DNA of 60,419 nucleotides, counting the filler. It is 7 parts of 7 records of this genome, joined end to end, with 100 filler letters (N's around TTAATTAATTAA, not from the genome) between each part and the next. Parts side by side here need not be neighbours in the genome. Positions count along the whole stretch, not along the records: positions 11,379 to 24,630 come from SRR31147125_18596; 6 more parts are not named here. One strand, given 5' to 3'. The position numbers and the translations under genes are program-made. The notes beneath the pieces were generated by a model. The model worked only from the letters and a program-made list of their open reading frames with translations, did no database searches and was not told where the DNA came from. Of the stretch, positions 1 through 60,419 are shown piece after piece (positions within the stretch are counted from its first letter, which is position 1; the number at the start of each line of letters is the position of its first letter).

Positions 1-1587
1 AGAGCGTAAAAAGCCCTCTTTATCAGCATCTAAAATAGCGACGAGTGAAACCTCGGGTAAATCCAGACCTTCTCTTAATAAATTAATACCTACCAGCACA
101 TCAAATTCTGCCAATCGCAGGTCACGCAAAATGGCAACGCGGTCAAGCGCATCAATTTCAGAATGCAGATATCGCACACGAATTCCGACACCAGCCAGAT
201 AATCTGTCAGATCCTCGGCCATGCGTTTCGTTAAGGTTGTGATTAATACCCTCTCATTGCGGACGGAACGAATATTAATTTCATTCACTAAATCATCAAT
301 CTGCCCTTTTGACGGCCGAACAATAATCTCAGGATCCATTAATCCCGTCGGGCGAATAATTTGTTCGACAATTACACCATTGGATTTTTCCAGTTCGTAA
401 TCTGATGGAGTTGCAGAAACAAAAACAACCTTTTTTACCAGATATTCAAATTCTTCAAATTTAAGAGGCCTGTTATCCAGAGCAGCGGGTAACCTGAATC
501 CATGCTCCACCAGGGTCATTTTTCGTGCACGATCTCCATTGTACATAGCCCGAAGCTGGGGCAGGGAAACATGGGATTCATCAATAATAATAAGAAAATC
601 ATCTGGAAAATAATCCACCAGTGTGAACGGTTTTTCACCGGGTTTTCTTTCAGCAAGGAAACGGGAATAATTCTCAATGCCGGAACAGTATCCAAGCTCT
701 TGCATCATCTCTATATCATAGTTTGTTCTCATTTCCAGACGTTGGGCTTCAAGCAGCTTGTCATTTTTACGAAAATAGGTTAACTGTTCCTCTAATTCAC
801 CCCTGATTTCCTGAATCGCATTCTTTAGACGTCTTTGGGGCGTGATAAAATGTTTCGCCGGATAAATACCAATTTTTTCGAGCTGTGATATAACTTCTCC
901 GGTTAACACATCAACAACAGAAATATTCTCTATTTCATCGCCAAACATTTCTATACGAATAGCTTCCTTTTCGTAAGCGGGTATCACTTCAATAACATCG
1001 CCCCGAACCCGAAACGTACCCCGATCAAAATCAATATCGTTACGAGTATAATGAATCTCTACCAATTTCCTGAGGATCTCATTTCGTTCAATTTGCTGGC
1101 CATTATGTAAAAACACCAGCATCTCCTGCCAATCTTCCGGCCGACCTAAACCATAGATACAGGACACGGAAGCCACAATGACGACGTCCTCTCTGGACAG
1201 CAGTGAACACGTTGCTTTCAGTCTCAGGCGATCAATTTCATCATTAACAGAAGTATCTTTTTCAATAAAAGTATCTGTGGTTGGTACATACGCCTCTGGC
1301 TGGTAGTAGTCATAATAACTTATAAAATATTCGACAGCATTTTCAGGAAAAAAACCTTTTAACTCACCATATAATTGTGCCGCCAGGGTTTTATTATGAG
1401 AAATAACCAAAGTTGGTCTGCCATAACTTTCTATGACATTAGCCATCGTAAATGTTTTGCCACTGCCGGTAACCCCTAAAAGGGTTTGGAAAGGAACCTC
1501 TTTATTCAGACCCTCAACAAGTTGATTAACAGCTTGCGGTTGATCACCCTGCAATGTAAAATCGGATACAAGTTTAAATTTTGCCAT
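1..1587 (-). CDS. uvrB: Excinuclease ABC subunit B (3' end beyond window start)
   Basis: Manual translation from ATG at 1587: [19 protein letters not shown]...[17 protein letters not shown]...[10 protein letters not shown]...[10 protein letters not shown]...[30 protein letters not shown]. Absent from the ORF track because no stop lies inside the window. Confidence 0.97.
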
Positions 1588-1962
1588 ATAATTAAATAAT
1601 TCTATTTCGAAAATCGTATTAAACAAAAATCTGATTAGTGAAACAAGCTGAAATAGCCTATTTTTTTTAATCGTTTATGCACTTTAAAGAAATAACCGTA
1701 TTATATATGATAGTTACATAATATCATAAAAGGAAATATACAAGAAGTCTGCCAAATTGTCAAGCATGAATTGACAGAGTCCATAGCTCCCAAAAACCGG
1801 AGCGTTGTCCTATTATATATCTTTTGTTCATTTAACAAGGATCATTTCGATCAAGATGCATAAAATAAAATAGTTGTTTTACGTGAAAGTTCACGTCTTC
1901 ATCCATTACACACCTTCAAATTCTATAGAAAAGATTTTCAAAAAAGTTATATAGGAATCGCC

Positions 1963-4308
1963 TTGAAAAAGCATATTATTTCAGTAAGCAGAATTTGGTT
2001 ATTACTCACAATATTTTTTTTATTCTCATCAAAGGCACTATCATCACAACTTTCAGCTGCAATTTGGATTACACGATGGGATTACCAGAATCCTGAGGAT
2101 ATAAAAAAAATTATACAAAATGCAGCCGATTATGGATTTAATAAAATACTCTTTCAGGTAAGAGGTAATGGAACTGTTTTTTACCAATCAAAATTAGAAC
2201 CCTGGTCTGAACAATTCGATTATAAGGATCCAGGCTGGGATCCATTACAATTAGCAATTGATCTTGCACATACTCATGATATTGAGCTTCATGCCTGGGT
2301 GAATGTATACCCAGCCTGGTGCGGTTTCACGCCCCCCAAATCGTATTCCCAACTATATTATACCAGACCGGATTGGTTCCTGAATGATCAATCAGGAAAA
2401 CCGCGGCGGCTCTCTTTTCACTATGCATGGTTGTCGCCAACAAATCCGGATGTACAGGATTATCTGCTGGATGTTTTTGCAGAAATTTACAAAGGTTACA
2501 ATGTTGATGGTTTACATCTGGACTACTTCCGTTATCCCAGCGAAGCCTACTTGCCAGACAAAACATCAAAATTCCTTTTTAGTAAAAAATTTGGTACAAC
2601 TTTTACAAAAGAACCAAAAATCTGGTCAGACTGGTGCAAATCTTCTATCACAGGGCTTTTGGCAAAACTATATAAAAATATAAAATCCCATGATCCAAAT
2701 CTGGTATTAAGCGCTTCTGTCATGGGTAATTATATTAAAGGAGTAAGCCAACATTATCAGGATAGCCATAAATGGCTTGATTTGGGAATTGTGGATGCCA
2801 TCTATCCGATGATCTATACAAATGACAACATTCTTTTTAAAGAACAACTTTTACAGCACAAAAACAATACCCCTGATGGAGACATTTTTCCGGGAATTTA
2901 CGTCTATAATGCAACAAGTTTACAAAATCAGGTAAACCTGGCCTACCAATGTGGCAGCACTGGAATATCACTTTTTTCATATGAAAAACTTTTTCCGCAC
3001 CATCATCCACATAGCTGGATTAAAAATAAAATGCTATCTCAATGGCAACATTTGCTATTACCACCCAAAGGGCAGATATTCGCTGAAAAAACCAGTAATA
3101 CCGGGCCTGTTATTGATAAAGTCCATACCATTCCTTCGACAAATCACCCGGAAACACGGTTTAAAATTGCTGCAAAAATTGCAGATCCGCGGGATATCCC
3201 TGATGATCCTCAGGCTCTAAACAGGCAGGGAGTTTTCCTTTATTATGGAGAAGACTGGCCATACACCAAAGGTCACGCCGTTAAAATGAGCCGCATCAAA
3301 AAATCTGAAAACTGGTATCTGACTGACCAATCCATCCCGGCACAGGATAGTGGGCTGGATTTTCGCTGTCGAATCATAGCCCTGGACAATAACACAAAGT
3401 CAAAAAAGAATAACAAACGAAATATGACTTTTACAGATATTTGGTCTCTTTCAATTTTGAATCCTTATCAGACATACATATCCAAGGGCACATTTGGACC
3501 AATACTTTGGTATCCAACTTGTATTGAAATAGATTCCAGGGGTCGAATATGGATTGGTACAAACGGATCAGACAATAACGCGACTCTGACAGTTCTAAAT
3601 CCAGATGGAACAGAAGCCTTTTTTTCGCCTCTGGATTTCACTAAACTTTACAGCAAAAATGTAAAATCTGTTTCTGAGATAACAAGCCTTGCCTTCTCAC
3701 CTCCTTCGACCATGTGCGTAGCCAGTGGAGATAAAACTCCCAGGATCCATCTCTTAAATACGAATACAGGACAAATAATATCCGAAATCACCCTGAATTT
3801 TATCCCCGGAAAAATGGATTGTGATGCCACAGGACGTATCTTTATTGTGGAGAAAAATATGACTCGCTGGCATGTACTTACATCGTCTGGTATCGAATTA
3901 AAAGGGAGTCCATACGGTTCATATCATAAAGGAACGGATATAGCAGTGCTGGATAACTCGAATCACGTATTTATCAGCGATCGCACAACCAACAGTATTC
4001 AATGTTGGCAGGGGCATATAAATGGAACGATGTCGGATTATGATCAATATGATGATTTAAAAGCAATTGATACTGAGGCGGGAATAATAAAAAGCAATCA
4101 CGATGAATATGTGGCCGTTCCTCACGGTCAGGGAGGTCTGGTAACAATTTTTAACAAAAAAAGTCAACCTGTAGAACATCTTATCGGTTGGCCCTCTAAT
4201 ATAAATGAAACGAAAGATATCGGAATTGCAAAATCGGACAAATCGCTCTATGTCCTGGAAGCTGCTTCTACAGGCCCTTCACATTTATACCTCTGGCTGA
4301 GGAATTAA
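1963..4308 (+). CDS. Secreted GHL10 (DUF187/YddW-like) glycoside hydrolase-like protein with C-terminal beta-rich/propeller region
   Basis: Signal peptide; motifs ILFQVRGNG, WDPLQLAI...HAWVN, VDGLHLDYFRYP, QDSHKWL...VDAIYPMIY typical of GHL10; C-terminal ~270 aa of short beta-strand repeats. Confidence 0.8.
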   Translation: MKKHIISVSRIWLLLTIFFLFSSKALSSQLSAAIWITRWDYQNPEDIKKIIQNAADYGFNKILFQVRGNGTVFYQSKLEPWSEQFDYKDPGWDPLQLAIDLAHTHDIELHAWVNVYPAWCGFTPPKSYSQLYYTRPDWFLNDQSGKPRRLSFHYAWLSPTNPDVQDYLLDVFAEIYKGYNVDGLHLDYFRYPSEAYLPDKTSKFLFSKKFGTTFTKEPKIWSDWCKSSITGLLAKLYKNIKSHDPNLVLSASVMGNYIKGVSQHYQDSHKWLDLGIVDAIYPMIYTNDNILFKEQLLQHKNNTPDGDIFPGIYVYNATSLQNQVNLAYQCGSTGISLFSYEKLFPHHHPHSWIKNKMLSQWQHLLLPPKGQIFAEKTSNTGPVIDKVHTIPSTNHPETRFKIAAKIADPRDIPDDPQALNRQGVFLYYGEDWPYTKGHAVKMSRIKKSENWYLTDQSIPAQDSGLDFRCRIIALDNNTKSKKNNKRNMTFTDIWSLSILNPYQTYISKGTFGPILWYPTCIEIDSRGRIWIGTNGSDNNATLTVLNPDGTEAFFSPLDFTKLYSKNVKSVSEITSLAFSPPSTMCVASGDKTPRIHLLNTNTGQIISEITLNFIPGKMDCDATGRIFIVEKNMTRWHVLTSSGIELKGSPYGSYHKGTDIAVLDNSNHVFISDRTTNSIQCWQGHINGTMSDYDQYDDLKAIDTEAGIIKSNHDEYVAVPHGQGGLVTIFNKKSQPVEHLIGWPSNINETKDIGIAKSDKSLYVLEAASTGPSHLYLWLRN

Positions 4309-4350
4309 CTTACTTTTAATAGCCTCATTTTCGTAGAGTTTGACAACACA

Positions 4351-5226
4351 TTACGAATCAAGTTCGTTTGACTTTCTGACCAACAGGAGCGAGCAGGGTA
4401 AATTCTGCAAAGCCAATTCCATATCATGCGGAACGATACGATTCCATAATCCGGTTCGACTTTTTGACGCAGGAACTATTAACATGCTGGCTTCAAGTTG
4501 CCTGGTAAAGTTCAGTGTTGTGCATCTGGAATTTTCGTAAATACTTTGCATATGGTAAGGTAATCCACAGGATTTGAACTGCTTTAAAAATTCCTCTAAC
4601 TTGATATCTTCACTATGATATATGGCTCTAATTTCTTCGGTATCAACGGGAAAATTTTTCTTTTCTTCCCAGCCTGGCATTCGAAATGAATGAGTCACAT
4701 AAAGATCCCGGGTACCATTCAGAGCAGCGATACTACACGCGATTTGCACGGCGTTTTTTGATTCCTCATCGTACTCGACAGCGCAATGAATTTTGCGAAG
4801 AGGTTGAGGTTTGACTTGTGGATCGGTTTGCAGCAATACAGACATGGGGGCATTGCGTGCCAATCTTCTCGCAACAGATCCTAAATAGTACTTGAACAGA
4901 CCTTCTTTTTTTAAGGCACCGGCAACAATAAGATTCGCGTCATATTCACGGGCAACATCAATCAATGCATCAGCAGGATGTCCTGATCTCACCAGACAAA
5001 TAGGTGGGTGATCCCGGAACTCGGAACGCTCAACAGCTTCTTCCAGGCGAATATGATTTGTAGGATTATCCTCTCCTACATGAACAATAATAGGCCAGGT
5101 ACCTAGAAACTTGAGAAGTCGATGCGCCTCGTTTAATACAGCCACTAGTCTGGGTGAAAAAGCAGCAGCCACCACAGCACGATTGAAAACAACTTTTTTT
5201 TCAGGATCTTCTTTCATTTTTACCAA
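4351..5226 (-). CDS. Universal stress protein (tandem USP domains)
   Basis: GHPADALIDVAREYDANLIVAG...LGSVARRLARNAPMSVLL and a second domain ending LPCSLLLVR. Confidence 0.85.
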   Translation of the reverse strand: MVKMKEDPEKKVVFNRAVVAAAFSPRLVAVLNEAHRLLKFLGTWPIIVHVGEDNPTNHIRLEEAVERSEFRDHPPICLVRSGHPADALIDVAREYDANLIVAGALKKEGLFKYYLGSVARRLARNAPMSVLLQTDPQVKPQPLRKIHCAVEYDEESKNAVQIACSIAALNGTRDLYVTHSFRMPGWEEKKNFPVDTEEIRAIYHSEDIKLEEFLKQFKSCGLPYHMQSIYENSRCTTLNFTRQLEASMLIVPASKSRTGLWNRIVPHDMELALQNLPCSLLLVRKSNELDS

Positions 5227-5603
5227 AATCTAAAATTAATACCAAAAATCTGATAGAATTAAACTAAAAATTTTATATTATTATATAATTTATAAGCAAT
5301 TTAAAATAAAACAAAGAACTATTTTTACTATTTCCCGTTTTTCATGTTAATTTTTAATACAATTGAACCATTTGGCTTATTTTTATAATATACGCGCCAT
5401 CGTGTCCACCTGTTCCAGAATAAACGATAGTCTCATTTAAAATTCCACCACGCGATTCCTGACGACAATGAAATTACAAATTTCGCATGTAAAACCGTGA
5501 TATGTATGATAACCTCTGAATATTCCATTATCGGGTAGGGACATTCCGGATATCTAAAGGAACGTTACCATCAAAAGGTTAGTTTAATTCGAAATTAAAA
5601 AAA

Positions 5604-5703
5604 NNNNNNNNNNNNNNNNNNNNNNNNNNNNNNNNNNNNNNNNNNNNTTAATTAATTAANNNNNNNNNNNNNNNNNNNNNNNNNNNNNNNNNNNNNNNNN
5701 NNN
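5604..5703. other. Artificial contig spacer
   Basis: N44-TTAATTAATTAA-N44, stop codons in all six frames, identical at six positions. Confidence 0.98.
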
Positions 5704-6090
5704 TTCGTTTACCTCGGTACCAGCATCCCAAAGTTTTATCATTGATGTGATGTCTCCGCTAATTGGTGTGTCACCATCATATAAATCAATACCAGAGCCA
5801 GATGGAGCAAAGAATAAATCGTTGGATTTTACAAACATGGTAGCAAAAGATAGCTTATGGCCTTTACCTGCATGAAAAGTAAATTCGTAAGAATTGCCAG
5901 GTCCAGCACCACCAGGAGCGTTTGCGCCAACAGGGGTGTTAAAAAAACCTGAGGCAAAATGAGTTTTCGTTTCCATTACATTTTCAATAGTTACCGTAAA
6001 CATTCCGTAGTCTTTATCTTTATCCTTTTCGCATTGCGTAAATAATAATATTGACAAAGCAGAGCTGAAAAATAATGTTCTTAATTTCAT
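5704..6090 (-). CDS. Spondin_N domain lipoprotein (3' truncated by contig end)
   Basis: ATG at 6090, lipobox-like LLFTQC; motifs FTVTIENV, LSFATMFVKSNDLFFAP, LWDAGTEVNE. Confidence 0.85.
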
Positions 6091-6136
6091 GATATCTATT
6101 TTTAAAAGTTTATGACACAAATCTCCTCGATAAGTG

Positions 6137-6153
6137 TCACGAGTTTCTCACAA
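6137..6153. promoter_or_regulatory. Putative OmpR-family operator (direct repeat, 11-bp period)
   Basis: TCACGA-N5-TCACAA upstream of the spondin gene; the same motif occurs at 8559-8575. Confidence 0.55.
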
Positions 6154-6180
6154 AACCTTAAAACTTTTATAAAGATTTTA

Positions 6181-7659
6181 TCATGCAATTTTTGCAATGG
6201 GTAATGTAAACGTAAAAGTCGTACCCCTCCCCAGTTGGCTAAAAACATTGATTGAAGTATTGTGCAGCTCCATTATTTTTTTAACAATTGCCAGACCAAG
6301 GCCAGTGCCTTCATTATATTTTCTGCCCTTGTAATACCTTTCAAAAATGTGCGGTAAGTCTTCCTGGTTAATTCCTTGACCGGAATCAATTATTTTGAGT
6401 TCAATTTCCTGTGGATTTAGTGAATTTATTTCCAGGTTGATATAATCTTCTTCTTTGCAGAACCGAATCGCATTGTCAATCAGGTTTTGCAGTACCCGGT
6501 CGATAAGCGAAATATCTGCTTCTACGAGCGGGATGTCTTTAGACATAATGGTATTTATGCTTATTCCTTTCTTTTGTGAAATCATTCTGTATTTACCAGC
6601 AATATCCTGCACCAGTTCAGCAATTGAAAATGGTTCCGGATTAAGTTTTGTTTGGTTTGTTTGAAGTTTTGATAATTCAAATAATTCGCTAACCAGTTTC
6701 TTTAATCGTTCGGTACCTTTTACAATGATACTGAGGTAATTTTCCCGCTCGACGTCACTGATGTTATTCTTTTTCATGAGCAAGGTTTCTGCATATCCTT
6801 GTATGGAAGCTACCGGAGTTCTTAAATCATGAGATATATTGTTGATCAATTCTTTTCTCAGGCTGTCTATTCCCTTTAATTCATCGATGTTTTTTTCGAT
6901 GGTATCTGCCATTTCATTGAAGGCGATGCTTATTTTATCAAGATCATCGTTCTTTTTAGCTGGGATTCTTGCAGATAAATCTCCGCCACGAAACTTTTGT
7001 ATCCCGTTGATAATAATATTCAGCTTTTTTGTTATCAACCAAATAGCCAATAACCCAACAATGGCTGTGATAATTAATATAAGAATAATAGAACGGATGG
7101 ATAAACCAAGAATGTAACTTCCCAAAACCATTTGTGCGGCAGAGACATATTCCTGGCTGGCAAGTATGATATAAATATACCCGAGGTGTTTTGAATCTTC
7201 ATATACTTCAGCCGCTGAAAAAATTTTCTTCTCACCCGGATTTCTGGGATCATCACCATAAATGATGCTTTCATTTTCATTAGATAAAAAGTTATTGATG
7301 TGTTCAGGGGAAACGCTTTTCAGTTTTATTAAAGAATCGGGGGCAAAATAGTATAATATTTCTCCATTGTTATCAAGCAGGTATACCTCTACACTTGGGT
7401 TTATAACCATCATGGAATGCATGATGTCGGCCATCGCTGCTTTGTTGATGCTGTCACCAATAAAAGGTTTTACTTCCAGCGGATATTCAGCAAGTTTCTT
7501 GTTTAATTTCTGATTTACCTCTATGGAATAATCCCTCGCTGCTTCAACAGAAATGTAAAGTGTGATAGCAGTAAACACCCCCAGTACCAGTAGAAATATT
7601 ATCGATATTTGCCAAAATAAACGGTTAAACCATCGGCTATTATTTAATTCTTTTCCCAT
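6181..7659 (-). CDS. Sensor histidine kinase (2 TM, HAMP, HisKA, HATPase)
   Basis: H-box NISHDLRTP, N-box NLIDNAI, DSGQGI, GTGLGLAI. Confidence 0.95.
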   Translation of the reverse strand: MGKELNNSRWFNRLFWQISIIFLLVLGVFTAITLYISVEAARDYSIEVNQKLNKKLAEYPLEVKPFIGDSINKAAMADIMHSMMVINPSVEVYLLDNNGEILYYFAPDSLIKLKSVSPEHINNFLSNENESIIYGDDPRNPGEKKIFSAAEVYEDSKHLGYIYIILASQEYVSAAQMVLGSYILGLSIRSIILILIITAIVGLLAIWLITKKLNIIINGIQKFRGGDLSARIPAKKNDDLDKISIAFNEMADTIEKNIDELKGIDSLRKELINNISHDLRTPVASIQGYAETLLMKKNNISDVERENYLSIIVKGTERLKKLVSELFELSKLQTNQTKLNPEPFSIAELVQDIAGKYRMISQKKGISINTIMSKDIPLVEADISLIDRVLQNLIDNAIRFCKEEDYINLEINSLNPQEIELKIIDSGQGINQEDLPHIFERYYKGRKYNEGTGLGLAIVKKIMELHNTSINVFSQLGRGTTFTFTLPIAKIA

Positions 7660-7710
7660 CTTTTTTTATTTTACTTTAACCAGTAATTTAAGTCAAGTGC
7701 CTATTTTGGA

Positions 7711-7783
7711 AATAACCACTGACAAGGTTTAAAACCATTGTCAGGGTATTTGCCCCGTCAGTGGTTATAACCCTGACGGTGGC
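7711..7783. repeat. Pair of REP-like palindromes between regulator and kinase genes
   Basis: CTGACAA-GGTTTAAAACC-ATTGTCAG and CCGTCAG-TGGTTATAACC-CTGACGG hairpins. Confidence 0.6.
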
Positions 7784-7817
7784 TGCAAAAAAACATTTGT
7801 CTTGATAATTTCCAGTA

Positions 7818-8519
7818 TTATAATTCATCATTAAATTTATACCCTACTCCCCAGGTTGTTAAAATAAAAATAGGACTGTTCATATCTTTCTCAATTTTTG
7901 ATCGTAACCTGTTGATGTGAGAATTCACAGTATGCTCAAACCCTTCGAATTCGTAGCCCCAAACACTGTTTAATAATTGCATCCTTGTATACGTTTTACC
8001 GGGATTTGATGCAAGCAATACAAGCAAGTCAAATTCTTTGGGCGATAGCTCAATTCGGTTTTTGTACACTTCAACATGGCGTTTACTAATGTCGATAGAT
8101 AAATCGCTATAGCTTAATTTTTCTTCATCGCCCTTAGGATTTACTTCCGCATTTTGTTCCACTCTTCTTAGCACAGCTTTCACTCTTGCAACAAGTTCTC
8201 TAATGCTAAAAGGTTTGGTAATATAATCATCGGCACCAATTTCTAATCCTAACACTTTGTCTATTTCTTCTGATTTTGAAGTCAACATCATAATGGGTGT
8301 GTTGATTTTTTCCATCCGAACTTTTTTGCAAATTTCGAAGCCATCCAGATGGGGTAGTCGAATATCAAGAATTATCAACTTAAACGAATCGTTAAGAGCT
8401 TTTAGCAGACCTTCTTTCCCGTCAAAAGCTTGCTCTGTTTCAAGGTTTAAATCGCTAAGGTGGATAGAAATGAGATTGGAAATATCCTTGTCGTCTTCAA
8501 TTATAAGAACTTTGTTCAT
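7818..8519 (-). CDS. OmpR/PhoB-family response regulator
   Basis: REC domain (IEDD, LDIRLP, KPF) plus winged helix (HTVNSHINRLRSKIE, TTWGVGYKF). Confidence 0.95.
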   Translation of the reverse strand: MNKVLIIEDDKDISNLISIHLSDLNLETEQAFDGKEGLLKALNDSFKLIILDIRLPHLDGFEICKKVRMEKINTPIMMLTSKSEEIDKVLGLEIGADDYITKPFSIRELVARVKAVLRRVEQNAEVNPKGDEEKLSYSDLSIDISKRHVEVYKNRIELSPKEFDLLVLLASNPGKTYTRMQLLNSVWGYEFEGFEHTVNSHINRLRSKIEKDMNSPIFILTTWGVGYKFNDEL

Positions 8520-8558
8520 TGTTTGAAATCTTAATTACACGAAGGAATAATATAAATA

Positions 8559-8575
8559 TCACAAAATAATCACAA
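8559..8575. promoter_or_regulatory. Putative autoregulatory OmpR-family operator
   Basis: TCACAA-N5-TCACAA, 40-56 bp upstream of the response regulator start. Confidence 0.55.
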
Positions 8576-8731
8576 CAAGTTAAACAAAATAGTGTTTCCT
8601 CACTATTAATGGGGAACACGTCAAAAGAAACAATTTATTAACGTAAGGTGCTTTGTAATTTAAGTTGAAAACTGTTCTTTTGCCAAATTAAAAGATGTAT
8701 TTGTCTGAATATAAATTAAAATAACTAGAAT

Positions 8732-9409
8732 ATGGCGAACCAATTAATGGATCCAATTGGCAGGTTGATGGGCCTGCGTTATAAGTCTCACCCCTGGCAT
8801 GGTGTTGATATCGGTCCGGAAGCACCGGAGAAAATAATTAGTTTTATAGAAATGGTGCCAACCGATACAGTTAAATATGAGGTGGATAAAGTTACCGGTT
8901 ATCTGAGGATAGACCGACCACAGAAATATTCTAATGTTGTTCCCGCACTTTATGGTTTTATACCGCAAACGTATTCTGGTGCCAAAGTAGCAGAATATGC
9001 AATGAGCAAGACTAACAAGAAGGATATTAAAGGAGATGGCGACCCGGTTGATGTTTGTATTTTGACAGAAAAAGATATTACCCATGGTGATATTTTGGTT
9101 AGAACTATACCCATTGGTGGATTTAGAATGATTGACGGAAACGAGGCAGACGATAAAATAATTGGTGTGTTGTATAATGATGCCATGTATGGTGGTTGCC
9201 GCGATGTATCTGAATTACCTGATATTGTTGTTTCAAGGTTGAAACACTATTTTTTAACATACAAAGACTTGCCTGGTAACAAAGCCGATACAGAAATTAC
9301 GCATACCTACGGCGCAGACGAGGCACATGAAGTCATTAAGCGCTCAATGATTGACTATCAACAAAAATTCTCAAGTTTAGACAGGTTGTTGACATCAGCA
9401 ACAACTTAA
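8732..9409 (+). CDS. ppa: Inorganic pyrophosphatase, family I
   Basis: HPWHG, KYEVDK, YGFIPQT, GDGDPVDV, MIDGNEADDKII, HYFLTYK motifs. Confidence 0.95.
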   Translation: MANQLMDPIGRLMGLRYKSHPWHGVDIGPEAPEKIISFIEMVPTDTVKYEVDKVTGYLRIDRPQKYSNVVPALYGFIPQTYSGAKVAEYAMSKTNKKDIKGDGDPVDVCILTEKDITHGDILVRTIPIGGFRMIDGNEADDKIIGVLYNDAMYGGCRDVSELPDIVVSRLKHYFLTYKDLPGNKADTEITHTYGADEAHEVIKRSMIDYQQKFSSLDRLLTSATT

Positions 9410-9416
9410 AATATTT

Positions 9417-9444
9417 AGCTGCCTTTTTAAGGGCGGCTTTTTTT
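9417..9444 (+). terminator. Intrinsic terminator after ppa
   Basis: AGCTGCC...GGCGGCT stem followed by a T-run. Confidence 0.7.
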
Positions 9445-9467
9445 AGCTTAATAGTATGGGGAAATAT

Positions 9468-9640
9468 TAAAGGGCTAAAGCCCAGTTTTTTTTGTTGTTG
9501 TTTCTTATCCGTCAGCTAAAGCAGACGGTAATTAGTAGAATTAATGTTAAAAAACTGCTATTTCTGAGAATAAGCAATATTACCGTCTGCTTTAGCTGAC
9601 GGCAAAAGATTGTATATCTGACTTGGGCTTTAGCCCTTTA
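9468..9640. repeat. Nested inverted repeat of REP-like palindromes at tnpA 3' end
   Basis: Perfect 17-bp IR 9468-9484/9624-9640 (contains GGGCTAAAGCCC) and perfect 24-bp IR 9509-9532/9579-9602 (CCGTCAGCTAAAGCAGACGGTAAT). Confidence 0.85.
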
Positions 9641-10059
9641 TCCGAAACCGTACTTATCTATAAATTCATCGTATTCTTTTGAAAATGGAATCTTTTTATG
9701 ATGTTGTTCCTGATTATTTATATAATCTCTTACAGTCTGCAATTGAGATTGACCGATAGAAACAGCAAAATAATCATCTTGCCAAGAAAATTTAAAAGGT
9801 GTTAATTTATTTTGATTAATCCAAAACGATAATTCTCCTTTTAGTAATTGTAAACAATTCATAATAGTCTGGTCTCTTTTTAAAGAAATAAGACAATGTA
9901 TGTGTTCTGAATAACCATTTATACAATCAATGTAAATTTTTTTGTTACGCTATTTTCTTTTATGTGGTTAAATACAGAATTCCTAATTTCCTTTGTTAAA
10001 TAAGGTTCTCTGTTCTTGGTTGTCCAAACGCAATGCAGCCAGATTTTTGTGTATGACAT
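9638..10059 (-). mobile_element. tnpA: IS200/IS605-family (Y1 HUH) TnpA / REP-associated transposase, frameshifted at an A7 run
   Basis: MSYTKIWLHCVWTTKNREP... then, after a shift at 9937-9943, ...INGYSEHIHCLISL (HUH)...FSWQDDYFAVS...YINNQEQHH (catalytic Tyr). Confidence 0.88.
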
Positions 10060-10142
10060 TTTTGTTGGAAAATTACTAAAAATTCAAATATTATTAATAA
10101 AGACTTTAAGATAATGAACTGAAGCCTTTTTTTGTTTGTGTT

Positions 10143-10170
10143 AAAACCGTCGACCTAAGTTGACGGTTTT
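10143..10170. repeat. REP-like hairpin upstream of tnpA
   Basis: AAAACCGTCGACCTAAGTTGACGGTTTT, with the same CCGTC...GACGG stem as the downstream repeats; may also terminate the M56 gene. Confidence 0.6.
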
Positions 10171-10226
10171 ATATTTAGTAATAAGAATTTAATTGCAAAC
10201 TAAGCTTGGCTAATTTATATATTCTA

Positions 10227-11278
10227 CTATTCACTTATGGTAAAAATAATGGGACTTAATTCCCTTTCTTTTCCATCCGGACCGACTGCATAGATTTCAG
10301 AGATTGTTATTTTATTACCATCACTTAATTTGCTGATAAGATCTTTTTGCCTACTTATAAATCTATTACCATTTGTTGATATTTCTTGTGGAAATCCTTT
10401 GTGAACTGCTGAAACAGTAAAGTTTGTAACATTAAATTGCAAGTCGAAATCAAAATTTTCCATTATAGCTGCAACACCAACTTGTGCAAGTAGAAGTTCT
10501 TTATTAATTAAACCACCCTTTTGATTGTTTACTTTTGCAACAGGATCAGGAACACTTTTTACCCTAAAAACAGATTCTTGAATTACAGTTCCCATATGAC
10601 TAACCGAAACCGTTGCACTTCCTGTCTTTTGTGGATTAATAATGTAATTACCATTGCTTCCAGAGATTTTACCATTATCAATAGAAACTTCAAGTTCCGA
10701 AGTACTATATCCAGAAGAAGCTATCGCCACAGGATTCTCAACACCCAGATATAATACATTCATGCGCACCGGGGCTACTGCTGTTACAATTTTATCTGAT
10801 TTTAAAGGAGGGGCTTTCTCAACTAAATATTCTTTGTCCTGCTTATTTACGCAAGCCACTCCAAACATTAGAATGACCGTTATAGGAATAAGAGCTAAAA
10901 TTTTTGTTTTTGAATGTTTATACATTTCTTTTTTTGTCATCATAATCATACGTTTTTTTAATAATGATTTGTTAAAACTAGAGGATAGGCCAATTAGCCT
11001 TCCTTCTGCTATTTGATTCAGCAGGAGTGCCTGGTAGTTGTTTTTCTCAACACCTGTGTTTAACACTCCTTCGTCAGCTAAGTATTCATGAATCAGATGA
11101 ATGGATTTGCGCATCATCCAAACAAACGGATTGAACCACATTACGGCCGTTAGTAGTTCAATCAAAAGGTTATCAATAAAATGATATTGCGATACATGAA
11201 TTTTTTCGTGTGCTATTATCTTTTTTATTTCATTTTGGTTATATGAATTATTTGCAGGGATATAAATCCACCTGAAAA
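10227..11278 (-). CDS. BlaR1-like peptidase M56 protein fused to GldM C-terminal domain (5' truncated)
   Basis: The frame extends upstream of the listed ORF to IIAHEKIH (HExxH); WFNPFVW, IHEYLADE, LKKRMIMM; C-terminus MNVLYLGVENPV...FRVKSVPDPVA...GPDG resembles GldM_C. Confidence 0.8.
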
Positions 11279-11378
11279 NNNNNNNNNNNNNNNNNNNNNN
11301 NNNNNNNNNNNNNNNNNNNNNNTTAATTAATTAANNNNNNNNNNNNNNNNNNNNNNNNNNNNNNNNNNNNNNNNNNNN
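11279..11378. other. Artificial contig spacer
   Basis: N44-TTAATTAATTAA-N44. Confidence 0.98.
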
Positions 11379-12781
11379 AAAAAGCCGAGGTGGCAAGCCT
11401 TGCCAAAAGTGAATTTCTAGCCAACATGAGCCATGAACTTCGTACGCCGCTTAACGCCATCTTAGGCTATTCCCAGCTCATGCAACAAGATTCGGATCTT
11501 GAGGCGGAACAACAGGACTATCTGAACATAATCAACCGCAGTGGCGAGCACCTGCTAACGCTGATCAATGATGTGCTCGAGATTTCTAAGATCGAAGCCA
11601 AGCGCACCACCCTCAGCCCTACGGCCTTTGACCTTCACTCCATGCTTAGTGATGTTTACGGCATGTTTAAACTAAAGGCCAATGAAAAACATCTGGCCTT
11701 TGATTTTGATGAATCCGACGATCTGCCGCGCTATGTGATTGCCGATGCAAGCAAGTTTCGCCAGATCTTGATCAATCTGCTGGGCAATGCCGTAAAGTTT
11801 ACAGACATGGGCGGCATTGCCGTGCGGGCGCAAGTAAAAGACAAAACAGAAGAAAAATCATGCATAGAGGTCGAGGTAGAAGACACAGGTCCGGGCATCT
11901 CAGAAGAGGAATTGGAAAAGGTGTTTCTTGCATTTGAGCAAACTCAAAGCGGTAAGAAAATGCAAGGGAGTACCGGCCTGGGCATGGCTATCAGCCTGGA
12001 GTATGCCCGCCTGATGGGTGGCGACATTGCCGTTACCAGCCGTGTGGGGGAAGGCAGCAACTTTTGTTTTCATTGTATTGTCCACACGGCAACAGCAGCG
12101 GACTTAACAGCAGAAGCCCTGCAAAAACAAGTGGTCGGGTTAGTATCAGGGCAGGAGGTTCCGCGTATTCTGGTGGCTGAGGACAAATTGGAGAGCCGCC
12201 TGCTGCTGGTTAAATACCTTGAGCAGGCAGGTTTTGATGTGTACGCCGCAAAAGACGGCAAGGAGGCAGTAGAACTTTTTGAACAGTGGGCCCCCCATTT
12301 CATCTGGATGGATATACGGATGCCGGTAATGAACGGGCTTGAGGCCACTCGTCGTATAAGGAGCTTGCCAAGGGGAGAGACGGTCAGGATTGCTGCGCTT
12401 ACTGCCAGTGCCCTGGAAGAGGAGCGCGAGTTGATTCTTTCGGCAGGGTGCGATGAATTTGTGCGTAAGCCTTATCGGGTCTCAACAATTTTTCGGATAA
12501 TGGAAAAACATCTTGAACTGGAATATCTTTACAAGGAGAATGCCGCACTTAAGGCTGCTGAAGGTCGATTTGATCCTTGCTCCGTGAAACTGGACACTCT
12601 GCCAAAAGAGCTTTACAAAGCATTAACCCAAGCTGTCCTGGAATTAGACACGGATCGTACCCTGGCGCTGGTGGAAGAGATCAGCGCCAATGCCCCGGTC
12701 ACAGGAGCCGTTCTAAAGCAACTTGCCGAAAACCTAGAGTATGACAGACTCCTTGCCTTGTTGGAGCATAATCCATCTTAA
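11379..12781 (+). CDS. Hybrid histidine kinase (HisKA-HATPase-REC), 5' truncated
   Basis: [37 protein letters not shown] with WMDIRMP. Confidence 0.93.
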
Positions 12782-12806
12782 ATCAATGGGATTAGAGGTA
12801 TATTAA

Positions 12807-15160
12807 ATGAATCAACCCTTAGATGCTGAAATCCTGGTTGCAGACGATATCCCCGCCAACCTCAAGTTGCTGACCAATATCCTGAAAGCACAAGGGTACC
12901 GCGTTCGGCCGGCCCCCAATGGACAACTGACATTACGTTCTGCTGAAAGCAAATCACCTGATTTGATTCTTCTGGACATAAAAATGCCCGATATGGATGG
13001 CTATGAGGTTTGCAGGGTTTTAAAGGCCGACAAAAAAAATGCCGAAGTTCCGGTTATTTTTATCAGTGCCCTTGATGAGTCCCATGATAAGGTTAAAGGC
13101 TTTGAAGCCGGTGGCGTTGATTTCATTACAAAACCGTTCCAAGCTGACGAGGTGCTGGCCCGGGTTGAAACACACCTTTCTTTGCGACGCTTACATCAAC
13201 AATTGGAAAAACGAAATGAACAACTTCAACAGGAGATCTCCGAACGCCATAAGACCGAACAGGAACTGCGGGAACTTAACAACTTCAACCGCAAGATTTT
13301 CCAGACGACCAACTTAGGTGTGTTAGCCTATCACGGACGTACCGGGCAATGCGTCATGGCGAATCAGGCTGCTGCAAAAATCGTCAACGGTTCCGTAGAA
13401 CTGCTGCTTGCTCAAAACTTACAGACTCTCCAGTCGTTTCAAACACAGAACCGGTTGGCTATGGTTAAGCAGGTACTGGATACAGGTATCGAATTTGACG
13501 AGCAAGTACACACGGTGACCAGTTTTGGAAGAGAAGTTTGGCTGGAATGCCACGCCAGCCGTTTCCTGAACCATGGTGAGCCCCATCTTCTTTTACTGCT
13601 TCATGATATAACTGAACAAAAAAGTTTCCAGGAAACCCTGCAGCAGGCCAAAGAGGCAGCTGAGGCGGCCAACAAGGCCAAAGGTGAATTCCTGGCAAAT
13701 ATAAGCCATGAAATCCGTACACCGCTCAATGCAGTTATAGGATTCAGCGAATTGTTGTCATCCACCGTCAGCGACCCAAAACAGAAAAACTATATTCAAT
13801 CCATTCAAACTGCAGGAGAAAGCCTGCTCCAGCTTATAAATGATATTTTAGACCTTTCAAAGATCGAAGCCGGCAAATTTGAGCTAAGCTATACTCCCAC
13901 AAACCTGATCCGCCTAATAGATGAAATAGAACGGATTTTTTCCCAACAAGCGTTGAAAAAAATATCCGAATTATCACTGAAATTGTCTCTGAACTTCCCC
14001 CTTCCCTTCTCCTTGACGAAATCCGGTTGAGGCAGATTCTTACCAATCTGGTTGGAAATGCAGTAAAGTTTACTCAAACGGGTCAGATCAAGCTCTCTAT
14101 CAACAATGCAAACACGATTGAGACTGAGGATAACACCTTTGATATCGATATTTCCGTTGAGGATACCGGTATAGGTATTGCCGAAAATGACACAAACCGT
14201 ATTTTTGAATCCTTTAGGCAGCAATCTGGCCAGGATACGGCAAAATTCGGAGGAACCGGCCTGGGACTAACCATCTGTAAACGACTGGTTGAAATGATGG
14301 GCGGGAGCATATCGGTAGAAAGCACCCAAGGAGAAGGAAGCACCTTTACTGTGAGCATCCGAAATGTGGCAATTTCATCTAAAGAACATGCATCTGCTGA
14401 ACGAATGCCTAGTTATGGGACCATGAAGTTTGAAAAAGCAAGCATACTCGTGGTTGATGATGTTGAGTCAAACCGTAAATTCTTTAGCGAGGTCCTCTCA
14501 AACATGGGCCTTGATGTTTTGACAGCCGTCAACGGTAAGCAGGCCATAACGATCGCGGACAAGCATCTGCCTGATGCGATATTAATGGATCTGTCAATGC
14601 CTGTTATGGATGGAATTGATTCTACCAGACAATTGAAAATGTCCTCAAGAACGAAAAATATCCCCGTGATTGCCGTGAGCGCACGCCTTGTTCCTGAACT
14701 GCCTTCAGCAGTAGTTGAGAACGGATTGAATGGTTATCTTGCAAAACCGGTCAAGGCCGGTCAACTTTTTTCTGAACTATCAAAACACCTGCAAGTCGAT
14801 AAGAGTAAGGATAGAGAACCATCCCCGGCTGAAAGCGGTCTGCCAACTTCTATAGACGACCAATCTCCTGAAAAGATAATAAATCTTTCCGAACTCATCA
14901 ACGTCATTGACTCTGATCTCATGTGCCAATGGGAAGATTTTCAGAAAGTAATGCCCATTAAAACCATCCACAAATTCGGGAAAAAATTAGAAGCCCTGGG
15001 ACAAAAGCACAAGGCGACCCCTCTTGCCCATTACGGCAGAGATCTTTGTCGTTATACAGATAGTTTTGATGTTGAGAATATGAAAGTAATGATTGAAAAT
15101 TTCCCTGATATGGTAAATGAATTCAAATCGTTAGAAAGGACAACCAATGAAATCAAATAA
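12807..15160 (+). CDS. Hybrid kinase REC-PAS-HisKA-HATPase-REC, split by a frameshift at A7 13956-13962
   Basis: Adding one A gives continuous ...[41 protein letters not shown], joining ORFs 12807..14030 and 14027..15160. Confidence 0.9.
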
Positions 15161-15722
15161 AGACATCCCCGCCTTTTCCATTTTAATCGTGGATGATGAG
15201 CCCAAGAACATACAACTTTTAGGCAATCTCCTTGCAAAGAAACAGTATGACATCGAATTTGCCATGAATGGAAAAGAGTGTCTTGAATGGTTGAATAGAA
15301 AGCCGTTTGACCTTATCCTCTTGGACGTAATGATGCCGGGAATGGATGGTTATGAGGTTTGCGAAAAAATAAAATCCGACTATGGGACAAAACATATTCC
15401 AGTAATCTTTCTTACCGCAAAATCAGAAACAGAGGATATTGTAAAAGCATTTGATACCGGTTGTTCTGACTTTGTTAAAAAGCCGTTTAAGGCACCAGAG
15501 CTGCTAGCGAGAATAAAAAAGGAACTTGATCTGAAAACGCTGAGAGGATTGTTGCCAATATGCTCTCATTGTAAAAAAATACGAGATGATAAAGGATACT
15601 GGAATCAACTTGAAAACTACATTTCCAGTCATTCCCAGGTGGAATTCAGCCATAGCATCTGCGAAAATTGTTTGGACGAATATTATCCTGAGGAAACAGA
15701 TGAGGATGATGAATTTCAATAA
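15147..15722 (+). CDS. Response regulator with C-terminal four-cysteine domain
   Basis: REC (VDDE, LDVMMP, KPF) plus LLPICSHCKKIRDDKGYW...FSHSICENC. Confidence 0.9.
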   Translation: MKSNKDIPAFSILIVDDEPKNIQLLGNLLAKKQYDIEFAMNGKECLEWLNRKPFDLILLDVMMPGMDGYEVCEKIKSDYGTKHIPVIFLTAKSETEDIVKAFDTGCSDFVKKPFKAPELLARIKKELDLKTLRGLLPICSHCKKIRDDKGYWNQLENYISSHSQVEFSHSICENCLDEYYPEETDEDDEFQ

Positions 15723-15804
15723 GCCTTTGAAAGCACCTCTTTTACCTACATCAGGTAACTTCCAGCGAATTTTCCGAATTCCTCCACTTCCTTAGCACTG
15801 ATGC

Positions 15805-15870
15805 TTTTAACGCCCAGCCTCACAGGAGAGCGAACGCAGTGAGCGATTCCTGTGGAGGCGATTGTTAGCC
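15805..15870 (-). mobile_element. Integron attC site of cassette 3
   Basis: Minus strand: R'' GGCTAAC (overlaps stop) ...GCCTCCACAGGA...TCCTGTGAGGC... R' GTTAAAA; 66-bp imperfect palindrome with an extrahelical base. Confidence 0.9.
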
Positions 15871-16704
15871 ATGATTTCCAGCAACAAAGCGTGATGACTC
15901 GTTTATCCTAAATATATCAATAAGATATTCTTTATCATTTTCAATATTACACAATATTAGTACATCTTCTCGCCAGTCTCCAAAAATAGCGAAATGCACC
16001 TTTTCCGGATCAAGCTCACTGAAAGCTGAAGTGAGCTTCTCCAAATTTTGCTTAATGCTTGTTACTATCCATGCCCCCTGAAGCTGGACATCTGGATTAA
16101 CCGATTTGAATTTATTCTCGATACTTCTAAACATAAGTCTGTGATCATGCTCTTCCTTAGGTTCAATATCAGGCCCATTCATATTGTGAATAAGGTCTGC
16201 TTTTCTTCTCTTTACATCAAGCAATATCTTTCTTCCATCTTCTGGTGTTAGCAACCAATCGATTGTTTTATTTCCTTCTCCCTTTCCTTCCACTTCAAAC
16301 TCCATCTCTATCTCATCACTTACTCTATGCCCGGGGTACATTTCCGCTAAGACATCTAAATGCTTTTCTGGAACATTTAGCCTTTCTAAAAAAATATTTA
16401 ATTCTTCAACTTTTAGTCTTTTTGCTGCAACTTCGAGTGAAGATTTCAGTTTCTCCACAGGAACCCAAACATCTGTTCCCCATAAAAGCTCGCCGTCCAA
16501 GTCGTACGGAACTCCAAACTCGTAGCGCCATAGCCCCGTCATTTTATCTAGAAAAGCCCCAGAATCTAGAAGAGGAGAAGAAATCATTGTTATTAGCTTC
16601 TGGTCTTCTACCTCTAAAGACTGAAATAAATCATCATTCGTCAATAGTTCCGTTAAAGAACTCTTTTCTTCGATAACCTGTGGAAATATTGATTCTATAA
16701 ACAT
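15865..16704 (-). CDS. Integron cassette 3: hypothetical protein with PD-(D/E)xK-like motif
   Basis: Cassette bounded by attC sites; LAEM...KTIDWLL...ILLDVKRR fits an E...D...(D/E)xK nuclease pattern. Confidence 0.6.
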   Translation of the reverse strand: MFIESIFPQVIEEKSSLTELLTNDDLFQSLEVEDQKLITMISSPLLDSGAFLDKMTGLWRYEFGVPYDLDGELLWGTDVWVPVEKLKSSLEVAAKRLKVEELNIFLERLNVPEKHLDVLAEMYPGHRVSDEIEMEFEVEGKGEGNKTIDWLLTPEDGRKILLDVKRRKADLIHNMNGPDIEPKEEHDHRLMFRSIENKFKSVNPDVQLQGAWIVTSIKQNLEKLTSAFSELDPEKVHFAIFGDWREDVLILCNIENDKEYLIDIFRINESSRFVAGNHG

Positions 16705-16718
16705 ATCTCGGCCTAAAT

Positions 16719-16846
16719 GGCTAGCGGCGGTGATAACCTAAAAAATGGTGCGTACCAAGGAGTTTGAAATGCTGATAAACGTAATGCGTATGACATAATT
16801 ACCAGTCTCGCCAACCTCTTTTTTCAGGTTCATAAAATTGTTATAC
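16719..16846 (-). mobile_element. Integron attC site of cassette 2 (R' core mutated GTT->GCT)
   Basis: Minus strand: R'' GTATAAC, ATGAACCTGAAAAAA pairing with TTTTTTAGGTTAT, R' GCTAGCC; 128 bp. Confidence 0.75.
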
Positions 16847-17518
16847 ATTGTTTTTCATCATCTCTTCAATTGTTGTTCTATGGTTATAAAGTAGTCTATC
16901 TACTTCCCAACCATTTAAACTTGCTTTCTTGCCAACCTCTAAGTAAAATTTTTCTTCTTCTTCATATTTTTTGAAATTCAAACCTAAAAGTTTACTAATG
17001 GCTTTTATTCTGGCATCGATAGCAATAGAGTTTCTGAAGTCTTCATGATAAACATCCATCATTATATTACGCGAATACTTTGGACCAATACCATGGAATT
17101 GGCGTAGAAATTTGATTTTCTGTTTTCTGCCCTTTAAGGAAAAAAGCTTCTCTTTGGCGGTCTCTGGGCCACCCATATTTTTTATTTGAATGAAGCATTT
17201 TAAAATGTATTCAGCTTTTTTATTTGGCATTCTTACTTTAGCTTCTTTACAGACTAACTTGACTAGCGTTTCCCTATCGTATTCAAAGAGGGAATTTAAA
17301 TAATCATATTTGACTCTATTGTAATTTTCTTTATTACCGATCAAACCGTTCCAACCAGAAGAAAGGCCCATAGTAGAAAAACTTTGCAACAAAAAATGCC
17401 ATAGAAAGTCAGGACGTTTTATCTCCCTATAACCTTCTTTTTGTTCTTCAAGCATGTTTCTATTTTTAATAGATACAATTTCAAGAATCGATGCTAATAA
17501 CTCTTTCTGATCATTCAT
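16841..17518 (-). CDS. Integron cassette 2: helix-hairpin-helix DNA glycosylase/lyase-like protein (OGG-like)
   Basis: HhH motif LRQFHGIGPKYSRNI followed by IAIDARI, then Y...E and EVDRLLY, as in archaeal-type Ogg proteins. Confidence 0.7.
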   Translation of the reverse strand: MNDQKELLASILEIVSIKNRNMLEEQKEGYREIKRPDFLWHFLLQSFSTMGLSSGWNGLIGNKENYNRVKYDYLNSLFEYDRETLVKLVCKEAKVRMPNKKAEYILKCFIQIKNMGGPETAKEKLFSLKGRKQKIKFLRQFHGIGPKYSRNIMMDVYHEDFRNSIAIDARIKAISKLLGLNFKKYEEEEKFYLEVGKKASLNGWEVDRLLYNHRTTIEEMMKNNV

Positions 17519-17530
17519 TTTTTCCTTTTT

Positions 17531-17591
17531 TTATAACGTTGGAGTTCACCGGCGCGCGATCACGCGCGTCAGGTGAAACGACTTGTTATGT
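17531..17591 (-). mobile_element. Integron attC site of cassette 1
   Basis: Minus strand: ACATAAC AAGTC GTTTCACCTGACGCGCGTGATCGCGCGCCGGTGAAC TCCAAC GTTATAA; canonical R''/L''/L'/R' layout, 61 bp. Confidence 0.93.
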
Positions 17592-18095
17592 AATTGTCCT
17601 TAATTTTGCTTCCAGCATCTCGATAGGATATTTCCTCCCTATCGCGCTCAGGATATTCCTGTTTAATTCTTTGTTGATATCGTAAATATTGGTACTTTCT
17701 AATCCTCCATTAATATGTATTCTCCAATCTAGCTGAACCTTTTGATCGTTCATAGAGCCTAATACGCTTCGATTATTTGTTTTTGCGTAGAGGATATTCT
17801 TGAGTTCATTCAATACAGCTTCTATTTGTGGTTGAGCAAAACCTTCTTGTAATAGGTTTTTAAATAGGTGTTGGGTAAAGATGATATGGAAATTAGCAAA
17901 GTCCGTTTTTATTAGACGAGGAATAAACAGACTGTAAAGGGTAGAGTCGTTGGTGATGAGCACACATTTTCTTCTTTCTACTTTTACGAGATTGGCGTGC
18001 CAGCCACCCAGTATGCTATTTATTGGCTCAACATTGCAGGTTAGCTTTGGTTTAAATTCATTTAATAATTTTTGTGTACAACGTATTATCTGCAA
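17586..18095 (-). CDS. Integron cassette 1: DUF6933-like protein
   Basis: IRCTQKLL...LGGWHANL...RRKCVLITNDSTLYS...KTNNRSVLGSMND recalls DUF6933; stop codon lies within R'' of attC. Confidence 0.65.
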   Translation of the reverse strand: MQIIRCTQKLLNEFKPKLTCNVEPINSILGGWHANLVKVERRKCVLITNDSTLYSLFIPRLIKTDFANFHIIFTQHLFKNLLQEGFAQPQIEAVLNELKNILYAKTNNRSVLGSMNDQKVQLDWRIHINGGLESTNIYDINKELNRNILSAIGRKYPIEMLEAKLRTIT

Positions 18096-18114
18096 AGTTG
18101 TATTTCCTTTTATG

Positions 18115-18135
18115 ACATAACTTCTTTATATGTAG
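18115..18135 (-). mobile_element. Putative integron attI core site
   Basis: Minus strand ACATATA-AAGAA-G|TTATGT; the 7-bp core is the exact complement of R'' (ACATAAC) of cassette 1 attC and lies between the first cassette and the divergent intI. Confidence 0.75.
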
Positions 18136-18498
18136 CTGCTGTTAAATAGGGTGTGGTGAGTGTGCTGCTTGCCATTTTTCATACGTCTACTCAGATCTCA
18201 GTTGCCTAGTTTATTCCCTCACTCCTCACAGCGTATCCTTCAGGTATCAGATATGTAAGGATAATTATGTAACGTAACTCGCAGATACAAACGGTGCAAT
18301 ATTAAATTGTTAGGATTGCTACGCTGTGATATCGGGCTCAGACCAGGTTATCGGGCTGTCGTTTTAAATGCATTATCGATATACGATTGCTCGATTGAAA
18401 AGGTGGAACCGTGAAGAATGTCTGCAAATTGTGCTGTAATAGGTGGGCCGGAACATGTTATGTAGAGTCGTTTATATGCGGAAAATAACAGTGATTAT

Positions 18499-19538
18499 AT
18501 GGATAATACACGTGATTACAGTAATTTTGATGGTGCAGAATTTGGTGAGTTTCTGATACGGAAGGCTATTGTCCCATCCAGGCAGGCAAAGTTTTTCGTA
18601 CACTGGGTTCGAAAGTTTTTTGTTATGCGTGGTAAATGGAAGGTCGCCCACTGGTTTGAACAGGTTCCCTTATTTCTCGAAGCCTTGAATCATTCTGGTG
18701 CGGTTGAATCCTGGCAACTCCGACAGGCGGAGCAGGCTGTCCGTGTTTATTTCACCAATTACCTTCATGAAGATCCCGATCAACCTGTGGTGCAAAGCCG
18801 TCAGTTGAGTGATGATGCTTCCTTGTCATTTTCCGATATGGAGCAACGCTTTGTAGTACAGCTGAAAATTCGTAACTACTCCGCATCAACCCTTAAGACA
18901 TATCTGCAGTGGGTGAGACAATATCACCATTATTGTAATAAAGGTGATTCACAAGAGTTTGCACAGGTCTACAACCCCGATACAGTCAAGAATTTCCTCG
19001 CCCATCTCGCAATTCACAAAAACGTTGCTGCATCCACCCAGAACCAGGCATTCAACAGTCTGCTCATGTTTTTCAGGATGACGCTGAATATGGAATTGGG
19101 TGATCTCAAAGAAAACGTTCGAGCACGGTCCGGTAGAAAGTTGCCGGTGGTGTTTTCCGTTGAAGAGGTGCAGCGTCTGTTTGCCTGTGTGAAGGATAAC
19201 ACTGGCCTGGCCCTCAAACTCATTTACGGTGGCGGACTTCGGGTTAATGAATGTTGCCGGATTCGAATTAAGGATGTGGAGTTTGATCAGAGACTGCTCT
19301 TTGTCAGGAGCGGAAAGGGGGACAAGGATCGCTCCACACTGCTGCCCGAAACCCTCGTCTGTCAATTGAAAGGCCATGTTCAAGAGGTCTTTTCGCTTCA
19401 CGATCAGGATCTTGCCAGGGGCTTTGGGACGGTAAGGCTTCCCTCGGCCACTCCAGGGTGGAGACGACGATGATCTATACCCACGTGATCAAGGATATGA
19501 GAAACCCCGTCACCAGCCCACTGGATCTGCTGGACTGA
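18499..19538 (+). pseudogene. intI: Integron integrase, long N-terminal type, with internal deletion and frameshift
   Basis: VAASTQNQAFNSLLM, LPVVFSVEEV, LIYGGGLRVNE, VRSGKGDKDR, HDQDLARGFGTVRLP; jumps at 19443 into another frame reading LGHSRVETTMIYTHVIKDMRNPVTSPLDLLD*; the HxxR region is missing. Confidence 0.92.
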
Positions 19539-19724
19539 CTGGCGTTGGTTTTCATGAGATTCATTATGTATGCCGGACAGCCTGTTTTAGTGTAGCAGAC
19601 GCGCTTTAGATGATGATGGAGTAATGGCATTAATACGTTTTGCTCTGGAACCTCCGGCACAATTATGGTATTTCGGCATGCCAGTGAAGAAACGTATTCA
19701 CCAAAATTTGAGCCAGGTTTTGAT

Positions 19725-20189
19725 ATGAGCACAATTCCTCCCAACGTACGGGAATTCCTGAAACGACATAATTTGACTGCCCTGGAGTTCGAACCGGGGT
19801 CGACCCCGACCGCTGAAAAGGCCGCCCAGCGTATCGGCGTGCCCGTGGGCCAGATCGCGAAATCGATTCTATTCAAGGGCAAAGATGATGTCTTTCGCCT
19901 GGTCGTTGCAGCCGGAGATAAGAAAATCAACAGCAGCGCGCTGAAGCGGGCGACCGGGGCCAAACACCGGATGGCCAATGCGGAAGAGACCAGGGAGGTC
20001 ACCGGGTTTCTGCCCGGCGGAGTGTGCCCGTTCGGACTTGCAGGGGCTGATGTGGTGATCCTGCTGGACGTGTCGCTCGACGAATATGACACGGTTTACC
20101 CGGCCGCCGGCACCGACGCCACCGGTGTGCCGCTGAGTCCCGACTACCTGCTGGAAATCACCGAAGGGCAGAAGGTGGAGGTAACCTGA
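19725..20189 (+). CDS. YbaK/EbsC-family aminoacyl-tRNA deacylase
   Basis: TPTAEKAA, QIAKSILF, TGFLPGGVCPFG, VYPAAG; probable start ATG 19725. Confidence 0.9.
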   Translation: MSTIPPNVREFLKRHNLTALEFEPGSTPTAEKAAQRIGVPVGQIAKSILFKGKDDVFRLVVAAGDKKINSSALKRATGAKHRMANAEETREVTGFLPGGVCPFGLAGADVVILLDVSLDEYDTVYPAAGTDATGVPLSPDYLLEITEGQKVEVT

Positions 20190-20192
20190 TCC

Positions 20193-22164
20193 ATGCTGTC
20201 AGTCAACGGCCTCGACATCCGCTACGGGGAAAAACATCTCTTTAAGAATATCTCGGCAGTCGTTCACCCCGGCGACCGGATCGGCCTGGTCGGTGTCAAC
20301 GGCACCGGCAAGTCGACGCTGATGAAGATCATGGCGTCGGTGACCGTCGCCGACGATGGGGTGTTGAGCCGGTCCAAACACTTCACGGTGGCATACCTGC
20401 CGCAGGAGCCGTCGCTGGTCAGTTCGGGCAGGACCCTCTACGAGGAGGCGGTCCAGTCGTTTTCCCGGCTGCTGGATCTGCAGAGCGAGGCCGGGCGGTT
20501 GAACGAGGTGCTGGCCGACACGGAAATCGCTGACGGTGAAGTCGAAGCGCTGCTCGAACGGCAGGGAGAAATCCAGCAGATCCTCGACAACAGCGACATC
20601 TATACGATCCGCTCCCAGACGGAGAAGGTCCTGTTCGGCCTCGGTTTTTCGGAAGCGGATTTGCAGGCGGAGGTGTCGACCTTTTCCGGTGGCTGGATCA
20701 TGCGGCTGCTGCTCGCCAAGATGCTGCTGGAGTCCCCGTCACTGTTGTTGCTCGATGAACCGACCAACCACCTCGACCTGGAATCGTTGACCTGGCTCGA
20801 ATCCTTTCTACAAAGCTACCACGGGGCGCTGGTCCTCATCTCCCATGACCGGACATTCCTGGACCGGACCACCACCCAGACCTGGGAACTCAGCCTGGGT
20901 CGGCTGAACATCTACAAGGGGAATTATTCCCGGTACGTCGAAGACAAGGAAGAGCGGCGGCGCATCGAGAAGGCGTCGTACGATAACCAGCAGGCTCAGA
21001 TTCGCCAGACCATGCGCTTCGTCGAGCGGTTCCGGGCAAAGTCGACGAAGGCCAAGCAGGTCCAGTCCCGGCTCAAGCAGATCGAACGGCTTGACCTCGT
21101 CGAGTTGTCCGAAGAGGAGCATTCGATCAAGTTCACTTTCCCGGCGGCGCCGCATTCGGGGCGCGACGTGCTGATGGCCGAAGGGATCGGGAAGTCCTTC
21201 GGCGGGCGAACAGTCTTTGCCGGCATGGACCTGCTCCTGCAGCGCGGCGATAAGGTCGCCGTTGTCGGAGTGAACGGCGCCGGCAAGTCGACCATGCTCA
21301 AGATTCTCGCAGACCAGTTGCCGGCCGACAGCGGCTCGTGCCGACTCGGCAGCGGGGTGCTGCTGACCTATTTCGGTCAGCACCAGGCCCGGGAGCTGGC
21401 CCCCGAATTCACCGTGCTGGAGAGCCTGTCCCACGTCGCGGGTGACATGACGATGACCCGCATACGCTCCCTTCTCGGGGCGTTTTTGTTCCGGGGAGGA
21501 CGTCGACAAGAAGGTCTCGGTCCTGTCCGGCGGCGAAAAGAGCCGGCTGGCGCTTGCCCGGATGATCGCGGTGCCGGCGAACTGCATGCTCCTGGATGAG
21601 CCGACCAACCATCTTGACATGCACTCCCAGGAGGTGTTGCAGGAGGCGATGCGGCAGTACGACGGCACCATCGTGGTGGTGTCCCATAACCGTTATTTCG
21701 TGGATCGTTTCGTAAACAAGGTCCTGGAGATCAAGGATGGCGCGGCGACCCTCTACGACGGGACGATCGAGGAATACCTTGATCGACAGGAGCGGCTGGC
21801 GCTCAGGGACGCCGATAAGGCTGCAGCGGCAGCTCCCGCGGAAACCAATGGGTCGGCGAGGGGAGAGAGCAAAAAGGAAAAACGTCGCAAAGAAGCTCAG
21901 AGGCGCCAGAAACGTCAGCAGCTCGCCGGTCCGTGGCTGAAGAAACTTGCCGACGCGGAGGCGAAGGTGGAGGAGCTTGAGCTGCGGAAGGACGAGCTCG
22001 AGGCGGAGTTGGCCGACCCGGAGCTCTATCAGGACCAGAAGGCCTGGTCCGAAGTGAACGGCCGCTACAACGACTGCACGCGCAGGCTAGACCGCTGGAT
22101 GACCCAGTGGGAGGAAGCCCAGGCGAAAATCGATGAAGTCGATGCTGAGCAGGACTTCTCATGA
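20193..22164 (+). CDS. ABC-F family ATPase, split by a frameshift at G4 21493-21496
   Basis: Two ABC cassettes (GVNGTGKS, FSGGW, LDEPTNHLD twice); the restored reading FRGEDVDKKVSVLSGGEKSRLAL joins both ORFs; C-terminal coiled coil. Confidence 0.93.
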
Positions 22165-22198
22165 AACGCGTTGGTTTGTGACCGGATTGTGCCTGAAA

Positions 22199-22227
22199 TT
22201 GACATCTCCCGGATGCTGGGGTACAAC
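22199..22227 (+). promoter_or_regulatory. Sigma70-type promoter for the rubredoxin-domain gene
   Basis: TTGACA-17 bp-TACAAC. Confidence 0.6.
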
Positions 22228-22269
22228 CAGTCGAAGAAGAGCGATGTGTACAGGTTTTGATATCACTAA

Positions 22270-22412
22270 AGGGAACCTTGAATAATTGTCTTTTGGCCTA
22301 AACTCTGCGTTGTGCGTGAAAATTTTATCATCGACATATCAATTCGGCCTGCGGTAAAATTTCCACACGCGTCTTGATTTTGAACCAAGATCCGAAGTAT
22401 TCAAGGTTCCCT
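22270..22412. mobile_element. MITE-like element, 143 bp
   Basis: Perfect 15-bp terminal IR AGGGAACCTTGAATA / TATTCAAGGTTCCCT with an internal imperfect IR; lower GC than flanks. Confidence 0.7.
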
Positions 22413-22432
22413 GAACAATCTTGGAGGAAGCC

Positions 22433-23269
22433 ATGAAAAAGTGGGAATGCACGGTGTGCGGCTATATCCATGAAGGGGAGGAGCCACCGAGCGAGTGTCC
22501 GGTGTGCGGCGCCGGTCCCGAATACTTCAAGGAAGTGGAAGCGAAAGAGCAGGCTGAGCAGAGTGGACAGCCGGAGCAGCCGGAGACGGCGGTTCCTGTC
22601 GATGAGCCCCCTCCCGCACCGGCAACAGCGGAGGCTGGCAGCCGCGGAGCTGGAGCCGGAAGCAGGAAGTGGGAGTGCACGGTATGCGGCTATATCCACG
22701 AGGGGGATGCGCCGCCGGATCAGTGTCCGGTGTGCGGGGCCGGACCCGAGTACTTCAAGGAAATCGTCGAGAGGGCTGGCGAGACCCTGACCGAGGGGGC
22801 GCTGGCGCCGGAAGGGGCAGAGTCCGAATCAAAACCGGGCTTCCTGCGCGCCCAGGTCATGAAGCACCACCTCCACCCGATTTCCGTACATACCCCGAAC
22901 GGAGTATTGCCGGCGGCGCTGGTCTTCCTCGCGCTGGCTGTCGTTTTCGGTGTGAGCGGGTTCGAGCTGGCCGCCTTCTTCAACCTGGTGTTCGTGCTGC
23001 TGACGATGCCGTTCGTGATCGCCACCGGCTTCATCGCGTGGCAGGACCGGTATAAAGGGGTCATGACAAAAATTTTCGGGCTGAAAATCGGGGCTTCGAT
23101 TGTGGTCACTGCAACGCTTCTGGCGCTCGTCGTCTGGCGTCTGGTTGATCCGGAAGTGGCGACGTCAGCGGGATGTTGGACCTACCTGGTTATCTGTCTT
23201 GTGTCGGTCGGTGCAGCGGGACTGGCGGGTCATATGGGCGGCAAGCTGGTGTTTGGCTCCAGGGACTGA
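22433..23269 (+). CDS. Tandem rubredoxin-like domains plus DUF2231-like membrane domain
   Basis: Two copies of [21 protein letters not shown], then HPISVHTP, four TM helices and [17 protein letters not shown] before ATG 22433. Confidence 0.85.
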
Positions 23270-23294
23270 AAGTAAGACCTCCCTGGAGAAAATG

Positions 23295-23344
23295 AAAAGC
23301 CGGATTCGGTCTGCACCATTTGATGCAGACCGAATCCGGCTTTT
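23295..23344. terminator. Bidirectional terminator
   Basis: Perfect 21-bp arms AAAAGCCGGATTCGGTCTGCA / TGCAGACCGAATCCGGCTTTT between convergent genes. Confidence 0.85.
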
Positions 23345-23366
23345 GTGTTTTACAGGGCGGAGACGT

Positions 23367-24563
23367 TCAGCTCTTCAGCGCCTCGGCGATTGAATCACAT
23401 ACATAGTCGATGTTCCCGGCCGTCAGACCGGCGACATTGATCCTGCCTCCGCCGACGACATAGATACCGCGGTTTTCGCGGAGCCACGCAACCGTGTCGT
23501 CATTGAGGCCGCTGAACGAAAACATTCCCCGCTGCCGGGTGATAGAGGAGAAGTCCTGTTTGACCCCCCGTTGCGCCAAGCCGTCAACCAGCGCGGAGCG
23601 CATGCCGACGATGCGGCTGCACATGGTAGCCAGCTCGTCACGCCACTGGCTGGTCAGCGCAGCATCGGACAGCACCGTCTTGACGATGAGTCCGCCGTGC
23701 GCCGGCGGATTGGAGTAACAGACCCGCACGGTGAGGTTGAGGTGGCTCTTCGCTACTGCCGCCTCTTGCGCGTTTGCGCTTACGACGGTGATTGCCCCGG
23801 CGCGTTCGTTGTAGAGCCCGAAATTCTTTGAGAACGAGCTGGACACGAAAAAATCCACGCCGGCGGCGGCGAAGGCCTCCACGCTGGCCCGATCCTCTTC
23901 AATACTGTCCCCAAATCCCTGGTAGGCGAAGTCAAGGAATCCGATCCACCCCTTCTCGGCCGCGATCGCCGCGACCTCCTGCCACTGATTGCCGGCCAGG
24001 TCAACGCCGCTCGGATTGTGGCAGCATGCATGCAGCAGGACGACGTCGCCCGCGGGAATGTTCTGCAGCGCCTCGATCAGTTCGGCGTATTTCAAGTCCT
24101 TGGTGTCGCTGTCGTAATAGGGATACTCCCTGATGTCGAAACCGGCCGCACCAAATATACCTTTGTGATTCGCCCAGGTGGGGGAACTTATCCAGGCGGT
24201 GCCGGTGGGGTTGAACTTTCTGACCAACTCCGCGCCGATCCGCAAACCGCCGGTTCCACCCGGCGCATGGGCGGTAACTGCCCGCTTCGATGCGATGACC
24301 TCGCTGTCTTCGCCAAACAGCAGTTTCTGGACGCACTCGGTATACACCGGGTCGCCGGAAATCGGCAGGTAGCTCTTCGTCTGTTCGCTGCTGAGCAGGA
24401 TGCGCTCCGCCTCTTTTACACTCTCGAGTACCGGAGTGATTCCCTGATCATCTTTGTAGACGCCGACGCCGAGGTTAACCTTGTCGGGGTTGGTGTCGTT
24501 CTTGAATGCCTCGGTCAGCCCGAGAATGGAGTCGGGCGGGGCGGCTGTCACTGATTTCCACAT
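23367..24563 (-). CDS. aspC: Aspartate/aromatic amino acid aminotransferase (class I)
   Basis: KVNLGVGVY, HACCHNPSG, DFAYQGFG, SFSKNFGLYNERAG, GRINVAG. Confidence 0.93.
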   Translation of the reverse strand: MWKSVTAAPPDSILGLTEAFKNDTNPDKVNLGVGVYKDDQGITPVLESVKEAERILLSSEQTKSYLPISGDPVYTECVQKLLFGEDSEVIASKRAVTAHAPGGTGGLRIGAELVRKFNPTGTAWISSPTWANHKGIFGAAGFDIREYPYYDSDTKDLKYAELIEALQNIPAGDVVLLHACCHNPSGVDLAGNQWQEVAAIAAEKGWIGFLDFAYQGFGDSIEEDRASVEAFAAAGVDFFVSSSFSKNFGLYNERAGAITVVSANAQEAAVAKSHLNLTVRVCYSNPPAHGGLIVKTVLSDAALTSQWRDELATMCSRIVGMRSALVDGLAQRGVKQDFSSITRQRGMFSFSGLNDDTVAWLRENRGIYVVGGGRINVAGLTAGNIDYVCDSIAEALKS

Positions 24564-24630
24564 ACAGATTCCTCTTTGATTAACAATGTTGGTAAAATTC
24601 GAGTTGGAAAAATAATTAGGCAGGTGGGGG

Positions 24631-24730
24631 NNNNNNNNNNNNNNNNNNNNNNNNNNNNNNNNNNNNNNNNNNNNTTAATTAATTAANNNNNNNNNNNNNN
24701 NNNNNNNNNNNNNNNNNNNNNNNNNNNNNN
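24631..24730. other. Artificial contig spacer
   Basis: N44-TTAATTAATTAA-N44. Confidence 0.98.
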
Positions 24731-25866
24731 AGGTATTAGGATCGCTCCAGTTACCGGTTGCAACAGCGGTAATCTCAGCCGTGGCCGACTTCAATATCAG
24801 CACAGGTTCACTTTCAACAGTTATCTCTTCCTCTACTGCTTCCTCCTCTTCTTCTACCACTGTAATCTGGTGATCTACTTCAGCCACATTTCCATGCACA
24901 TCGGAAATATGATATTTTCGGGTGAGTATATATGGACAGAATGAAGAGCTACGGGTTTGGCTAACGTAACGGAATGTGGTGTAATCTACATTACAATTGT
25001 CGTGTACTGCTCCGCCTGCAGCTTCAAACTGCTGCCAGTTAGTAAAGGCATCGGGTACCGGATTTCCGCATTCTACGGTTACAGAAAGAGGTGTAGTTAC
25101 AAACGGTGGTTCGTCATCGGTTACAGTTACTGTAAAACGAAGCTCCACGTTGTTGTATTCCATCCCGTCGTTAATATTATATATCACTTCGGTAGCTCCA
25201 ACGGGAAAAGAGTTTGGGATAATGGTTTGCACTTACTAAAATTTGGTCAGCTGGAGTACAGTTATCGCTCACAATTGGCTCAGGCCAACTAACTCTCGCA
25301 TTACATTCTCCTTTTTCAGAAGAAACCTCAATATTTCCCGAAGGATTTTCAACACGAGGCACTTGGTTATCGGATACTAAAACAGTAAAACTACAGCTTA
25401 CGGGTGCATTGTTTTTATCAGTTCCGGTATAACCAATAAAGGTAGTTCCCTCATTAAATGCATAAGTTCCAATTTGGTTAATTCCTGTAGTTGGAGAACT
25501 ATCGACGGTTGCTCCATCCATCTCCCAGCTAAGTTGCATCAAAAGGTTCTCAGGATCTTCAATGTCGAGCCCAGAGCTTATTAAACTGGTACATGAATTA
25601 ATATCGGTGTAAGTTGAAATATCATCAGGACAAACAAAACTATCCGAATTGTAGAATGAAAATTGATTCTCGGATGTTGATTGAACGGAATTTGAATTAA
25701 GGACAAACGAAACCGTACTATCTACAGAATTTGTTCCTTCTGTTCCAGTATAAGCACAAAGGCTTCCTGTTACAGAAGTAGGTTCTATAAATACCATTAA
25801 AATAGTCAGCAAATAAAAAACTATTTTAAAAGTCTGGTTATGTTTTGATTCTGTCAACTTAATCAA
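24731..25866 (-). CDS. HYR-domain surface protein (likely T9SS cargo), frameshift near 25213-25218, 3' truncated
   Basis: HYR-like repeats FNEGTT..Y...D.....CSFTVLVSDNQVP and SFPVGATEVIY...FTVTVTDDEPP across ORFs 25177..25866 and 24675..25232. Confidence 0.75.
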
Positions 25867-26097
25867 ATTATAATTAAGTGGCCATCGTCATCTTTACCTG
25901 CATTTACAGGCGCGCAATTTGGAGAGCTTTACTATCCTTACAATACATACATATTGCGACAGCTATTCTCTGCCATCATTGATTTACGGGGCCAACTAAA
26001 AAGTTTTAATAACTTTTCTGCTTGGCTTTTCTAATTGCTGTACCAGTTATATCAATCATTCTTAGGGTTTGTAAAAATTTGTCCATATTATATTGAT

Positions 26098-26994
26098 TTA
26101 AAAGTATCTCGATCTTATATAACTTCTACCAAAAAAGTCCATATCAAAACCAACTGAAAACTCAAAAGTTCCGTTCTGATAAGGATATATATCATTATAG
26201 GTAACGTCCATGGCAAAACCTACGCGTAAATTATTACTGAACATCCAGTTTCCGGTTACACAAAGTGCATCGCCTGAACGTAGCATTAAGCCAAGCCAGA
26301 GTTTTTCCCTTAATAAAAAATTAGCGGCAAGGTCGAACTGTAAAGGAGTACCAACGGTAGCCCTAATTAGCATTGTAGGCTTAAATACAACAAAATTTAA
26401 TGGATCTAATGGAAGTACATAACCTCCATTCAAATAGAATGTACGTACTTCTGCACTGGTTGAATAATTGTGAAAGTTTTCCTTTAGATCGTTCTCAACT
26501 AATTTTGGCACGGATAAACCAATATAGAAATCTTCCTGAGAAAGAAAACCTACACCAAAATTGGGAAGAAACTTCAGGTCAACATCCTCATCAAAAGCAT
26601 GGTCGTACAAATTATCCGGGTAAAGCTCATATTCGGTTAAAGGATTTTTATAGTTGATAAAACCAAATTTTAAGCCCAAACGTAGCCGTGTACGCGGCCC
26701 CACATATACTTCGAAAGCATAATCTGCAAGCACGCTTAACCTGTTCTCAAGTGCGAACTTATCGTTCATTATATTTAGACCGACACCTACTGCATCGTTC
26801 CTCAGGGGCGAATGAAATGATAGTGATTCAGTAAGCGGCGAGCGATTAATGCCGACCCACTGTTTTCTTACTAATGTGGTGAATCCTATTTTTTCCCATA
26901 TACCTGCATAAGCCGGGTTAATCACCTGACCATTAAACATATATGAAGTAAAAATGGGATCTTGTTGTGCACCACTCTTAAGTGATATTAGCAA
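26098..26994 (-). CDS. Type IX secretion PorP/SprF family outer-membrane protein
   Basis: AQQDPIFTSYMFNGQVINPAYAG, RKQWVGI, YIGLSVPKL, FKPTMLIR, GTFEFSVGF. Confidence 0.9.
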   Translation of the reverse strand: MLISLKSGAQQDPIFTSYMFNGQVINPAYAGIWEKIGFTTLVRKQWVGINRSPLTESLSFHSPLRNDAVGVGLNIMNDKFALENRLSVLADYAFEVYVGPRTRLRLGLKFGFINYKNPLTEYELYPDNLYDHAFDEDVDLKFLPNFGVGFLSQEDFYIGLSVPKLVENDLKENFHNYSTSAEVRTFYLNGGYVLPLDPLNFVVFKPTMLIRATVGTPLQFDLAANFLLREKLWLGLMLRSGDALCVTGNWMFSNNLRVGFAMDVTYNDIYPYQNGTFEFSVGFDMDFFGRSYIRSRYF

Positions 26995-27264
26995 GACAAA
27001 TATCCCGAATACTACTAGTTTTTTTATGACGATACCAATTTACTCTGGTTACAACGATGGAAAATTACGTACAATTATTAACAAATGCAATTAATCATAA
27101 AAGAAATTAAAGTACAGAACTCCTTTCAAATAAACATGTTACACGATTCATTTATCCAATTCTCAAATTGTTAATAACAAAAAAAGCCTCTCAGGAATCT
27201 GAAAGGCAATAAAACTAACCGTTTGCTGCTCGGTTAAATATTATTTAATATTTCTTTTGCCAGG

Positions 27265-28482
27265 CTAATATTGCGCATAGTTTTCAACCTTTTTAAAAAC
27301 CCTGAAGAAATTTTCTCCCCAAACCTTAGCAATTTCAGTTTTCATGAAGCCACGGCTCAGCATTTCTGAAGTAATATTCGGAAATTGACTGACATCAGCG
27401 CAATCGGCCAAACCACCACCACCATCAAAATCAGATCCAATACCAACGTAATCAATACCTACAAGGTTCTTTACATATTCAATATGATCGACATAATCCT
27501 TTACCGTTGGCAAATCTTTAGGATACTTAGTACTCAAACTTCTCCACTCTTTACGAACCTCATTTTTTTCATCCTCACTCATGGTTTCCCATTTGTTATT
27601 GAAAATTTCGTGAAGCTCCTTTTCTTTTTGATAACGAACAGTAGTCGTATCCGGATCTTTCACATAATCATCGAGTAAACATATTTGTATAACGCCACCA
27701 TTTTTTGCCAGAGCCTTTATCATCTCATCAGTCATGTTACGGTTATGGTGTGCAATTGAACGTACACTGGAATGCGAAGCAAAAACCGGAGTTTCACTCA
27801 TTTCAACTACATCAAAAAACGATTTGTCAGAAATATGAGAAACATCAATTAACATCCCCAGACTGTTCATTTTCGTTACTACTTCTTTTCCAAACTCACT
27901 CAAACCATCATGTTCAGGTCCTTTTTTGTCGGTCGACGAATCGCAAATATCGTTGTTCGAACTATGGCAAAGTGTAATATAGCGTACTCCCCTATCATAA
28001 AACTCTTTTACTCGTTCTATATCGGTTCCTATTGGAAATCCGTTTTCCATACCAATGTAAATAGCACGCTTCCCTTCTTTTTCCAACCGCACAACATCAT
28101 CAGACTTTGTAGCAACTTCTGCCATCTCGGGATATTCCTCGCAAACCTCATAAGTTTTGTCAATCATTTGGTGAGCCAGTTTGTACGCTTTTTCCGTATT
28201 CTCTGGAGTCCGTTCGCGCTGCCCTGTAAAAGCTGCAAAAAACATAGCATCCAAACCACCTTCTTTCATACGGGGAAAATCAACGCGGCTGTGAGGAGGT
28301 TCATTCCTTTTTCCAATATCGAAATGCTGATTCAACAATGCCATTGGTGTATCGCAATGTGTATCAACAGTAATTGCGTTTTCATGTATCTCTTTCACTT
28401 TCCCATCAACTCCTTCAACTTTGTCGGAGCTAAAGCCTAATAACTGGGTAAAAACCACTACTAAACAAAATATCTTTATCAT
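27265..28482 (-). CDS. Membrane (renal-type, M19) dipeptidase
   Basis: VDTHCDT, IGMENG, YITLCH, DVSHISD, ASHSS, RNMTDE, GIGSDFDG. Confidence 0.92.
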   Translation of the reverse strand: MIKIFCLVVVFTQLLGFSSDKVEGVDGKVKEIHENAITVDTHCDTPMALLNQHFDIGKRNEPPHSRVDFPRMKEGGLDAMFFAAFTGQRERTPENTEKAYKLAHQMIDKTYEVCEEYPEMAEVATKSDDVVRLEKEGKRAIYIGMENGFPIGTDIERVKEFYDRGVRYITLCHSSNNDICDSSTDKKGPEHDGLSEFGKEVVTKMNSLGMLIDVSHISDKSFFDVVEMSETPVFASHSSVRSIAHHNRNMTDEMIKALAKNGGVIQICLLDDYVKDPDTTTVRYQKEKELHEIFNNKWETMSEDEKNEVRKEWRSLSTKYPKDLPTVKDYVDHIEYVKNLVGIDYVGIGSDFDGGGGLADCADVSQFPNITSEMLSRGFMKTEIAKVWGENFFRVFKKVENYAQY

Positions 28483-28636
28483 TTTCTTTGTATTTTTCTT
28501 TAAACAGAACACAAAACTAACAAAATCAATTCCCGAAAATATCTTTTAGTCACAAAAAGTTTAAAAACTCAAACAATTTTACATACGAGATAAATATTAT
28601 TATCTATTCGTACTTTTGTCGTTTAAATTTCGCCAA

Positions 28637-29725
28637 ATGAAGTTTGAATCTACAAAGAGCACAACAAAGTGGTGGCTAATATTTATGCTGTTGGCTATTC
28701 TTACTTTTTTACTTACAAGAATTGCCGCATCAAATCAGCAGTGGATAGAACAGAACTATGCCCAGGGAATTTATCCTTTAATTGCTAAAATTCTTTCCTC
28801 GGTTAGTGCAGTCGTTCCTATTTCGCTTGATGATATTTTTTACCTCGTTTTACTTTTAATGCCACTGTCGATTATTGCCTTGCTGATTTTGAGAAAGATT
28901 TCTTTCCAATATGCAGGAAAACTTTTTATTAAAACTCTATCGGTAGTTTATATCCTGTTTTATCTCTTGTGGGGATTTAACTACTTTAGACAAGGAATTT
29001 CTGAACGACTGACTTTAAAAGAAGCACAAGCAGACAAAGAAGAGTTTATTGAAATTCTGAGCCAAATTATAGAACACACAAACAACTTGCATTGCAGCTT
29101 TAACGAATCCGACCAAAAACAAGCTGATAGTTTAATTGAAGAATCGTACATGAAACTGGCCCCGGCTTTAAAAATTCCTTATCCAATGGGCAAAAGAATG
29201 GACAAGAAAATTACCTTCAGCGGTTTTTATGCGAAAAGTGGGATTACCGGATATTTTGGCCCGTTTTTTAACGAAGTACACGTAAATAAGAAAGTTCTCC
29301 CCATAGAATATCCATCTGTTCTGGCACACGAAAAAGCTCACCAGCTCGGAGTGACCAGTGAAGCAGAGGCTAACTTCTACTCGTGGCTGGTTTGTTCGAA
29401 TAGTACTTCGCAACAAATTCAATATTCCGGTAACCTTTTTATTCTTTTTCATTTTCTAAGACAAGCCTACGAATTAGAGGAATACCACAGTTTGGTTGAA
29501 CAAATTTCACCTGAGGTAAAAGAAGATTTCAACCACATCCGTCAACATTGGAAAAAACTTCGAAATGAAACGCTGAACAAAACAGCATCCAAAGTAAACG
29601 ATGCATATTTAAAGACCAATAAGCTAGAAGCCGGCATCCGGGATTACAATGGTGTGGTAAAACACGTTATGAACTTTTCGTTAGATTCTGCATTTCAGAA
29701 AAGACATGGGCTTGCCGACAATTAA
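28637..29725 (+). CDS. DUF3810-family membrane protein with zinc-binding motif
   Basis: LWGFNYFR, GITGYFGPFFNE, LAHEKAHQLG..SEAEANF. Confidence 0.85.
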   Translation: MKFESTKSTTKWWLIFMLLAILTFLLTRIAASNQQWIEQNYAQGIYPLIAKILSSVSAVVPISLDDIFYLVLLLMPLSIIALLILRKISFQYAGKLFIKTLSVVYILFYLLWGFNYFRQGISERLTLKEAQADKEEFIEILSQIIEHTNNLHCSFNESDQKQADSLIEESYMKLAPALKIPYPMGKRMDKKITFSGFYAKSGITGYFGPFFNEVHVNKKVLPIEYPSVLAHEKAHQLGVTSEAEANFYSWLVCSNSTSQQIQYSGNLFILFHFLRQAYELEEYHSLVEQISPEVKEDFNHIRQHWKKLRNETLNKTASKVNDAYLKTNKLEAGIRDYNGVVKHVMNFSLDSAFQKRHGLADN

Positions 29726-29757
29726 ATTCGTCTATTTTTGTTCCAAACATTTTTATT

Positions 29758-30594
29758 ATGAAATTAATACCGATTTCAGCAGGTCATTTTCATTGCGACG
29801 GCGGCGCTCTTTTTGGAGTTATTCCGAAAGTATTGTGGAATAAAGTTTACCCTTGTAACGAAAATAATTTTACACAACTTACCCTGCGCTGCCTGCTTGT
29901 AAATAGTGGCGAACACAAAATTCTGATTGAAACCGGTGTTGGAAATCATTACCCTGAGAAATACCTTCAGAATAATGGAGTTACTTCGGTGGTAGATTTG
30001 GAAAAATCGCTTAACGAAAACGGTTATACAGTTGAAGATATAACCGATGTTATTTTTACCCATCTACATTGGGACCACTGCACGGGCGCAATAAAAGATA
30101 CCGATTCAGGGCTCGGACTTGTTTTCCCAAACGCAACTATGTGGAGCAGCAAACGACAGTGGGAACACGCGAAGGTTTCGAATCCGCGTGAAAGAGCTGC
30201 TTATCATCGCGATGTTTTAGACTTTATCTACGATTCGGGAAAACTAAAATTAATTGACAATGAAGGTGAACTATTCCCGGATTTCGAGCTTCGTTTTTTC
30301 GACGGACACACTCCCGGCCAGATAATTCCTCTTATTCATACCGAAAACAAAACATTTGTATATACTTCTGATTTAATTACAACAGCAGCAAATATTCCCC
30401 TGCTTTGGATTCCGGCATACGATCTCGATCCGGTTAAGGTTATGAAAGAAAAAACTGAATTCTTAAAAGAAGTGGCAGAAAAAAATTATGTTTTGTTTTT
30501 CGAGCACGACTACTACACCGAATGTGCAACGGTTAAACAAACAGAAAAAGGTTTGTTATTAAAAGAAAAATTTGAATTGGCAGACTTAATCTGA
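29758..30594 (+). CDS. Metallo-beta-lactamase-fold hydrolase (YtnP-like)
   Basis: DGGALFGVIPK, THLHWDHCTG, GHTPG, FFEHD. Confidence 0.9.
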   Translation: MKLIPISAGHFHCDGGALFGVIPKVLWNKVYPCNENNFTQLTLRCLLVNSGEHKILIETGVGNHYPEKYLQNNGVTSVVDLEKSLNENGYTVEDITDVIFTHLHWDHCTGAIKDTDSGLGLVFPNATMWSSKRQWEHAKVSNPRERAAYHRDVLDFIYDSGKLKLIDNEGELFPDFELRFFDGHTPGQIIPLIHTENKTFVYTSDLITTAANIPLLWIPAYDLDPVKVMKEKTEFLKEVAEKNYVLFFEHDYYTECATVKQTEKGLLLKEKFELADLI

Positions 30595-30638
30595 AATCCG
30601 TTTTAGCAGAATCGAACCCCAACCGGAAACCCGTGGTT

Positions 30639-31070
30639 TTAATTCCAATCAATTTCCCGATAATCAATAAAAACAGTTTCGCATTCGTTCTCTTCAATAT
30701 TTAGTTCTCCGTATATATCAGCGGTGCAGCCTGTTCCAATTTCCGGCCTAATTTCTACTTTGTAGTCATGATGTCCAATTGTTAATTCTTCCCGAATTCC
30801 ATAATTCCTTTCGCAATCAGGTATTGAATCAGCTGGAATTTCCAGTTGCCCCAGATGCTTTCCATCAACAAAAACATCAACATTCGAAATACAATTTATT
30901 ACATGATAATTGGCACCAAACACTACTGTCCCGGCGGCTTTTTCGTCCTCTTTATCGCTACAGGATACAACAAGAATAAAAACGAAAGCAAAGCTTAAAC
31001 ACATTCGAATTCCATGCATGACTTGTTTTCTTTTCAGATGAATATAGATGGAGAAAGGTTGCTTATTCAT
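30639..31070 (-). CDS. Hypothetical lipoprotein
   Basis: Lipobox LVVSC after a hydrophobic stretch; start uncertain. Confidence 0.55.
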   Translation of the reverse strand: MNKQPFSIYIHLKRKQVMHGIRMCLSFAFVFILVVSCSDKEDEKAAGTVVFGANYHVINCISNVDVFVDGKHLGQLEIPADSIPDCERNYGIREELTIGHHDYKVEIRPEIGTGCTADIYGELNIEENECETVFIDYREIDWN

Positions 31071-31156
31071 AAAAAATTAGCTCCATTAAAACAAACTTAC
31101 CGATTTTGGTTAAATTTGATGCCCAACTCACCTAATTGCATTTTTTAAGAATTACA

Positions 31157-32647
31157 ATGAGCAACAAAATAACCATAACCCTGCAGCCACTGGGTAATAC
31201 AATTGAAGTAAAAAAAGGAACGCCATTAATTGATGTTTTAAATGAATATGGCGTTGAATTTCCGTGTGGAGGAAAAGGGACTTGCGGAGCATGCAAAGTT
31301 AAATTATTAGAAGGCAAACTTCCGGTTAATGATGCTCAAAAAGAAAAGTTAAAGAGTTTACAACTGGAAGATGGCTGGCGTTTAGCTTGCATGTGCCAGG
31401 CCGAATCTGATATTACGCTTGAAATTTCGCAATTCGAAAATATTATCCTTGCCGATAACTCAACATACAAATTCGCTCCGCTTTCGGGTTACGGTATTGC
31501 GGTAGATTTAGGCACAACAACAGTGGTTGTTCAGTTGGTAAATCTCGAAAACGGAAAAATTATCGATTCTGTTTCTGATGTAAATCCACAAACAAAATAT
31601 GGTGGCGACCTGATTGCTCGTATCCAGGTTTGCTTAGATGGGAAGGAAGAGGAAATACGAAATCTTATCCGCGAAAAAATTGGGACAATGATTCGGGAAA
31701 TACTACAAAAACACCCGGTAAAAGTTGAAAAGGTAGCACTGGTTGGAAATACGGCCATGCATCATATTTTCTGCGGATTAGATGTGCAACCGCTGTCATT
31801 CTATCCTTTCGAATCGCCGGTTTTGGGGATTCAAACTTTTTCACCCGAAGAACTAAACTGGGAACTTCCGGCTAACACACAAATAAAATTCCATGCATCG
31901 ATTGGGAGTTTTGTAGGCAGCGATATTTTAGCAGGAATTGCGGCCACTCAAATGACTGAGCAGGAAAATTATTCCATTTTAATCGACCTTGGAACAAACG
32001 GCGAAATTGTAATTGGCAACAAACACAAAATAATCTGTGCATCGACTGCTGCCGGTCCCGCCTTTGAAGGAGCAAAAATTAACCAGGGAATGCGTGCTAC
32101 CACCGGGGCAATTTCATCTGTTCGATTTGAAAATGGAAAAATGAAGAGCCATGTTATTGGAAAAGTAAAAGCGAAAGGAATTTGCGGAAGTGGACTGATT
32201 GACATTATGGCGATTCTACTTGAGCAACAGCAAATTGGGATGTTCGGAGAGATTAATTCGGGCGAAGAAGAAATTCCTTTATCAAAAAAGGTTTCGCTTA
32301 CGCAACAAGATATTCGTGAATTTCAGCTGGCAAAAGCGGCAATTGCTGCGGGAATTCAAATTTTGCTCAATCAGCTTGGCATAACTTTTAATGAAATTGA
32401 AAAAGTTTTTATTGCCAGTGGTTTTGGTAATTTTCTGAATATTAAAAATGTAATTAGAACCGGGCTAATTGAATGCGAAGAAGAAAAGATTAACAAATTC
32501 GGAAACACCGCTTTAATTGGTGCCAAAATGTTTTTATTCGAAAACGGGGCACTTATTAAAAACATTCTGGACAAAACGGAACATGTAAATCTAGAAGGAG
32601 ACGCTTCGTTTCAGGATGTTTATGTGGAGAAAATGTTGTTGATGTAG
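31157..32647 (+). CDS. [2Fe-2S]-ASKHA (DUF4445/RACo-type) reductive activator of corrinoid proteins
   Basis: CGGKGTCGAC...RLAC ferredoxin; AVDLGTTT, FVGSD, IDLGTNGE, STAAGPAFEG, GICGSG, QLAKAAI. Confidence 0.9.
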   Translation: MSNKITITLQPLGNTIEVKKGTPLIDVLNEYGVEFPCGGKGTCGACKVKLLEGKLPVNDAQKEKLKSLQLEDGWRLACMCQAESDITLEISQFENIILADNSTYKFAPLSGYGIAVDLGTTTVVVQLVNLENGKIIDSVSDVNPQTKYGGDLIARIQVCLDGKEEEIRNLIREKIGTMIREILQKHPVKVEKVALVGNTAMHHIFCGLDVQPLSFYPFESPVLGIQTFSPEELNWELPANTQIKFHASIGSFVGSDILAGIAATQMTEQENYSILIDLGTNGEIVIGNKHKIICASTAAGPAFEGAKINQGMRATTGAISSVRFENGKMKSHVIGKVKAKGICGSGLIDIMAILLEQQQIGMFGEINSGEEEIPLSKKVSLTQQDIREFQLAKAAIAAGIQILLNQLGITFNEIEKVFIASGFGNFLNIKNVIRTGLIECEEEKINKFGNTALIGAKMFLFENGALIKNILDKTEHVNLEGDASFQDVYVEKMLLM

Positions 32648-32653
32648 TTTATC

Positions 32654-32734
32654 GTCATTTCGAACGAAGTGAAAAATCTGATTCAACCTTCTTCTCTGTT
32701 ACAGATTTTTCAGTAGTGCCTCCTTCGAAATGAC
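32654..32734. repeat. Palindromic intergenic repeat (GTCATTTCGA-type)
   Basis: GTCATTTCGAA/TTCGAAATGAC outer and TGAAAAATCTG/CAGATTTTTCA inner arms between convergent genes. Confidence 0.7.
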
Positions 32735-32742
32735 AATCCAAA

Positions 32743-33762
32743 TTACTTCACCAATTCCTTAGTAGAAAGCAAACCACAAGCGGCATAAATATCTTCTCCG
32801 CGCGATGCACGAACAGTTGTAAGAATACCTTTTTTATTCAGTTCGTCTTTAAAATGCTGAATTGTTTTTTCATTCGGACTCTTCAATGGCGTTCCCGGAA
32901 CAGCGTGAAAACGAATCAGATTTATACGGCAATCCAGTCCTTTCAGCAAACGTGTCAGTTCTTTTACATGTGCGGATGTGTCATTTAATCCTTCAAATAA
33001 AATATACTCGAACGAAACACGGCGTTGACGGCCAAAATCCCAGCTTTTAATTTCTTGTACAACCTCCGAAATTGGATAAGCCACTTCGGCCGGCATTATT
33101 TTCTGGCGTTCTTCGTGAAACGGAGTGTGAAGACTCACAGCTAAATGCGCTTCACTTTTTTCGAGAAACGTTAACATTCCCGGAATAATTCCGATTGTTG
33201 AAACTGTAATCCGGCGCGGACTCATAGCAAAACCCCATTCCGAAGTAAGAATTTCGAGGCTCTTCAACACTTCATCCAGATTATCGAAAGGCTCGCCCAT
33301 TCCCATGTAAACAATGTTGGTAATCTCTTCAACCTCATCGATACTTTTTAGTTGATTAAGAATTTCGCCGGCAGAAATATGCCCCTGAAAACCTTGCTTG
33401 GCAGTAAAACAAAACAGGCAGCCCATTTTGCACCCCACTTGCGAACTAACACAAACTGTTTTTCGTTCGCGCTCGGGAATCATTGCAGTTTCAATAAATT
33501 TATCTTGAATAGTTGGGAAGAGATATTTTTTTGTACCATCCACACTGGCCTGTACTTTTGTATAAACTGTTAGTCCAAATTCGAAGCGTTCGTTCAACAA
33601 CTCCCGGGCTTTTTTCGAAAGGTTTGTCATTTCATCAATCGACGAAATTTGCTTTTTATACAGCCAGTCGGTAATTTGTTTCGCCGTGAATTTGGGCAAG
33701 CCCAGCTCTTTTACCAATTCCTGCAACTCTGCCAATGTTTTTCCGAATAACCTCTCCTTCAT
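32743..33762 (-). CDS. rlmN: 23S rRNA m2A2503 / tRNA methyltransferase RlmN
   Basis: CVSSQVGCKMGCLFC radical SAM motif, MGMGEP, LAVSLH, AACGLL. Confidence 0.96.
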   Translation of the reverse strand: MKERLFGKTLAELQELVKELGLPKFTAKQITDWLYKKQISSIDEMTNLSKKARELLNERFEFGLTVYTKVQASVDGTKKYLFPTIQDKFIETAMIPERERKTVCVSSQVGCKMGCLFCFTAKQGFQGHISAGEILNQLKSIDEVEEITNIVYMGMGEPFDNLDEVLKSLEILTSEWGFAMSPRRITVSTIGIIPGMLTFLEKSEAHLAVSLHTPFHEERQKIMPAEVAYPISEVVQEIKSWDFGRQRRVSFEYILFEGLNDTSAHVKELTRLLKGLDCRINLIRFHAVPGTPLKSPNEKTIQHFKDELNKKGILTTVRASRGEDIYAACGLLSTKELVK

Positions 33763-33833
33763 TTCATTTCAATTTGCTGCAAAGATAATCTTTCTATCTC
33801 ATTGGTCACAAACTGATTTTTATCCTATCCAGG

Positions 33834-33933
33834 NNNNNNNNNNNNNNNNNNNNNNNNNNNNNNNNNNNNNNNNNNNNTTAATTAATTAANNNNNNNNNNN
33901 NNNNNNNNNNNNNNNNNNNNNNNNNNNNNNNNN
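33834..33933. other. Artificial contig spacer
   Basis: N44-TTAATTAATTAA-N44. Confidence 0.98.
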
Positions 33934-35386
33934 GGGCCAGCAGATTGGTCTGCTCGGAAATATCGGAAATCACCCCGGTCATCCGAATAATCTCGCCGGT
34001 GGCATCGTTGAGCAGACCGATTTTTTCCGAGGCCTGCCTGGACCGGGTCACGGCCTTACCGGTGACGGCCCGGCTCTGTTCGGAGTTCCCGGCAATCCGG
34101 GAGATAGAAGTATTCAGTTCCCCTGCAGCTTCAGACACCGTGGAAATATTGATCGAGGCCTGCTCTGCGGAAGCAGCCACCGAATTCATGACCATGGTCA
34201 CACTATCAGCTTCCCCGGTGAGGGTATCCACCTGGCCGGCCACCCCCTTGGCCCCGTCTTTCACTGTGGTCGAAAGCATGGACAGGCTTTCGGAAAAATC
34301 ACTCACCAACAGCACACTGCCTTTGAGTTCCCGGACCAATTGTTCCAGTTTTTCAATAAAGGCGTTGAACCACAGGGACAGATCCCCGATTTCATCCTTT
34401 GAGAGGATCTCCAAGCGCTGGGTCAGATCCCCTTCCCCCTGGGCAATGTCCTTGAGTTCCCTGCGGATGGCATCCAAAGGCGTGACCACAAATTTCTGGA
34501 TCAGGGCGAAAATCCCCACTCCCAGCACGAGAATGGAGGCCAGGCCGATGACCATGAGCAGGGACCGCAACTTTCTTGCCGGCTGCATCAACTCCCGGGA
34601 ACTGACGGTCAGGGCCAGGGTCCACCCCGTGCTTTTGGAGTGGGAGAAGCCCACCAGCCATTCCCGGCCGTCTTCCCGATAGGATGTAAACCCGTTTTTT
34701 TCCCCGAGAATGGTTTTCCCGTAATCTGTGGTGGAGATATCCAGGGCCATCTGTTTGCCGGCATCCGGATGATAGATGGCCAGCCCCTTGTCTGAGACCA
34801 GATACCCGTATCCGGTGGCTCCGGCCGTCAGGGGCTTGATGAACTTATCTCCCAGCGCCCTAAGCCGGACCTGGCCCAGCATCACCCCGGCCACTTTTTC
34901 ATTCATCTTAACAGGCACGCTGATGAAGAACACCGGGGTGCCGGCGTGGGTTTTTTCCACGGAAGATATTGTAATCTGCCCTGCCATGGCGGATTTAAAA
35001 AAAGAGGTGGCTGAGACATCCGGTCCCTGGGCATCTTTGCTCCCAGCAATGACCAGGCCCTGGGCATCGGCAAGCAGCAGGCCCTCAAAATAGGGACGGT
35101 CCTTTGCATAGGCCTTGAAAAAAGCGGTGGCCTTTGACCGAAGCCCCTTATACCGGGTCGCCTTCTGAACATCCTTGTACTCGGCCAGTTTTCCTGTCTC
35201 AGCCAAAAGCGCGTCAATCTGGTCCCCGAGCCGGGCCCCTGCCGAGGCCACTGTGTCCTGGAGCTGGGCCTCGGACAGGTGAAAGATGGTCTCTTTTACC
35301 GAAGTATAGGAGATCAGGGTTGAAATGATACTGCTCACGGCAATTAAGACAACGGTGGGAAGAAGTATCTTGGTCTTTAAATTCAT
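33934..35386 (-). CDS. Methyl-accepting chemotaxis protein (dCache-HAMP-MCP), 3' truncated
   Basis: Two TM helices, Cache-like GYGYLV..IYHPD, GEGDLTQRL HAMP, ISEQTNLLA. Confidence 0.93.
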
Positions 35387-35487
35387 TGATTCAGGGCTCC
35401 TGTGTGCATTGGGCCTTCTGGGCAGACAGCCCGAGGGGGGATAGTCTCAAATTAAAACAAAAAGTTAACCAGATCCCCCAAAAAATG

Positions 35488-36618
35488 TCAATCCTCACAG
35501 GGAACAAAGTGCAGGGTTTTTTTGATACAGCAGTCCTTGTCAAACAGGACCTGATCCCCCAGTTTATCCGCCTGATCAAAATCCATTCCGGCCTGGTCGG
35601 TATTTCCCAGCTTTTCATAGACCTGGCCCCTGTGGCGAAAGGCTTTTCCATGGTCTGGATTCTGGAGGATGGCATTGTTAAAATCCATCAGGGCCATCTG
35701 ATAATTCCCCTTGGAAAAATGGGTCATGCCCCGCTCAAAATAGGCGGCACCACCGTCACACACCGTATCAATGACAGGATAGGCCTTTCCCCGGGATCCA
35801 CCCTTTTTGGCCCTGGGTTTGGGCCTGGCAACCCTGGCCAGATCAATCCGGTAGATACGCTCAAAGGTCAGACCCGCCTCAATATCGGCGGCAGAGTTCT
35901 CACAATCCCCCTGCCGTGCCCTGACCAATGCCCTGCGTATATAGGCCTCCTTTAGGTCCGGGTCCAACTCAAGGGCCCGGTCAAAATGGATAATGGCCTG
36001 GTCCGGCTTTCCCATCCTCAGCCAGGTCAGCCCCCAGCCGCTGAAGCTTGGGGCATGGTCCGGATCTGCCGCCCCCGCCTTTTCAAAGGCCGCGGCCGCA
36101 TCCTTAGCCCGTCCGGTTTCCACATAGGCCAGGCCGGCGTTATAAAAACTTAAGGGATCTTTGGCGTCCACATCCCCGGCCTTTTGATAAAAGGTCTGGG
36201 ACAGGTCCATCTGTCCGTGCATCGCCGCGATATTGCCCCGGTTGACCAGGGCCGGTGCATAGGCGGCAGACAGGGAAAGGGCCTTGTTAAAATCCTTTAA
36301 GGCCAGATCCGGTTCCCCCATTTTAGCGCAGGACGCCCCCCGGCCGTTGTAAGCCGCCGGATGATTTCTGTCCAGGGAGACGGCCCGGTCAAAGTTTCTG
36401 AAGGCGGACAGATAGCGGCCCTGGTGAAAATAGACATAGCCCCGATTGCAATACAGGCCGGCAGACCTGGGATTTTTTTCAATGGCCTCAGACAATGCCG
36501 TTAACGCGGCATCATAATCCATCTGACCCATGTATGTTTCTACCTTGTCAAAGGTGTCAGCCCATACTGACCCGGTAAAAAAAAGAACAGCCAAAATAGT
36601 CGCAATAGATCGTGTCAT
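35488..36618 (-). CDS. Tetratricopeptide-repeat exported protein
   Basis: Signal peptide from ATG 36618; repeated AYNGRG/ALVNRG/AI..F..AL.L.P TPR motifs. Confidence 0.88.
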   Translation of the reverse strand: MTRSIATILAVLFFTGSVWADTFDKVETYMGQMDYDAALTALSEAIEKNPRSAGLYCNRGYVYFHQGRYLSAFRNFDRAVSLDRNHPAAYNGRGASCAKMGEPDLALKDFNKALSLSAAYAPALVNRGNIAAMHGQMDLSQTFYQKAGDVDAKDPLSFYNAGLAYVETGRAKDAAAAFEKAGAADPDHAPSFSGWGLTWLRMGKPDQAIIHFDRALELDPDLKEAYIRRALVRARQGDCENSAADIEAGLTFERIYRIDLARVARPKPRAKKGGSRGKAYPVIDTVCDGGAAYFERGMTHFSKGNYQMALMDFNNAILQNPDHGKAFRHRGQVYEKLGNTDQAGMDFDQADKLGDQVLFDKDCCIKKTLHFVPCED

Positions 36619-36753
36619 GATTTCCCCCTTATAGAATGCCTTGATTCCTGAACGGTTTGATCTTTTATTTAACAACCCCCGGGACCCAGGGCAAGGCAAT
36701 ATTTCCCCCGGGGGCCTTATAATTTTTCCTTTTTATTTTCCGCTCATCCCCCG

Positions 36754-36759
36754 TATAAT
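36754..36759 (+). promoter_or_regulatory. -10 box directly upstream of gpgP start (leaderless-type)
   Basis: TATAAT ends 6 nt before ATG 36766, with no Shine-Dalgarno. Confidence 0.55.
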
Positions 36760-36765
36760 ACCCGG

Positions 36766-37601
36766 ATGACAGACCCCAAAGCCCCTCCCATTGTTTTTAC
36801 CGATTTGGACGGCACCCTGCTGGACCATGATACCTATAGTTTCGCGCCGGCCCTGCCGGCCCTTGGGCGCCTGAAAAAAAAGGGATTCCCGTGATCCTCA
36901 ACTCCAGCAAAACCCCTTTTGAGATCCTGAGGCTCAGGAAAGCCTTGGACAATGTTCACCCCTTTATCGCGGAAAACGGCTCTGTGGTGGCCGTGCCTGA
37001 CCGGTATTTTTCAGGTCAGAGGCTTGGGGAGCTGGGCTTTGAAAAGGACCGGGATTTATGGGTCCGCTGCCCCGGCAGTGGCCGGCAGGAGATTCTGGAT
37101 ATCCTCAACCAACTCAAAACAGACAAGGGGGGTAACTTCCAGGGATTTGCCGACATGGACCTGGACCAATTGTCCCGGCTCACGGGCCTGCCCCGGGACC
37201 GGGCCGCCCAGGCAAAAAAACGCCTGGCAACGGAACCCATCTTATGGGAGGGCTCCTATGACCAATGGGAAACATTCTCAGCAGCCCTGGCCGACCATGG
37301 CCTGTCCTGGGTCCAGGGGGGCCGCTTTATCTGTGTGTCCCGGCCCTTTGACAAAAAAGACGGGGTAAATATTCTGCTGACCCTGTACGGGGAGTCAGGC
37401 CCCCGAATTGCCGTGGGCCTGGGGGACAGCCCCAATGACCTGGCCATGCTGGATGCCATGGACATTGCCGTGATTATCCGGTCCCCCCGGTCACAATCAA
37501 TGGATGTCCGCGATCCGTCCACCATCATCCGCACCACACAAAAAGGCCCGGACGGATGGCAGGAGGCCATGGACCAAATATTTGACTCTGGACTTATTTA
37601 A
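36766..37601 (+). CDS. gpgP: Glucosyl/mannosyl-3-phosphoglycerate phosphatase (HAD IIB), frameshift at A8 36874-36881
   Basis: MTDPKAPPIVFTDLDGTLLDHDTY (HAD motif I, upstream of the listed ORF), NSSKT, PFIAENG, QGGRF, GLGDSPNDLAML. Confidence 0.88.
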
Positions 37602-37619
37602 CCCAAGGAGACCCTTAAC

Positions 37620-38843
37620 GTGGGAGACTTTCACCAAAACGGTATTATCACCATATTTCACAATTTATCCCGGCAGCCGGCCAAGGCCCTGGATGATCAG
37701 CTTGAGACCTTTTCAAAGACCCGGCCCCTGGGCCTGGTCCTGCCCTCCCTGTTTTCCGAACTCCAGGGGGAGGCCTTGGAACAGATTGTCCTTAAACTCA
37801 AGGATGTGTCCTATCTCAACCAGATCGTCATCGGCCTGGACCGGGCGGACGAGGCCCAGTACAGGCACGCCTTAAAGTTTTTCTCCCGCCTGCCCCAGCA
37901 CCATAGAATTCTATGGAACGACGGGCCCAGACTTCGGGCCATTGACAAACAACTGGCCGACCTGTCCCTGGCCCCCACTGACCCGGGCAAGGGCAGGAAT
38001 GTCTGGTATTGCTTCGGCTATGTCATGGCCTCGGGGCGCGCCGAGGCCATTGCCCTCCACGACTGCGACATCCTCACCTATGACCGCTCCCTTCTGGCCC
38101 GGCTCATCTATCCTGTGGCCCATCCGGATTTCTCCTATAAATTCTGCAAGGGGTATTATGCCCGGTTCAACGAATCCAAGGTCAACGGCCGGGTCAGCCG
38201 ACTTCTGGTCTCCCCCCTGCTGGCCGCCATGAAGACCATCTTCGGCAGCGTTGAATCCCTGGATTATCTGGAGAGTTTCCGCTATCCCCTGGCCGGAGAA
38301 TTTTCCATGCGCACCGAGGTGCTCAATGACTTAAGAATGCCCACGGACTGGGGACTTGAGGTGGGCATCCTCTATGAGATGCAGCGCAACTACAGCTGCA
38401 ACCGCATCTGCCAGGTGGACATTGCAGATACCTACGACCACAAGCACCAGCCTTTGAGCCGCAGCGACGTGGAATCCGGCCTGTCCAAGATGAGCATTGA
38501 CATTGCCAAGGCCATTTTCAGGAAACTGGCCACGGAAGGGGCGGAATTTTCCATGGAGCGGTTCCGGACCATCAAGGCCACTTACTATAGAAAGGCCCTG
38601 GACTTTATTGAAATCTATTATAACGACGCCGTGATGAACGGCCTTAACCTGGATCGCCACCAGGAGGAACAGGCTGTGGAAATGTTTGCCCAGAATATTC
38701 TCACCGCAGGCCAGGTCTTTTTGGAAGAGCCCCACAAGACACCCTTTATCCCGGCGTGGAGCCGGGTGAAAAGCGCCCTGCCCGACATCATGGACCAAAT
38801 AAAAGACGCCGTGGAAAAAGACCATGAAGAATTTTCCGCCTGA
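37620..38843 (+). CDS. gpgS: Glucosyl-3-phosphoglycerate synthase-type glycosyltransferase
   Basis: DFHQNGII, GKGRNVW, ALHDCDI, FCKGYY, GRVSRLLV, YPLAGEF, DWGLEVG, YDHKHQ; context between phosphatase and phosphorylase. Confidence 0.85.
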   Translation: MGDFHQNGIITIFHNLSRQPAKALDDQLETFSKTRPLGLVLPSLFSELQGEALEQIVLKLKDVSYLNQIVIGLDRADEAQYRHALKFFSRLPQHHRILWNDGPRLRAIDKQLADLSLAPTDPGKGRNVWYCFGYVMASGRAEAIALHDCDILTYDRSLLARLIYPVAHPDFSYKFCKGYYARFNESKVNGRVSRLLVSPLLAAMKTIFGSVESLDYLESFRYPLAGEFSMRTEVLNDLRMPTDWGLEVGILYEMQRNYSCNRICQVDIADTYDHKHQPLSRSDVESGLSKMSIDIAKAIFRKLATEGAEFSMERFRTIKATYYRKALDFIEIYYNDAVMNGLNLDRHQEEQAVEMFAQNILTAGQVFLEEPHKTPFIPAWSRVKSALPDIMDQIKDAVEKDHEEFSA

Positions 38844-40589
38844 AAACACCCGGCCGCCAATGACAAACCACCACAGGATTTTCGCCCATTTTAAAACCAT
38901 TTATCCGGAAAGGGATACCCATACCCTGAAGGCCTTCACCACCCGGGCCCTGGACATGTTTTCCCGGGAATCCGATTCCCAACGCCCTTGCGCCGCTCCC
39001 TGGACGGAAAAGGACATGATCCTGATCACCTACGGCAACAGCATCACCCAGCCGGACAAAATGCCCCTGCACACCCTGAAAACCTTTTTGGACCAATACA
39101 TCGGCGACCTGTTCTCCATTGTCCACATCCTTCCTTTTTTCCCCTACTCCTCGGATGACGGGTTTGCGGTGATGGACTACAACAGGGTCAACCCCTCCCT
39201 GGGAAACTGGAAGGACATTGAAAAATTGGCCACCCAATGGCGGCTCATGGCAGATCTTGTCATCAACCACACCTCTTCCAGGGCCTATTGGTTTGAAAAT
39301 TTTAAAAAAGGAGAGCATCCGGGAAAAGACTATTATGTCACGGCCGATCCCTGTGAGGATCTGTCCTGCGTCATCCGCCCGAGGACCAGTCCCCTGCTCC
39401 GGGAAGTCCATACCCCACAGGGTCCCCGCCATGTCTGGTGCACCTTCAGCCACGACCAGGTGGACCTGGACTTTAAAAACCCTGAGGTTCTTTTTGAATT
39501 TTTATCCATCCTTAGGTTTTACCTGGACAAAGGCATCCGGATCTTCCGCCTGGATGCCGTGGCCTTTCTCTGGAAGGAGCTGTGTACCACCTGTCTTCAC
39601 CTGGACCAGACCCACGAAATCATCAAGCTGTTCCGCACCCTCATGGCAGAACACTTTCCCGACGCCCTGATCATCACCGAGACCAATGTGCCCAGTCTGG
39701 AAAATATCTCCTATCTCGGGCAGGGGGATGAGGCCCATGTGATCTATAATTTCCCGTTGCCCCCTTTTCTGGTCAACACCATGATCACCGGGGACAGCTG
39801 CCTGCTGGTCTCCTGGCTTATGGAACTGCCCCCCTGGCACCGGGCACCACCTGCCTGAACTTCATCGCCTCCCACGACGGCATTGGCCTGCGCCCGGTGG
39901 AAGGCTATTTTAAAGAGGCTCAGATGGCAGACCTGCTCTCCTGCATGAAGGCCTTTGGCGGCCGGATCTCCACCCGGGCCCTCAACGACCAAGAGGCCAA
40001 CCCCTACGAGATCAATATCAGCCTGTGGGACGCCATGAAAGGCACCATTGCCCGGGGACCGGACCATCCCCAACTGGACCGGTTCATCTGCGCCCATGCG
40101 GTCATGCTCTGTCTGAAAGGCATTCCCGCCCTTTATATCCACAGTGTCCTGGGCACAAAAAATGATGAGGAACGACGGGACAACCTAAGATCCAACCGGG
40201 CCGTGAACCGCCATATCTGGGAGTTTGAGGATCTCAAGGCCGCCCTGGGCCATGACAACGGACACCATAAAAAGGTATTCAAGCGCCTGACAGCCCTCAT
40301 GGCCCTTCGAAGGGCCCAACCCGCCTTTCATCCCGAGGCGGACCAGGTGATCCACGATCTGGGCCGGGATATCGTGGCTGTGGAACGCCGGGCTGTTAGC
40401 GGGGAGGGGCAGACCCTGTTCTGCCTTCACAATATCACGCCAGGAAAGATAAGGGTCTGCCTGCCCGAACCCTTTTACACAAAAAACGGGACAGACCTGG
40501 TCACCGGTGAATTTTTTTTTACTACCGGGCCGGTTACCCTCCCGGCATACGGCTATCTGTGGCTTTCCTTTGGGCAGAACGCCTTATGA
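38824..40589 (+). CDS. GH13_18 sugar phosphorylase, probably glucosylglycerate phosphorylase; frameshift at C6 39829-39834
   Basis: LITYG, HILPFFPYSSDDGF, RLDAVAFLWK, ITETNVP; the restored frame gives NFIASHDGIGLRP; PYEINI. Confidence 0.88.
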
Positions 40590-40614
40590 TATTACCAGGG
40601 CATCACAATTCACC

Positions 40615-41358
40615 ATGACTGCCGATTACGCTTTTACCGCCAAAATATACGATCCACTGCTTTATTTTGCCCTCCGGCATATCCGGCAGGATATTATCCG
40701 GCTGATTCCCAATCGGACTCTGGGCATTCTGGACTTATGCTGCGGCACCGGGGATCAGTTAAAAAAAATGGCCCAGGCCGGTTTCACCCATTTAACCGGT
40801 GTGGACCACTCTGCCCATATGCTGAAACAGGCCCGGAAAGGGAACACCATGGCCAGGCTCATCAAAGGTGATGCCCAGGACACAGGCCTGCCCGGATCCA
40901 GTTTCGATGTTATTATTATCTGCCTGGCCATCCACGAAAAATCCCCATCTGTCCAGGACAGGATGCTGGATGAAGCCAACCGCCTGTTGGCCCCCGGCGG
41001 ACACCTTATTATTGCAGATTTTTCTCTGGATACCCGGGCCACCCCCATGGGAAAAATCGGCGTCACCCTGGTTGAAGGCCTGGCCGGGGGCGAGCACTAC
41101 CGCAATTTCAAATCCTATGTCAACAAAGGCGGCCTGCCCCGGCTCATTCAGAACCGCTTTTGCATCCACCGGCAGATCCGGCACGCCTGGGGCGCAGTCA
41201 GCATCTGGGTCACCTCTCCGAGGATTCCTCCCCACAGGGAGACCAGGCCCGGTAGCAGTTCCGCCCGGCCTCCTTGGCCCAATACAGGGCCTGGTCTGCA
41301 TCGTGAAGAAGCCGGGTCTGCTCCTGACCTGAGCGGGACAGGCTTCCCCCCACACTGA
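40615..41358 (+). CDS. Class I SAM-dependent methyltransferase
   Basis: ILDLCCGTG, GVDHSAHML, FDVIII, LAPGGHLIIADF; the 3' end overlaps the convergent gene. Confidence 0.85.
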   Translation: MTADYAFTAKIYDPLLYFALRHIRQDIIRLIPNRTLGILDLCCGTGDQLKKMAQAGFTHLTGVDHSAHMLKQARKGNTMARLIKGDAQDTGLPGSSFDVIIICLAIHEKSPSVQDRMLDEANRLLAPGGHLIIADFSLDTRATPMGKIGVTLVEGLAGGEHYRNFKSYVNKGGLPRLIQNRFCIHRQIRHAWGAVSIWVTSPRIPPHRETRPGSSSARPPWPNTGPGLHREEAGSAPDLSGTGFPPH

Positions 41359-42997
41359 TGCTCAAGCGGATCCCGATCTCAGGGTCCTGGTACCGGGCCA
41401 CCGAGGCCCTGATACGCTCGGCCATGGTTTCCAGGGTCCCTTCCTCTGCGGGCTGGAGCATGACCAGAAACTCATCCCCTCCCCACCGGGCTGCCAGATC
41501 ATAGGGGCGAATCAACCTTTTGATGCGATGGGCCACGGCTTTCAGGGCCTTATCCCCGGCAGCATGACCATGGGTGTCGTTGATCTCCTTGAACCAGTCC
41601 ACATCAATCCAAAGGATGCCCAGTGGGATGGCTTCCCTGGCCGCCCGGACCATCCCTTTTTCAAGCTGCTCGGTCATTCCCCGGCGGTTCAGCAGCTCTG
41701 TCAGGGGATCCACCTTTGCCAGCCGCTCAAGATCTGCGGTCCGGTCCAGGACCTGCTGCTCCAGATCCCTTCTGGAGGCCAGCACCACCTGGGCCATTTC
41801 CAGGAACCTGCCGATGAGACGCCCGACCTCCCCCACACCGCCGGAACGGACATGGCCGCTGGGATCTTTGCCCGTCTCCACCCGGACCATGGCCCGGTCC
41901 AGCTGCCGCAGGGGGCTCAGGATCAGGCCGTTTAATGCAAAATTAAAAACAATCAGGGCAAAAAGGAGGGTCAGGATATAGACCAGTAAAATCATGGAAA
42001 ACTGGGACAGGGGCAGCACCGTATCCAGATCAATGAGTGTGATCTCATGCCAGTCAATCTCCGGCAGGTATACGATTCCGGCCAGTTCCCGCTTGCCCCC
42101 CACCGTCACAAAGGCTGTGGCAACGGTTTTCCTGCCCGCCTCCAACGCCTTCATGGCAGCGTAAATGACTTGCCGGTCTTCATCCGTGTCAAAAATCAGG
42201 TCAATGGTCTTATGGGTACCCTCTTTTTTACTTACCGAGCCAAAGTCAATATAGGCCTTATTCCGGTGGAGCTGGATATCACCGGCATGGTCCACAAAAA
42301 GGCTGGTGATCCCGGGTTCGGTTTCCTCAACGCTGGCGGCCAGGAACTGGGTCAGATCAAGGCCTGTCCCGGTAATCCCGAGGATATCGTTGCCGTCCCG
42401 GATCAGCACATCGATCCAGAGTTTGGTAATCCCCAGGGTCTCATCCGGGTTCACATTGATGTGGAACTCCCGCCCCTGGCGAATCAGATCGTAGAACCAT
42501 GCATCTGCATCCTTTTCAGGATCAAGCACATACCGCAGTTCCTCCCCGGCAAATTCATTTTCCCCGTTGTTATGATAGTAATGCCCGTTTTCCCTCAAGG
42601 CCACAAAATAGCTTTGATCCTGAAAGTTGAGGCGATAATTTTCCAATTCCTCCAGGGCCCCAGCCCTGAGCCGTGTATTTTCCGGGTCCCTTGCAAAATT
42701 TTTAAGGAACTGAGCGCTTGCCAGCTGACGGGACAGGGCCACTTCCCGTAAAATGGGCTGAAGGGTCCGGCCCTTATCGTACAGGGCCTGTTTAACAATG
42801 TACCTTGGGGCCCATTGCTCGATAATACTTTCAGCCAGCACCCTCACCGACCAGGTCACGCCGGCCGCCGAAACAATAAACAGACAGGCCGTGATCAAAA
42901 GGAAACTAATCCTCAGGCTCATCTGGCCTTTTAGCACCCTGGAGATTCTCACAATGAGAGCCTTTCGCAGTCCCAGCCCCGGGGACAGGACATACAC
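41210..42997 (-). CDS. Membrane sensor diguanylate cyclase (Cache-like, HAMP, GGDEF)
   Basis: DPLTELLNRR, DVDWFKEINDTHGHAAGD, RPYD I-site, RWGGDEF; the start may be 42922. Confidence 0.92.
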   Translation of the reverse strand: MYVLSPGLGLRKALIVRISRVLKGQMSLRISFLLITACLFIVSAAGVTWSVRVLAESIIEQWAPRYIVKQALYDKGRTLQPILREVALSRQLASAQFLKNFARDPENTRLRAGALEELENYRLNFQDQSYFVALRENGHYYHNNGENEFAGEELRYVLDPEKDADAWFYDLIRQGREFHINVNPDETLGITKLWIDVLIRDGNDILGITGTGLDLTQFLAASVEETEPGITSLFVDHAGDIQLHRNKAYIDFGSVSKKEGTHKTIDLIFDTDEDRQVIYAAMKALEAGRKTVATAFVTVGGKRELAGIVYLPEIDWHEITLIDLDTVLPLSQFSMILLVYILTLLFALIVFNFALNGLILSPLRQLDRAMVRVETGKDPSGHVRSGGVGEVGRLIGRFLEMAQVVLASRRDLEQQVLDRTADLERLAKVDPLTELLNRRGMTEQLEKGMVRAAREAIPLGILWIDVDWFKEINDTHGHAAGDKALKAVAHRIKRLIRPYDLAARWGGDEFLVMLQPAEEGTLETMAERIRASVARYQDPEIGIRLSISVGGSLSRSGQEQTRLLHDADQALYWAKEAGRNCYRAWSPCGEESSER

Positions 42998-43152
42998 AAC
43001 AAATTAACTATGGAATTCCAGGATCATACCATCCAAATCAAGGAAAAGTCAATTTGTCCTGAACCGGGGAGGATCAGCATGAAACTGATCAGAAGCCCCA
43101 TCTCGTCTTTTATCTCTCAGGACATTTTACCCCAACATTGCATAAAAATTTA

Positions 43153-43806
43153 TTAGGGAATCCGGACCATTTTGCTATAGGTCTCGTTGATAATGGCCAG
43201 ACCGTTTTTGATATTTTGCGAAAGATTTTCTTTAACCGCATCCCGGTCACATGCCTTCAGAGCGTCCAGGACCGCCCTGTGTTCTGCATTGAATTTTTTA
43301 CAGATATCCGCATCCCAGCGGTAGATATTCAGAACACTTTCCACTGACAGAATAAGGCTCTGGGCAATGGCAACAAGGTGGGGCAGCCTTGAGGCTTCAT
43401 AAATGATATTATGGAATTGCCGGTCAAAGGAATACCTATTTTTAGGCAGGGTCTCCATGGTGAGAAGTAAAGATTCAAGGGCGTCATAATCCGCCTTAGT
43501 TAGATTCTCCATGGCTTCAAGGGCCAGCTGAACTTCCAGAGTCACTCTAAGGTCATAGATGTGAAGGATCTCTTTTAAGGTGGGAGGTGTGGCCACCACA
43601 GCGCCCTTATATGGAATATTTTTTACAAGGCCCGAGCGGTCCAGCCGCATCAATGCTTCCCGGATGGGGCCCCGCCCAATGCCCAGTTCATCCTCCAATT
43701 CAGAAAGAATCAGTCGGGTACCCGGCCGTTTGACCCCGCTTAATATCATATCCCGAATCTTCTCATAGGCCCGCAGGGACTTCATGGAAGACTTGTTTTC
43801 TACCAA
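43153..43806 (-). CDS. GntR (FCD) family transcriptional regulator
   Basis: PGTRL...LGIGRGPIREALMRL...GLV; DRQFH; EHRAVLDAL. Confidence 0.92.
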   Translation of the reverse strand: MVENKSSMKSLRAYEKIRDMILSGVKRPGTRLILSELEDELGIGRGPIREALMRLDRSGLVKNIPYKGAVVATPPTLKEILHIYDLRVTLEVQLALEAMENLTKADYDALESLLLTMETLPKNRYSFDRQFHNIIYEASRLPHLVAIAQSLILSVESVLNIYRWDADICKKFNAEHRAVLDALKACDRDAVKENLSQNIKNGLAIINETYSKMVRIP

Positions 43807-43949
43807 ATCCGCAACTCCTGTAAAACGGTATTATTGAACTATTAGAAATAAGCCATTCAATTATCCCAGATTACATTTTTTGTCAAAAAAAAGCCCATAG
43901 TTAGGTTAATTTAAAATAAATTCGGATTGAAAAAGCGGAGCGGATTGTG

Positions 43950-44684
43950 TCAGGCCTCGGTATCATAGGTGAGGATAGACTTTTTAACTTTTACCACATC
44001 AACGATCTCCTGTGCCAGTATCTGGGCAGCATCCACGGCCTCAACCGGCAGATCACTGTCAAGGGCGCTGAGTTCCGTGCATGCCACAACCACCAGGGTG
44101 GCGCCATTTTCAGCAAGATGACAACAAATTTCCTGATATTGGGCAACCACTTCAGGGCCGGTATCTCCCTTTTTAACCGATTTGATCACCCCCAGCATTT
44201 GGGCCTGGTGTTGCTCATCCGGCCAGATGTCCACAAGGCCTTTTGGAGAAAATTTATCCGTATAAAGTCCGGTCATGGCCACGGCAGGCGAGGCAAGCAT
44301 GCCGATACGCGTATGACCCGGGTATTGACGGGTCAAATAAGCGGTCACAAGTCCCACAATATGAATGATCGGAATATCTACAGCATCCCGAACAGCTGGA
44401 TAATAATGATGGGCGGTATTACAGGCAATGACCAGAAAATCAGCCCCCCATCTCTGGAGCCGTTGCCCCATATCTGCCATACAAGGGCCGGGGTCCTCCC
44501 CATGGCCTTCAATGATGGCCTTGATTCGAGACGGTACCTTGGGATTATTATCTACAATGCACCGAATATGGTCAGCATCATCCAAAGCAGTTGTCAGAGA
44601 CATAATTCGATGCATCAGGTCCACGGTTGCCTCAGGCCCCATGCCGCCTAAAATACCGACTATTTTTTCTCTGTTTTTGGACAT
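43950..44684 (-). CDS. Aspartate/glutamate racemase family protein (possible cysteate racemase)
   Basis: GILGGMGPEAT, IACNTAH, VACTEL (two catalytic Cys); RBS AGGAG before ATG 44684. Confidence 0.9.
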   Translation of the reverse strand: MSKNREKIVGILGGMGPEATVDLMHRIMSLTTALDDADHIRCIVDNNPKVPSRIKAIIEGHGEDPGPCMADMGQRLQRWGADFLVIACNTAHHYYPAVRDAVDIPIIHIVGLVTAYLTRQYPGHTRIGMLASPAVAMTGLYTDKFSPKGLVDIWPDEQHQAQMLGVIKSVKKGDTGPEVVAQYQEICCHLAENGATLVVVACTELSALDSDLPVEAVDAAQILAQEIVDVVKVKKSILTYDTEA

Positions 44685-44701
44685 GGTGTCTCCTTTTAGA
44701 G

Positions 44702-44731
44702 GCAGCCCGTTTCTGGTCTGAAACGGGCTGC
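44702..44731. other. Intercistronic stem-loop
   Basis: GCAGCCCGTTTC-N6-GAAACGGGCTGC, perfect 12-bp stem, no U-tract. Confidence 0.6.
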
Positions 44732-44745
44732 GCAAGTCATCGGTT

Positions 44746-44998
44746 CTATTGCCTGAAAGTATCCAGGTAGGCGAACAATGCCGGGGATCCGCCGGTATGG
44801 AGGAAGAGGACATTTGCCCCCTCGGCAAAATGCCCCCTGCGGACCAAATCGATGAGACCGGCAGCGGCTTTGCCTGAATATACCGGGTCAAGCAGGATGG
44901 CTTCTGTCCTGGCAAAGAGTTTGACCGCCTCAACCATGCTGTCCGTGGGGATGGAATACCCGGGTCCCACATACTGATCAAAGCAGACAAAGGCCTCT
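44746..44998 (-). CDS. D-cysteine desulfhydrase / cysteate sulfo-lyase family PLP enzyme (C-terminal part)
   Basis: [35 protein letters not shown]. Confidence 0.88.
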
Positions 44999-45098
44999 NN
45001 NNNNNNNNNNNNNNNNNNNNNNNNNNNNNNNNNNNNNNNNNNTTAATTAATTAANNNNNNNNNNNNNNNNNNNNNNNNNNNNNNNNNNNNNNNNNNNN
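44999..45098. other. Artificial contig spacer
   Basis: N44-TTAATTAATTAA-N44. Confidence 0.98.
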
Positions 45099-45234
45099 TC
45101 GCCGCCTGTGGCGTCTAGGCAAATCTCCTAAAATACTCCGGAAAGTATTTAATGCAGTCATCCGAGGCCTACGCAAGAACAAATAGCAGACGTGAGTTCT
45201 AGGAGATTTACTTTTTACTTTCATCATATTTTTT

Positions 45235-45927
45235 TCACTCTTCCATTTGCTTGTATTCACTCTCAATAATGGTTGAGCCCATAATTGGATTTATCTCAAT
45301 TGAAAAATGAGTTTCATCATCATCATCTCTTAAATTAATTATTGCAGGCTCAATGTATCCATTTGGAAAGAAATATATAAAAGCCTGACCACTCTCAACA
45401 GGACCTATATCATGACTTGTATAGACATCTTTAATAAAAACACCGTCAGGCAAGGCAACTGGCTTTAAAAGATATTCATCGACTGAACCAAATTCAGGAG
45501 TCCGATACTTCTTTACCGGCGCTGCAACTTCCTCTCCCTCTTCGCCCTCAAGGCCCTCTTCAATTTCTTCTATATCTTCTTCTTCCTTACCAATAGCTTC
45601 AGCCTCTTCTTCTAGTAACTCTTTTGTAGTTAACAAAAACTGTTCGGTTGTGGCTTCAACCCAATAGCTATTTTTTTCGAAATCAAAGACAAGACGCATA
45701 TAGAGATTTTGAGTTGAGGCTTTATCATGCAAATATCTGATCGTGCTACTCAGTCTCTTTGTTGCCTTCTTAACATTAAGATCAAACCAATTATCAACCT
45801 GTGTAACGACAAGACCCACCATCAAACCTACAACAGCTATAGCTACTATCAGCTCAAATAGTGTAAAACCTTTTTGGTTCTCTTTTCTAAAATAATTTCT
45901 CAAATGGTGTCCTTCAAAAGTAAACAA
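45235..45927 (-). CDS. gspH: Type II secretion minor pseudopilin (GspH-like)
   Basis: Prepilin site QKGFTLFELIVAI; YFFPNG; position directly after gspG. Confidence 0.8.
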   Translation of the reverse strand: MFTFEGHHLRNYFRKENQKGFTLFELIVAIAVVGLMVGLVVTQVDNWFDLNVKKATKRLSSTIRYLHDKASTQNLYMRLVFDFEKNSYWVEATTEQFLLTTKELLEEEAEAIGKEEEDIEEIEEGLEGEEGEEVAAPVKKYRTPEFGSVDEYLLKPVALPDGVFIKDVYTSHDIGPVESGQAFIYFFPNGYIEPAIINLRDDDDETHFSIEINPIMGSTIIESEYKQMEE

Positions 45928-45985
45928 GCAAGAGCAAGAGCTTTAAAAACCCCCACTTCTTGCTTGTTTAACTAGTAATCAAAAA

Positions 45986-46438
45986 TTATTGAACCAGTTC
46001 AAAAGATTTAATATCTTCGTCTACGTCTTCTCCACCCTCTTGGCAATCTCTACCCAGAGAAATAATTTCATAATCATGACCGTAGATTCCTGGTGCATAG
46101 TAGATATAATCGCAGCCAAATGGATCTTGAGGAACTTTTCCGCCCTTTAAGTAACCATTTCTTGGATAGTTCTTTGGAATTCTGCCTATAGATGGTTTTT
46201 CAACCAAAGCCTTCAAGCCCTGTTCAGTGCTTGGATATGTTCCGTTGTCTCTACGATAGTTATCCAAAGCTCCTTCAAGACTTCTGATCTGTGTACGAGC
46301 TGTTTCAACCTTCGCTTGATCAAGTCTGTCTAAAACGTTAACCGTAACAACGGTAGCAATCAAGCCCAAGATTGTAATAACAACCATGATCTCGATAAGT
46401 GTCATACCAGCTTGTCCTAATTTACCAATCCTTCTCAT
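45986..46438 (-). CDS. gspG: Type II secretion major pseudopilin
   Basis: QAGMTLIEIMVVITILG, YPSTEQGLKALVEKP, VPQDPFG, SLGRD; ATG 46438. Confidence 0.95.
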   Translation of the reverse strand: MRRIGKLGQAGMTLIEIMVVITILGLIATVVTVNVLDRLDQAKVETARTQIRSLEGALDNYRRDNGTYPSTEQGLKALVEKPSIGRIPKNYPRNGYLKGGKVPQDPFGCDYIYYAPGIYGHDYEIISLGRDCQEGGEDVDEDIKSFELVQ

Positions 46439-46454
46439 TTCTACCCCCTTTGTA

Positions 46455-47693
46455 TTATGCTCCAAGTTGATTAAGTTGTAATATTGGCAACAGAATTGAC
46501 ATAACAATAAACGAAACGACACCCGCCATAACAAGAATCATCATAGGTTCTAAAAGTGTCATCAAAGCAGAAACCGTTGTGTCGACTTGGTTATCGTATG
46601 CATCTGCAATTCTTTCAAGCATCTTTTCAAGCTGACCTGTCTTCTCTCCAACCGAAATCATATGCGTGACGATTGGAGGGAACTCGCCGCTTCTTTTAAG
46701 CGGTTCAGCAACAGACTCACCCTCTTTAACAGAATTCTTCGTATCTTCAACAGCTCTTTTTAAAACAACATTTGTCACAATATTTCTAACAATATCCATT
46801 GCAACAAGAAGTGGCACACTACTATTAAGCAGCGTAGATAACGTTCTTGAAAATCGTGAAATGGCAATCATTCTAAGTAATTTTCCCAGCAATGGAACTC
46901 TTAAAATCTTTCTATCCCAAGTTTCACGGCCCTTTTCAGTTCTCAGCCATCTTTTAACGCCGTAAATCCCAAGACCTATAAATAGTGCAATGATATACCA
47001 GTAGTCAGTCATCGCATCACTTACGCCAATCAGAATTTTTGTCGGAAGAGGCAATGCAGCATTCACATCTTCAAAGATCTTTGTTACTTTTGGAACAACG
47101 TAAACCAAAAGCATAATCATTAGAGCCACACCAACTATCGACATAATGACCGGATAGATCATGGCGCCAACTATTTTACTTCTTAGCTTTGCCTGATTTT
47201 CAGTAAAATCTGCAAGTCGTTCTAAAACGATATCCAAAGCACCACTATTTTCACCAGCATTGACCATATTCACATAGAGATCACCAAAAACTTTTGGGTA
47301 CGCCTTCATTGCCTCGGACAATTTTCCACCCTCAGTCACTTTTTCTCTAATTGTTGTCATTATTGATTTTAACTTTACATTTTCAAGCTGGTCTTCCAAA
47401 GCTTGCAAAGAATCAACAAGAGGAATTCCAGAAGAGATCAACGTCGACAACTGACGGGTCATAATAGCAACATCTTGAGTTTTAATTCTCTGAAAATAGC
47501 GACTGAAGTCTACATTAGAACTAAGTGTTATCTTGGCTCCCTTAGCGCCACCTTTTCCAGAGGCATTCAAAGACGTAGGATAAATCTTGAGTTTACGTAG
47601 CTTACCGCGCGCAGCTTTTTCATTCTCTGCATCGACAATACCGCTCGCCTTTTTCCCCTGAGCATTAATTCCTGTATAATTAAATACTGGCAT
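46455..47693 (-). CDS. gspF: Type II secretion inner-membrane platform protein
   Basis: TRQLSTLISSGIPL, AGENSGALD, AMIYP, VGEKTGQL, LLEP. Confidence 0.95.
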   Translation of the reverse strand: MPVFNYTGINAQGKKASGIVDAENEKAARGKLRKLKIYPTSLNASGKGGAKGAKITLSSNVDFSRYFQRIKTQDVAIMTRQLSTLISSGIPLVDSLQALEDQLENVKLKSIMTTIREKVTEGGKLSEAMKAYPKVFGDLYVNMVNAGENSGALDIVLERLADFTENQAKLRSKIVGAMIYPVIMSIVGVALMIMLLVYVVPKVTKIFEDVNAALPLPTKILIGVSDAMTDYWYIIALFIGLGIYGVKRWLRTEKGRETWDRKILRVPLLGKLLRMIAISRFSRTLSTLLNSSVPLLVAMDIVRNIVTNVVLKRAVEDTKNSVKEGESVAEPLKRSGEFPPIVTHMISVGEKTGQLEKMLERIADAYDNQVDTTVSALMTLLEPMMILVMAGVVSFIVMSILLPILQLNQLGA

Positions 47694-47714
47694 AAGTGAT
47701 TATTCAAACTCCTG

Positions 47715-49412
47715 CTAAATATTTTCCTGTGTTACCCTAAGTACTTCTTCAATCGTAGTTATACCCTCAAGCACCTTAAAAGCTGCATCTTCCCTAAGTG
47801 AAACCATACCCATATGCATTGCAACTTTACGAATCGCGGATGCATCGGCGCCCTTCATGACTTCACCCCTAACAGAATCTTCCACAATCATCATTTCATG
47901 AATACCTGTTCGGCCAGAATAACCGGTCTCTAGACAAACAGGACAACCAACTGGTCTATATATTTGCTGCCCTTTTAGATCAGCTAACGTCAACCCAATC
48001 TCCTGCAACTCATCTTCAGCAGGAGTATATTTTTTGGCACAATCCTTACAAACCGTTCTCACCAAACGTTGAGCTATAATACCAATAACAGATGAAGATA
48101 CCAAGAAAGGCTCAACTCCCATATCGATCAATCTAGTAATCGAACTCGGGGCATCGTTTGTATGTAGAGTGGATATAACCAAGTGACCAGTTAGAGATGC
48201 TTGAATAGCAATCTCAGCCGTTTCTCTATCACGAATCTCACCAACCATGATAACATCTGGATCTTGACGTAGAAACGCCCTGAGACCGGTTGCAAAGGTC
48301 AATTCAATCTTAGGATTGACTTGAACCTGATTAATTCCAGGAAGCTGATATTCGACAGGATCTTCAACCGTGATAATTTTCAACTCCTTCGAATTGATCT
48401 TAGAAAGTGCCGAATAAAGAGTCGTTGTTTTACCAGAACCTGTAGGTCCTGTAACAAGTATGATTCCATTTCGTTTATGAATCAGTTCCTGCATCAACTC
48501 CAAATTCCTACCCCAAAGCCCCAAAGTATCAAGAGATAGAAGAACTGAACTCTTATCCAAAAGCCTCATAACAACGCTCTCACCAAAGGCTGCAGGAATT
48601 GTAGAGACACGAATATCTATATCTTTTCCAGCGATCTTAATCCTAATACGACCATCTTGAGGAAGACGTTTCTCTGCGATATTGAGACCCGCCATAATCT
48701 TCACGCGAGAAATAATAGCACTCTGCGCTCTCTTTGGAGGATGCATAATATCGTACAAAACGCCATCAATTCTAAAGCGAACTATAAGCTCTTTCTCAAA
48801 GGGCTCGATATGAATATCAGAGGCCTTCTGCTTAACAGACCTAAATAGCAGTGAGTTGACCAGCCTGATAATCGGGGCCTCATCAGAAGCATCAAGCAGA
48901 TCAACAGGTTCATCAAAATCAGAATCGATCTCTGTCATTGATTCATCAAGTTCACTCATCGCCTCTTCATCATTTTCAGCAGATCTATTATAGACCGCAT
49001 TGATGGCATTAACTATCTCATACGAACTAGCTATCACTGGCTTGATCGGCATATTATAAATTATTCGCAGATCATCTAGCACAAAATAATTAGAAGGATT
49101 AGCTATGGCAACAACAAGAGAGTTTCCCTCTTTTCTTAAGGGTAATACCTCATTCTTCTTTGCATAGTTAATGGGGAGATCCGAAACAATCTCTGGTGGT
49201 ATATCATCGACAACAATTTGATTTTCATAAGGGAACCCAAGCTGAACACTCAAGGCTCTTAAGATGTCTTCCGTCCTTAAAAATTTCAACTGCACAAGGG
49301 CATCACCGAGTTTAATTCCTCTTTCACGATGCACAGTGAGGGCCTGCTCTAACTGCTCTTCAGTCAAAGTGGTCGACTCCAACAATATTGCGCCTAAACT
49401 CTTATCTTCCAT
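47715..49412 (-). CDS. gspE: Type II secretion ATPase
   Basis: ASDIHIEP, AEKRLPQDGRI, GPTGSGKTTTLY, LRQDPDVIMVGEIRD, CxxC/CxxC zinc site. Confidence 0.96.
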   Translation of the reverse strand: MEDKSLGAILLESTTLTEEQLEQALTVHRERGIKLGDALVQLKFLRTEDILRALSVQLGFPYENQIVVDDIPPEIVSDLPINYAKKNEVLPLRKEGNSLVVAIANPSNYFVLDDLRIIYNMPIKPVIASSYEIVNAINAVYNRSAENDEEAMSELDESMTEIDSDFDEPVDLLDASDEAPIIRLVNSLLFRSVKQKASDIHIEPFEKELIVRFRIDGVLYDIMHPPKRAQSAIISRVKIMAGLNIAEKRLPQDGRIRIKIAGKDIDIRVSTIPAAFGESVVMRLLDKSSVLLSLDTLGLWGRNLELMQELIHKRNGIILVTGPTGSGKTTTLYSALSKINSKELKIITVEDPVEYQLPGINQVQVNPKIELTFATGLRAFLRQDPDVIMVGEIRDRETAEIAIQASLTGHLVISTLHTNDAPSSITRLIDMGVEPFLVSSSVIGIIAQRLVRTVCKDCAKKYTPAEDELQEIGLTLADLKGQQIYRPVGCPVCLETGYSGRTGIHEMMIVEDSVRGEVMKGADASAIRKVAMHMGMVSLREDAAFKVLEGITTIEEVLRVTQENI

Positions 49413-49487
49413 AAGTACCTGTAATTATTAATGTTTTACCACTAGACTCGGGAGTATATCACCGAGAATAGCTAGCCACAAGCGAAA

Positions 49488-52435
49488 TTAATAAGCCAAA
49501 TCCAAATCTGTTCCAATTCCACCAGCATCAGGTTTTTGAAATCTTTCACCACTATCAACCTTTGGTTTCTTAGGAACCTTTATTATGTAAGCCTTCGGAG
49601 TTCGATCTTCTTCCTTCGGAATCTGTGGAGGAACAACTTCCTGTGAAGGCTGCTTTGTCGCTCCCAAATCGCTCTCCGGAATTACTGGCTTATTAAAAAC
49701 TCTTGGTGCTGGTGGTGGTGCAACTTCTTTCACAACTTCAGGTGCCACCTTCTCCATTGTCTTTGTCGTCTTTGGCTGTTCTGGCAACCACTGAGCAGGC
49801 TTCTTTATAGCGCTATCTGAAATCGATTTTTCTTCGATTGTCGATTCGGTAATTACTGGCGCAGCCTCTTCTACAACTTTTTTCTTTTTCTTCTTCCAAG
49901 TCTTCTTTGGTGCAGGAGTATAGCTCTTTGGTGTTACAACCTGCGGTTGTGAATATACCGGCTGCGTTGGAGCCTTAATAGCACTCTTTGGTGCTGGGGT
50001 AATTCGAACTGGCTTAGGCGCAACTGGAACAGGCGCACTATATGACGGTTTCACTATCACGGGCTTCGAATATTTTGGTTCAACTGGTTTCCATTTGGAT
50101 GACTCAATAGCCGGCGTTGTTGGGACAGAAGGCCCTCTAGTTGTCACACTACTCTGAGGAACAGTAATTACGGGCGTGGGCTCACTCTTTTTTTTTATCT
50201 CCGGATCAACCGTAATAACCTTTCCCTTCATTGAGATCTCTCGATCTAGAGGTACTGGTTCAGTAAATTCCAAGAGGTCTTCTCTATGTGTCTTAATAGT
50301 TTTCCTGATCTTCTTACGTTTTGATTTACTAAAGTTTGAATCGATAAACTTATTACGTTCATCAATCTTTCTCTTCAAGATAGCGGAGAAATCAGTACGA
50401 TCTTTAATGATGTGAGGTGTAATAAAAATCAAAAGGTTGCTCTTAGACATTGAATTAGTGGTCATAGAAAACAGAAAACCAATAATTGGAATATCACCTA
50501 ATATAGGGACTTTTCTCTTTGTCTTTGAAGCCGTATCATCCATCAAGCCAGCCAAAACAACTGTTTGCCCATTCTCTGTAACAACCGTTGTTTTAACTTT
50601 TCTCTCCTTCATTGCAGGAGCATTTAAATTTGAGCTAAATCGAGGTGTTGAAAAACCTGAAAGCTTCTGCTCGATCTCAAGACGTATCATGTCACCCTCA
50701 GTAATCTGAGGTTTAATTTTCATTTCAAGACCAGCTTCTTTATAGTCAACTGCTTGTGCAGAGGCTATACCCTGGGCTCCGAAAGTCGTTGAACCCGGAA
50801 TTGGCTCTTTCGACAAGACATCCATCGTTGCTTCTTCGTTATCCAGAGTTAACAAGTTTGGGGTCGAAACAACATTAGCCTCACCGCGAGTAGCCAAAGC
50901 AGAGATAAACGCTGAAAATGCAGGAACCGTAATTGAAGATGCTGTCCCATCAGCCCCAACAATTGGAATATCAGTAGTTCTAGAACTGATCAAGCCACCC
51001 AAAAGTGCTGGCCATGCAGCAGTTCCTTGTGTTGCAGAGTTGCTGACGATACTTCCAAGCATGGAAGGAGCACCAAGAGTTTGCCCAAATCCAAGTAGAC
51101 TTCCGGCGAGAGCGGCACCACCCATTCCGCTAGTTCCATATTCAGAACCCTTGTTGATCGAAAGTTCCATAATAACTGATTCAAAATAGACCTGACGACG
51201 CGGTATATCTAGCTTGCTTACAACCTTATCAATCAGTGTTCTAAAATCTTTTGGCAATGCCGTAATAATCAATGCATTCGTCGCTTCATCGGCTGTAATT
51301 TTTACACCACCCTCAAATCTGGCAACGGCAACTGAGGCTTTTGCGGCACCTTTTTTCGATGCAGCCGCCCCTGATGATGCTGTAAGAGAGGAAAGAACTT
51401 CTGACAGTTCTTTTGCCTTTGCGTGCTTTAAATAATAGACATGAATACGCCCTTCATCTTCCGGCCTTAATCGTGAATCAAGCTTTCTGATTATTGCACG
51501 AACTTTCTCAATCGCCCTTTTACTCGCCATAACAATAATCGAATTTGTTCTCTCATCTGCAATAATTTTAGAGACTTCTTGAAGCTCCTCGAGCTGGGCA
51601 CTTTTACTTCTTCTGGTGGTTCTTGTCCTTGTAGTTTTTTCTGTTGTTCAAACAAATCTTGAATCATCTTTGCAATTTGAGTTGCCCCGGTATTCCTGAT
51701 CGGAATAATCTCCATAACCTGCTGAGGACCCTCCTGATCAAGTTCTTTAACAATCTTCATTATTCTATCAATGTTCGCACCAGAGTCTGTGATAATAAGA
51801 GTATTGGTTGCAGGATAAGCAAACAGATTTCCTGATCTTGATACCAAATCCTTAATCGCGTTTGACATATCTAAAGCTGAAATGTTTTCTAAAGGAATCA
51901 ATCTAGTTATAAAGCTATCCGTATACGGTGTTGTGTCGACATGCGTTGGAATTGGTGACTTTGAAGCATCTTTCAATGAAACAATTTTGATTACGTTAGC
52001 TGGCCCTTTGACAGTTGTGTAACCAGCAACTTCCAATGCTGACAAGAAGGTCTGATAGGCTTCTTCTCTCGTCATTGGTCTTTCTGATATGATTGTAACT
52101 TTACCTCTAATTTTATCGTCAATAATAAAGTTTTTAGCCGTAGCTTTACTGATCTGTTTAATAACATCTTTGATATCTGCATCGTGAACGTTTAGATAAA
52201 CTTTTTCTTCCTCTTGGAGAGGACCTTCAAGATCTGTTTTGACAATTGTCTGCTCTTTTCCAGCTCCCTCAGCAGTTGTTGGAGTGGCAGAAGGCATTCC
52301 AGAAGGTATGGTTTTTGTCGTCGATGATGCCCCTCCAGCACTTGGCAAACCTCTTGATTGGCCAAAGGCGATGGAACTCAGGCCAAGTAGAGCAAACACC
52401 ATCACAAAGATTATTATTCTATTATCTAATTTCAT
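49488..52435 (-). CDS. gspD: Type II secretion secretin with long Pro-rich C-terminal tail; frameshift at 51635-51640
   Basis: N0 ADIKDVIKQIS..T.KNFIIDDKIRGKVTI; the restored frame KIIADERTNSIIVMASK joins the two ORFs; secretin KVPILGDIPIIGFLF...LLIFITPHII. Confidence 0.92.
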
Positions 52436-53354
52436 ATTCAAAAGTCTGTGTAGACCCCCCTGACCAGATCTAGATTAAAGCTTTTCTGATCTTTAAGGTT
52501 ATTAAATATATCAAATCCGCGCTTAACATCCAATTCAATTCCATTAATTCTCGAAAGGACATCCCCCTCTTCAATCCAAGTTTTGAAAAGACAGAACCAG
52601 GTTTGACAGAGAGAACTTTTAGGCCATTCACACGACCATCCTTGAAGTTTGGAACAGCGCGAATCTCAGTGTAGAGCTTGTCGAGATTAGTCAGGGCATT
52701 GTCAATCTCTCTTTGATCAATTAGAAATTTGCCCTCTTCCTGCTTAACAACAGACTCTGGACCCTTTTTGACCTCTTTTGAGGCAACTTTTCCAGTTTTA
52801 TCGCTTGGCGGGCCAAATATTGAAGTAACACCCTCTTCATACAACTCCGCATATTCCAAACGCCCTTTATTGACGAATTCTATTCTGTCAGGCTTTATCT
52901 GAACGAGAGTTACGCCAGGAGAAAATGTTTTATCTCCTTTAACGGCATAGACGTCTACATCTCGCTTCCCCATACCAACTGTAGCGCTGGAACGTTTATC
53001 TTTTCCCTCACCAATCACCAGAACTGCAAAAACCTTTACAGGAAGAGAGGTCTTAACTGCGTCTTTGCCAGGCACATACTTCACCTCTTTTTTCGTATCA
53101 GTTTGCGCTAGATCAACTGGTGGGGCCTCACTTGAATCGAAAATGTTTCGGTCTATGATTATTTTGAAATCTGAACGTGTCTTCTTATCTCTGACGGGAT
53201 CGAGCTTTCCTGTGCTTTTGAGAACACCAATGGATTTATGAACTTCGAGGGCCTTACCAACGTAGACGTTGATAATCTTTGCAGCAAAGTAGCTACAAAA
53301 GAGGATAACTATAAGATTAGCTATCCATAGGTATTGTTTTAAAAGCCCCCCCAT
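52422..53354 (-). CDS. gspC: Type II secretion GspC with C-terminal PDZ; indels at C-runs 52563-52567 and 52455-52460
   Basis: N-terminal TM, IIDRNIFDS, RAVPNFKDG..GLK..VKPGSVFSKLGLKRG; the corrected frame reads DVLSRINGIEL...LDLVRG.STQTFEYEIR*. Confidence 0.85.
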
Positions 53355-53501
53355 ATTTCCGCCCCAGTAACAACATTAGACGACATATATCTGCCCGTTT
53401 TTTAGGCAAACCTCGCCATTTGCAATTTTGGATTTTAGCATAATTTGACGAAATAGCAAGAATTTCTAGGTATTTATCCGGGTTTTGTAGGCAAAATAAA
53501 T

Positions 53502-53545
53502 AAAGGTGACGGAGCAAAAATGGTCTATTTTGCTCCGTCACCTTT
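53502..53545. terminator. Terminator-like hairpin
   Basis: AAAGGTGACGGAGCAAAA...TTTTGCTCCGTCACCTTT perfect inverted repeat. Confidence 0.7.
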
Positions 53546-53645
53546 NNNNNNNNNNNNNNNNNNNNNNNNNNNNNNNNNNNNNNNNNNNNTTAATTAATTA
53601 ANNNNNNNNNNNNNNNNNNNNNNNNNNNNNNNNNNNNNNNNNNNN
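53546..53645. other. Artificial contig spacer
   Basis: N44-TTAATTAATTAA-N44. Confidence 0.98.
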
Positions 53646-54240
53646 CGTAGCATTTACCGTTGGCAACGGCAATAAGCAGTACGGTACGGCGGAAAGTTTT
53701 GCCGTTTGCGGTAATATCGATGGTGGCGTTTTTATAACCGAAAAGCGATAATACGATGCCGAAGAAGTACGCCATTCCGCCGGTAAACAAACTGCGAACG
53801 CGCTGTGTGTTTTTGATGACGTCCACGTCAAAGCCGGTGCCCGTAACGTTGAGAAAACATTTGGTGTCGTTAAACAAACCGATATCGATACTGCGGCTGT
53901 GCCCCGCAAAAACGACATCAAGCGCTTTGACGGGATCTTTGGGAACGCCGACACAGCGCCGAAAGTCATTTCCCGTCCCTGCTGGAACAAAGCCGAGTAT
54001 CTCGTCTGTATCGTACAGCGCTTCGGAAACTTCAAGCAGCGTACCGTCGCCACCCACGGAAATGATGCCGTTATAGCCCTTGCCAACCGCGGCGGCAGCG
54101 AGCGTTTGCGCGTGTCCTTTATATTCTGTATAGTCAATGGTATATTGTTTGCCCTGTGCTGCAAACTCACGCTCTACTTGATGCAGTGTTTTATGAGACC
54201 GGCCTGCGCCGGCAGTGGGGTTAAAAATAATATAATACAT
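53646..54240 (-). CDS. Diacylglycerol/lipid kinase family (YegS/DagK-like), 3' truncated
   Basis: IIFNPTAG, VGGDGTLLEV, PAGTGNDF, GTGFD. Confidence 0.92.
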
Positions 54241-54464
54241 ATAATCTCCAGTTGTAGATTTTTTGGTCTGTCAGGGGTATGCGTTTGTCAGGTGTTATCA
54301 ACAATTTTACTAAATTAAACGCATTTTGTATACAGCAAAATATGCTTGCCGTATTTGTAATTTTTAATTTTGTTTTGTAAGCATATCACAGTAATGTCTG
54401 GTATAATGGGATATATTTATAACATAGAAGTCGATGTGATGGAAGCATTAGATTTAGAGCCGTA

Positions 54465-54704
54465 ATGATTACAGTATTGCTTACCTTTTTTGCCTTGCAT
54501 TTTGCATGCATTTCGATGATATTCAGCGGCATGGAAAGTAACGAGAACAATAAAAGGCTTCAGATCAGCAAACTGCACGGGTTGAAAAAACATGTGAACA
54601 AGATCAAAATCATCGGTGGAATTATATTCATCATGGGTGTGTGTACGGACAGCCTGCTTCTTCTCGGACAGCAGGAAAACAAAAGAAGGAGTTGGATAAT
54701 ATGA
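54465..54704 (+). pseudogene. Possible remnant of the 3' end of a cytochrome c biogenesis CcdA gene
   Basis: KLHGLKKHVNKIKIIGGIIFIMGV resembles the last CcdA helix; abuts a TlpA gene. Confidence 0.45.
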
Positions 54705-55237
54705 AAAGAACGATGATGATAGCATTTTTAATTGTAATGTTAATTGCACTGCTTGTGGGTTGTGCGACTTCAGGTGATGCGACACAGTCGGCGGACGGAT
54801 TAGATGACGCAAGCATGCAATATGCGTTTGAGTTTAAAGATTTAAACGGTAAAACACATAAGCTGTCCGACTATGCGGGAAAGCCGGTGTATTTAAAGGT
54901 ATGGGCATCATGGTGCAGCGTATGCGTATCGTCGCTGCCCGATACGGATGAAATGTCGCAGTCGGTAGAAGACTACTATGTACTGACGGTGATTATGCCG
55001 GAGCAATCGGGCGAGAAAACACTCGAGGAGTTTAAGGAATGGTATGCGGAACTGGGGTATGATAACATCACCGTGCTTGTTGATGAGGACGGGCAGATAT
55101 TGACTGACTTTGGTATTCAGGCGTTTCCATCTCAAATATACTTCGATGCTGAAGGCAATTTCGCAGGAGGCAGCATCGGTCAGATAACAAAAGACCAGAT
55201 CGATGCGGAGATGGCAGACATCGCGGGTGAGGAATAA
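54701..55237 (+). CDS. TlpA/ResA-like thioredoxin lipoprotein
   Basis: RBS AAGGAG, lipobox LLVGC, GKPVYLKVWASWCSVC, IQAFPS. Confidence 0.92.
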   Translation: MKRTMMIAFLIVMLIALLVGCATSGDATQSADGLDDASMQYAFEFKDLNGKTHKLSDYAGKPVYLKVWASWCSVCVSSLPDTDEMSQSVEDYYVLTVIMPEQSGEKTLEEFKEWYAELGYDNITVLVDEDGQILTDFGIQAFPSQIYFDAEGNFAGGSIGQITKDQIDAEMADIAGEE

Positions 55238-55476
55238 AGCTAACCAAAATATTCACCTCAATAACGTTCTGTCAGCGAGGACGTCAGAACAAGCCGCCGG
55301 GAATACACTGGCGTAAGATTGTTGTTACATAATGGTTCTAATACCATATTTGAACATGAGCGACGTATGTATTGTGCGTTGATGATTATGGATAATCGAT
55401 GGTATAATACTGTTATCAAATACCCCATTGACGCTTAAGTCAGCGGGGATTTCGGAAAAGAACAGACGGTGCACAA

Positions 55477-56571
55477 ATGAGATACAAATACTTCATGGTG
55501 GTATGCATTCTCTTGTTAATTGTTTTGTTGGCGGCAGGCTGCACGACTGCGCTTGCACCAGACGATACATCGGCTGAGGATGCATCGATACTGACGCCAA
55601 AGACGACAACGGAAACGATGCCGTCTTTGGAAGCGGTGCTAACACAAACGCCGGAACTCACAACGATACAAACTACAGCGCCCGACGATTCGTTAGTGCA
55701 ATCTGCGCCGTCTGCGAGCGTATCGCAGGACATGACGCATGATGAGACGGATATTCCAAGCGATGCATCGCCATCCGCTGCTGCGGGCGCTGAGCAAGCG
55801 TACGAGGAAGGCAGCGTGGTTATACGCCCGGGGGACACACTGGCGCTGCACATCATCCCGCAGCTTTGTGATGTGTTTGCCATGAGCGCTGAAGATGTCA
55901 AAAGCGTGCTCGCGGCATGCAAAGACAGTGAGCTTATTCACGATACGCTAACGGATTATCGGCGTATGGAAGGCGTTGTACCACCCGGCACGTATTCGAT
56001 TACGACCGAAGATACGCTGGAAGAGACGGTCAGCGCATGGATTGATGCGGCCGAGGCGCGATACGCCCGCATCGCTGGTTCTTGTGTTAGCCCGAACGAT
56101 CTTTCTGCGTGGGAACGGAGCTCTCTCGCTGCTGTCGTAGAATGGGAATGTTTGCCAAATGAATATTATTACGAAACTGCGGCGGTATTTCTAAACCGTT
56201 TGGCGCGTGGAAGCAAGCTTCAAAGCTGTGTAACCACAGAATACGCGCTTGGGTTTACGCGTCCGTATCTGACGAGCAATGACATTAAGATACAAAGCAG
56301 CTACAACACGTATGTTGTAGCCGGAGTTCCGATAGGACCCATCTGTGTGTTCGAAGATGCGAGCCTCTCTGCTGCGACTGCTCAGTCGGTGTACCCAAGC
56401 CTTTATTATTTCTTCAATGACTATGCGCTGCAAAACATGCAATTCTTTTCGGACTACGATTCTTTTAAGGCGGCGGCGAATGTTTCGCGCGATTTATACA
56501 ACGCCACATTCGATGTTGACCCATACGAGAAGCTGACTGACAAAAAAACAACGTTTGGCTATTCATATTGA
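55477..56571 (+). CDS. mltG: MltG/YceG-like endolytic transglycosylase, lipoprotein form
   Basis: Lipobox LAAGC, Thr/Ser-rich linker, MEGVVPPGTY, LAAVVEWE, VFLNRL, LQSCVT, SSYNTY, GVPIGPI, YYF. Confidence 0.75.
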   Translation: MRYKYFMVVCILLLIVLLAAGCTTALAPDDTSAEDASILTPKTTTETMPSLEAVLTQTPELTTIQTTAPDDSLVQSAPSASVSQDMTHDETDIPSDASPSAAAGAEQAYEEGSVVIRPGDTLALHIIPQLCDVFAMSAEDVKSVLAACKDSELIHDTLTDYRRMEGVVPPGTYSITTEDTLEETVSAWIDAAEARYARIAGSCVSPNDLSAWERSSLAAVVEWECLPNEYYYETAAVFLNRLARGSKLQSCVTTEYALGFTRPYLTSNDIKIQSSYNTYVVAGVPIGPICVFEDASLSAATAQSVYPSLYYFFNDYALQNMQFFSDYDSFKAAANVSRDLYNATFDVDPYEKLTDKKTTFGYSY

Positions 56572-56762
56572 TTGATTGTCTTGAATTCGTTGCCTGAGCT
56601 GTTGTATTTATGTTATAATTCCGTAGATATATATATGGTTTTTATAAAGAAATAGTTGTAAAAAAATAAAAATAGATTTCGGGTTGTCACATGTTCTGGT
56701 AAATGTAAAAGTAATAATGACAACAGTAATAAAGATAAAAGCAATGCAAAGGATTCGGTGAT

Positions 56763-59006
56763 TTGACCAAAAAAAGGAAAGGCCTAAAATCATACGTTAT
56801 ACTAACAATTTGCCTTACGATCATCGCACATATTGTCAATGTGTCTTTTTTATCTGCGTACATTAGTCAAATGCATTATGATGCCAATGAGCGTGTGGAT
56901 GATTATCTTTGGTTGTCTGCTGAAATTGTGCATCAGGGATTGTCAGTGGATGAAACGGATATCGAGAGCGAAAAGGATATTGAGAGCATTTGCACAGATT
57001 ACGGCCTTTCGGGAGCGTGGACAGTAGCCTATTCTAATGATAACATGTCATATCAAACATTAAACCGCTCCGTACAGCTTCAAGCGCACGACAGCAGTGC
57101 CGCGCCTGAGAACATTGATCAGACCACCTATTTAGACGTATTGAACAACATGCAGCCTAAATATTATTCTATTGCGGGAGAAACAGGGACCAATCGTATT
57201 TTACTTGTGCCGTTTTCCTCGTCAGACGACAACGCATATATTATTGGTGTCAGCAAGCCGGCAATTTCGTTTATATCGATTATTAATTCAAGAAAAACAT
57301 TGATTATTGTGCTGTTCATATTATCGTTCGTGCTTACGTTCTTGATCGCGAGCATTATGGCGCGTATGATGTCCCGCCCGATTCGCCGCCTGGCGTACGC
57401 TATGAAGAATATGAAAAATGGGGAGTACGGTGAGATTACGACGGATTGCGGATCATTCGAGCTGCGGCAGCTTTCAAAGCATTTTAACCAGATGGGTGCG
57501 TCTATCAAAAAGCATGTTGATTATATCGACAGGATGCGCCAGCGTTATAAGATTACGCTCGAATCAATCGCGGATGGCGTGATCACCACGGACAAGGAGG
57601 GGCGTATTCACCATATCAATGCGGAAGCACAACGGATGACGGGCTGGTCGAAGAAAGAGGCTGTGGGTAAAGATTTTCACGAAGTATTTGCTATTGAAAA
57701 CGAAGAAACGGGCGTAAAAATGCAAAGCCCGATTGACCGTGTATTGAGTGAAGGGAAAAAGGTCGACCTTGCGGCAGATTCCGTACTGATTTCGAAGACT
57801 GGGCAACGCCGAAGCATTGCGGACAGAGCCGCGCCCATCAAGGACGAAAACGGAGATATCATGGGCGTTGTGCTTGTGTTCCGTGACAACACTCAGGAAA
57901 AGAAGCATCTGAGCGAGGTCACATACTTAAGCCGGTATGACCAACTGACCGGCTTATATAACCGCTATGCGTTTGAAGAAATGAAAACTGCTTTGTTTAT
58001 CGAAGACAACATGCCGATGTCGATTATGGTTGGCGATATCAATGGCTTAAAGCTCGTAAATGATGTTTTTGGGCACGCACATGGTGACAGGGTGCTTGTT
58101 CACGTTACACAGATTCTTAAAATGCATTTTCGACAATCGGATATTTTGGCGCGCTGGGGCGGCGACGAATTCGTTGCATTGCTGTCAAATACAACCGATG
58201 CGGAGTGTGAAACGATTTGTGATGAGATACAAGGATCTCTTAAGCAGACTACAGACATACAGGTGATGCCGAACATTTCTTTTGGATACGCCACCTTGAG
58301 CAGCTGTAAGCAGGACATCAACAGTGTGCATAAAACAGCGGAAGAAATGATGTATCGCCATAAGCTTCAGGAAAATAAAAGCGTTCGAAACGGCATCATC
58401 CAGTCGCTCGAGAACGCGTTGATCGCAAAGGATTACCAAACAGAGCGGCACGCGCTCGAAATGAAAGCGATTATTGAGAAATACGCTAAGCATACAAATA
58501 TGAGCACGCACATGGTGGATCAATTAACGCTGCTGGCGCGTTTGCACGACATCGGCAAGATTGGGATCGATGACGCTATATTGTTTAAACCGGGAAAGCT
58601 CAATGAAAAGGAATGGAAGATTATCAAAACGCATCCGGAAGTTGGCTTTCGCATCGCCAAATCGATTAACGCGCTGCTGCATATTTCGGATGGGATATTG
58701 TTTCATCATGAACGCTGGGATGGCAGCGGCTACCCGCGTGGGTTAAAAGGCGAGGAAATCCCGCTATCCGCTCGGTTTATCAGCGTGATTGACAGCTTTG
58801 AGGCGATGGTCGCGAAGCGCCCGTATAAAAATGAGATGCCTGTAGAAGACGCACTGGCAGAAATTGAGCGCTGTGCGGGTACGCAGTTTGATCCGAGTAT
58901 TGCAGCGACGTTTGTGAAAATTATGCGTAGCAGCGACGACTGTATGCTTTGCGATCAAAACAGTGACCAAAACATTGTGGTTGACGACGTGCAAAATATT
59001 TGTTAA
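56763..59006 (+). CDS. Membrane HAMP-PAS-GGDEF-HD-GYP c-di-GMP turnover protein
   Basis: SIADGVITTD PAS, DQLTGLYNR, RWGGDEF, LHDIGK, HHERWDGSGYP. Confidence 0.93.
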   Translation: MTKKRKGLKSYVILTICLTIIAHIVNVSFLSAYISQMHYDANERVDDYLWLSAEIVHQGLSVDETDIESEKDIESICTDYGLSGAWTVAYSNDNMSYQTLNRSVQLQAHDSSAAPENIDQTTYLDVLNNMQPKYYSIAGETGTNRILLVPFSSSDDNAYIIGVSKPAISFISIINSRKTLIIVLFILSFVLTFLIASIMARMMSRPIRRLAYAMKNMKNGEYGEITTDCGSFELRQLSKHFNQMGASIKKHVDYIDRMRQRYKITLESIADGVITTDKEGRIHHINAEAQRMTGWSKKEAVGKDFHEVFAIENEETGVKMQSPIDRVLSEGKKVDLAADSVLISKTGQRRSIADRAAPIKDENGDIMGVVLVFRDNTQEKKHLSEVTYLSRYDQLTGLYNRYAFEEMKTALFIEDNMPMSIMVGDINGLKLVNDVFGHAHGDRVLVHVTQILKMHFRQSDILARWGGDEFVALLSNTTDAECETICDEIQGSLKQTTDIQVMPNISFGYATLSSCKQDINSVHKTAEEMMYRHKLQENKSVRNGIIQSLENALIAKDYQTERHALEMKAIIEKYAKHTNMSTHMVDQLTLLARLHDIGKIGIDDAILFKPGKLNEKEWKIIKTHPEVGFRIAKSINALLHISDGILFHHERWDGSGYPRGLKGEEIPLSARFISVIDSFEAMVAKRPYKNEMPVEDALAEIERCAGTQFDPSIAATFVKIMRSSDDCMLCDQNSDQNIVVDDVQNIC

Positions 59007-60419
<1,413 letters not shown>

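Follow-up and report, generated by a model that had tools for sequence, protein, structure and literature searches.

The locus at 15805-19538 of the stretch analysed here (the window, 60,419 nucleotides in all) raises the question of what a row of small, AT-rich genes beside an integrase gene represents: a working integron that carries a compact defence cargo, as a first-pass annotation had suggested, or something less active and less coherent. Its features, in order along the window, are as follows.

15805..15870, minus strand: attC3, 66 bp, canonical, the end of the array
15865..16704, minus strand: cassette 3 gene, 279 aa, of an unnamed family; the C-terminal domain is probably of PD-(D/E)XK type
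16719..16846, minus strand: attC2, 128 bp, degenerate, with R' GCTAGCC instead of GTTAGCC
16841..17518, minus strand: cassette 2 gene, 225 aa, predicted DNA glycosylase of the HhH superfamily with an Ogg2 fold
17531..17591, minus strand: attC1, 61 bp, canonical
17586..18095, minus strand: cassette 1 gene, 169 aa, TTG start, DUF6933
18115..18132, minus strand: attI, core GTTATGT at 18121-18115, crossover after G 18121
18499..19538, plus strand: intI pseudogene of the long Desulfobulbales-type class (about 430-445 aa)

Judged by architecture alone, this is almost certainly a chromosomal integron with an attI site and three single-gene cassettes: the genes are co-oriented, each is closed by an attC (attC1 and attC3 scored by a model, attC2 recognisable by its boxes), and attI adjoins the 5' end of the divergent intI, a feature of functional integrons. 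All of the core sequences quoted at first pass are present at their sites. The attI core exactly complements the R'' of cassette 1 (ACATAAC, 17591-17585), R' of attC1 (GTTATAA, 17537-17531) pairs with R'' of cassette 2 (GTATAAC, 16846-16840), and R' of attC2 (16725-16719) pairs with R'' of cassette 3 (GGCTAAC, 15870-15864), while the final R', GTTAAAA, lies at 15811-15805 in attC3; a convergent gene for a response regulator follows about 80 bp further on. Among eight relatives whose DNA upstream of intI was compared, two (L175 and L176) carry the motif ATAAA(G/A)AAGTTAT about as far from the gene.

The first-pass annotation had made its reading depend on attC models scoring these sites. A covariance model made here (not that of IntegronFinder) and trained on 17 attC sites from other loci did so for attC1 (26.1 bits, E 2e-3) and for attC3 (30.9 bits, E 2e-4), the latter score being not fully independent because 6 of the 17 training sites sit behind relatives of cassette 3; its sole further match in the 60-kb window reached 9.6 bits (E 7.4), and attC2 received no score. 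Pattern scanning gave a similar picture: attC1 was found under strict rules (1 match in 30 contig shuffles), attC2 only with the GTT relaxed, and attC3 only at a lower threshold. A further strict match at 28568-28627 received no model score and was taken as chance, and an Rfam search gave no match. DNA folding z-scores on the plus strand were -4.2 for attC1, -2.7 for attC3 and -0.75 for attC2, with the attC1 and attC2 stretches offset and that of attC2 lacking R'. Cassette-3 relatives open with GTTAGCC or GTTAACC in 25 of 69 loci and with GCT in none; such an upstream cassette core turned up in only 6 of 1380 random windows, and the family is often carried on cassettes. A heuristic attC scan across the relatives' loci gave downstream matches in 3/56 and 7/52 (control, 26/1128), but neither scan gives the true cassette fraction, since the heuristic undercounts and long or divergent sites escape the covariance model. 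Taken together, the cores and the attC scoring uphold an IntI-mediated origin of the three cassettes, and the attI and all of the attC sites described at first pass could be located, one of them degenerate.

The divergent intI of that description is broken. Its 5' part (18499-19449) is in frame, after which 262 bp are deleted at a 7-bp direct repeat, CTCGGCC (19443-19449), so that the catalytic Tyr is out of frame, the last 31 residues, which carry its motif, being encoded in another frame at 19443-19538. The size of the deletion follows from an alignment in which all nine relatives have 85 residues between the junction motifs; 262 nt are therefore missing here, in a phase that matches the observed frameshift. 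A full IntI catalytic set consists of R, K, H-x-x-R, H and Y. Here the first Arg and the Lys are kept and the His/Tyr motif has been shifted out of frame, while the deleted stretch held the IntI patch (the integron-specific insertion) and the H-x-x-R box (HTLRHSFATH). Without the patch, the box and an in-frame Tyr, this is not a complete functional integron. The gene scores 199 bits against TIGR02249, under the 265 cut-off, and there is no second intI elsewhere in the 60-kb window. We infer that the deletion, which may have arisen by slippage or recombination between the 7-bp repeats, disables the integrase; rather than a working integron, the locus is a relic array whose three captured genes are locked in place because the recombinase is broken.

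Indel errors in the window's assembly near the array, at 13955, 16739 and 21492, could suggest that the deletion is itself an assembly artefact and the integron active. At the same time, contig 4 of a Logan assembly of run X1 covers 17552-21901 with no mismatched letters and a sole gap at 21492, and the deletion junction, the GCT of attC2 and the contiguity of the array are all present in the Logan assembly. The window itself probably derives from run X1, the only sequencing run found with this stretch; the agreement therefore excludes an assembler error and not a rare intact allele. As 262 bp is also the size of a clean repeat-mediated deletion, we regard an artefact as highly improbable.

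The pseudogene is about 52% identical to named Desulforhopalus and Desulfoprunum integrases, and these best matches fit the sulfate-reducer-like host proposed earlier, of Desulfobulbales type. The cassettes had also been described as much more AT-rich than the host genes. This is fully true on one side only: the cassette ORFs have a GC content of 0.35, 0.32 and 0.38 (cassettes 1, 2 and 3) against 0.60 for 19700-24560, but the genes of the opposite flank (11390-15722) reach only 0.45 and intI 0.47-0.48. A search for repeats turned up neither IS ends nor island boundaries. The position of the integron is not conserved: in nine of nine relatives, the region with the ABC-F/rubredoxin(/aspC) block lacks the upstream intI and ybaK, although these relatives are only 71-84% identical in ABC-F and closer strains may therefore differ in integron position. 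The best relatives of ybaK (80%) sit in other contexts.

Profile and fold searches bear out the labels DUF6933, glycosylase and nuclease given to the three cassettes. In the ESM Atlas, the nearest clusters were hypothetical proteins, with DUF5784 (0.88) as a lead only. The cassette 1 protein matches PF22016 with 158 bits and the PADLOC candidate PDC-S63 with 102 bits (E 6e-30, residues 4-151), a likeness that extends across most of the protein to a class that is itself a prediction, as PDCs are proposed (according to their source paper) because they lie inside BREX, DISARM or type I RM systems. A cassette of another locus (L197), which belongs to an attC array and has a similar attC, shares 73% identity with it. 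Relatives of cassette 1 occur in 15 of 351 genomes of the order, in some cases next to restriction genes of type I or II. Searching solved structures by sequence returned nothing useful, and no literature text on PDC-S63 or DUF6933 was found. We tentatively list cassette 1 as a candidate defence gene.

Cassette 2 fits no PADLOC model, and Ogg was the only match when solved structures were searched by sequence (E 0.13). Its AlphaFold2 model (pLDDT 92.8) matches Thermotoga maritima Ogg (3n0u) with a VIA Z of 17.6 (rmsd 2.5, 192 aligned) and MjOgg with a Foldseek E of 1.7e-4. Profile alignment to Ogg2 (hhalign probability 80.9) places K147, D168 and D207 on the Lys, the Asp and the late Asp of Ogg2, and these residues are retained in 168, 166 and 165 of 170 family members, with Y/F at position 211 (Y211 here) in 160; Fe-S cysteines and the C-terminal Lys are absent. 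That Lys, strictly conserved in Ogg2 and required for 8-oxoG cleavage (PMC3397491), was present in all five Ogg2 proteins extracted, each ending in LK, against 5 of 170 unfused members of the cassette-2 family.

The family is large (at least 245 clusters at 50% identity, E under 1e-30) and patchy, with 61 loci in a pattern-limited scan of 185,579 species genomes, and it reaches Planctomycetes, Verrucomicrobia, Acidobacteria and Desulfobacterota as well as Vibrio tubiashii, where a relative (P0045, WP_272788357.1) is 57% identical to cassette 2. In 47 of 52 loci the family's gene is poorer in GC than the flanking DNA. Relatives sit between hmaA and hmaB on plasmid NZ_CP128402, directly behind a 20-repeat CRISPR array on NZ_CP030366 and, in L022, between cas1 and cas2; others adjoin Mrr, a type I methyltransferase, type I-G cas genes or HmaA, and some occur in other attC arrays (7 covariance-model matches in the 61 loci), a cassette-like setting being that of a minority. 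By a hand count that includes near-duplicates and has no background control, a defence, toxin-antitoxin or mobility gene lies among at most the five nearest ORFs in 22 of the 61 loci, and the remaining 39 have no defence neighbour. No significant match was found in PHROGs, by phage tblastn or in a viral fold library.

Because relatives lie within Hma, beside CRISPR and Mrr and in other arrays, and because the sensor Lys is missing, cassette 2 most resembles the Dag glycosylases, and some anti-phage role is likely. Its target could be a modified guanine, which by analogy we put at a little under even. In such a mechanism, the enzyme would flip a modified guanine of phage DNA (7-deazaguanine type) into an Ogg2-like pocket (D207, Y211) and the K147/D168 dyad would excise it, leaving the strand nicked and the phage genome fragmented, with 8-oxoG specificity removed by the loss of the C-terminal lysine. 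Alternatively, cassette 2 may be an accessory repair glycosylase for 8-oxoG or another damaged purine, aiding an anaerobe under oxygen, in an array of mixed cargo. All of its closest solved structures are Ogg2 repair enzymes, its K/D dyad and D194/W198-equivalent positions align with theirs, several relatives are automatically labelled 'thermostable 8-oxoguanine DNA glycosylase', and many lie among housekeeping genes (in five Acidobacteria, inside a 2-oxoacid dehydrogenase operon). Repair nevertheless seems unlikely: besides lacking the 8-oxoG-sensing Lys, many family members have C-terminal fusions, the Pfam Ogg-HhH score is 14 bits against a cut-off of 27, and the distribution is patchy, AT-rich and mobile, with one relative embedded in Hma.

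Cassette 3 had no match in Pfam, NCBIfam, PADLOC or PHROG, nothing useful among solved structures by sequence and no match in a plasmid search; in the PADLOC check proposed at first pass, cassette 1 was thus the only one of the three to fit a model. The motif E121, D149, D163-x-K165 is nearly fixed in its family, with E121, D149 and K165 invariant and D or E at 163 in 121 of 121 members. Its predicted structure (pLDDT 88.6) has PD-(D/E)XK nucleases as best fold matches, with Z 6.4-6.8 (below 7 is the tool's ambiguous range) and a Foldseek E of 6e-3 to BsmI, above 0.001. The N-terminal part (about 105 aa), barely covered by the fold search, carries an invariant W-R-Y-E motif. The protein is most likely a metal-dependent DNA endonuclease and, as it has no methyltransferase partner, modification-dependent or infection-triggered. 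With relatives adjoining Wadjet II, Shedu, Olokun, Mrr and a ThsB-like TIR gene, it more probably than otherwise acts in defence. At several well-conserved positions outside the catalytic set (e.g. P42S, I123Y, M79V) it differs from the other members, which could reflect decay.

The first-pass annotation had proposed a compact defence cargo. Relatives of all three genes were found next to known defence systems, and we infer anti-phage activity, but a joint module is not borne out. Cassettes 2 and 3 are adjacent, co-oriented and linked by the sole broken attC, and one family member (P0466) fuses the glycosylase to a PD-(D/E)XK domain (a weak match, E 2e-4), so one could imagine a glycosylase-nuclease module in which the attC2 change was selected to keep the two joined. 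At the same time, each has its own attC, and their relatives never occur together in 141 loci (0 of 80 cassette-3 loci and 0 of 61 cassette-2 loci), none of which holds a cassette 1 relative either; the two are hence separate genes rather than one system. We rejected a conserved pair on this ground and consider the module very improbable.

More plausible, though still unlikely, is that the entire array is a silent, decaying relic in which the integrase is dead, attC2 mutated and the cassettes unexpressed and being lost. The recombination machinery carries two separate lesions, cassette 3 has unusual substitutions, and about one third of the intI genes surveyed in PMC2426708 were pseudogenes. 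No convincing promoter for the cassettes emerged, with 5 sites counted where shuffled sequence gave 9.8, although two 9/12 promoter-like sites lie on the cassette strand upstream of attI. On the other hand, the three ORFs have kept their full length and their catalytic residues, AGGA ribosome sites precede cassettes 1 and 2, and cassette 2 departs from its consensus at only four well-conserved positions and shares 88% identity with a further full-length protein.

The best explanation overall, which we hold to be probably correct, is therefore a frozen Desulfobulbales-type integron with three stand-alone defence-type cassettes. IntI would have captured three unrelated single-gene cassettes at attI (by position, the nuclease first, then the glycosylase, then DUF6933) before the array froze; each gene would be a stand-alone anti-phage factor, and the array would now be mobile only with another IntI supplied, cassettes 2 and 3 tending to move as a block. 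Integrons also hold GNAT, LysE and other non-defence cassettes, which counts against a defence reading. A bolder joint proposal is doubtful. It would make cassette 2 the type member of a group of anti-phage glycosylases that spans phyla, derived from Ogg2 by sensor loss and directed against a modified guanine (possibly one new for phages of anaerobes), and cassette 3 a new nuclease defence of one gene whose sensor domain is as yet undescribed; the double lesion would have been favoured for converting an array that shuffles into a fixed islet of defence.

Defence-rich integron arrays and dead integrases are both already described, and the integron itself adds little. The value of the locus lies in two unnamed protein families absent from standard libraries, those of cassettes 2 and 3. 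If cassette 2 is Dag-like, base-excision immunity would extend far past Vibrio, and the structure would explain in simple terms how an enzyme of repair became a weapon; Dag-like enzymes also double as probes for modified bases, and the cassette-3 family would be a new single-gene defence candidate.

Defence-rich integrons, both the sedentary ones of Vibrio (bioRxiv 10.1101/2024.07.02.601686) and mobile BRiCs (bioRxiv 10.1101/2024.07.02.601719), likewise carry small AT-rich single-gene cargo with nuclease-type folds, whereas the present array has only three cassettes, a dead integrase and a Desulfobulbales-type host and is not conserved in nine relatives. No literature report of an anti-phage test was found for any of the three families, and the main texts of both papers do not mention a glycosylase. 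Cassette 3 has the catalytic motif and probably the fold class of Shedu, NucC, Mrr and the nuclease domains of Card1/Cdn1, and it shares neighbourhoods with Shedu and Mrr, but differs from these single-gene PD-(D/E)XK nucleases in matching no model by sequence and in having its own N-terminal part, in which no CARF or other known sensor was recognised. For cassette 2, Ogg2 (MjOgg, SsOgg, TmOgg) is the best structural match, with the Lys-Asp dyad and the late Asp aligned; yet identity is 16-19%, the C-terminal sensor Lys is gone, Trp is replaced by Tyr/Phe and the HFLRN motif by RNIMMD, and the gene is mobile rather than housekeeping. Dag1 relies on K118, D184 and W188, and protection was reported for 17 of 22 other HhH proteins from integrons (bioRxiv 10.1101/2025.10.29.685425). 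Cassette 2 differs from Dag1 in its second Asp (K+21, against K+14, D132, in Dag1) and in the Tyr/Phe of its family in place of W188, and it shares with the Dag proteins (Dag1, Dag2 and further families) the HhH fold, carriage on AT-rich cassettes and a patchy distribution near defence or mobile genes, and apparently also the Lys at the HhH and a late D-x-x-x-aromatic pair, both matched by spacing and through Ogg2.

The integron lies in the piece of the window at 11379-24630, one of seven unrelated pieces (GC 0.35-0.54) whose adjacency across the N spacers is meaningless. A single public sequencing run, X1, contains the stretch and may be the window's own source; its Logan contigs cover this piece at a depth of about 5-11. 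Because these contigs bridge the left flank to the cassettes (13596-17571) and cassette 1 through intI to the right flank (17552-21901), the array layout is not a chimera produced by one assembler. Over the array and intI, no letter differs between Logan and the window, and there is one extra A at 16739. Extra bases in the Logan contigs at window positions 13955 and 21492 indicate indel errors in the window assembly, and the splits in the hybrid histidine kinase (12807-15160) and ABC-F (20193-22164) genes, which come from these errors, are only apparent.

Features of the window used here
5604-5703, 11279-11378, 24631-24730, 33834-33933, 44999-45098, 53546-53645: N spacers
15805-15870: attC3
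15865-16704 (-): cassette 3, 279 aa
16719-16846: attC2
16841-17518 (-): cassette 2, 225 aa, HhH glycosylase
17531-17591: attC1
17586-18095 (-): cassette 1, 169 aa
18115-18121: attI core
18499-19538 (+): intI pseudogene

Every core sequence named in the first-pass annotation was found, and two of its three attC sites were scored by a covariance model trained on 17 attC sites from other loci, with 68.8% of its cells paired compared with 60.7% for shuffled sites. The model gave attC1 26.1 bits and attC3 30.9 bits, the latter favoured by a training set in which 6 of the 17 sites follow cassette-3 relatives, with no other convincing match in 60 kb. The 128-bp attC2 received no score from the model, and its + strand (a folded stretch without R') folded no better than shuffles. 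IntI cutting requires a GTT triplet, which attC2 has lost, since its R' reads GCTAGCC while cassette-3 relatives never show GCT (0/69 loci); they start GTTAGCC or GTTAACC in 25 of the 69 (6/1380 random windows), a count for a motif picked post hoc from data that include near-duplicate loci. The attI motif ATAAA(G/A)AAGTTAT is common to two of the eight relatives with printed upstream DNA. Its TAA is the stop of an 18-codon ORF (18126-18182, minus strand) in frame with cassette 1, which recalls the short peptides encoded at attI1 in class 1 integrons.

The intI ORF encodes 324 aa, against about 430-445 in relatives; its best named matches are integrases of Desulforhopalus, Desulfoprunum and Desulfobulbaceae. 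It matches relatives until LPSA and then leaves the frame, with LGHSRVETTMIYTHV... directly next in another frame and CTCGGCC (19443-19449) common to both halves. The junction points are 85 residues apart in 9/9 relatives, so that 262 nt are absent, and a loss of this size gives exactly the frameshift observed. The missing segment contains the IntI insertion and the H-x-x-R box, and on sequence grounds the integrase is dead. Pseudogenised intI is frequent, nearly one third according to one account (PMC2426708).

On the right, the ABC-F, rubredoxin and aspC block keeps its synteny in relatives, with neither intI nor ybaK upstream of it in the nine relatives' regions fetched. GC3 is 0.69-0.83 on this side and lower in intI (0.50) and the left-hand genes, which is why the integron probably sits within a larger acquired stretch. 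The left-hand signalling genes (11390-15722), a run of hybrid kinases plus a response regulator with GC3 of 0.39-0.53, may be part of it.

We rejected the idea that the three cassettes form one system, as their relatives never share loci: cassette-2 relatives were found in 0 of 80 cassette-3 loci, cassette-3 relatives in 0 of 61 cassette-2 loci, and cassette-1 relatives in neither set. The locus is a relic integron whose three genes, all intact and independent of one another, are of predicted defence type. The first-pass annotation holds in part, both in what it saw and in its reading of a compact defence cargo: the cores, the cassettes and the labels of probable defence-type genes stand, but the integron carrying them has a broken intI and an attC2 without GTT, and the genes are not a joint module.

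The cassette 1 product matches DUF6933 and PDC-S63, a PADLOC defence candidate; such candidates are described as predictions without tests, based on embedding within other defence systems (bioRxiv 10.1101/2024.01.29.577857). Among 351 genomes from the host-type order (Desulfobulbales), DUF6933 turned up in 15. Three hand-picked neighbours proved to be a type I specificity subunit, a type II restriction enzyme and PDC-S23, and on three Methylomonas plasmids the gene adjoins a pRiA4b ORF-3 gene. The case for cassette 1 as a defence gene is one of association and not of mechanism, and literature searches found no paper on DUF6933 or PDC-S63. In another array of the same order (L197:134-2723), which has four attC matches and toxin-antitoxin-like cassettes, one cassette is 73% identical to cassette 1 and its attC is similar too.

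Cassette 3 has 189 homologues and no match in the Pfam, NCBIfam, PADLOC or PHROG libraries. Residues 108-276 of its predicted model best match PD-(D/E)XK nucleases, with modest scores, and the motif is invariant in the family. Its neighbourhoods (80 metagenome loci minus 9 near-duplicates; 117/128 ORFs scanned against Pfam, 30 chosen ones against PADLOC) include Wadjet II, Shedu, Olokun, type IV Mrr and a ThsB-like TIR accompanied by a SLATT gene, as well as Dsr1-like, HipA, MqsRA, integrase and resolvase genes; GNAT, LysE and housekeeping genes also lie there. Among the scanned ORFs, no methyltransferase adjoined cassette-3 relatives. In five loci (L077, L081, L086, L087, L134) the gene directly upstream of the nuclease encodes a conserved protein (about 747 aa) without Pfam match, and in one of them Shedu lies downstream; the pair is possibly a two-gene system.

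For cassette 2, 61 genome loci gave 237 neighbour ORFs (at most five per locus), all scanned against Pfam and 60 chosen ones against PADLOC. By hand count, 22/61 loci have at least one neighbour related to defence, toxin-antitoxin or mobility, and the rest have none or are too short. The strongest cases are relatives inside an Hma system, behind a CRISPR array, between cas1 and cas2 with one other gene (L022:1586-5177), following type I-G cas genes plus an HNH gene, and beside Mrr. GC of the gene is below its flanks in 47/52 loci, a stronger contrast than for cassette 3 (25/37). We counted against a defence role five Acidobacteria (L043, L046, L049, L053, L059) in which the glycosylase gene separates E1 alpha from E1 beta in a 2-oxoacid dehydrogenase operon, although some of these copies, several in all, appear split. 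In four Verrucomicrobia (L019, L020, L028, L058) it is last in a LysR-regulated operon, after an ABC-type ATPase with DUF3696 and a 300-aa unknown. Eight relatives (P0391, P0405, P0421, P0423, P0428, P0436, P0466, P0499) are fusions to HD, TPR, dual-specificity phosphatase, ankyrin or PD-(D/E)XK domains, and a Pfam scan of 80 long forms matched nothing in the extra part of most.

Integron arrays are already established as defence stores (bioRxiv 10.1101/2024.07.02.601686; bioRxiv 10.1101/2024.07.02.601719); our literature searches found no name for the glycosylase and nuclease families. The glycosylase has 426 homologues and, counted separately, 611 clusters at 50% identity, and its model (pLDDT 92.8) best matches the 8-oxoguanine repair glycosylase Ogg2 (Z 17.6; E 1.7e-4). 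In a profile alignment, for which seven loci yielded five Ogg2 proteins, K147, D168, D207 and Y211 pair with Lys, Asp, the late Asp and Trp of Ogg2, and the alignment ends before the Ogg2 GKILK tail. The terminal Lys is reported as strictly conserved in Ogg2, its truncation abolishing 8-oxoG cleavage (PMC3397491), while only 5/170 family members of 200-260 aa have it, and we therefore rejected cassette 2 as an Ogg2. Dag proteins are presented as HhH proteins carried by integrons, which use K118, D184 and W188 to destroy phage DNA of the 7-deazaguanine type; about 45% of Dag homologues are reported to have a defence or mobile gene within 20 kb, a figure that is 3.1% for housekeeping enzymes (bioRxiv 10.1101/2025.10.29.685425). 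The glycosylase family of cassette 2 could already be in that preprint's supplementary tables. As a mechanistic speculation, 7-deazaguanine and 8-oxoG both have no hydrogen-bond acceptor at position 7, so an Ogg2 pocket would be a natural starting point.

Follow-up and report, generated by a model that had tools for sequence, protein, structure and literature searches.

The 60,419-nucleotide stretch of DNA analysed here (the window) carries three attC-bounded cassettes that adjoin an integron integrase pseudogene. The second of them, cassette 2, encodes the protein that is the subject of this work, which a sequence-only reading had described as a mobile OGG-like helix-hairpin-helix (HhH) glycosylase and a candidate anti-phage enzyme. 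That reading had placed the ORF at 16841-17518 on the minus strand, and both the ORF and all the motifs quoted from it were found exactly as given. The features of the locus, in window coordinates, are as follows.

15805..15870, minus strand: attC3, end of cassette 3 (the last cassette); heuristic score 11
15865..16704, minus strand: cassette 3 ORF, 279 aa, unannotated family
16731..16848, minus strand: attC2, 3′ end of cassette 2; overlaps the stop codon, GTTAT end near 16737
16841..17518, minus strand: cassette 2 ORF, 225 aa, ATG start; predicted Ogg2-fold HhH-GPD DNA glycosylase/AP-lyase
16883..16912, minus strand: GWEVDRLLYN helix; Asp207 at 16898-16900, Tyr211 at 16886-16888
17006..17026, minus strand: IAIDARI motif, aa 165-171; Asp168 codon at 17015-17017, predicted catalytic Asp
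17078..17092, minus strand: HhH hairpin GIGPK, aa 143-147; Lys147 codon at 17078-17080, predicted Schiff-base nucleophile
17366-17407, minus strand: FLWHFLLQSFSTMG motif, aa 38-51
17531..17591, minus strand: attC1, between cassettes 1 and 2; R″ box, L″/L′ stem, R′ GTTAT; start of cassette 2
17586..18095, minus strand: cassette 1 ORF, 169 aa, DUF6933 (Pfam 2.1e-46) / PADLOC candidate PDC-S63 (6.2e-30)
18096..18498, no strand assigned: attI/promoter region from intI to cassette 1; GTTAT core at 18117-18121 (minus strand), read from the sequence
18499..19538, plus strand: integron integrase (intI) pseudogene with an internal deletion and a frame change

The cassette array

An integron cassette is a single promoterless ORF lying between attC sites, which are recognized by their R″ and R′ boxes and an imperfect hairpin. 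The cassette 2 ORF is bounded by attC hairpins on both sides, attC2 being the weaker. When folded as single-stranded DNA, attC1 reaches -15.3 kcal/mol (z -3.48; heuristic score 12), and attC2 forms a long imperfect hairpin of -13 kcal/mol with a weak z of -1.85 (heuristic score 8). The attC heuristic is crude and strand-symmetric, and it undercounts, because the window's own attC2 scored only 8. The sites also recur in other contigs: at least five other contigs of run X1 match the window only at 17533-17590, within attC1, and have unlike flanks; contigs of run X2, whose coverage leaves out 16800-19540, have only 15807-15868, within attC3, in common with the window; and a run X2 contig with cassette 3 parts from the window sequence at 16723, at a distance of 14 nt from the attC2 core. 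The hairpin folds, the heuristic and the recurrence of attC across contigs thus justify the label of cassette that the gene had been given, and the cassette 2 gene is cassette-borne and mobile.

The adjacent integrase is not functional, as intI is a pseudogene from which an internal part is deleted. The TIGR02249 profile matches it with 199 bits (cut-off 265), and only over profile positions 7-200 of 315; its conserved C-terminal tyrosine box lies in another frame, at 19401-19538. In independent contigs from the run that is its probable source, cassettes 1 and 2 join inside a repeated attC, and therefore the adjacency to this intI could be an assembly choice. The jump in GC content at 19.5 kb coincides with the end of the pseudogene, so an assembly chimera, though possible, is not needed to explain it. 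In the region between intI and cassette 1 (18096..18498) the fold scan found no hairpin, and promoter-like sites were not above chance; since they were fewer than in shuffles, no Pc promoter can be named.

Cassette 1, the neighbour of cassette 2, is a PADLOC defence candidate, and we found no paper on DUF6933 or PDC-S63 in the literature. Cassette 3 had no match in Pfam, NCBIfam, PADLOC or PHROG; it has 189 homologues and an AF2 model with a pLDDT of 87, the C-terminal part of which weakly resembles PD-(D/E)XK nucleases (best VIA Z only 7.2), and Foldseek returned nothing for it at E≤1e-3.

Fold and active centre of the cassette 2 protein

Family models and sequence searches recover little of the cassette 2 protein. 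There was no match in NCBIfam or in the PHROG library, and none in PADLOC (2023) beyond a noise-level one to RT_VI (E 0.008), and the silence of these last two libraries was counted against a role in defence; Pfam Ogg-HhH (PF22175), whose cut-off is 27 bits, scored 14 (E 0.037). Against the PDB, phmmer with the single sequence produced one irrelevant match (E 0.37), and the best match of the family profile, to an Ogg entry, had an E of only 0.21. The AF2 model (pLDDT 94.5) was more informative. A Foldseek comparison with Ogg had been proposed from the sequence, and all seven PDB matches at E≤1e-3 proved to be Ogg2 chains (TMq 0.64-0.72). VIA aligned the model, over residues 1-225, to many HhH-GPD enzymes at Z 12-19: 18.0-19.1 to Ogg2 (rmsd 2.2-2.4 Å, 187-195 residues), 13.6-15.4 to endonuclease III and 12.4-13.4 to MagIII, Mag1 and Mag2. 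The best matches by both methods were the Ogg2 structures 3knt, 3fhf, 3n0u and 3fhg. As modelled, the protein has the two-domain helical fold with a helix-hairpin-helix that marks the HhH-GPD superfamily, and this predicted fold is, with high confidence, that of an Ogg2-type HhH glycosylase. Among viral structures (BFVD) the model had no match at E≤1e-3. That the structures closest to it belong to true repair enzymes for 8-oxoG was counted against a role in defence.

In HhH-GPD enzymes the catalytic Asp lies about 20 residues past the HhH hairpin, and bifunctional members have a Lys in the hairpin. An hhalign comparison of the family with 28 canonical Ogg2 proteins (probability 89.9, E 1.7e-6, aa 73-211) aligned K147 onto the Ogg2 HhH lysine and D168, 21 residues further on, onto the Ogg2 aspartate; the family against a single Ogg2 sequence gave no alignment of worth (probability 0.8). 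The same alignment places D207 and Tyr/Phe211 on the guanine-binding Asp and the stacking Trp of Ogg2. K147, D168, R170 and D207 are each kept in 49/49 aligned sequences, and at position 211, 24 of them have Y and 25 have F. The fold and the alignment to Ogg2 together support the earlier proposal of an HhH glycosylase with Lys at the lyase position and Asp at the catalytic position. The claim that its N-terminal half is unlike housekeeping enzymes stood in sequence, where the hhalign match covers aa 73-211 and leaves aa 1-72 without a counterpart, and fell in structure, where the Ogg2-like fold starts at residue 1-11, depending on the chain, and runs to residue 216 (VIA).

The protein thus shares with the Ogg2 enzymes (MjOgg 3KNT/3FHF, SsOgg 3FHG, TM1821 3N0U; PF22175) the two-domain all-helical HhH-GPD fold over nearly the full length, the HhH lysine, the catalytic Asp, an Asp-x3-aromatic base-binding helix and a similar size. 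It differs from them in sequence (16-19% identity), in three extra residues from Lys to Asp, in Arg170 and Tyr/Phe211 where Ogg2 has His and Trp, and in being cassette-borne and sporadic. Endonuclease III (Nth) has the HhH-GPD fold and the lysine nucleophile in common with it and scores below Ogg2 in structure. According to the review PMC3397491, Asp194 and Trp198 of MjaOGG2 are the base-binding Asp and the stacking Trp of Ogg2. That the aligned sequences of the cassette 2 family keep an Asp for the guanine edge (D207) and an aromatic residue for stacking (Y/F211) would be compatible with a guanine-like substrate.

The clearest departure is at the C terminus. In canonical Ogg2 the tail after the base-binding Asp is exactly 13 residues long in 28/28 proteins and ends in K in 27/28; in the cassette 2 family 14-40 residues follow D207, and the last one is K in 1/49. 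According to the review PMC3397491, the carboxylate of the C-terminal lysine of Ogg2 senses N7-H of 8-oxoG, and truncation of this lysine abolishes 8-oxoG excision. The variable tail of the cassette 2 family stands against a fixed tail with an 8-oxoG-sensing lysine in Ogg2, and the absence of this sensor, with the Pfam score below cut-off, agrees with the earlier view that the protein is not a standard Ogg.

A rare, conserved and patchily distributed family

We collected 426 homologues at E≤1e-3 out of 783 candidates, and an exhaustive profile search returned 607 clusters (50% identity) at the same threshold; 52 columns, those of K147 and D168 among them, are invariant over the 49 aligned sequences. 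The similarity is thus far above chance. High conservation of this kind is unusual for a defence gene, and was counted against a defence role. Confirmed matches number 102 in 185,579 species genomes, from at least 13 phyla; from phylum to phylum, they are 38-62% identical to the cassette 2 protein. A homologue from Vibrio tubiashii (P0045) has 57% identity. Within a single order that was surveyed, 1/401 genomes has the family, and in a phage collection it was found in 0/50,697 records. The family is rare and patchy in its distribution. On the tree, phylum labels require 27 changes (minimum 12), and the six copies from Methanothrix group in a single clade, a pattern suggestive of vertical inheritance that was counted against a defence role. 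Fusions to TPR, ankyrin or HD domains occur in part of the family and, like the defence candidate in cassette 1, were counted in favour of such a role.

Several relatives are annotated in their sources as 'thermostable 8-oxoguanine DNA glycosylase'. A PF22175 scan of five carrier genomes gave no match at the cassette 2-family loci, the sole match (197 bits) being a separate canonical Ogg2 in one of them (G004); Fpg is present in 4/5. In the literature we found no paper that names the family, and none that brings '8-oxoguanine DNA glycosylase' together with integron and 'gene cassette'.

Mobility of the homologues was visible in part of the loci. Attachment-site-like (attC-like) flanks were present in 5/9 homologue loci inspected by eye (L001-L004, L064), a strong attC-like site lay downstream in 4/74 loci (vs 0/74 shuffles), and an integrase lay within 10 kb in 2/80. 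For most homologues outside Pseudomonadota and Desulfonema we saw no attC, nearby integrase or clear defence island; this scarcity of visible integron context was counted against the defence reading. The genes nearby are of mixed kinds, housekeeping ones (such as ThiC, Hsp70 and methylmalonyl-CoA mutase) among them, which was likewise counted against it. The scan of 148/268 neighbour ORFs gave few defence-type matches (4 of AAA_21 and 4 AriA-like, for example), and several loci have toxin-antitoxin (TA) pairs and nuclease-like genes close by. The largest neighbour family occurs in only 6/80 loci, and so no cognate methyltransferase or antitoxin emerges.

Proposed function and its alternatives

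Defence by cassette-encoded glycosylases already has a precedent in the Dag preprint (Getz et al. 2025, bioRxiv 10.1101/2025.10.29.685425). There, protection against a 7-deazaguanine phage is shown for Dag1, Dag2 and 17/22 other glycosylases of HhH fold encoded by cassettes in Vibrionaceae integrons; because of this published precedent, an anti-phage role of the cassette 2 protein is plausible. The preprint also states that Dag1 requires K118, D184 and W188, the Trp lying four residues past the Asp, which is the spacing of D207 and Y211 in the cassette 2 protein. For fold references it draws on the same structures of Ogg2 and AGOG. Compared by their description there, the Dag proteins are, like the cassette 2 protein, HhH-fold, compact, single-domain, integron-cassette-encoded and invisible to family models, and the sporadic, cross-phylum distribution is likewise found in the cassette 2 family. 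The differences are that Lys and pocket Asp are 60 residues apart in the cassette 2 protein and 66 in Dag1, that the family has Tyr/Phe where Dag1 has Trp, and that the Dag families come from Vibrionaceae integrons, whereas the cassette 2 copy lies on a non-Vibrio metagenome contig. Brig1 and Brig2 are reported to follow the same logic of defence, excising a phage-specific modified base to leave abasic sites (Hossain et al. 2024, PMC11078745); as summarized in the Dag preprint, they have the uracil-DNA-glycosylase fold and not HhH, and target modified cytosine or thymidine (10.1101/2025.10.29.685425).

On balance, and with modest confidence, we favour the view that the cassette 2 protein is a stand-alone, bifunctional HhH-GPD glycosylase/AP-lyase on a distinct branch of the Ogg2 lineage, carried as a promoterless integron cassette and serving a Dag-like role in defence. 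Its most likely place, by analogy, is among the recently described glycosylases by which phage DNA with modified guanines is destroyed. The fold, the catalytic residues, the cassette status, the rarity and the mobility are what the analysis shows, and the substrate and the protection against phage are inferred by analogy with the Dag preprint. A guanine-like base would be flipped into the enzyme pocket, where Asp207 would contact its Watson-Crick edge and Tyr/Phe211 would stack on it. Asp168 would activate Lys147 for attack on C1′, and through a Schiff-base intermediate the base would be released and the strand nicked. With the N7-H sensor of Ogg2 (the fixed C-terminal lysine carboxylate) gone, the base edge near position 7 would be read differently, perhaps by the variable tail or by W204, E205 and R208, so that a modified guanine, for example a 7-deazaguanine derivative, could be excised from incoming phage DNA and host DNA without the modified base would be spared. 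If this is true, the Dag principle, by which the protective guanine modification of a phage becomes its weakness, extends well beyond Vibrio integrons, to Planctomycetota, Verrucomicrobiota, Acidobacteriota and archaea. The family would also be a natural experiment in specificity, with the Ogg2 scaffold and guanine-binding helix kept and the 8-oxoG sensor removed. Its strong conservation pinpoints residues for mutation (K147, D168, R170, D207, Y211 and W204), and a bifunctional glycosylase with specificity for modified guanine bases would make a useful mapping reagent.

We hold a bolder version only tentatively, and would sooner expect it to fail than to stand: that the family is an unnamed single-gene immune module, derived from Ogg2, in which the sensor was replaced to read a phage-specific substituent at guanine position 7, and which has spread, in part as integron cassettes, over at least 13 phyla, methanogenic archaea included. 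Were the immune-module reading right, the near-invariant pocket would single out one and the same modified base as a marker of non-self across the prokaryotes, and the base recognized could differ from those tested so far.

The most serious competitor of the Dag-like role, which we nevertheless regard as unlikely, is one in repair, with an accessory glycosylase that removes oxidised purines (8-oxoG, FapyG or related lesions) from host DNA and is spread horizontally as a stress-protection gene. Such an enzyme would explain why Ogg2 8-oxoG glycosylases are the closest structures, why the guanine-edge Asp and stacking aromatic are retained and why several relatives bear the 8-oxoguanine glycosylase annotation; very high conservation suits a chemically fixed lesion, the Methanothrix clade is seemingly vertical and housekeeping genes are common among the neighbours. 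However, the cassette 2 protein lacks the C-terminal lysine that Ogg2 needs for 8-oxoG excision (PMC3397491) and scores under the Pfam cut-off. Also against the repair role stand Fpg, already present in 4/5 carrier genomes, the canonical Ogg2 in one of them, carriage by a single one of 401 genomes in an order, and the cassette-borne state of the gene. If it did hold, the Ogg2 fold would be able to recognize 8-oxoG without the C-terminal lysine.

Another role in DNA conflict, for instance as a 'restriction glycosylase' that depends on sequence or methylation, as a toxin directed at host DNA or as a protein that binds DNA without catalysis, seems improbable: a single gene that moves between differing contexts, with TA pairs and nuclease-like genes near several loci, would suit it, but the gene comes without a conserved partner, and conservation of all the catalytic residues disfavours a non-catalytic protein.

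An HhH lysine is the mark of bifunctional enzymes, and its invariance (49/49) makes it very improbable that the protein is, like MagIII or Mag1, a monofunctional glycosylase for alkylpurines (3-methyladenine type); the HhH fold does also match the Mag proteins, and one neighbouring protein-atlas cluster bears the automatic name 'putative 3-methyladenine DNA glycosylase' (score 0.96), no more than a lead, but Ogg2 stands 5-6 Z units above the Mag proteins and hhalign ties the pocket helix to Ogg2.

The glycosylase gene and its cassette array

Three co-oriented cassettes lie on the minus strand, the glycosylase gene being the second, and an integron integrase gene is divergent from the array.

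Features of the cassette array and the integrase gene
18499-19538, plus strand: integron integrase gene
17586-18095, minus strand: cassette 1, DUF6933 (Pfam 2.1e-46) and PADLOC phage-defence candidate PDC-S63 (6.2e-30)
17531-17591, minus strand: attC1, separating cassettes 1 and 2; a hairpin of textbook form (-15.3 kcal/mol, z -3.48), R''/R' boxes present
16841-17518, minus strand: cassette 2, glycosylase
~16731-16848, minus strand: attC-like site between cassettes 2 and 3; its hairpin is longer and weaker (z -1.85), overlapping the stop codon, with GTTAT at its end
15865-16704, minus strand: cassette 3, unannotated conserved protein of 279 aa
15805-15870, minus strand: attC3, attC-like site closing the array

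The sequence-only reading had placed the glycosylase ORF correctly (16841-17518, minus strand, ATG start, 225 aa), and the motifs it quoted were found there: GIGPK at aa 143-147, IAIDARI at aa 165-171 and FLWHFLLQSFSTMG at aa 38-51. AAGGA stands a short way before the ATG, and the two 225-aa homologues displayed (P0002 and P0004) begin at the same aligned position. In a word-indexed protein search 426 of 783 candidates were homologous at E<=1e-3, with a top identity of 88%, and an exhaustive profile search yielded 607, 465 and 245 clusters at 50% identity (E<=1e-3, 1e-10 and 1e-30, respectively). The alignment of 49 sequences has 52 invariant columns. Its sequence and homologues mark the ORF as a genuine gene under conservation. 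The Pfam Ogg-HhH model scored 14 bits (cut-off 27), NCBIfam models did not match the protein, and searches of PADLOC and PHROGs gave no meaningful match.

No paper naming DUF6933 or PDC-S63 was found in a literature search. The cassette 3 protein has 189 homologues with an invariant D/K-rich core, and its residues ~115-270 show a weak likeness to the PD-(D/E)XK nucleases BsmI, Cdn1, NucC and SfsA (best Z only 7.2). The integrase gene matches its profile at positions 7-200 of 315 only, and the conserved C-terminal tyrosine box is read in another frame, joined to the N-terminal two thirds; it must therefore be a pseudogene that has suffered an internal deletion, and ~100 codons, catalytic residues among them, are missing. 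The cassettes have a GC content of 35-37%, the two-component genes to the left 44-50%, and the tRNA-editing and ABC-F genes to the right ~60%.

Fold and active site compared with Ogg2

The structure predicted from the alignment has high confidence (pLDDT 94.5, pTM 0.88) and consists entirely of helices. A Foldseek search against the PDB returned seven matches at E<=1e-3, all of them chains of Ogg2, the archaeal-type 8-oxoguanine glycosylase family (MjOgg 3KNT/3FHF, TM1821 3N0U, SsOgg 3FHG; TMq 0.64-0.72, identity 16-17%). With VIA-align, these four Ogg2 entries gave Z of 18.0-19.1 (rmsd 2.2-2.4 A over 187-195 residues), endonuclease III entries 13.6-15.4, and OGG1, Mag and MagIII entries ~12-13. 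Since the Ogg2 alignments run from residue 1-11 to residue 216, the Ogg2-like fold extends over the whole protein, and the N-terminal part, which had been thought unfamiliar, shares it. As a curiosity only, the queuine-salvage enzyme DUF2419 (PDB 7uk3), which binds a 7-deazaguanine nucleoside, is also among the fold matches of the glycosylase model m550a6f2d1bdd (Z 12.2).

The Pfam profile PF22175 matched 31 of 151 genomes of the phylum of a Methanothrix carrier genome, G004, and ORFs were extracted from these genomes; the canonical reference set comprised 28 Ogg2 proteins from archaeal genomes. The hhalign comparison of the glycosylase family with this set gave a probability of 89.9 and E 1.7e-6 over aa 73-211.

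Glycosylase residues aligned with canonical Ogg2 by hhalign
K147: HhH lysine
D168: catalytic aspartate; the loop is three residues longer in the glycosylase family
R170: at the place of the His two residues past the Asp in the DRH motif
D207: aspartate in the C-terminal helix
Y/F211: Trp at position +4 from the C-terminal-helix Asp

Every one of the 49 aligned family sequences has K147, D168, R170 and D207; at position 211, 24 have Y and 25 have F. In MjaOGG2, according to a review (PMC3397491), Asp194 and Trp198 provide binding and stacking for the flipped guanine. The review adds that Ogg2 senses the N7-H of 8-oxoG through the carboxylate of a C-terminal lysine that is strictly conserved, and that truncation of this lysine abolishes 8-oxoG excision with AP-lyase activity kept. 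In the canonical set, exactly 13 residues follow the Asp in all 28 proteins, with a terminal K in 27; in the glycosylase family, 14-40 residues follow D207, with a terminal K in 1 of 49. The family is predicted to retain the bifunctional glycosylase/lyase catalytic machinery and the guanine-binding helix. It is not classed as Ogg2 because, on the evidence of these alignments, the defining 8-oxoG sensor is lost.

Distribution, genomic contexts and likely role

A scan of 185,579 species, one genome each, gave 128 pattern matches, of which 102 were confirmed and 80 taken further. These 80 loci (identity 38-62%) belong to Pseudomonadota, Planctomycetota, Verrucomicrobiota, Acidobacteriota, Thermodesulfobacteriota, Bacteroidota, Chloroflexota, Actinomycetota, Nitrospirota and Patescibacteria and, among archaea, to Methanothrix. 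Within the order of the Rheinheimera genome, that genome was the only one of 401 to carry the family. The family was found in none of 50,697 phage records and in 2 of 72,556 plasmids; a viral-contig collection of ~2.9 million entries gave 17 pattern matches and one confirmed case, which is only distantly related (28% identity).

An integrase lies within 10 kb at 2 of the 80 loci, and a strong attC-like site downstream at 4 of 74 (0 of 74 shuffles). Of nine loci inspected by eye, five (L001 Rheinheimera, L002 Thiomicrorhabdus, L003 Chitinimonas, L004 Pseudomonas marincola and L064 Desulfonema) had clear attC flanks and lay among short ORFs arrayed in one orientation; L058 may belong with them, and L006, L016 and L036 do not. 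No neighbour is conserved, the largest neighbour family occurring at 6 of 80 loci (1259 ORFs clustered). The scan of immediate neighbours, which covered 148 of 268 ORFs, found a mixture of families: OLD/AbiEii-type ATPases (AAA_21 in 4, AAA_15 in 3), toxin-antitoxin parts, HNH (2) and a C5 methylase on the one hand, and ThiC, Hsp70, methylmalonyl-CoA mutase and others on the other. Domains found in longer family members are TPR (2 of 10 tested), ankyrin and HD, besides a weak PD-(D/E)XK match; some others (L006 and L016 from Luteimonas; P0076 and P0103) share an N-terminal domain of ~145 aa that is conserved but has no counterpart in Pfam.

A preprint by Getz et al. (10.1101/2025.10.29.685425) describes Dag1 and Dag2, HhH-fold integron proteins of V. 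parahaemolyticus that give protection from phages whose DNA is of the 7-deazaguanine type. In vitro, Dag1 breaks down DNA of this type, consistent with bifunctional activity, and it requires K118, D184 and W188; of 22 further Vibrionaceae HhH-fold cassette families, 17 protect against a fully 7-deazaguanine phage. The fold references named there (MjOgg, SsOgg and AGOG) include the same Ogg2 structures that top our searches, and the Asp-x3-aromatic spacing of D184/W188 is that of Ogg2 and the glycosylase family. A Vibrio tubiashii homologue, P0045, is 57% identical to our protein. The earlier proposal of an anti-phage enzyme acting on modified bases thus matches the published Dag mechanism well, and for the same reason it is no longer new.

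The HhH glycosylase/lyase class and the cassette status are both well supported. By analogy with Dag, an anti-phage role with a modified-guanine substrate is the most likely reading, which we hold at somewhat better than even. Repair of oxidised purines is the main rival, held to be clearly less likely; the strong conservation of the family and its many non-integron, non-defence contexts speak for it. In G004 (loci L074 and L081), the family occurs together with a canonical Ogg2 (197 bits) and a gene resembling Fpg, and Fpg is present in four of five carrier genomes.

Cassette mobility and assembly of the window

In a quick ML tree of 79 rows, two of which were marked as spurious long branches, the glycosylase of the window sits in a Pseudomonadota group (SH-aLRT 93) together with the cassette-borne copies. 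Phylum labels require 27 changes (minimum 12), and six Methanothrix copies form one clade. On the tree the copies at L001 (Rheinheimera nanhaiensis) and L004 are near-identical, with branch lengths of 0.055 and 0.16, and their attC sites are similar, which suggests recent cassette exchange between different families.

The label of cassette is borne out by the attC-like flanking sites and by the recurrence of attC sites and cassette 3 in other contexts. At least five other contigs of run X1, the probable source, match the window over 17533-17590 (attC1) only, with 1-6 mismatches, and are unlike it beyond; the community therefore holds many cassettes with that attC type. In run X2, from another study, a 1835-nt contig carries cassette 3 (15808-16723, 12 mismatches, 98.7% identical) with unlike flanks on both sides, and further contigs share only attC3. 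Independent X1 contigs break within attC1 (15800-17571 and 17552-19540), so that the adjacency of cassette 2 to the intI of the window runs through a repeat.

The GC content of the window is a striking mosaic in which blocks of 32-41% take turns with others of 52-63% (for example at 20-24 kb and 34-45 kb); it could come from horizontal acquisitions or chimeric assembly. An ABC-F ATPase seems split between 20193-21599 and 21562-22164 (plus strand), with its C-terminal domain in the second, overlapping ORF, and a hybrid sensor kinase likewise between overlapping ORFs 12807-14030 and 14027-15160 (plus strand); both may reflect frameshifts or sequencing errors.
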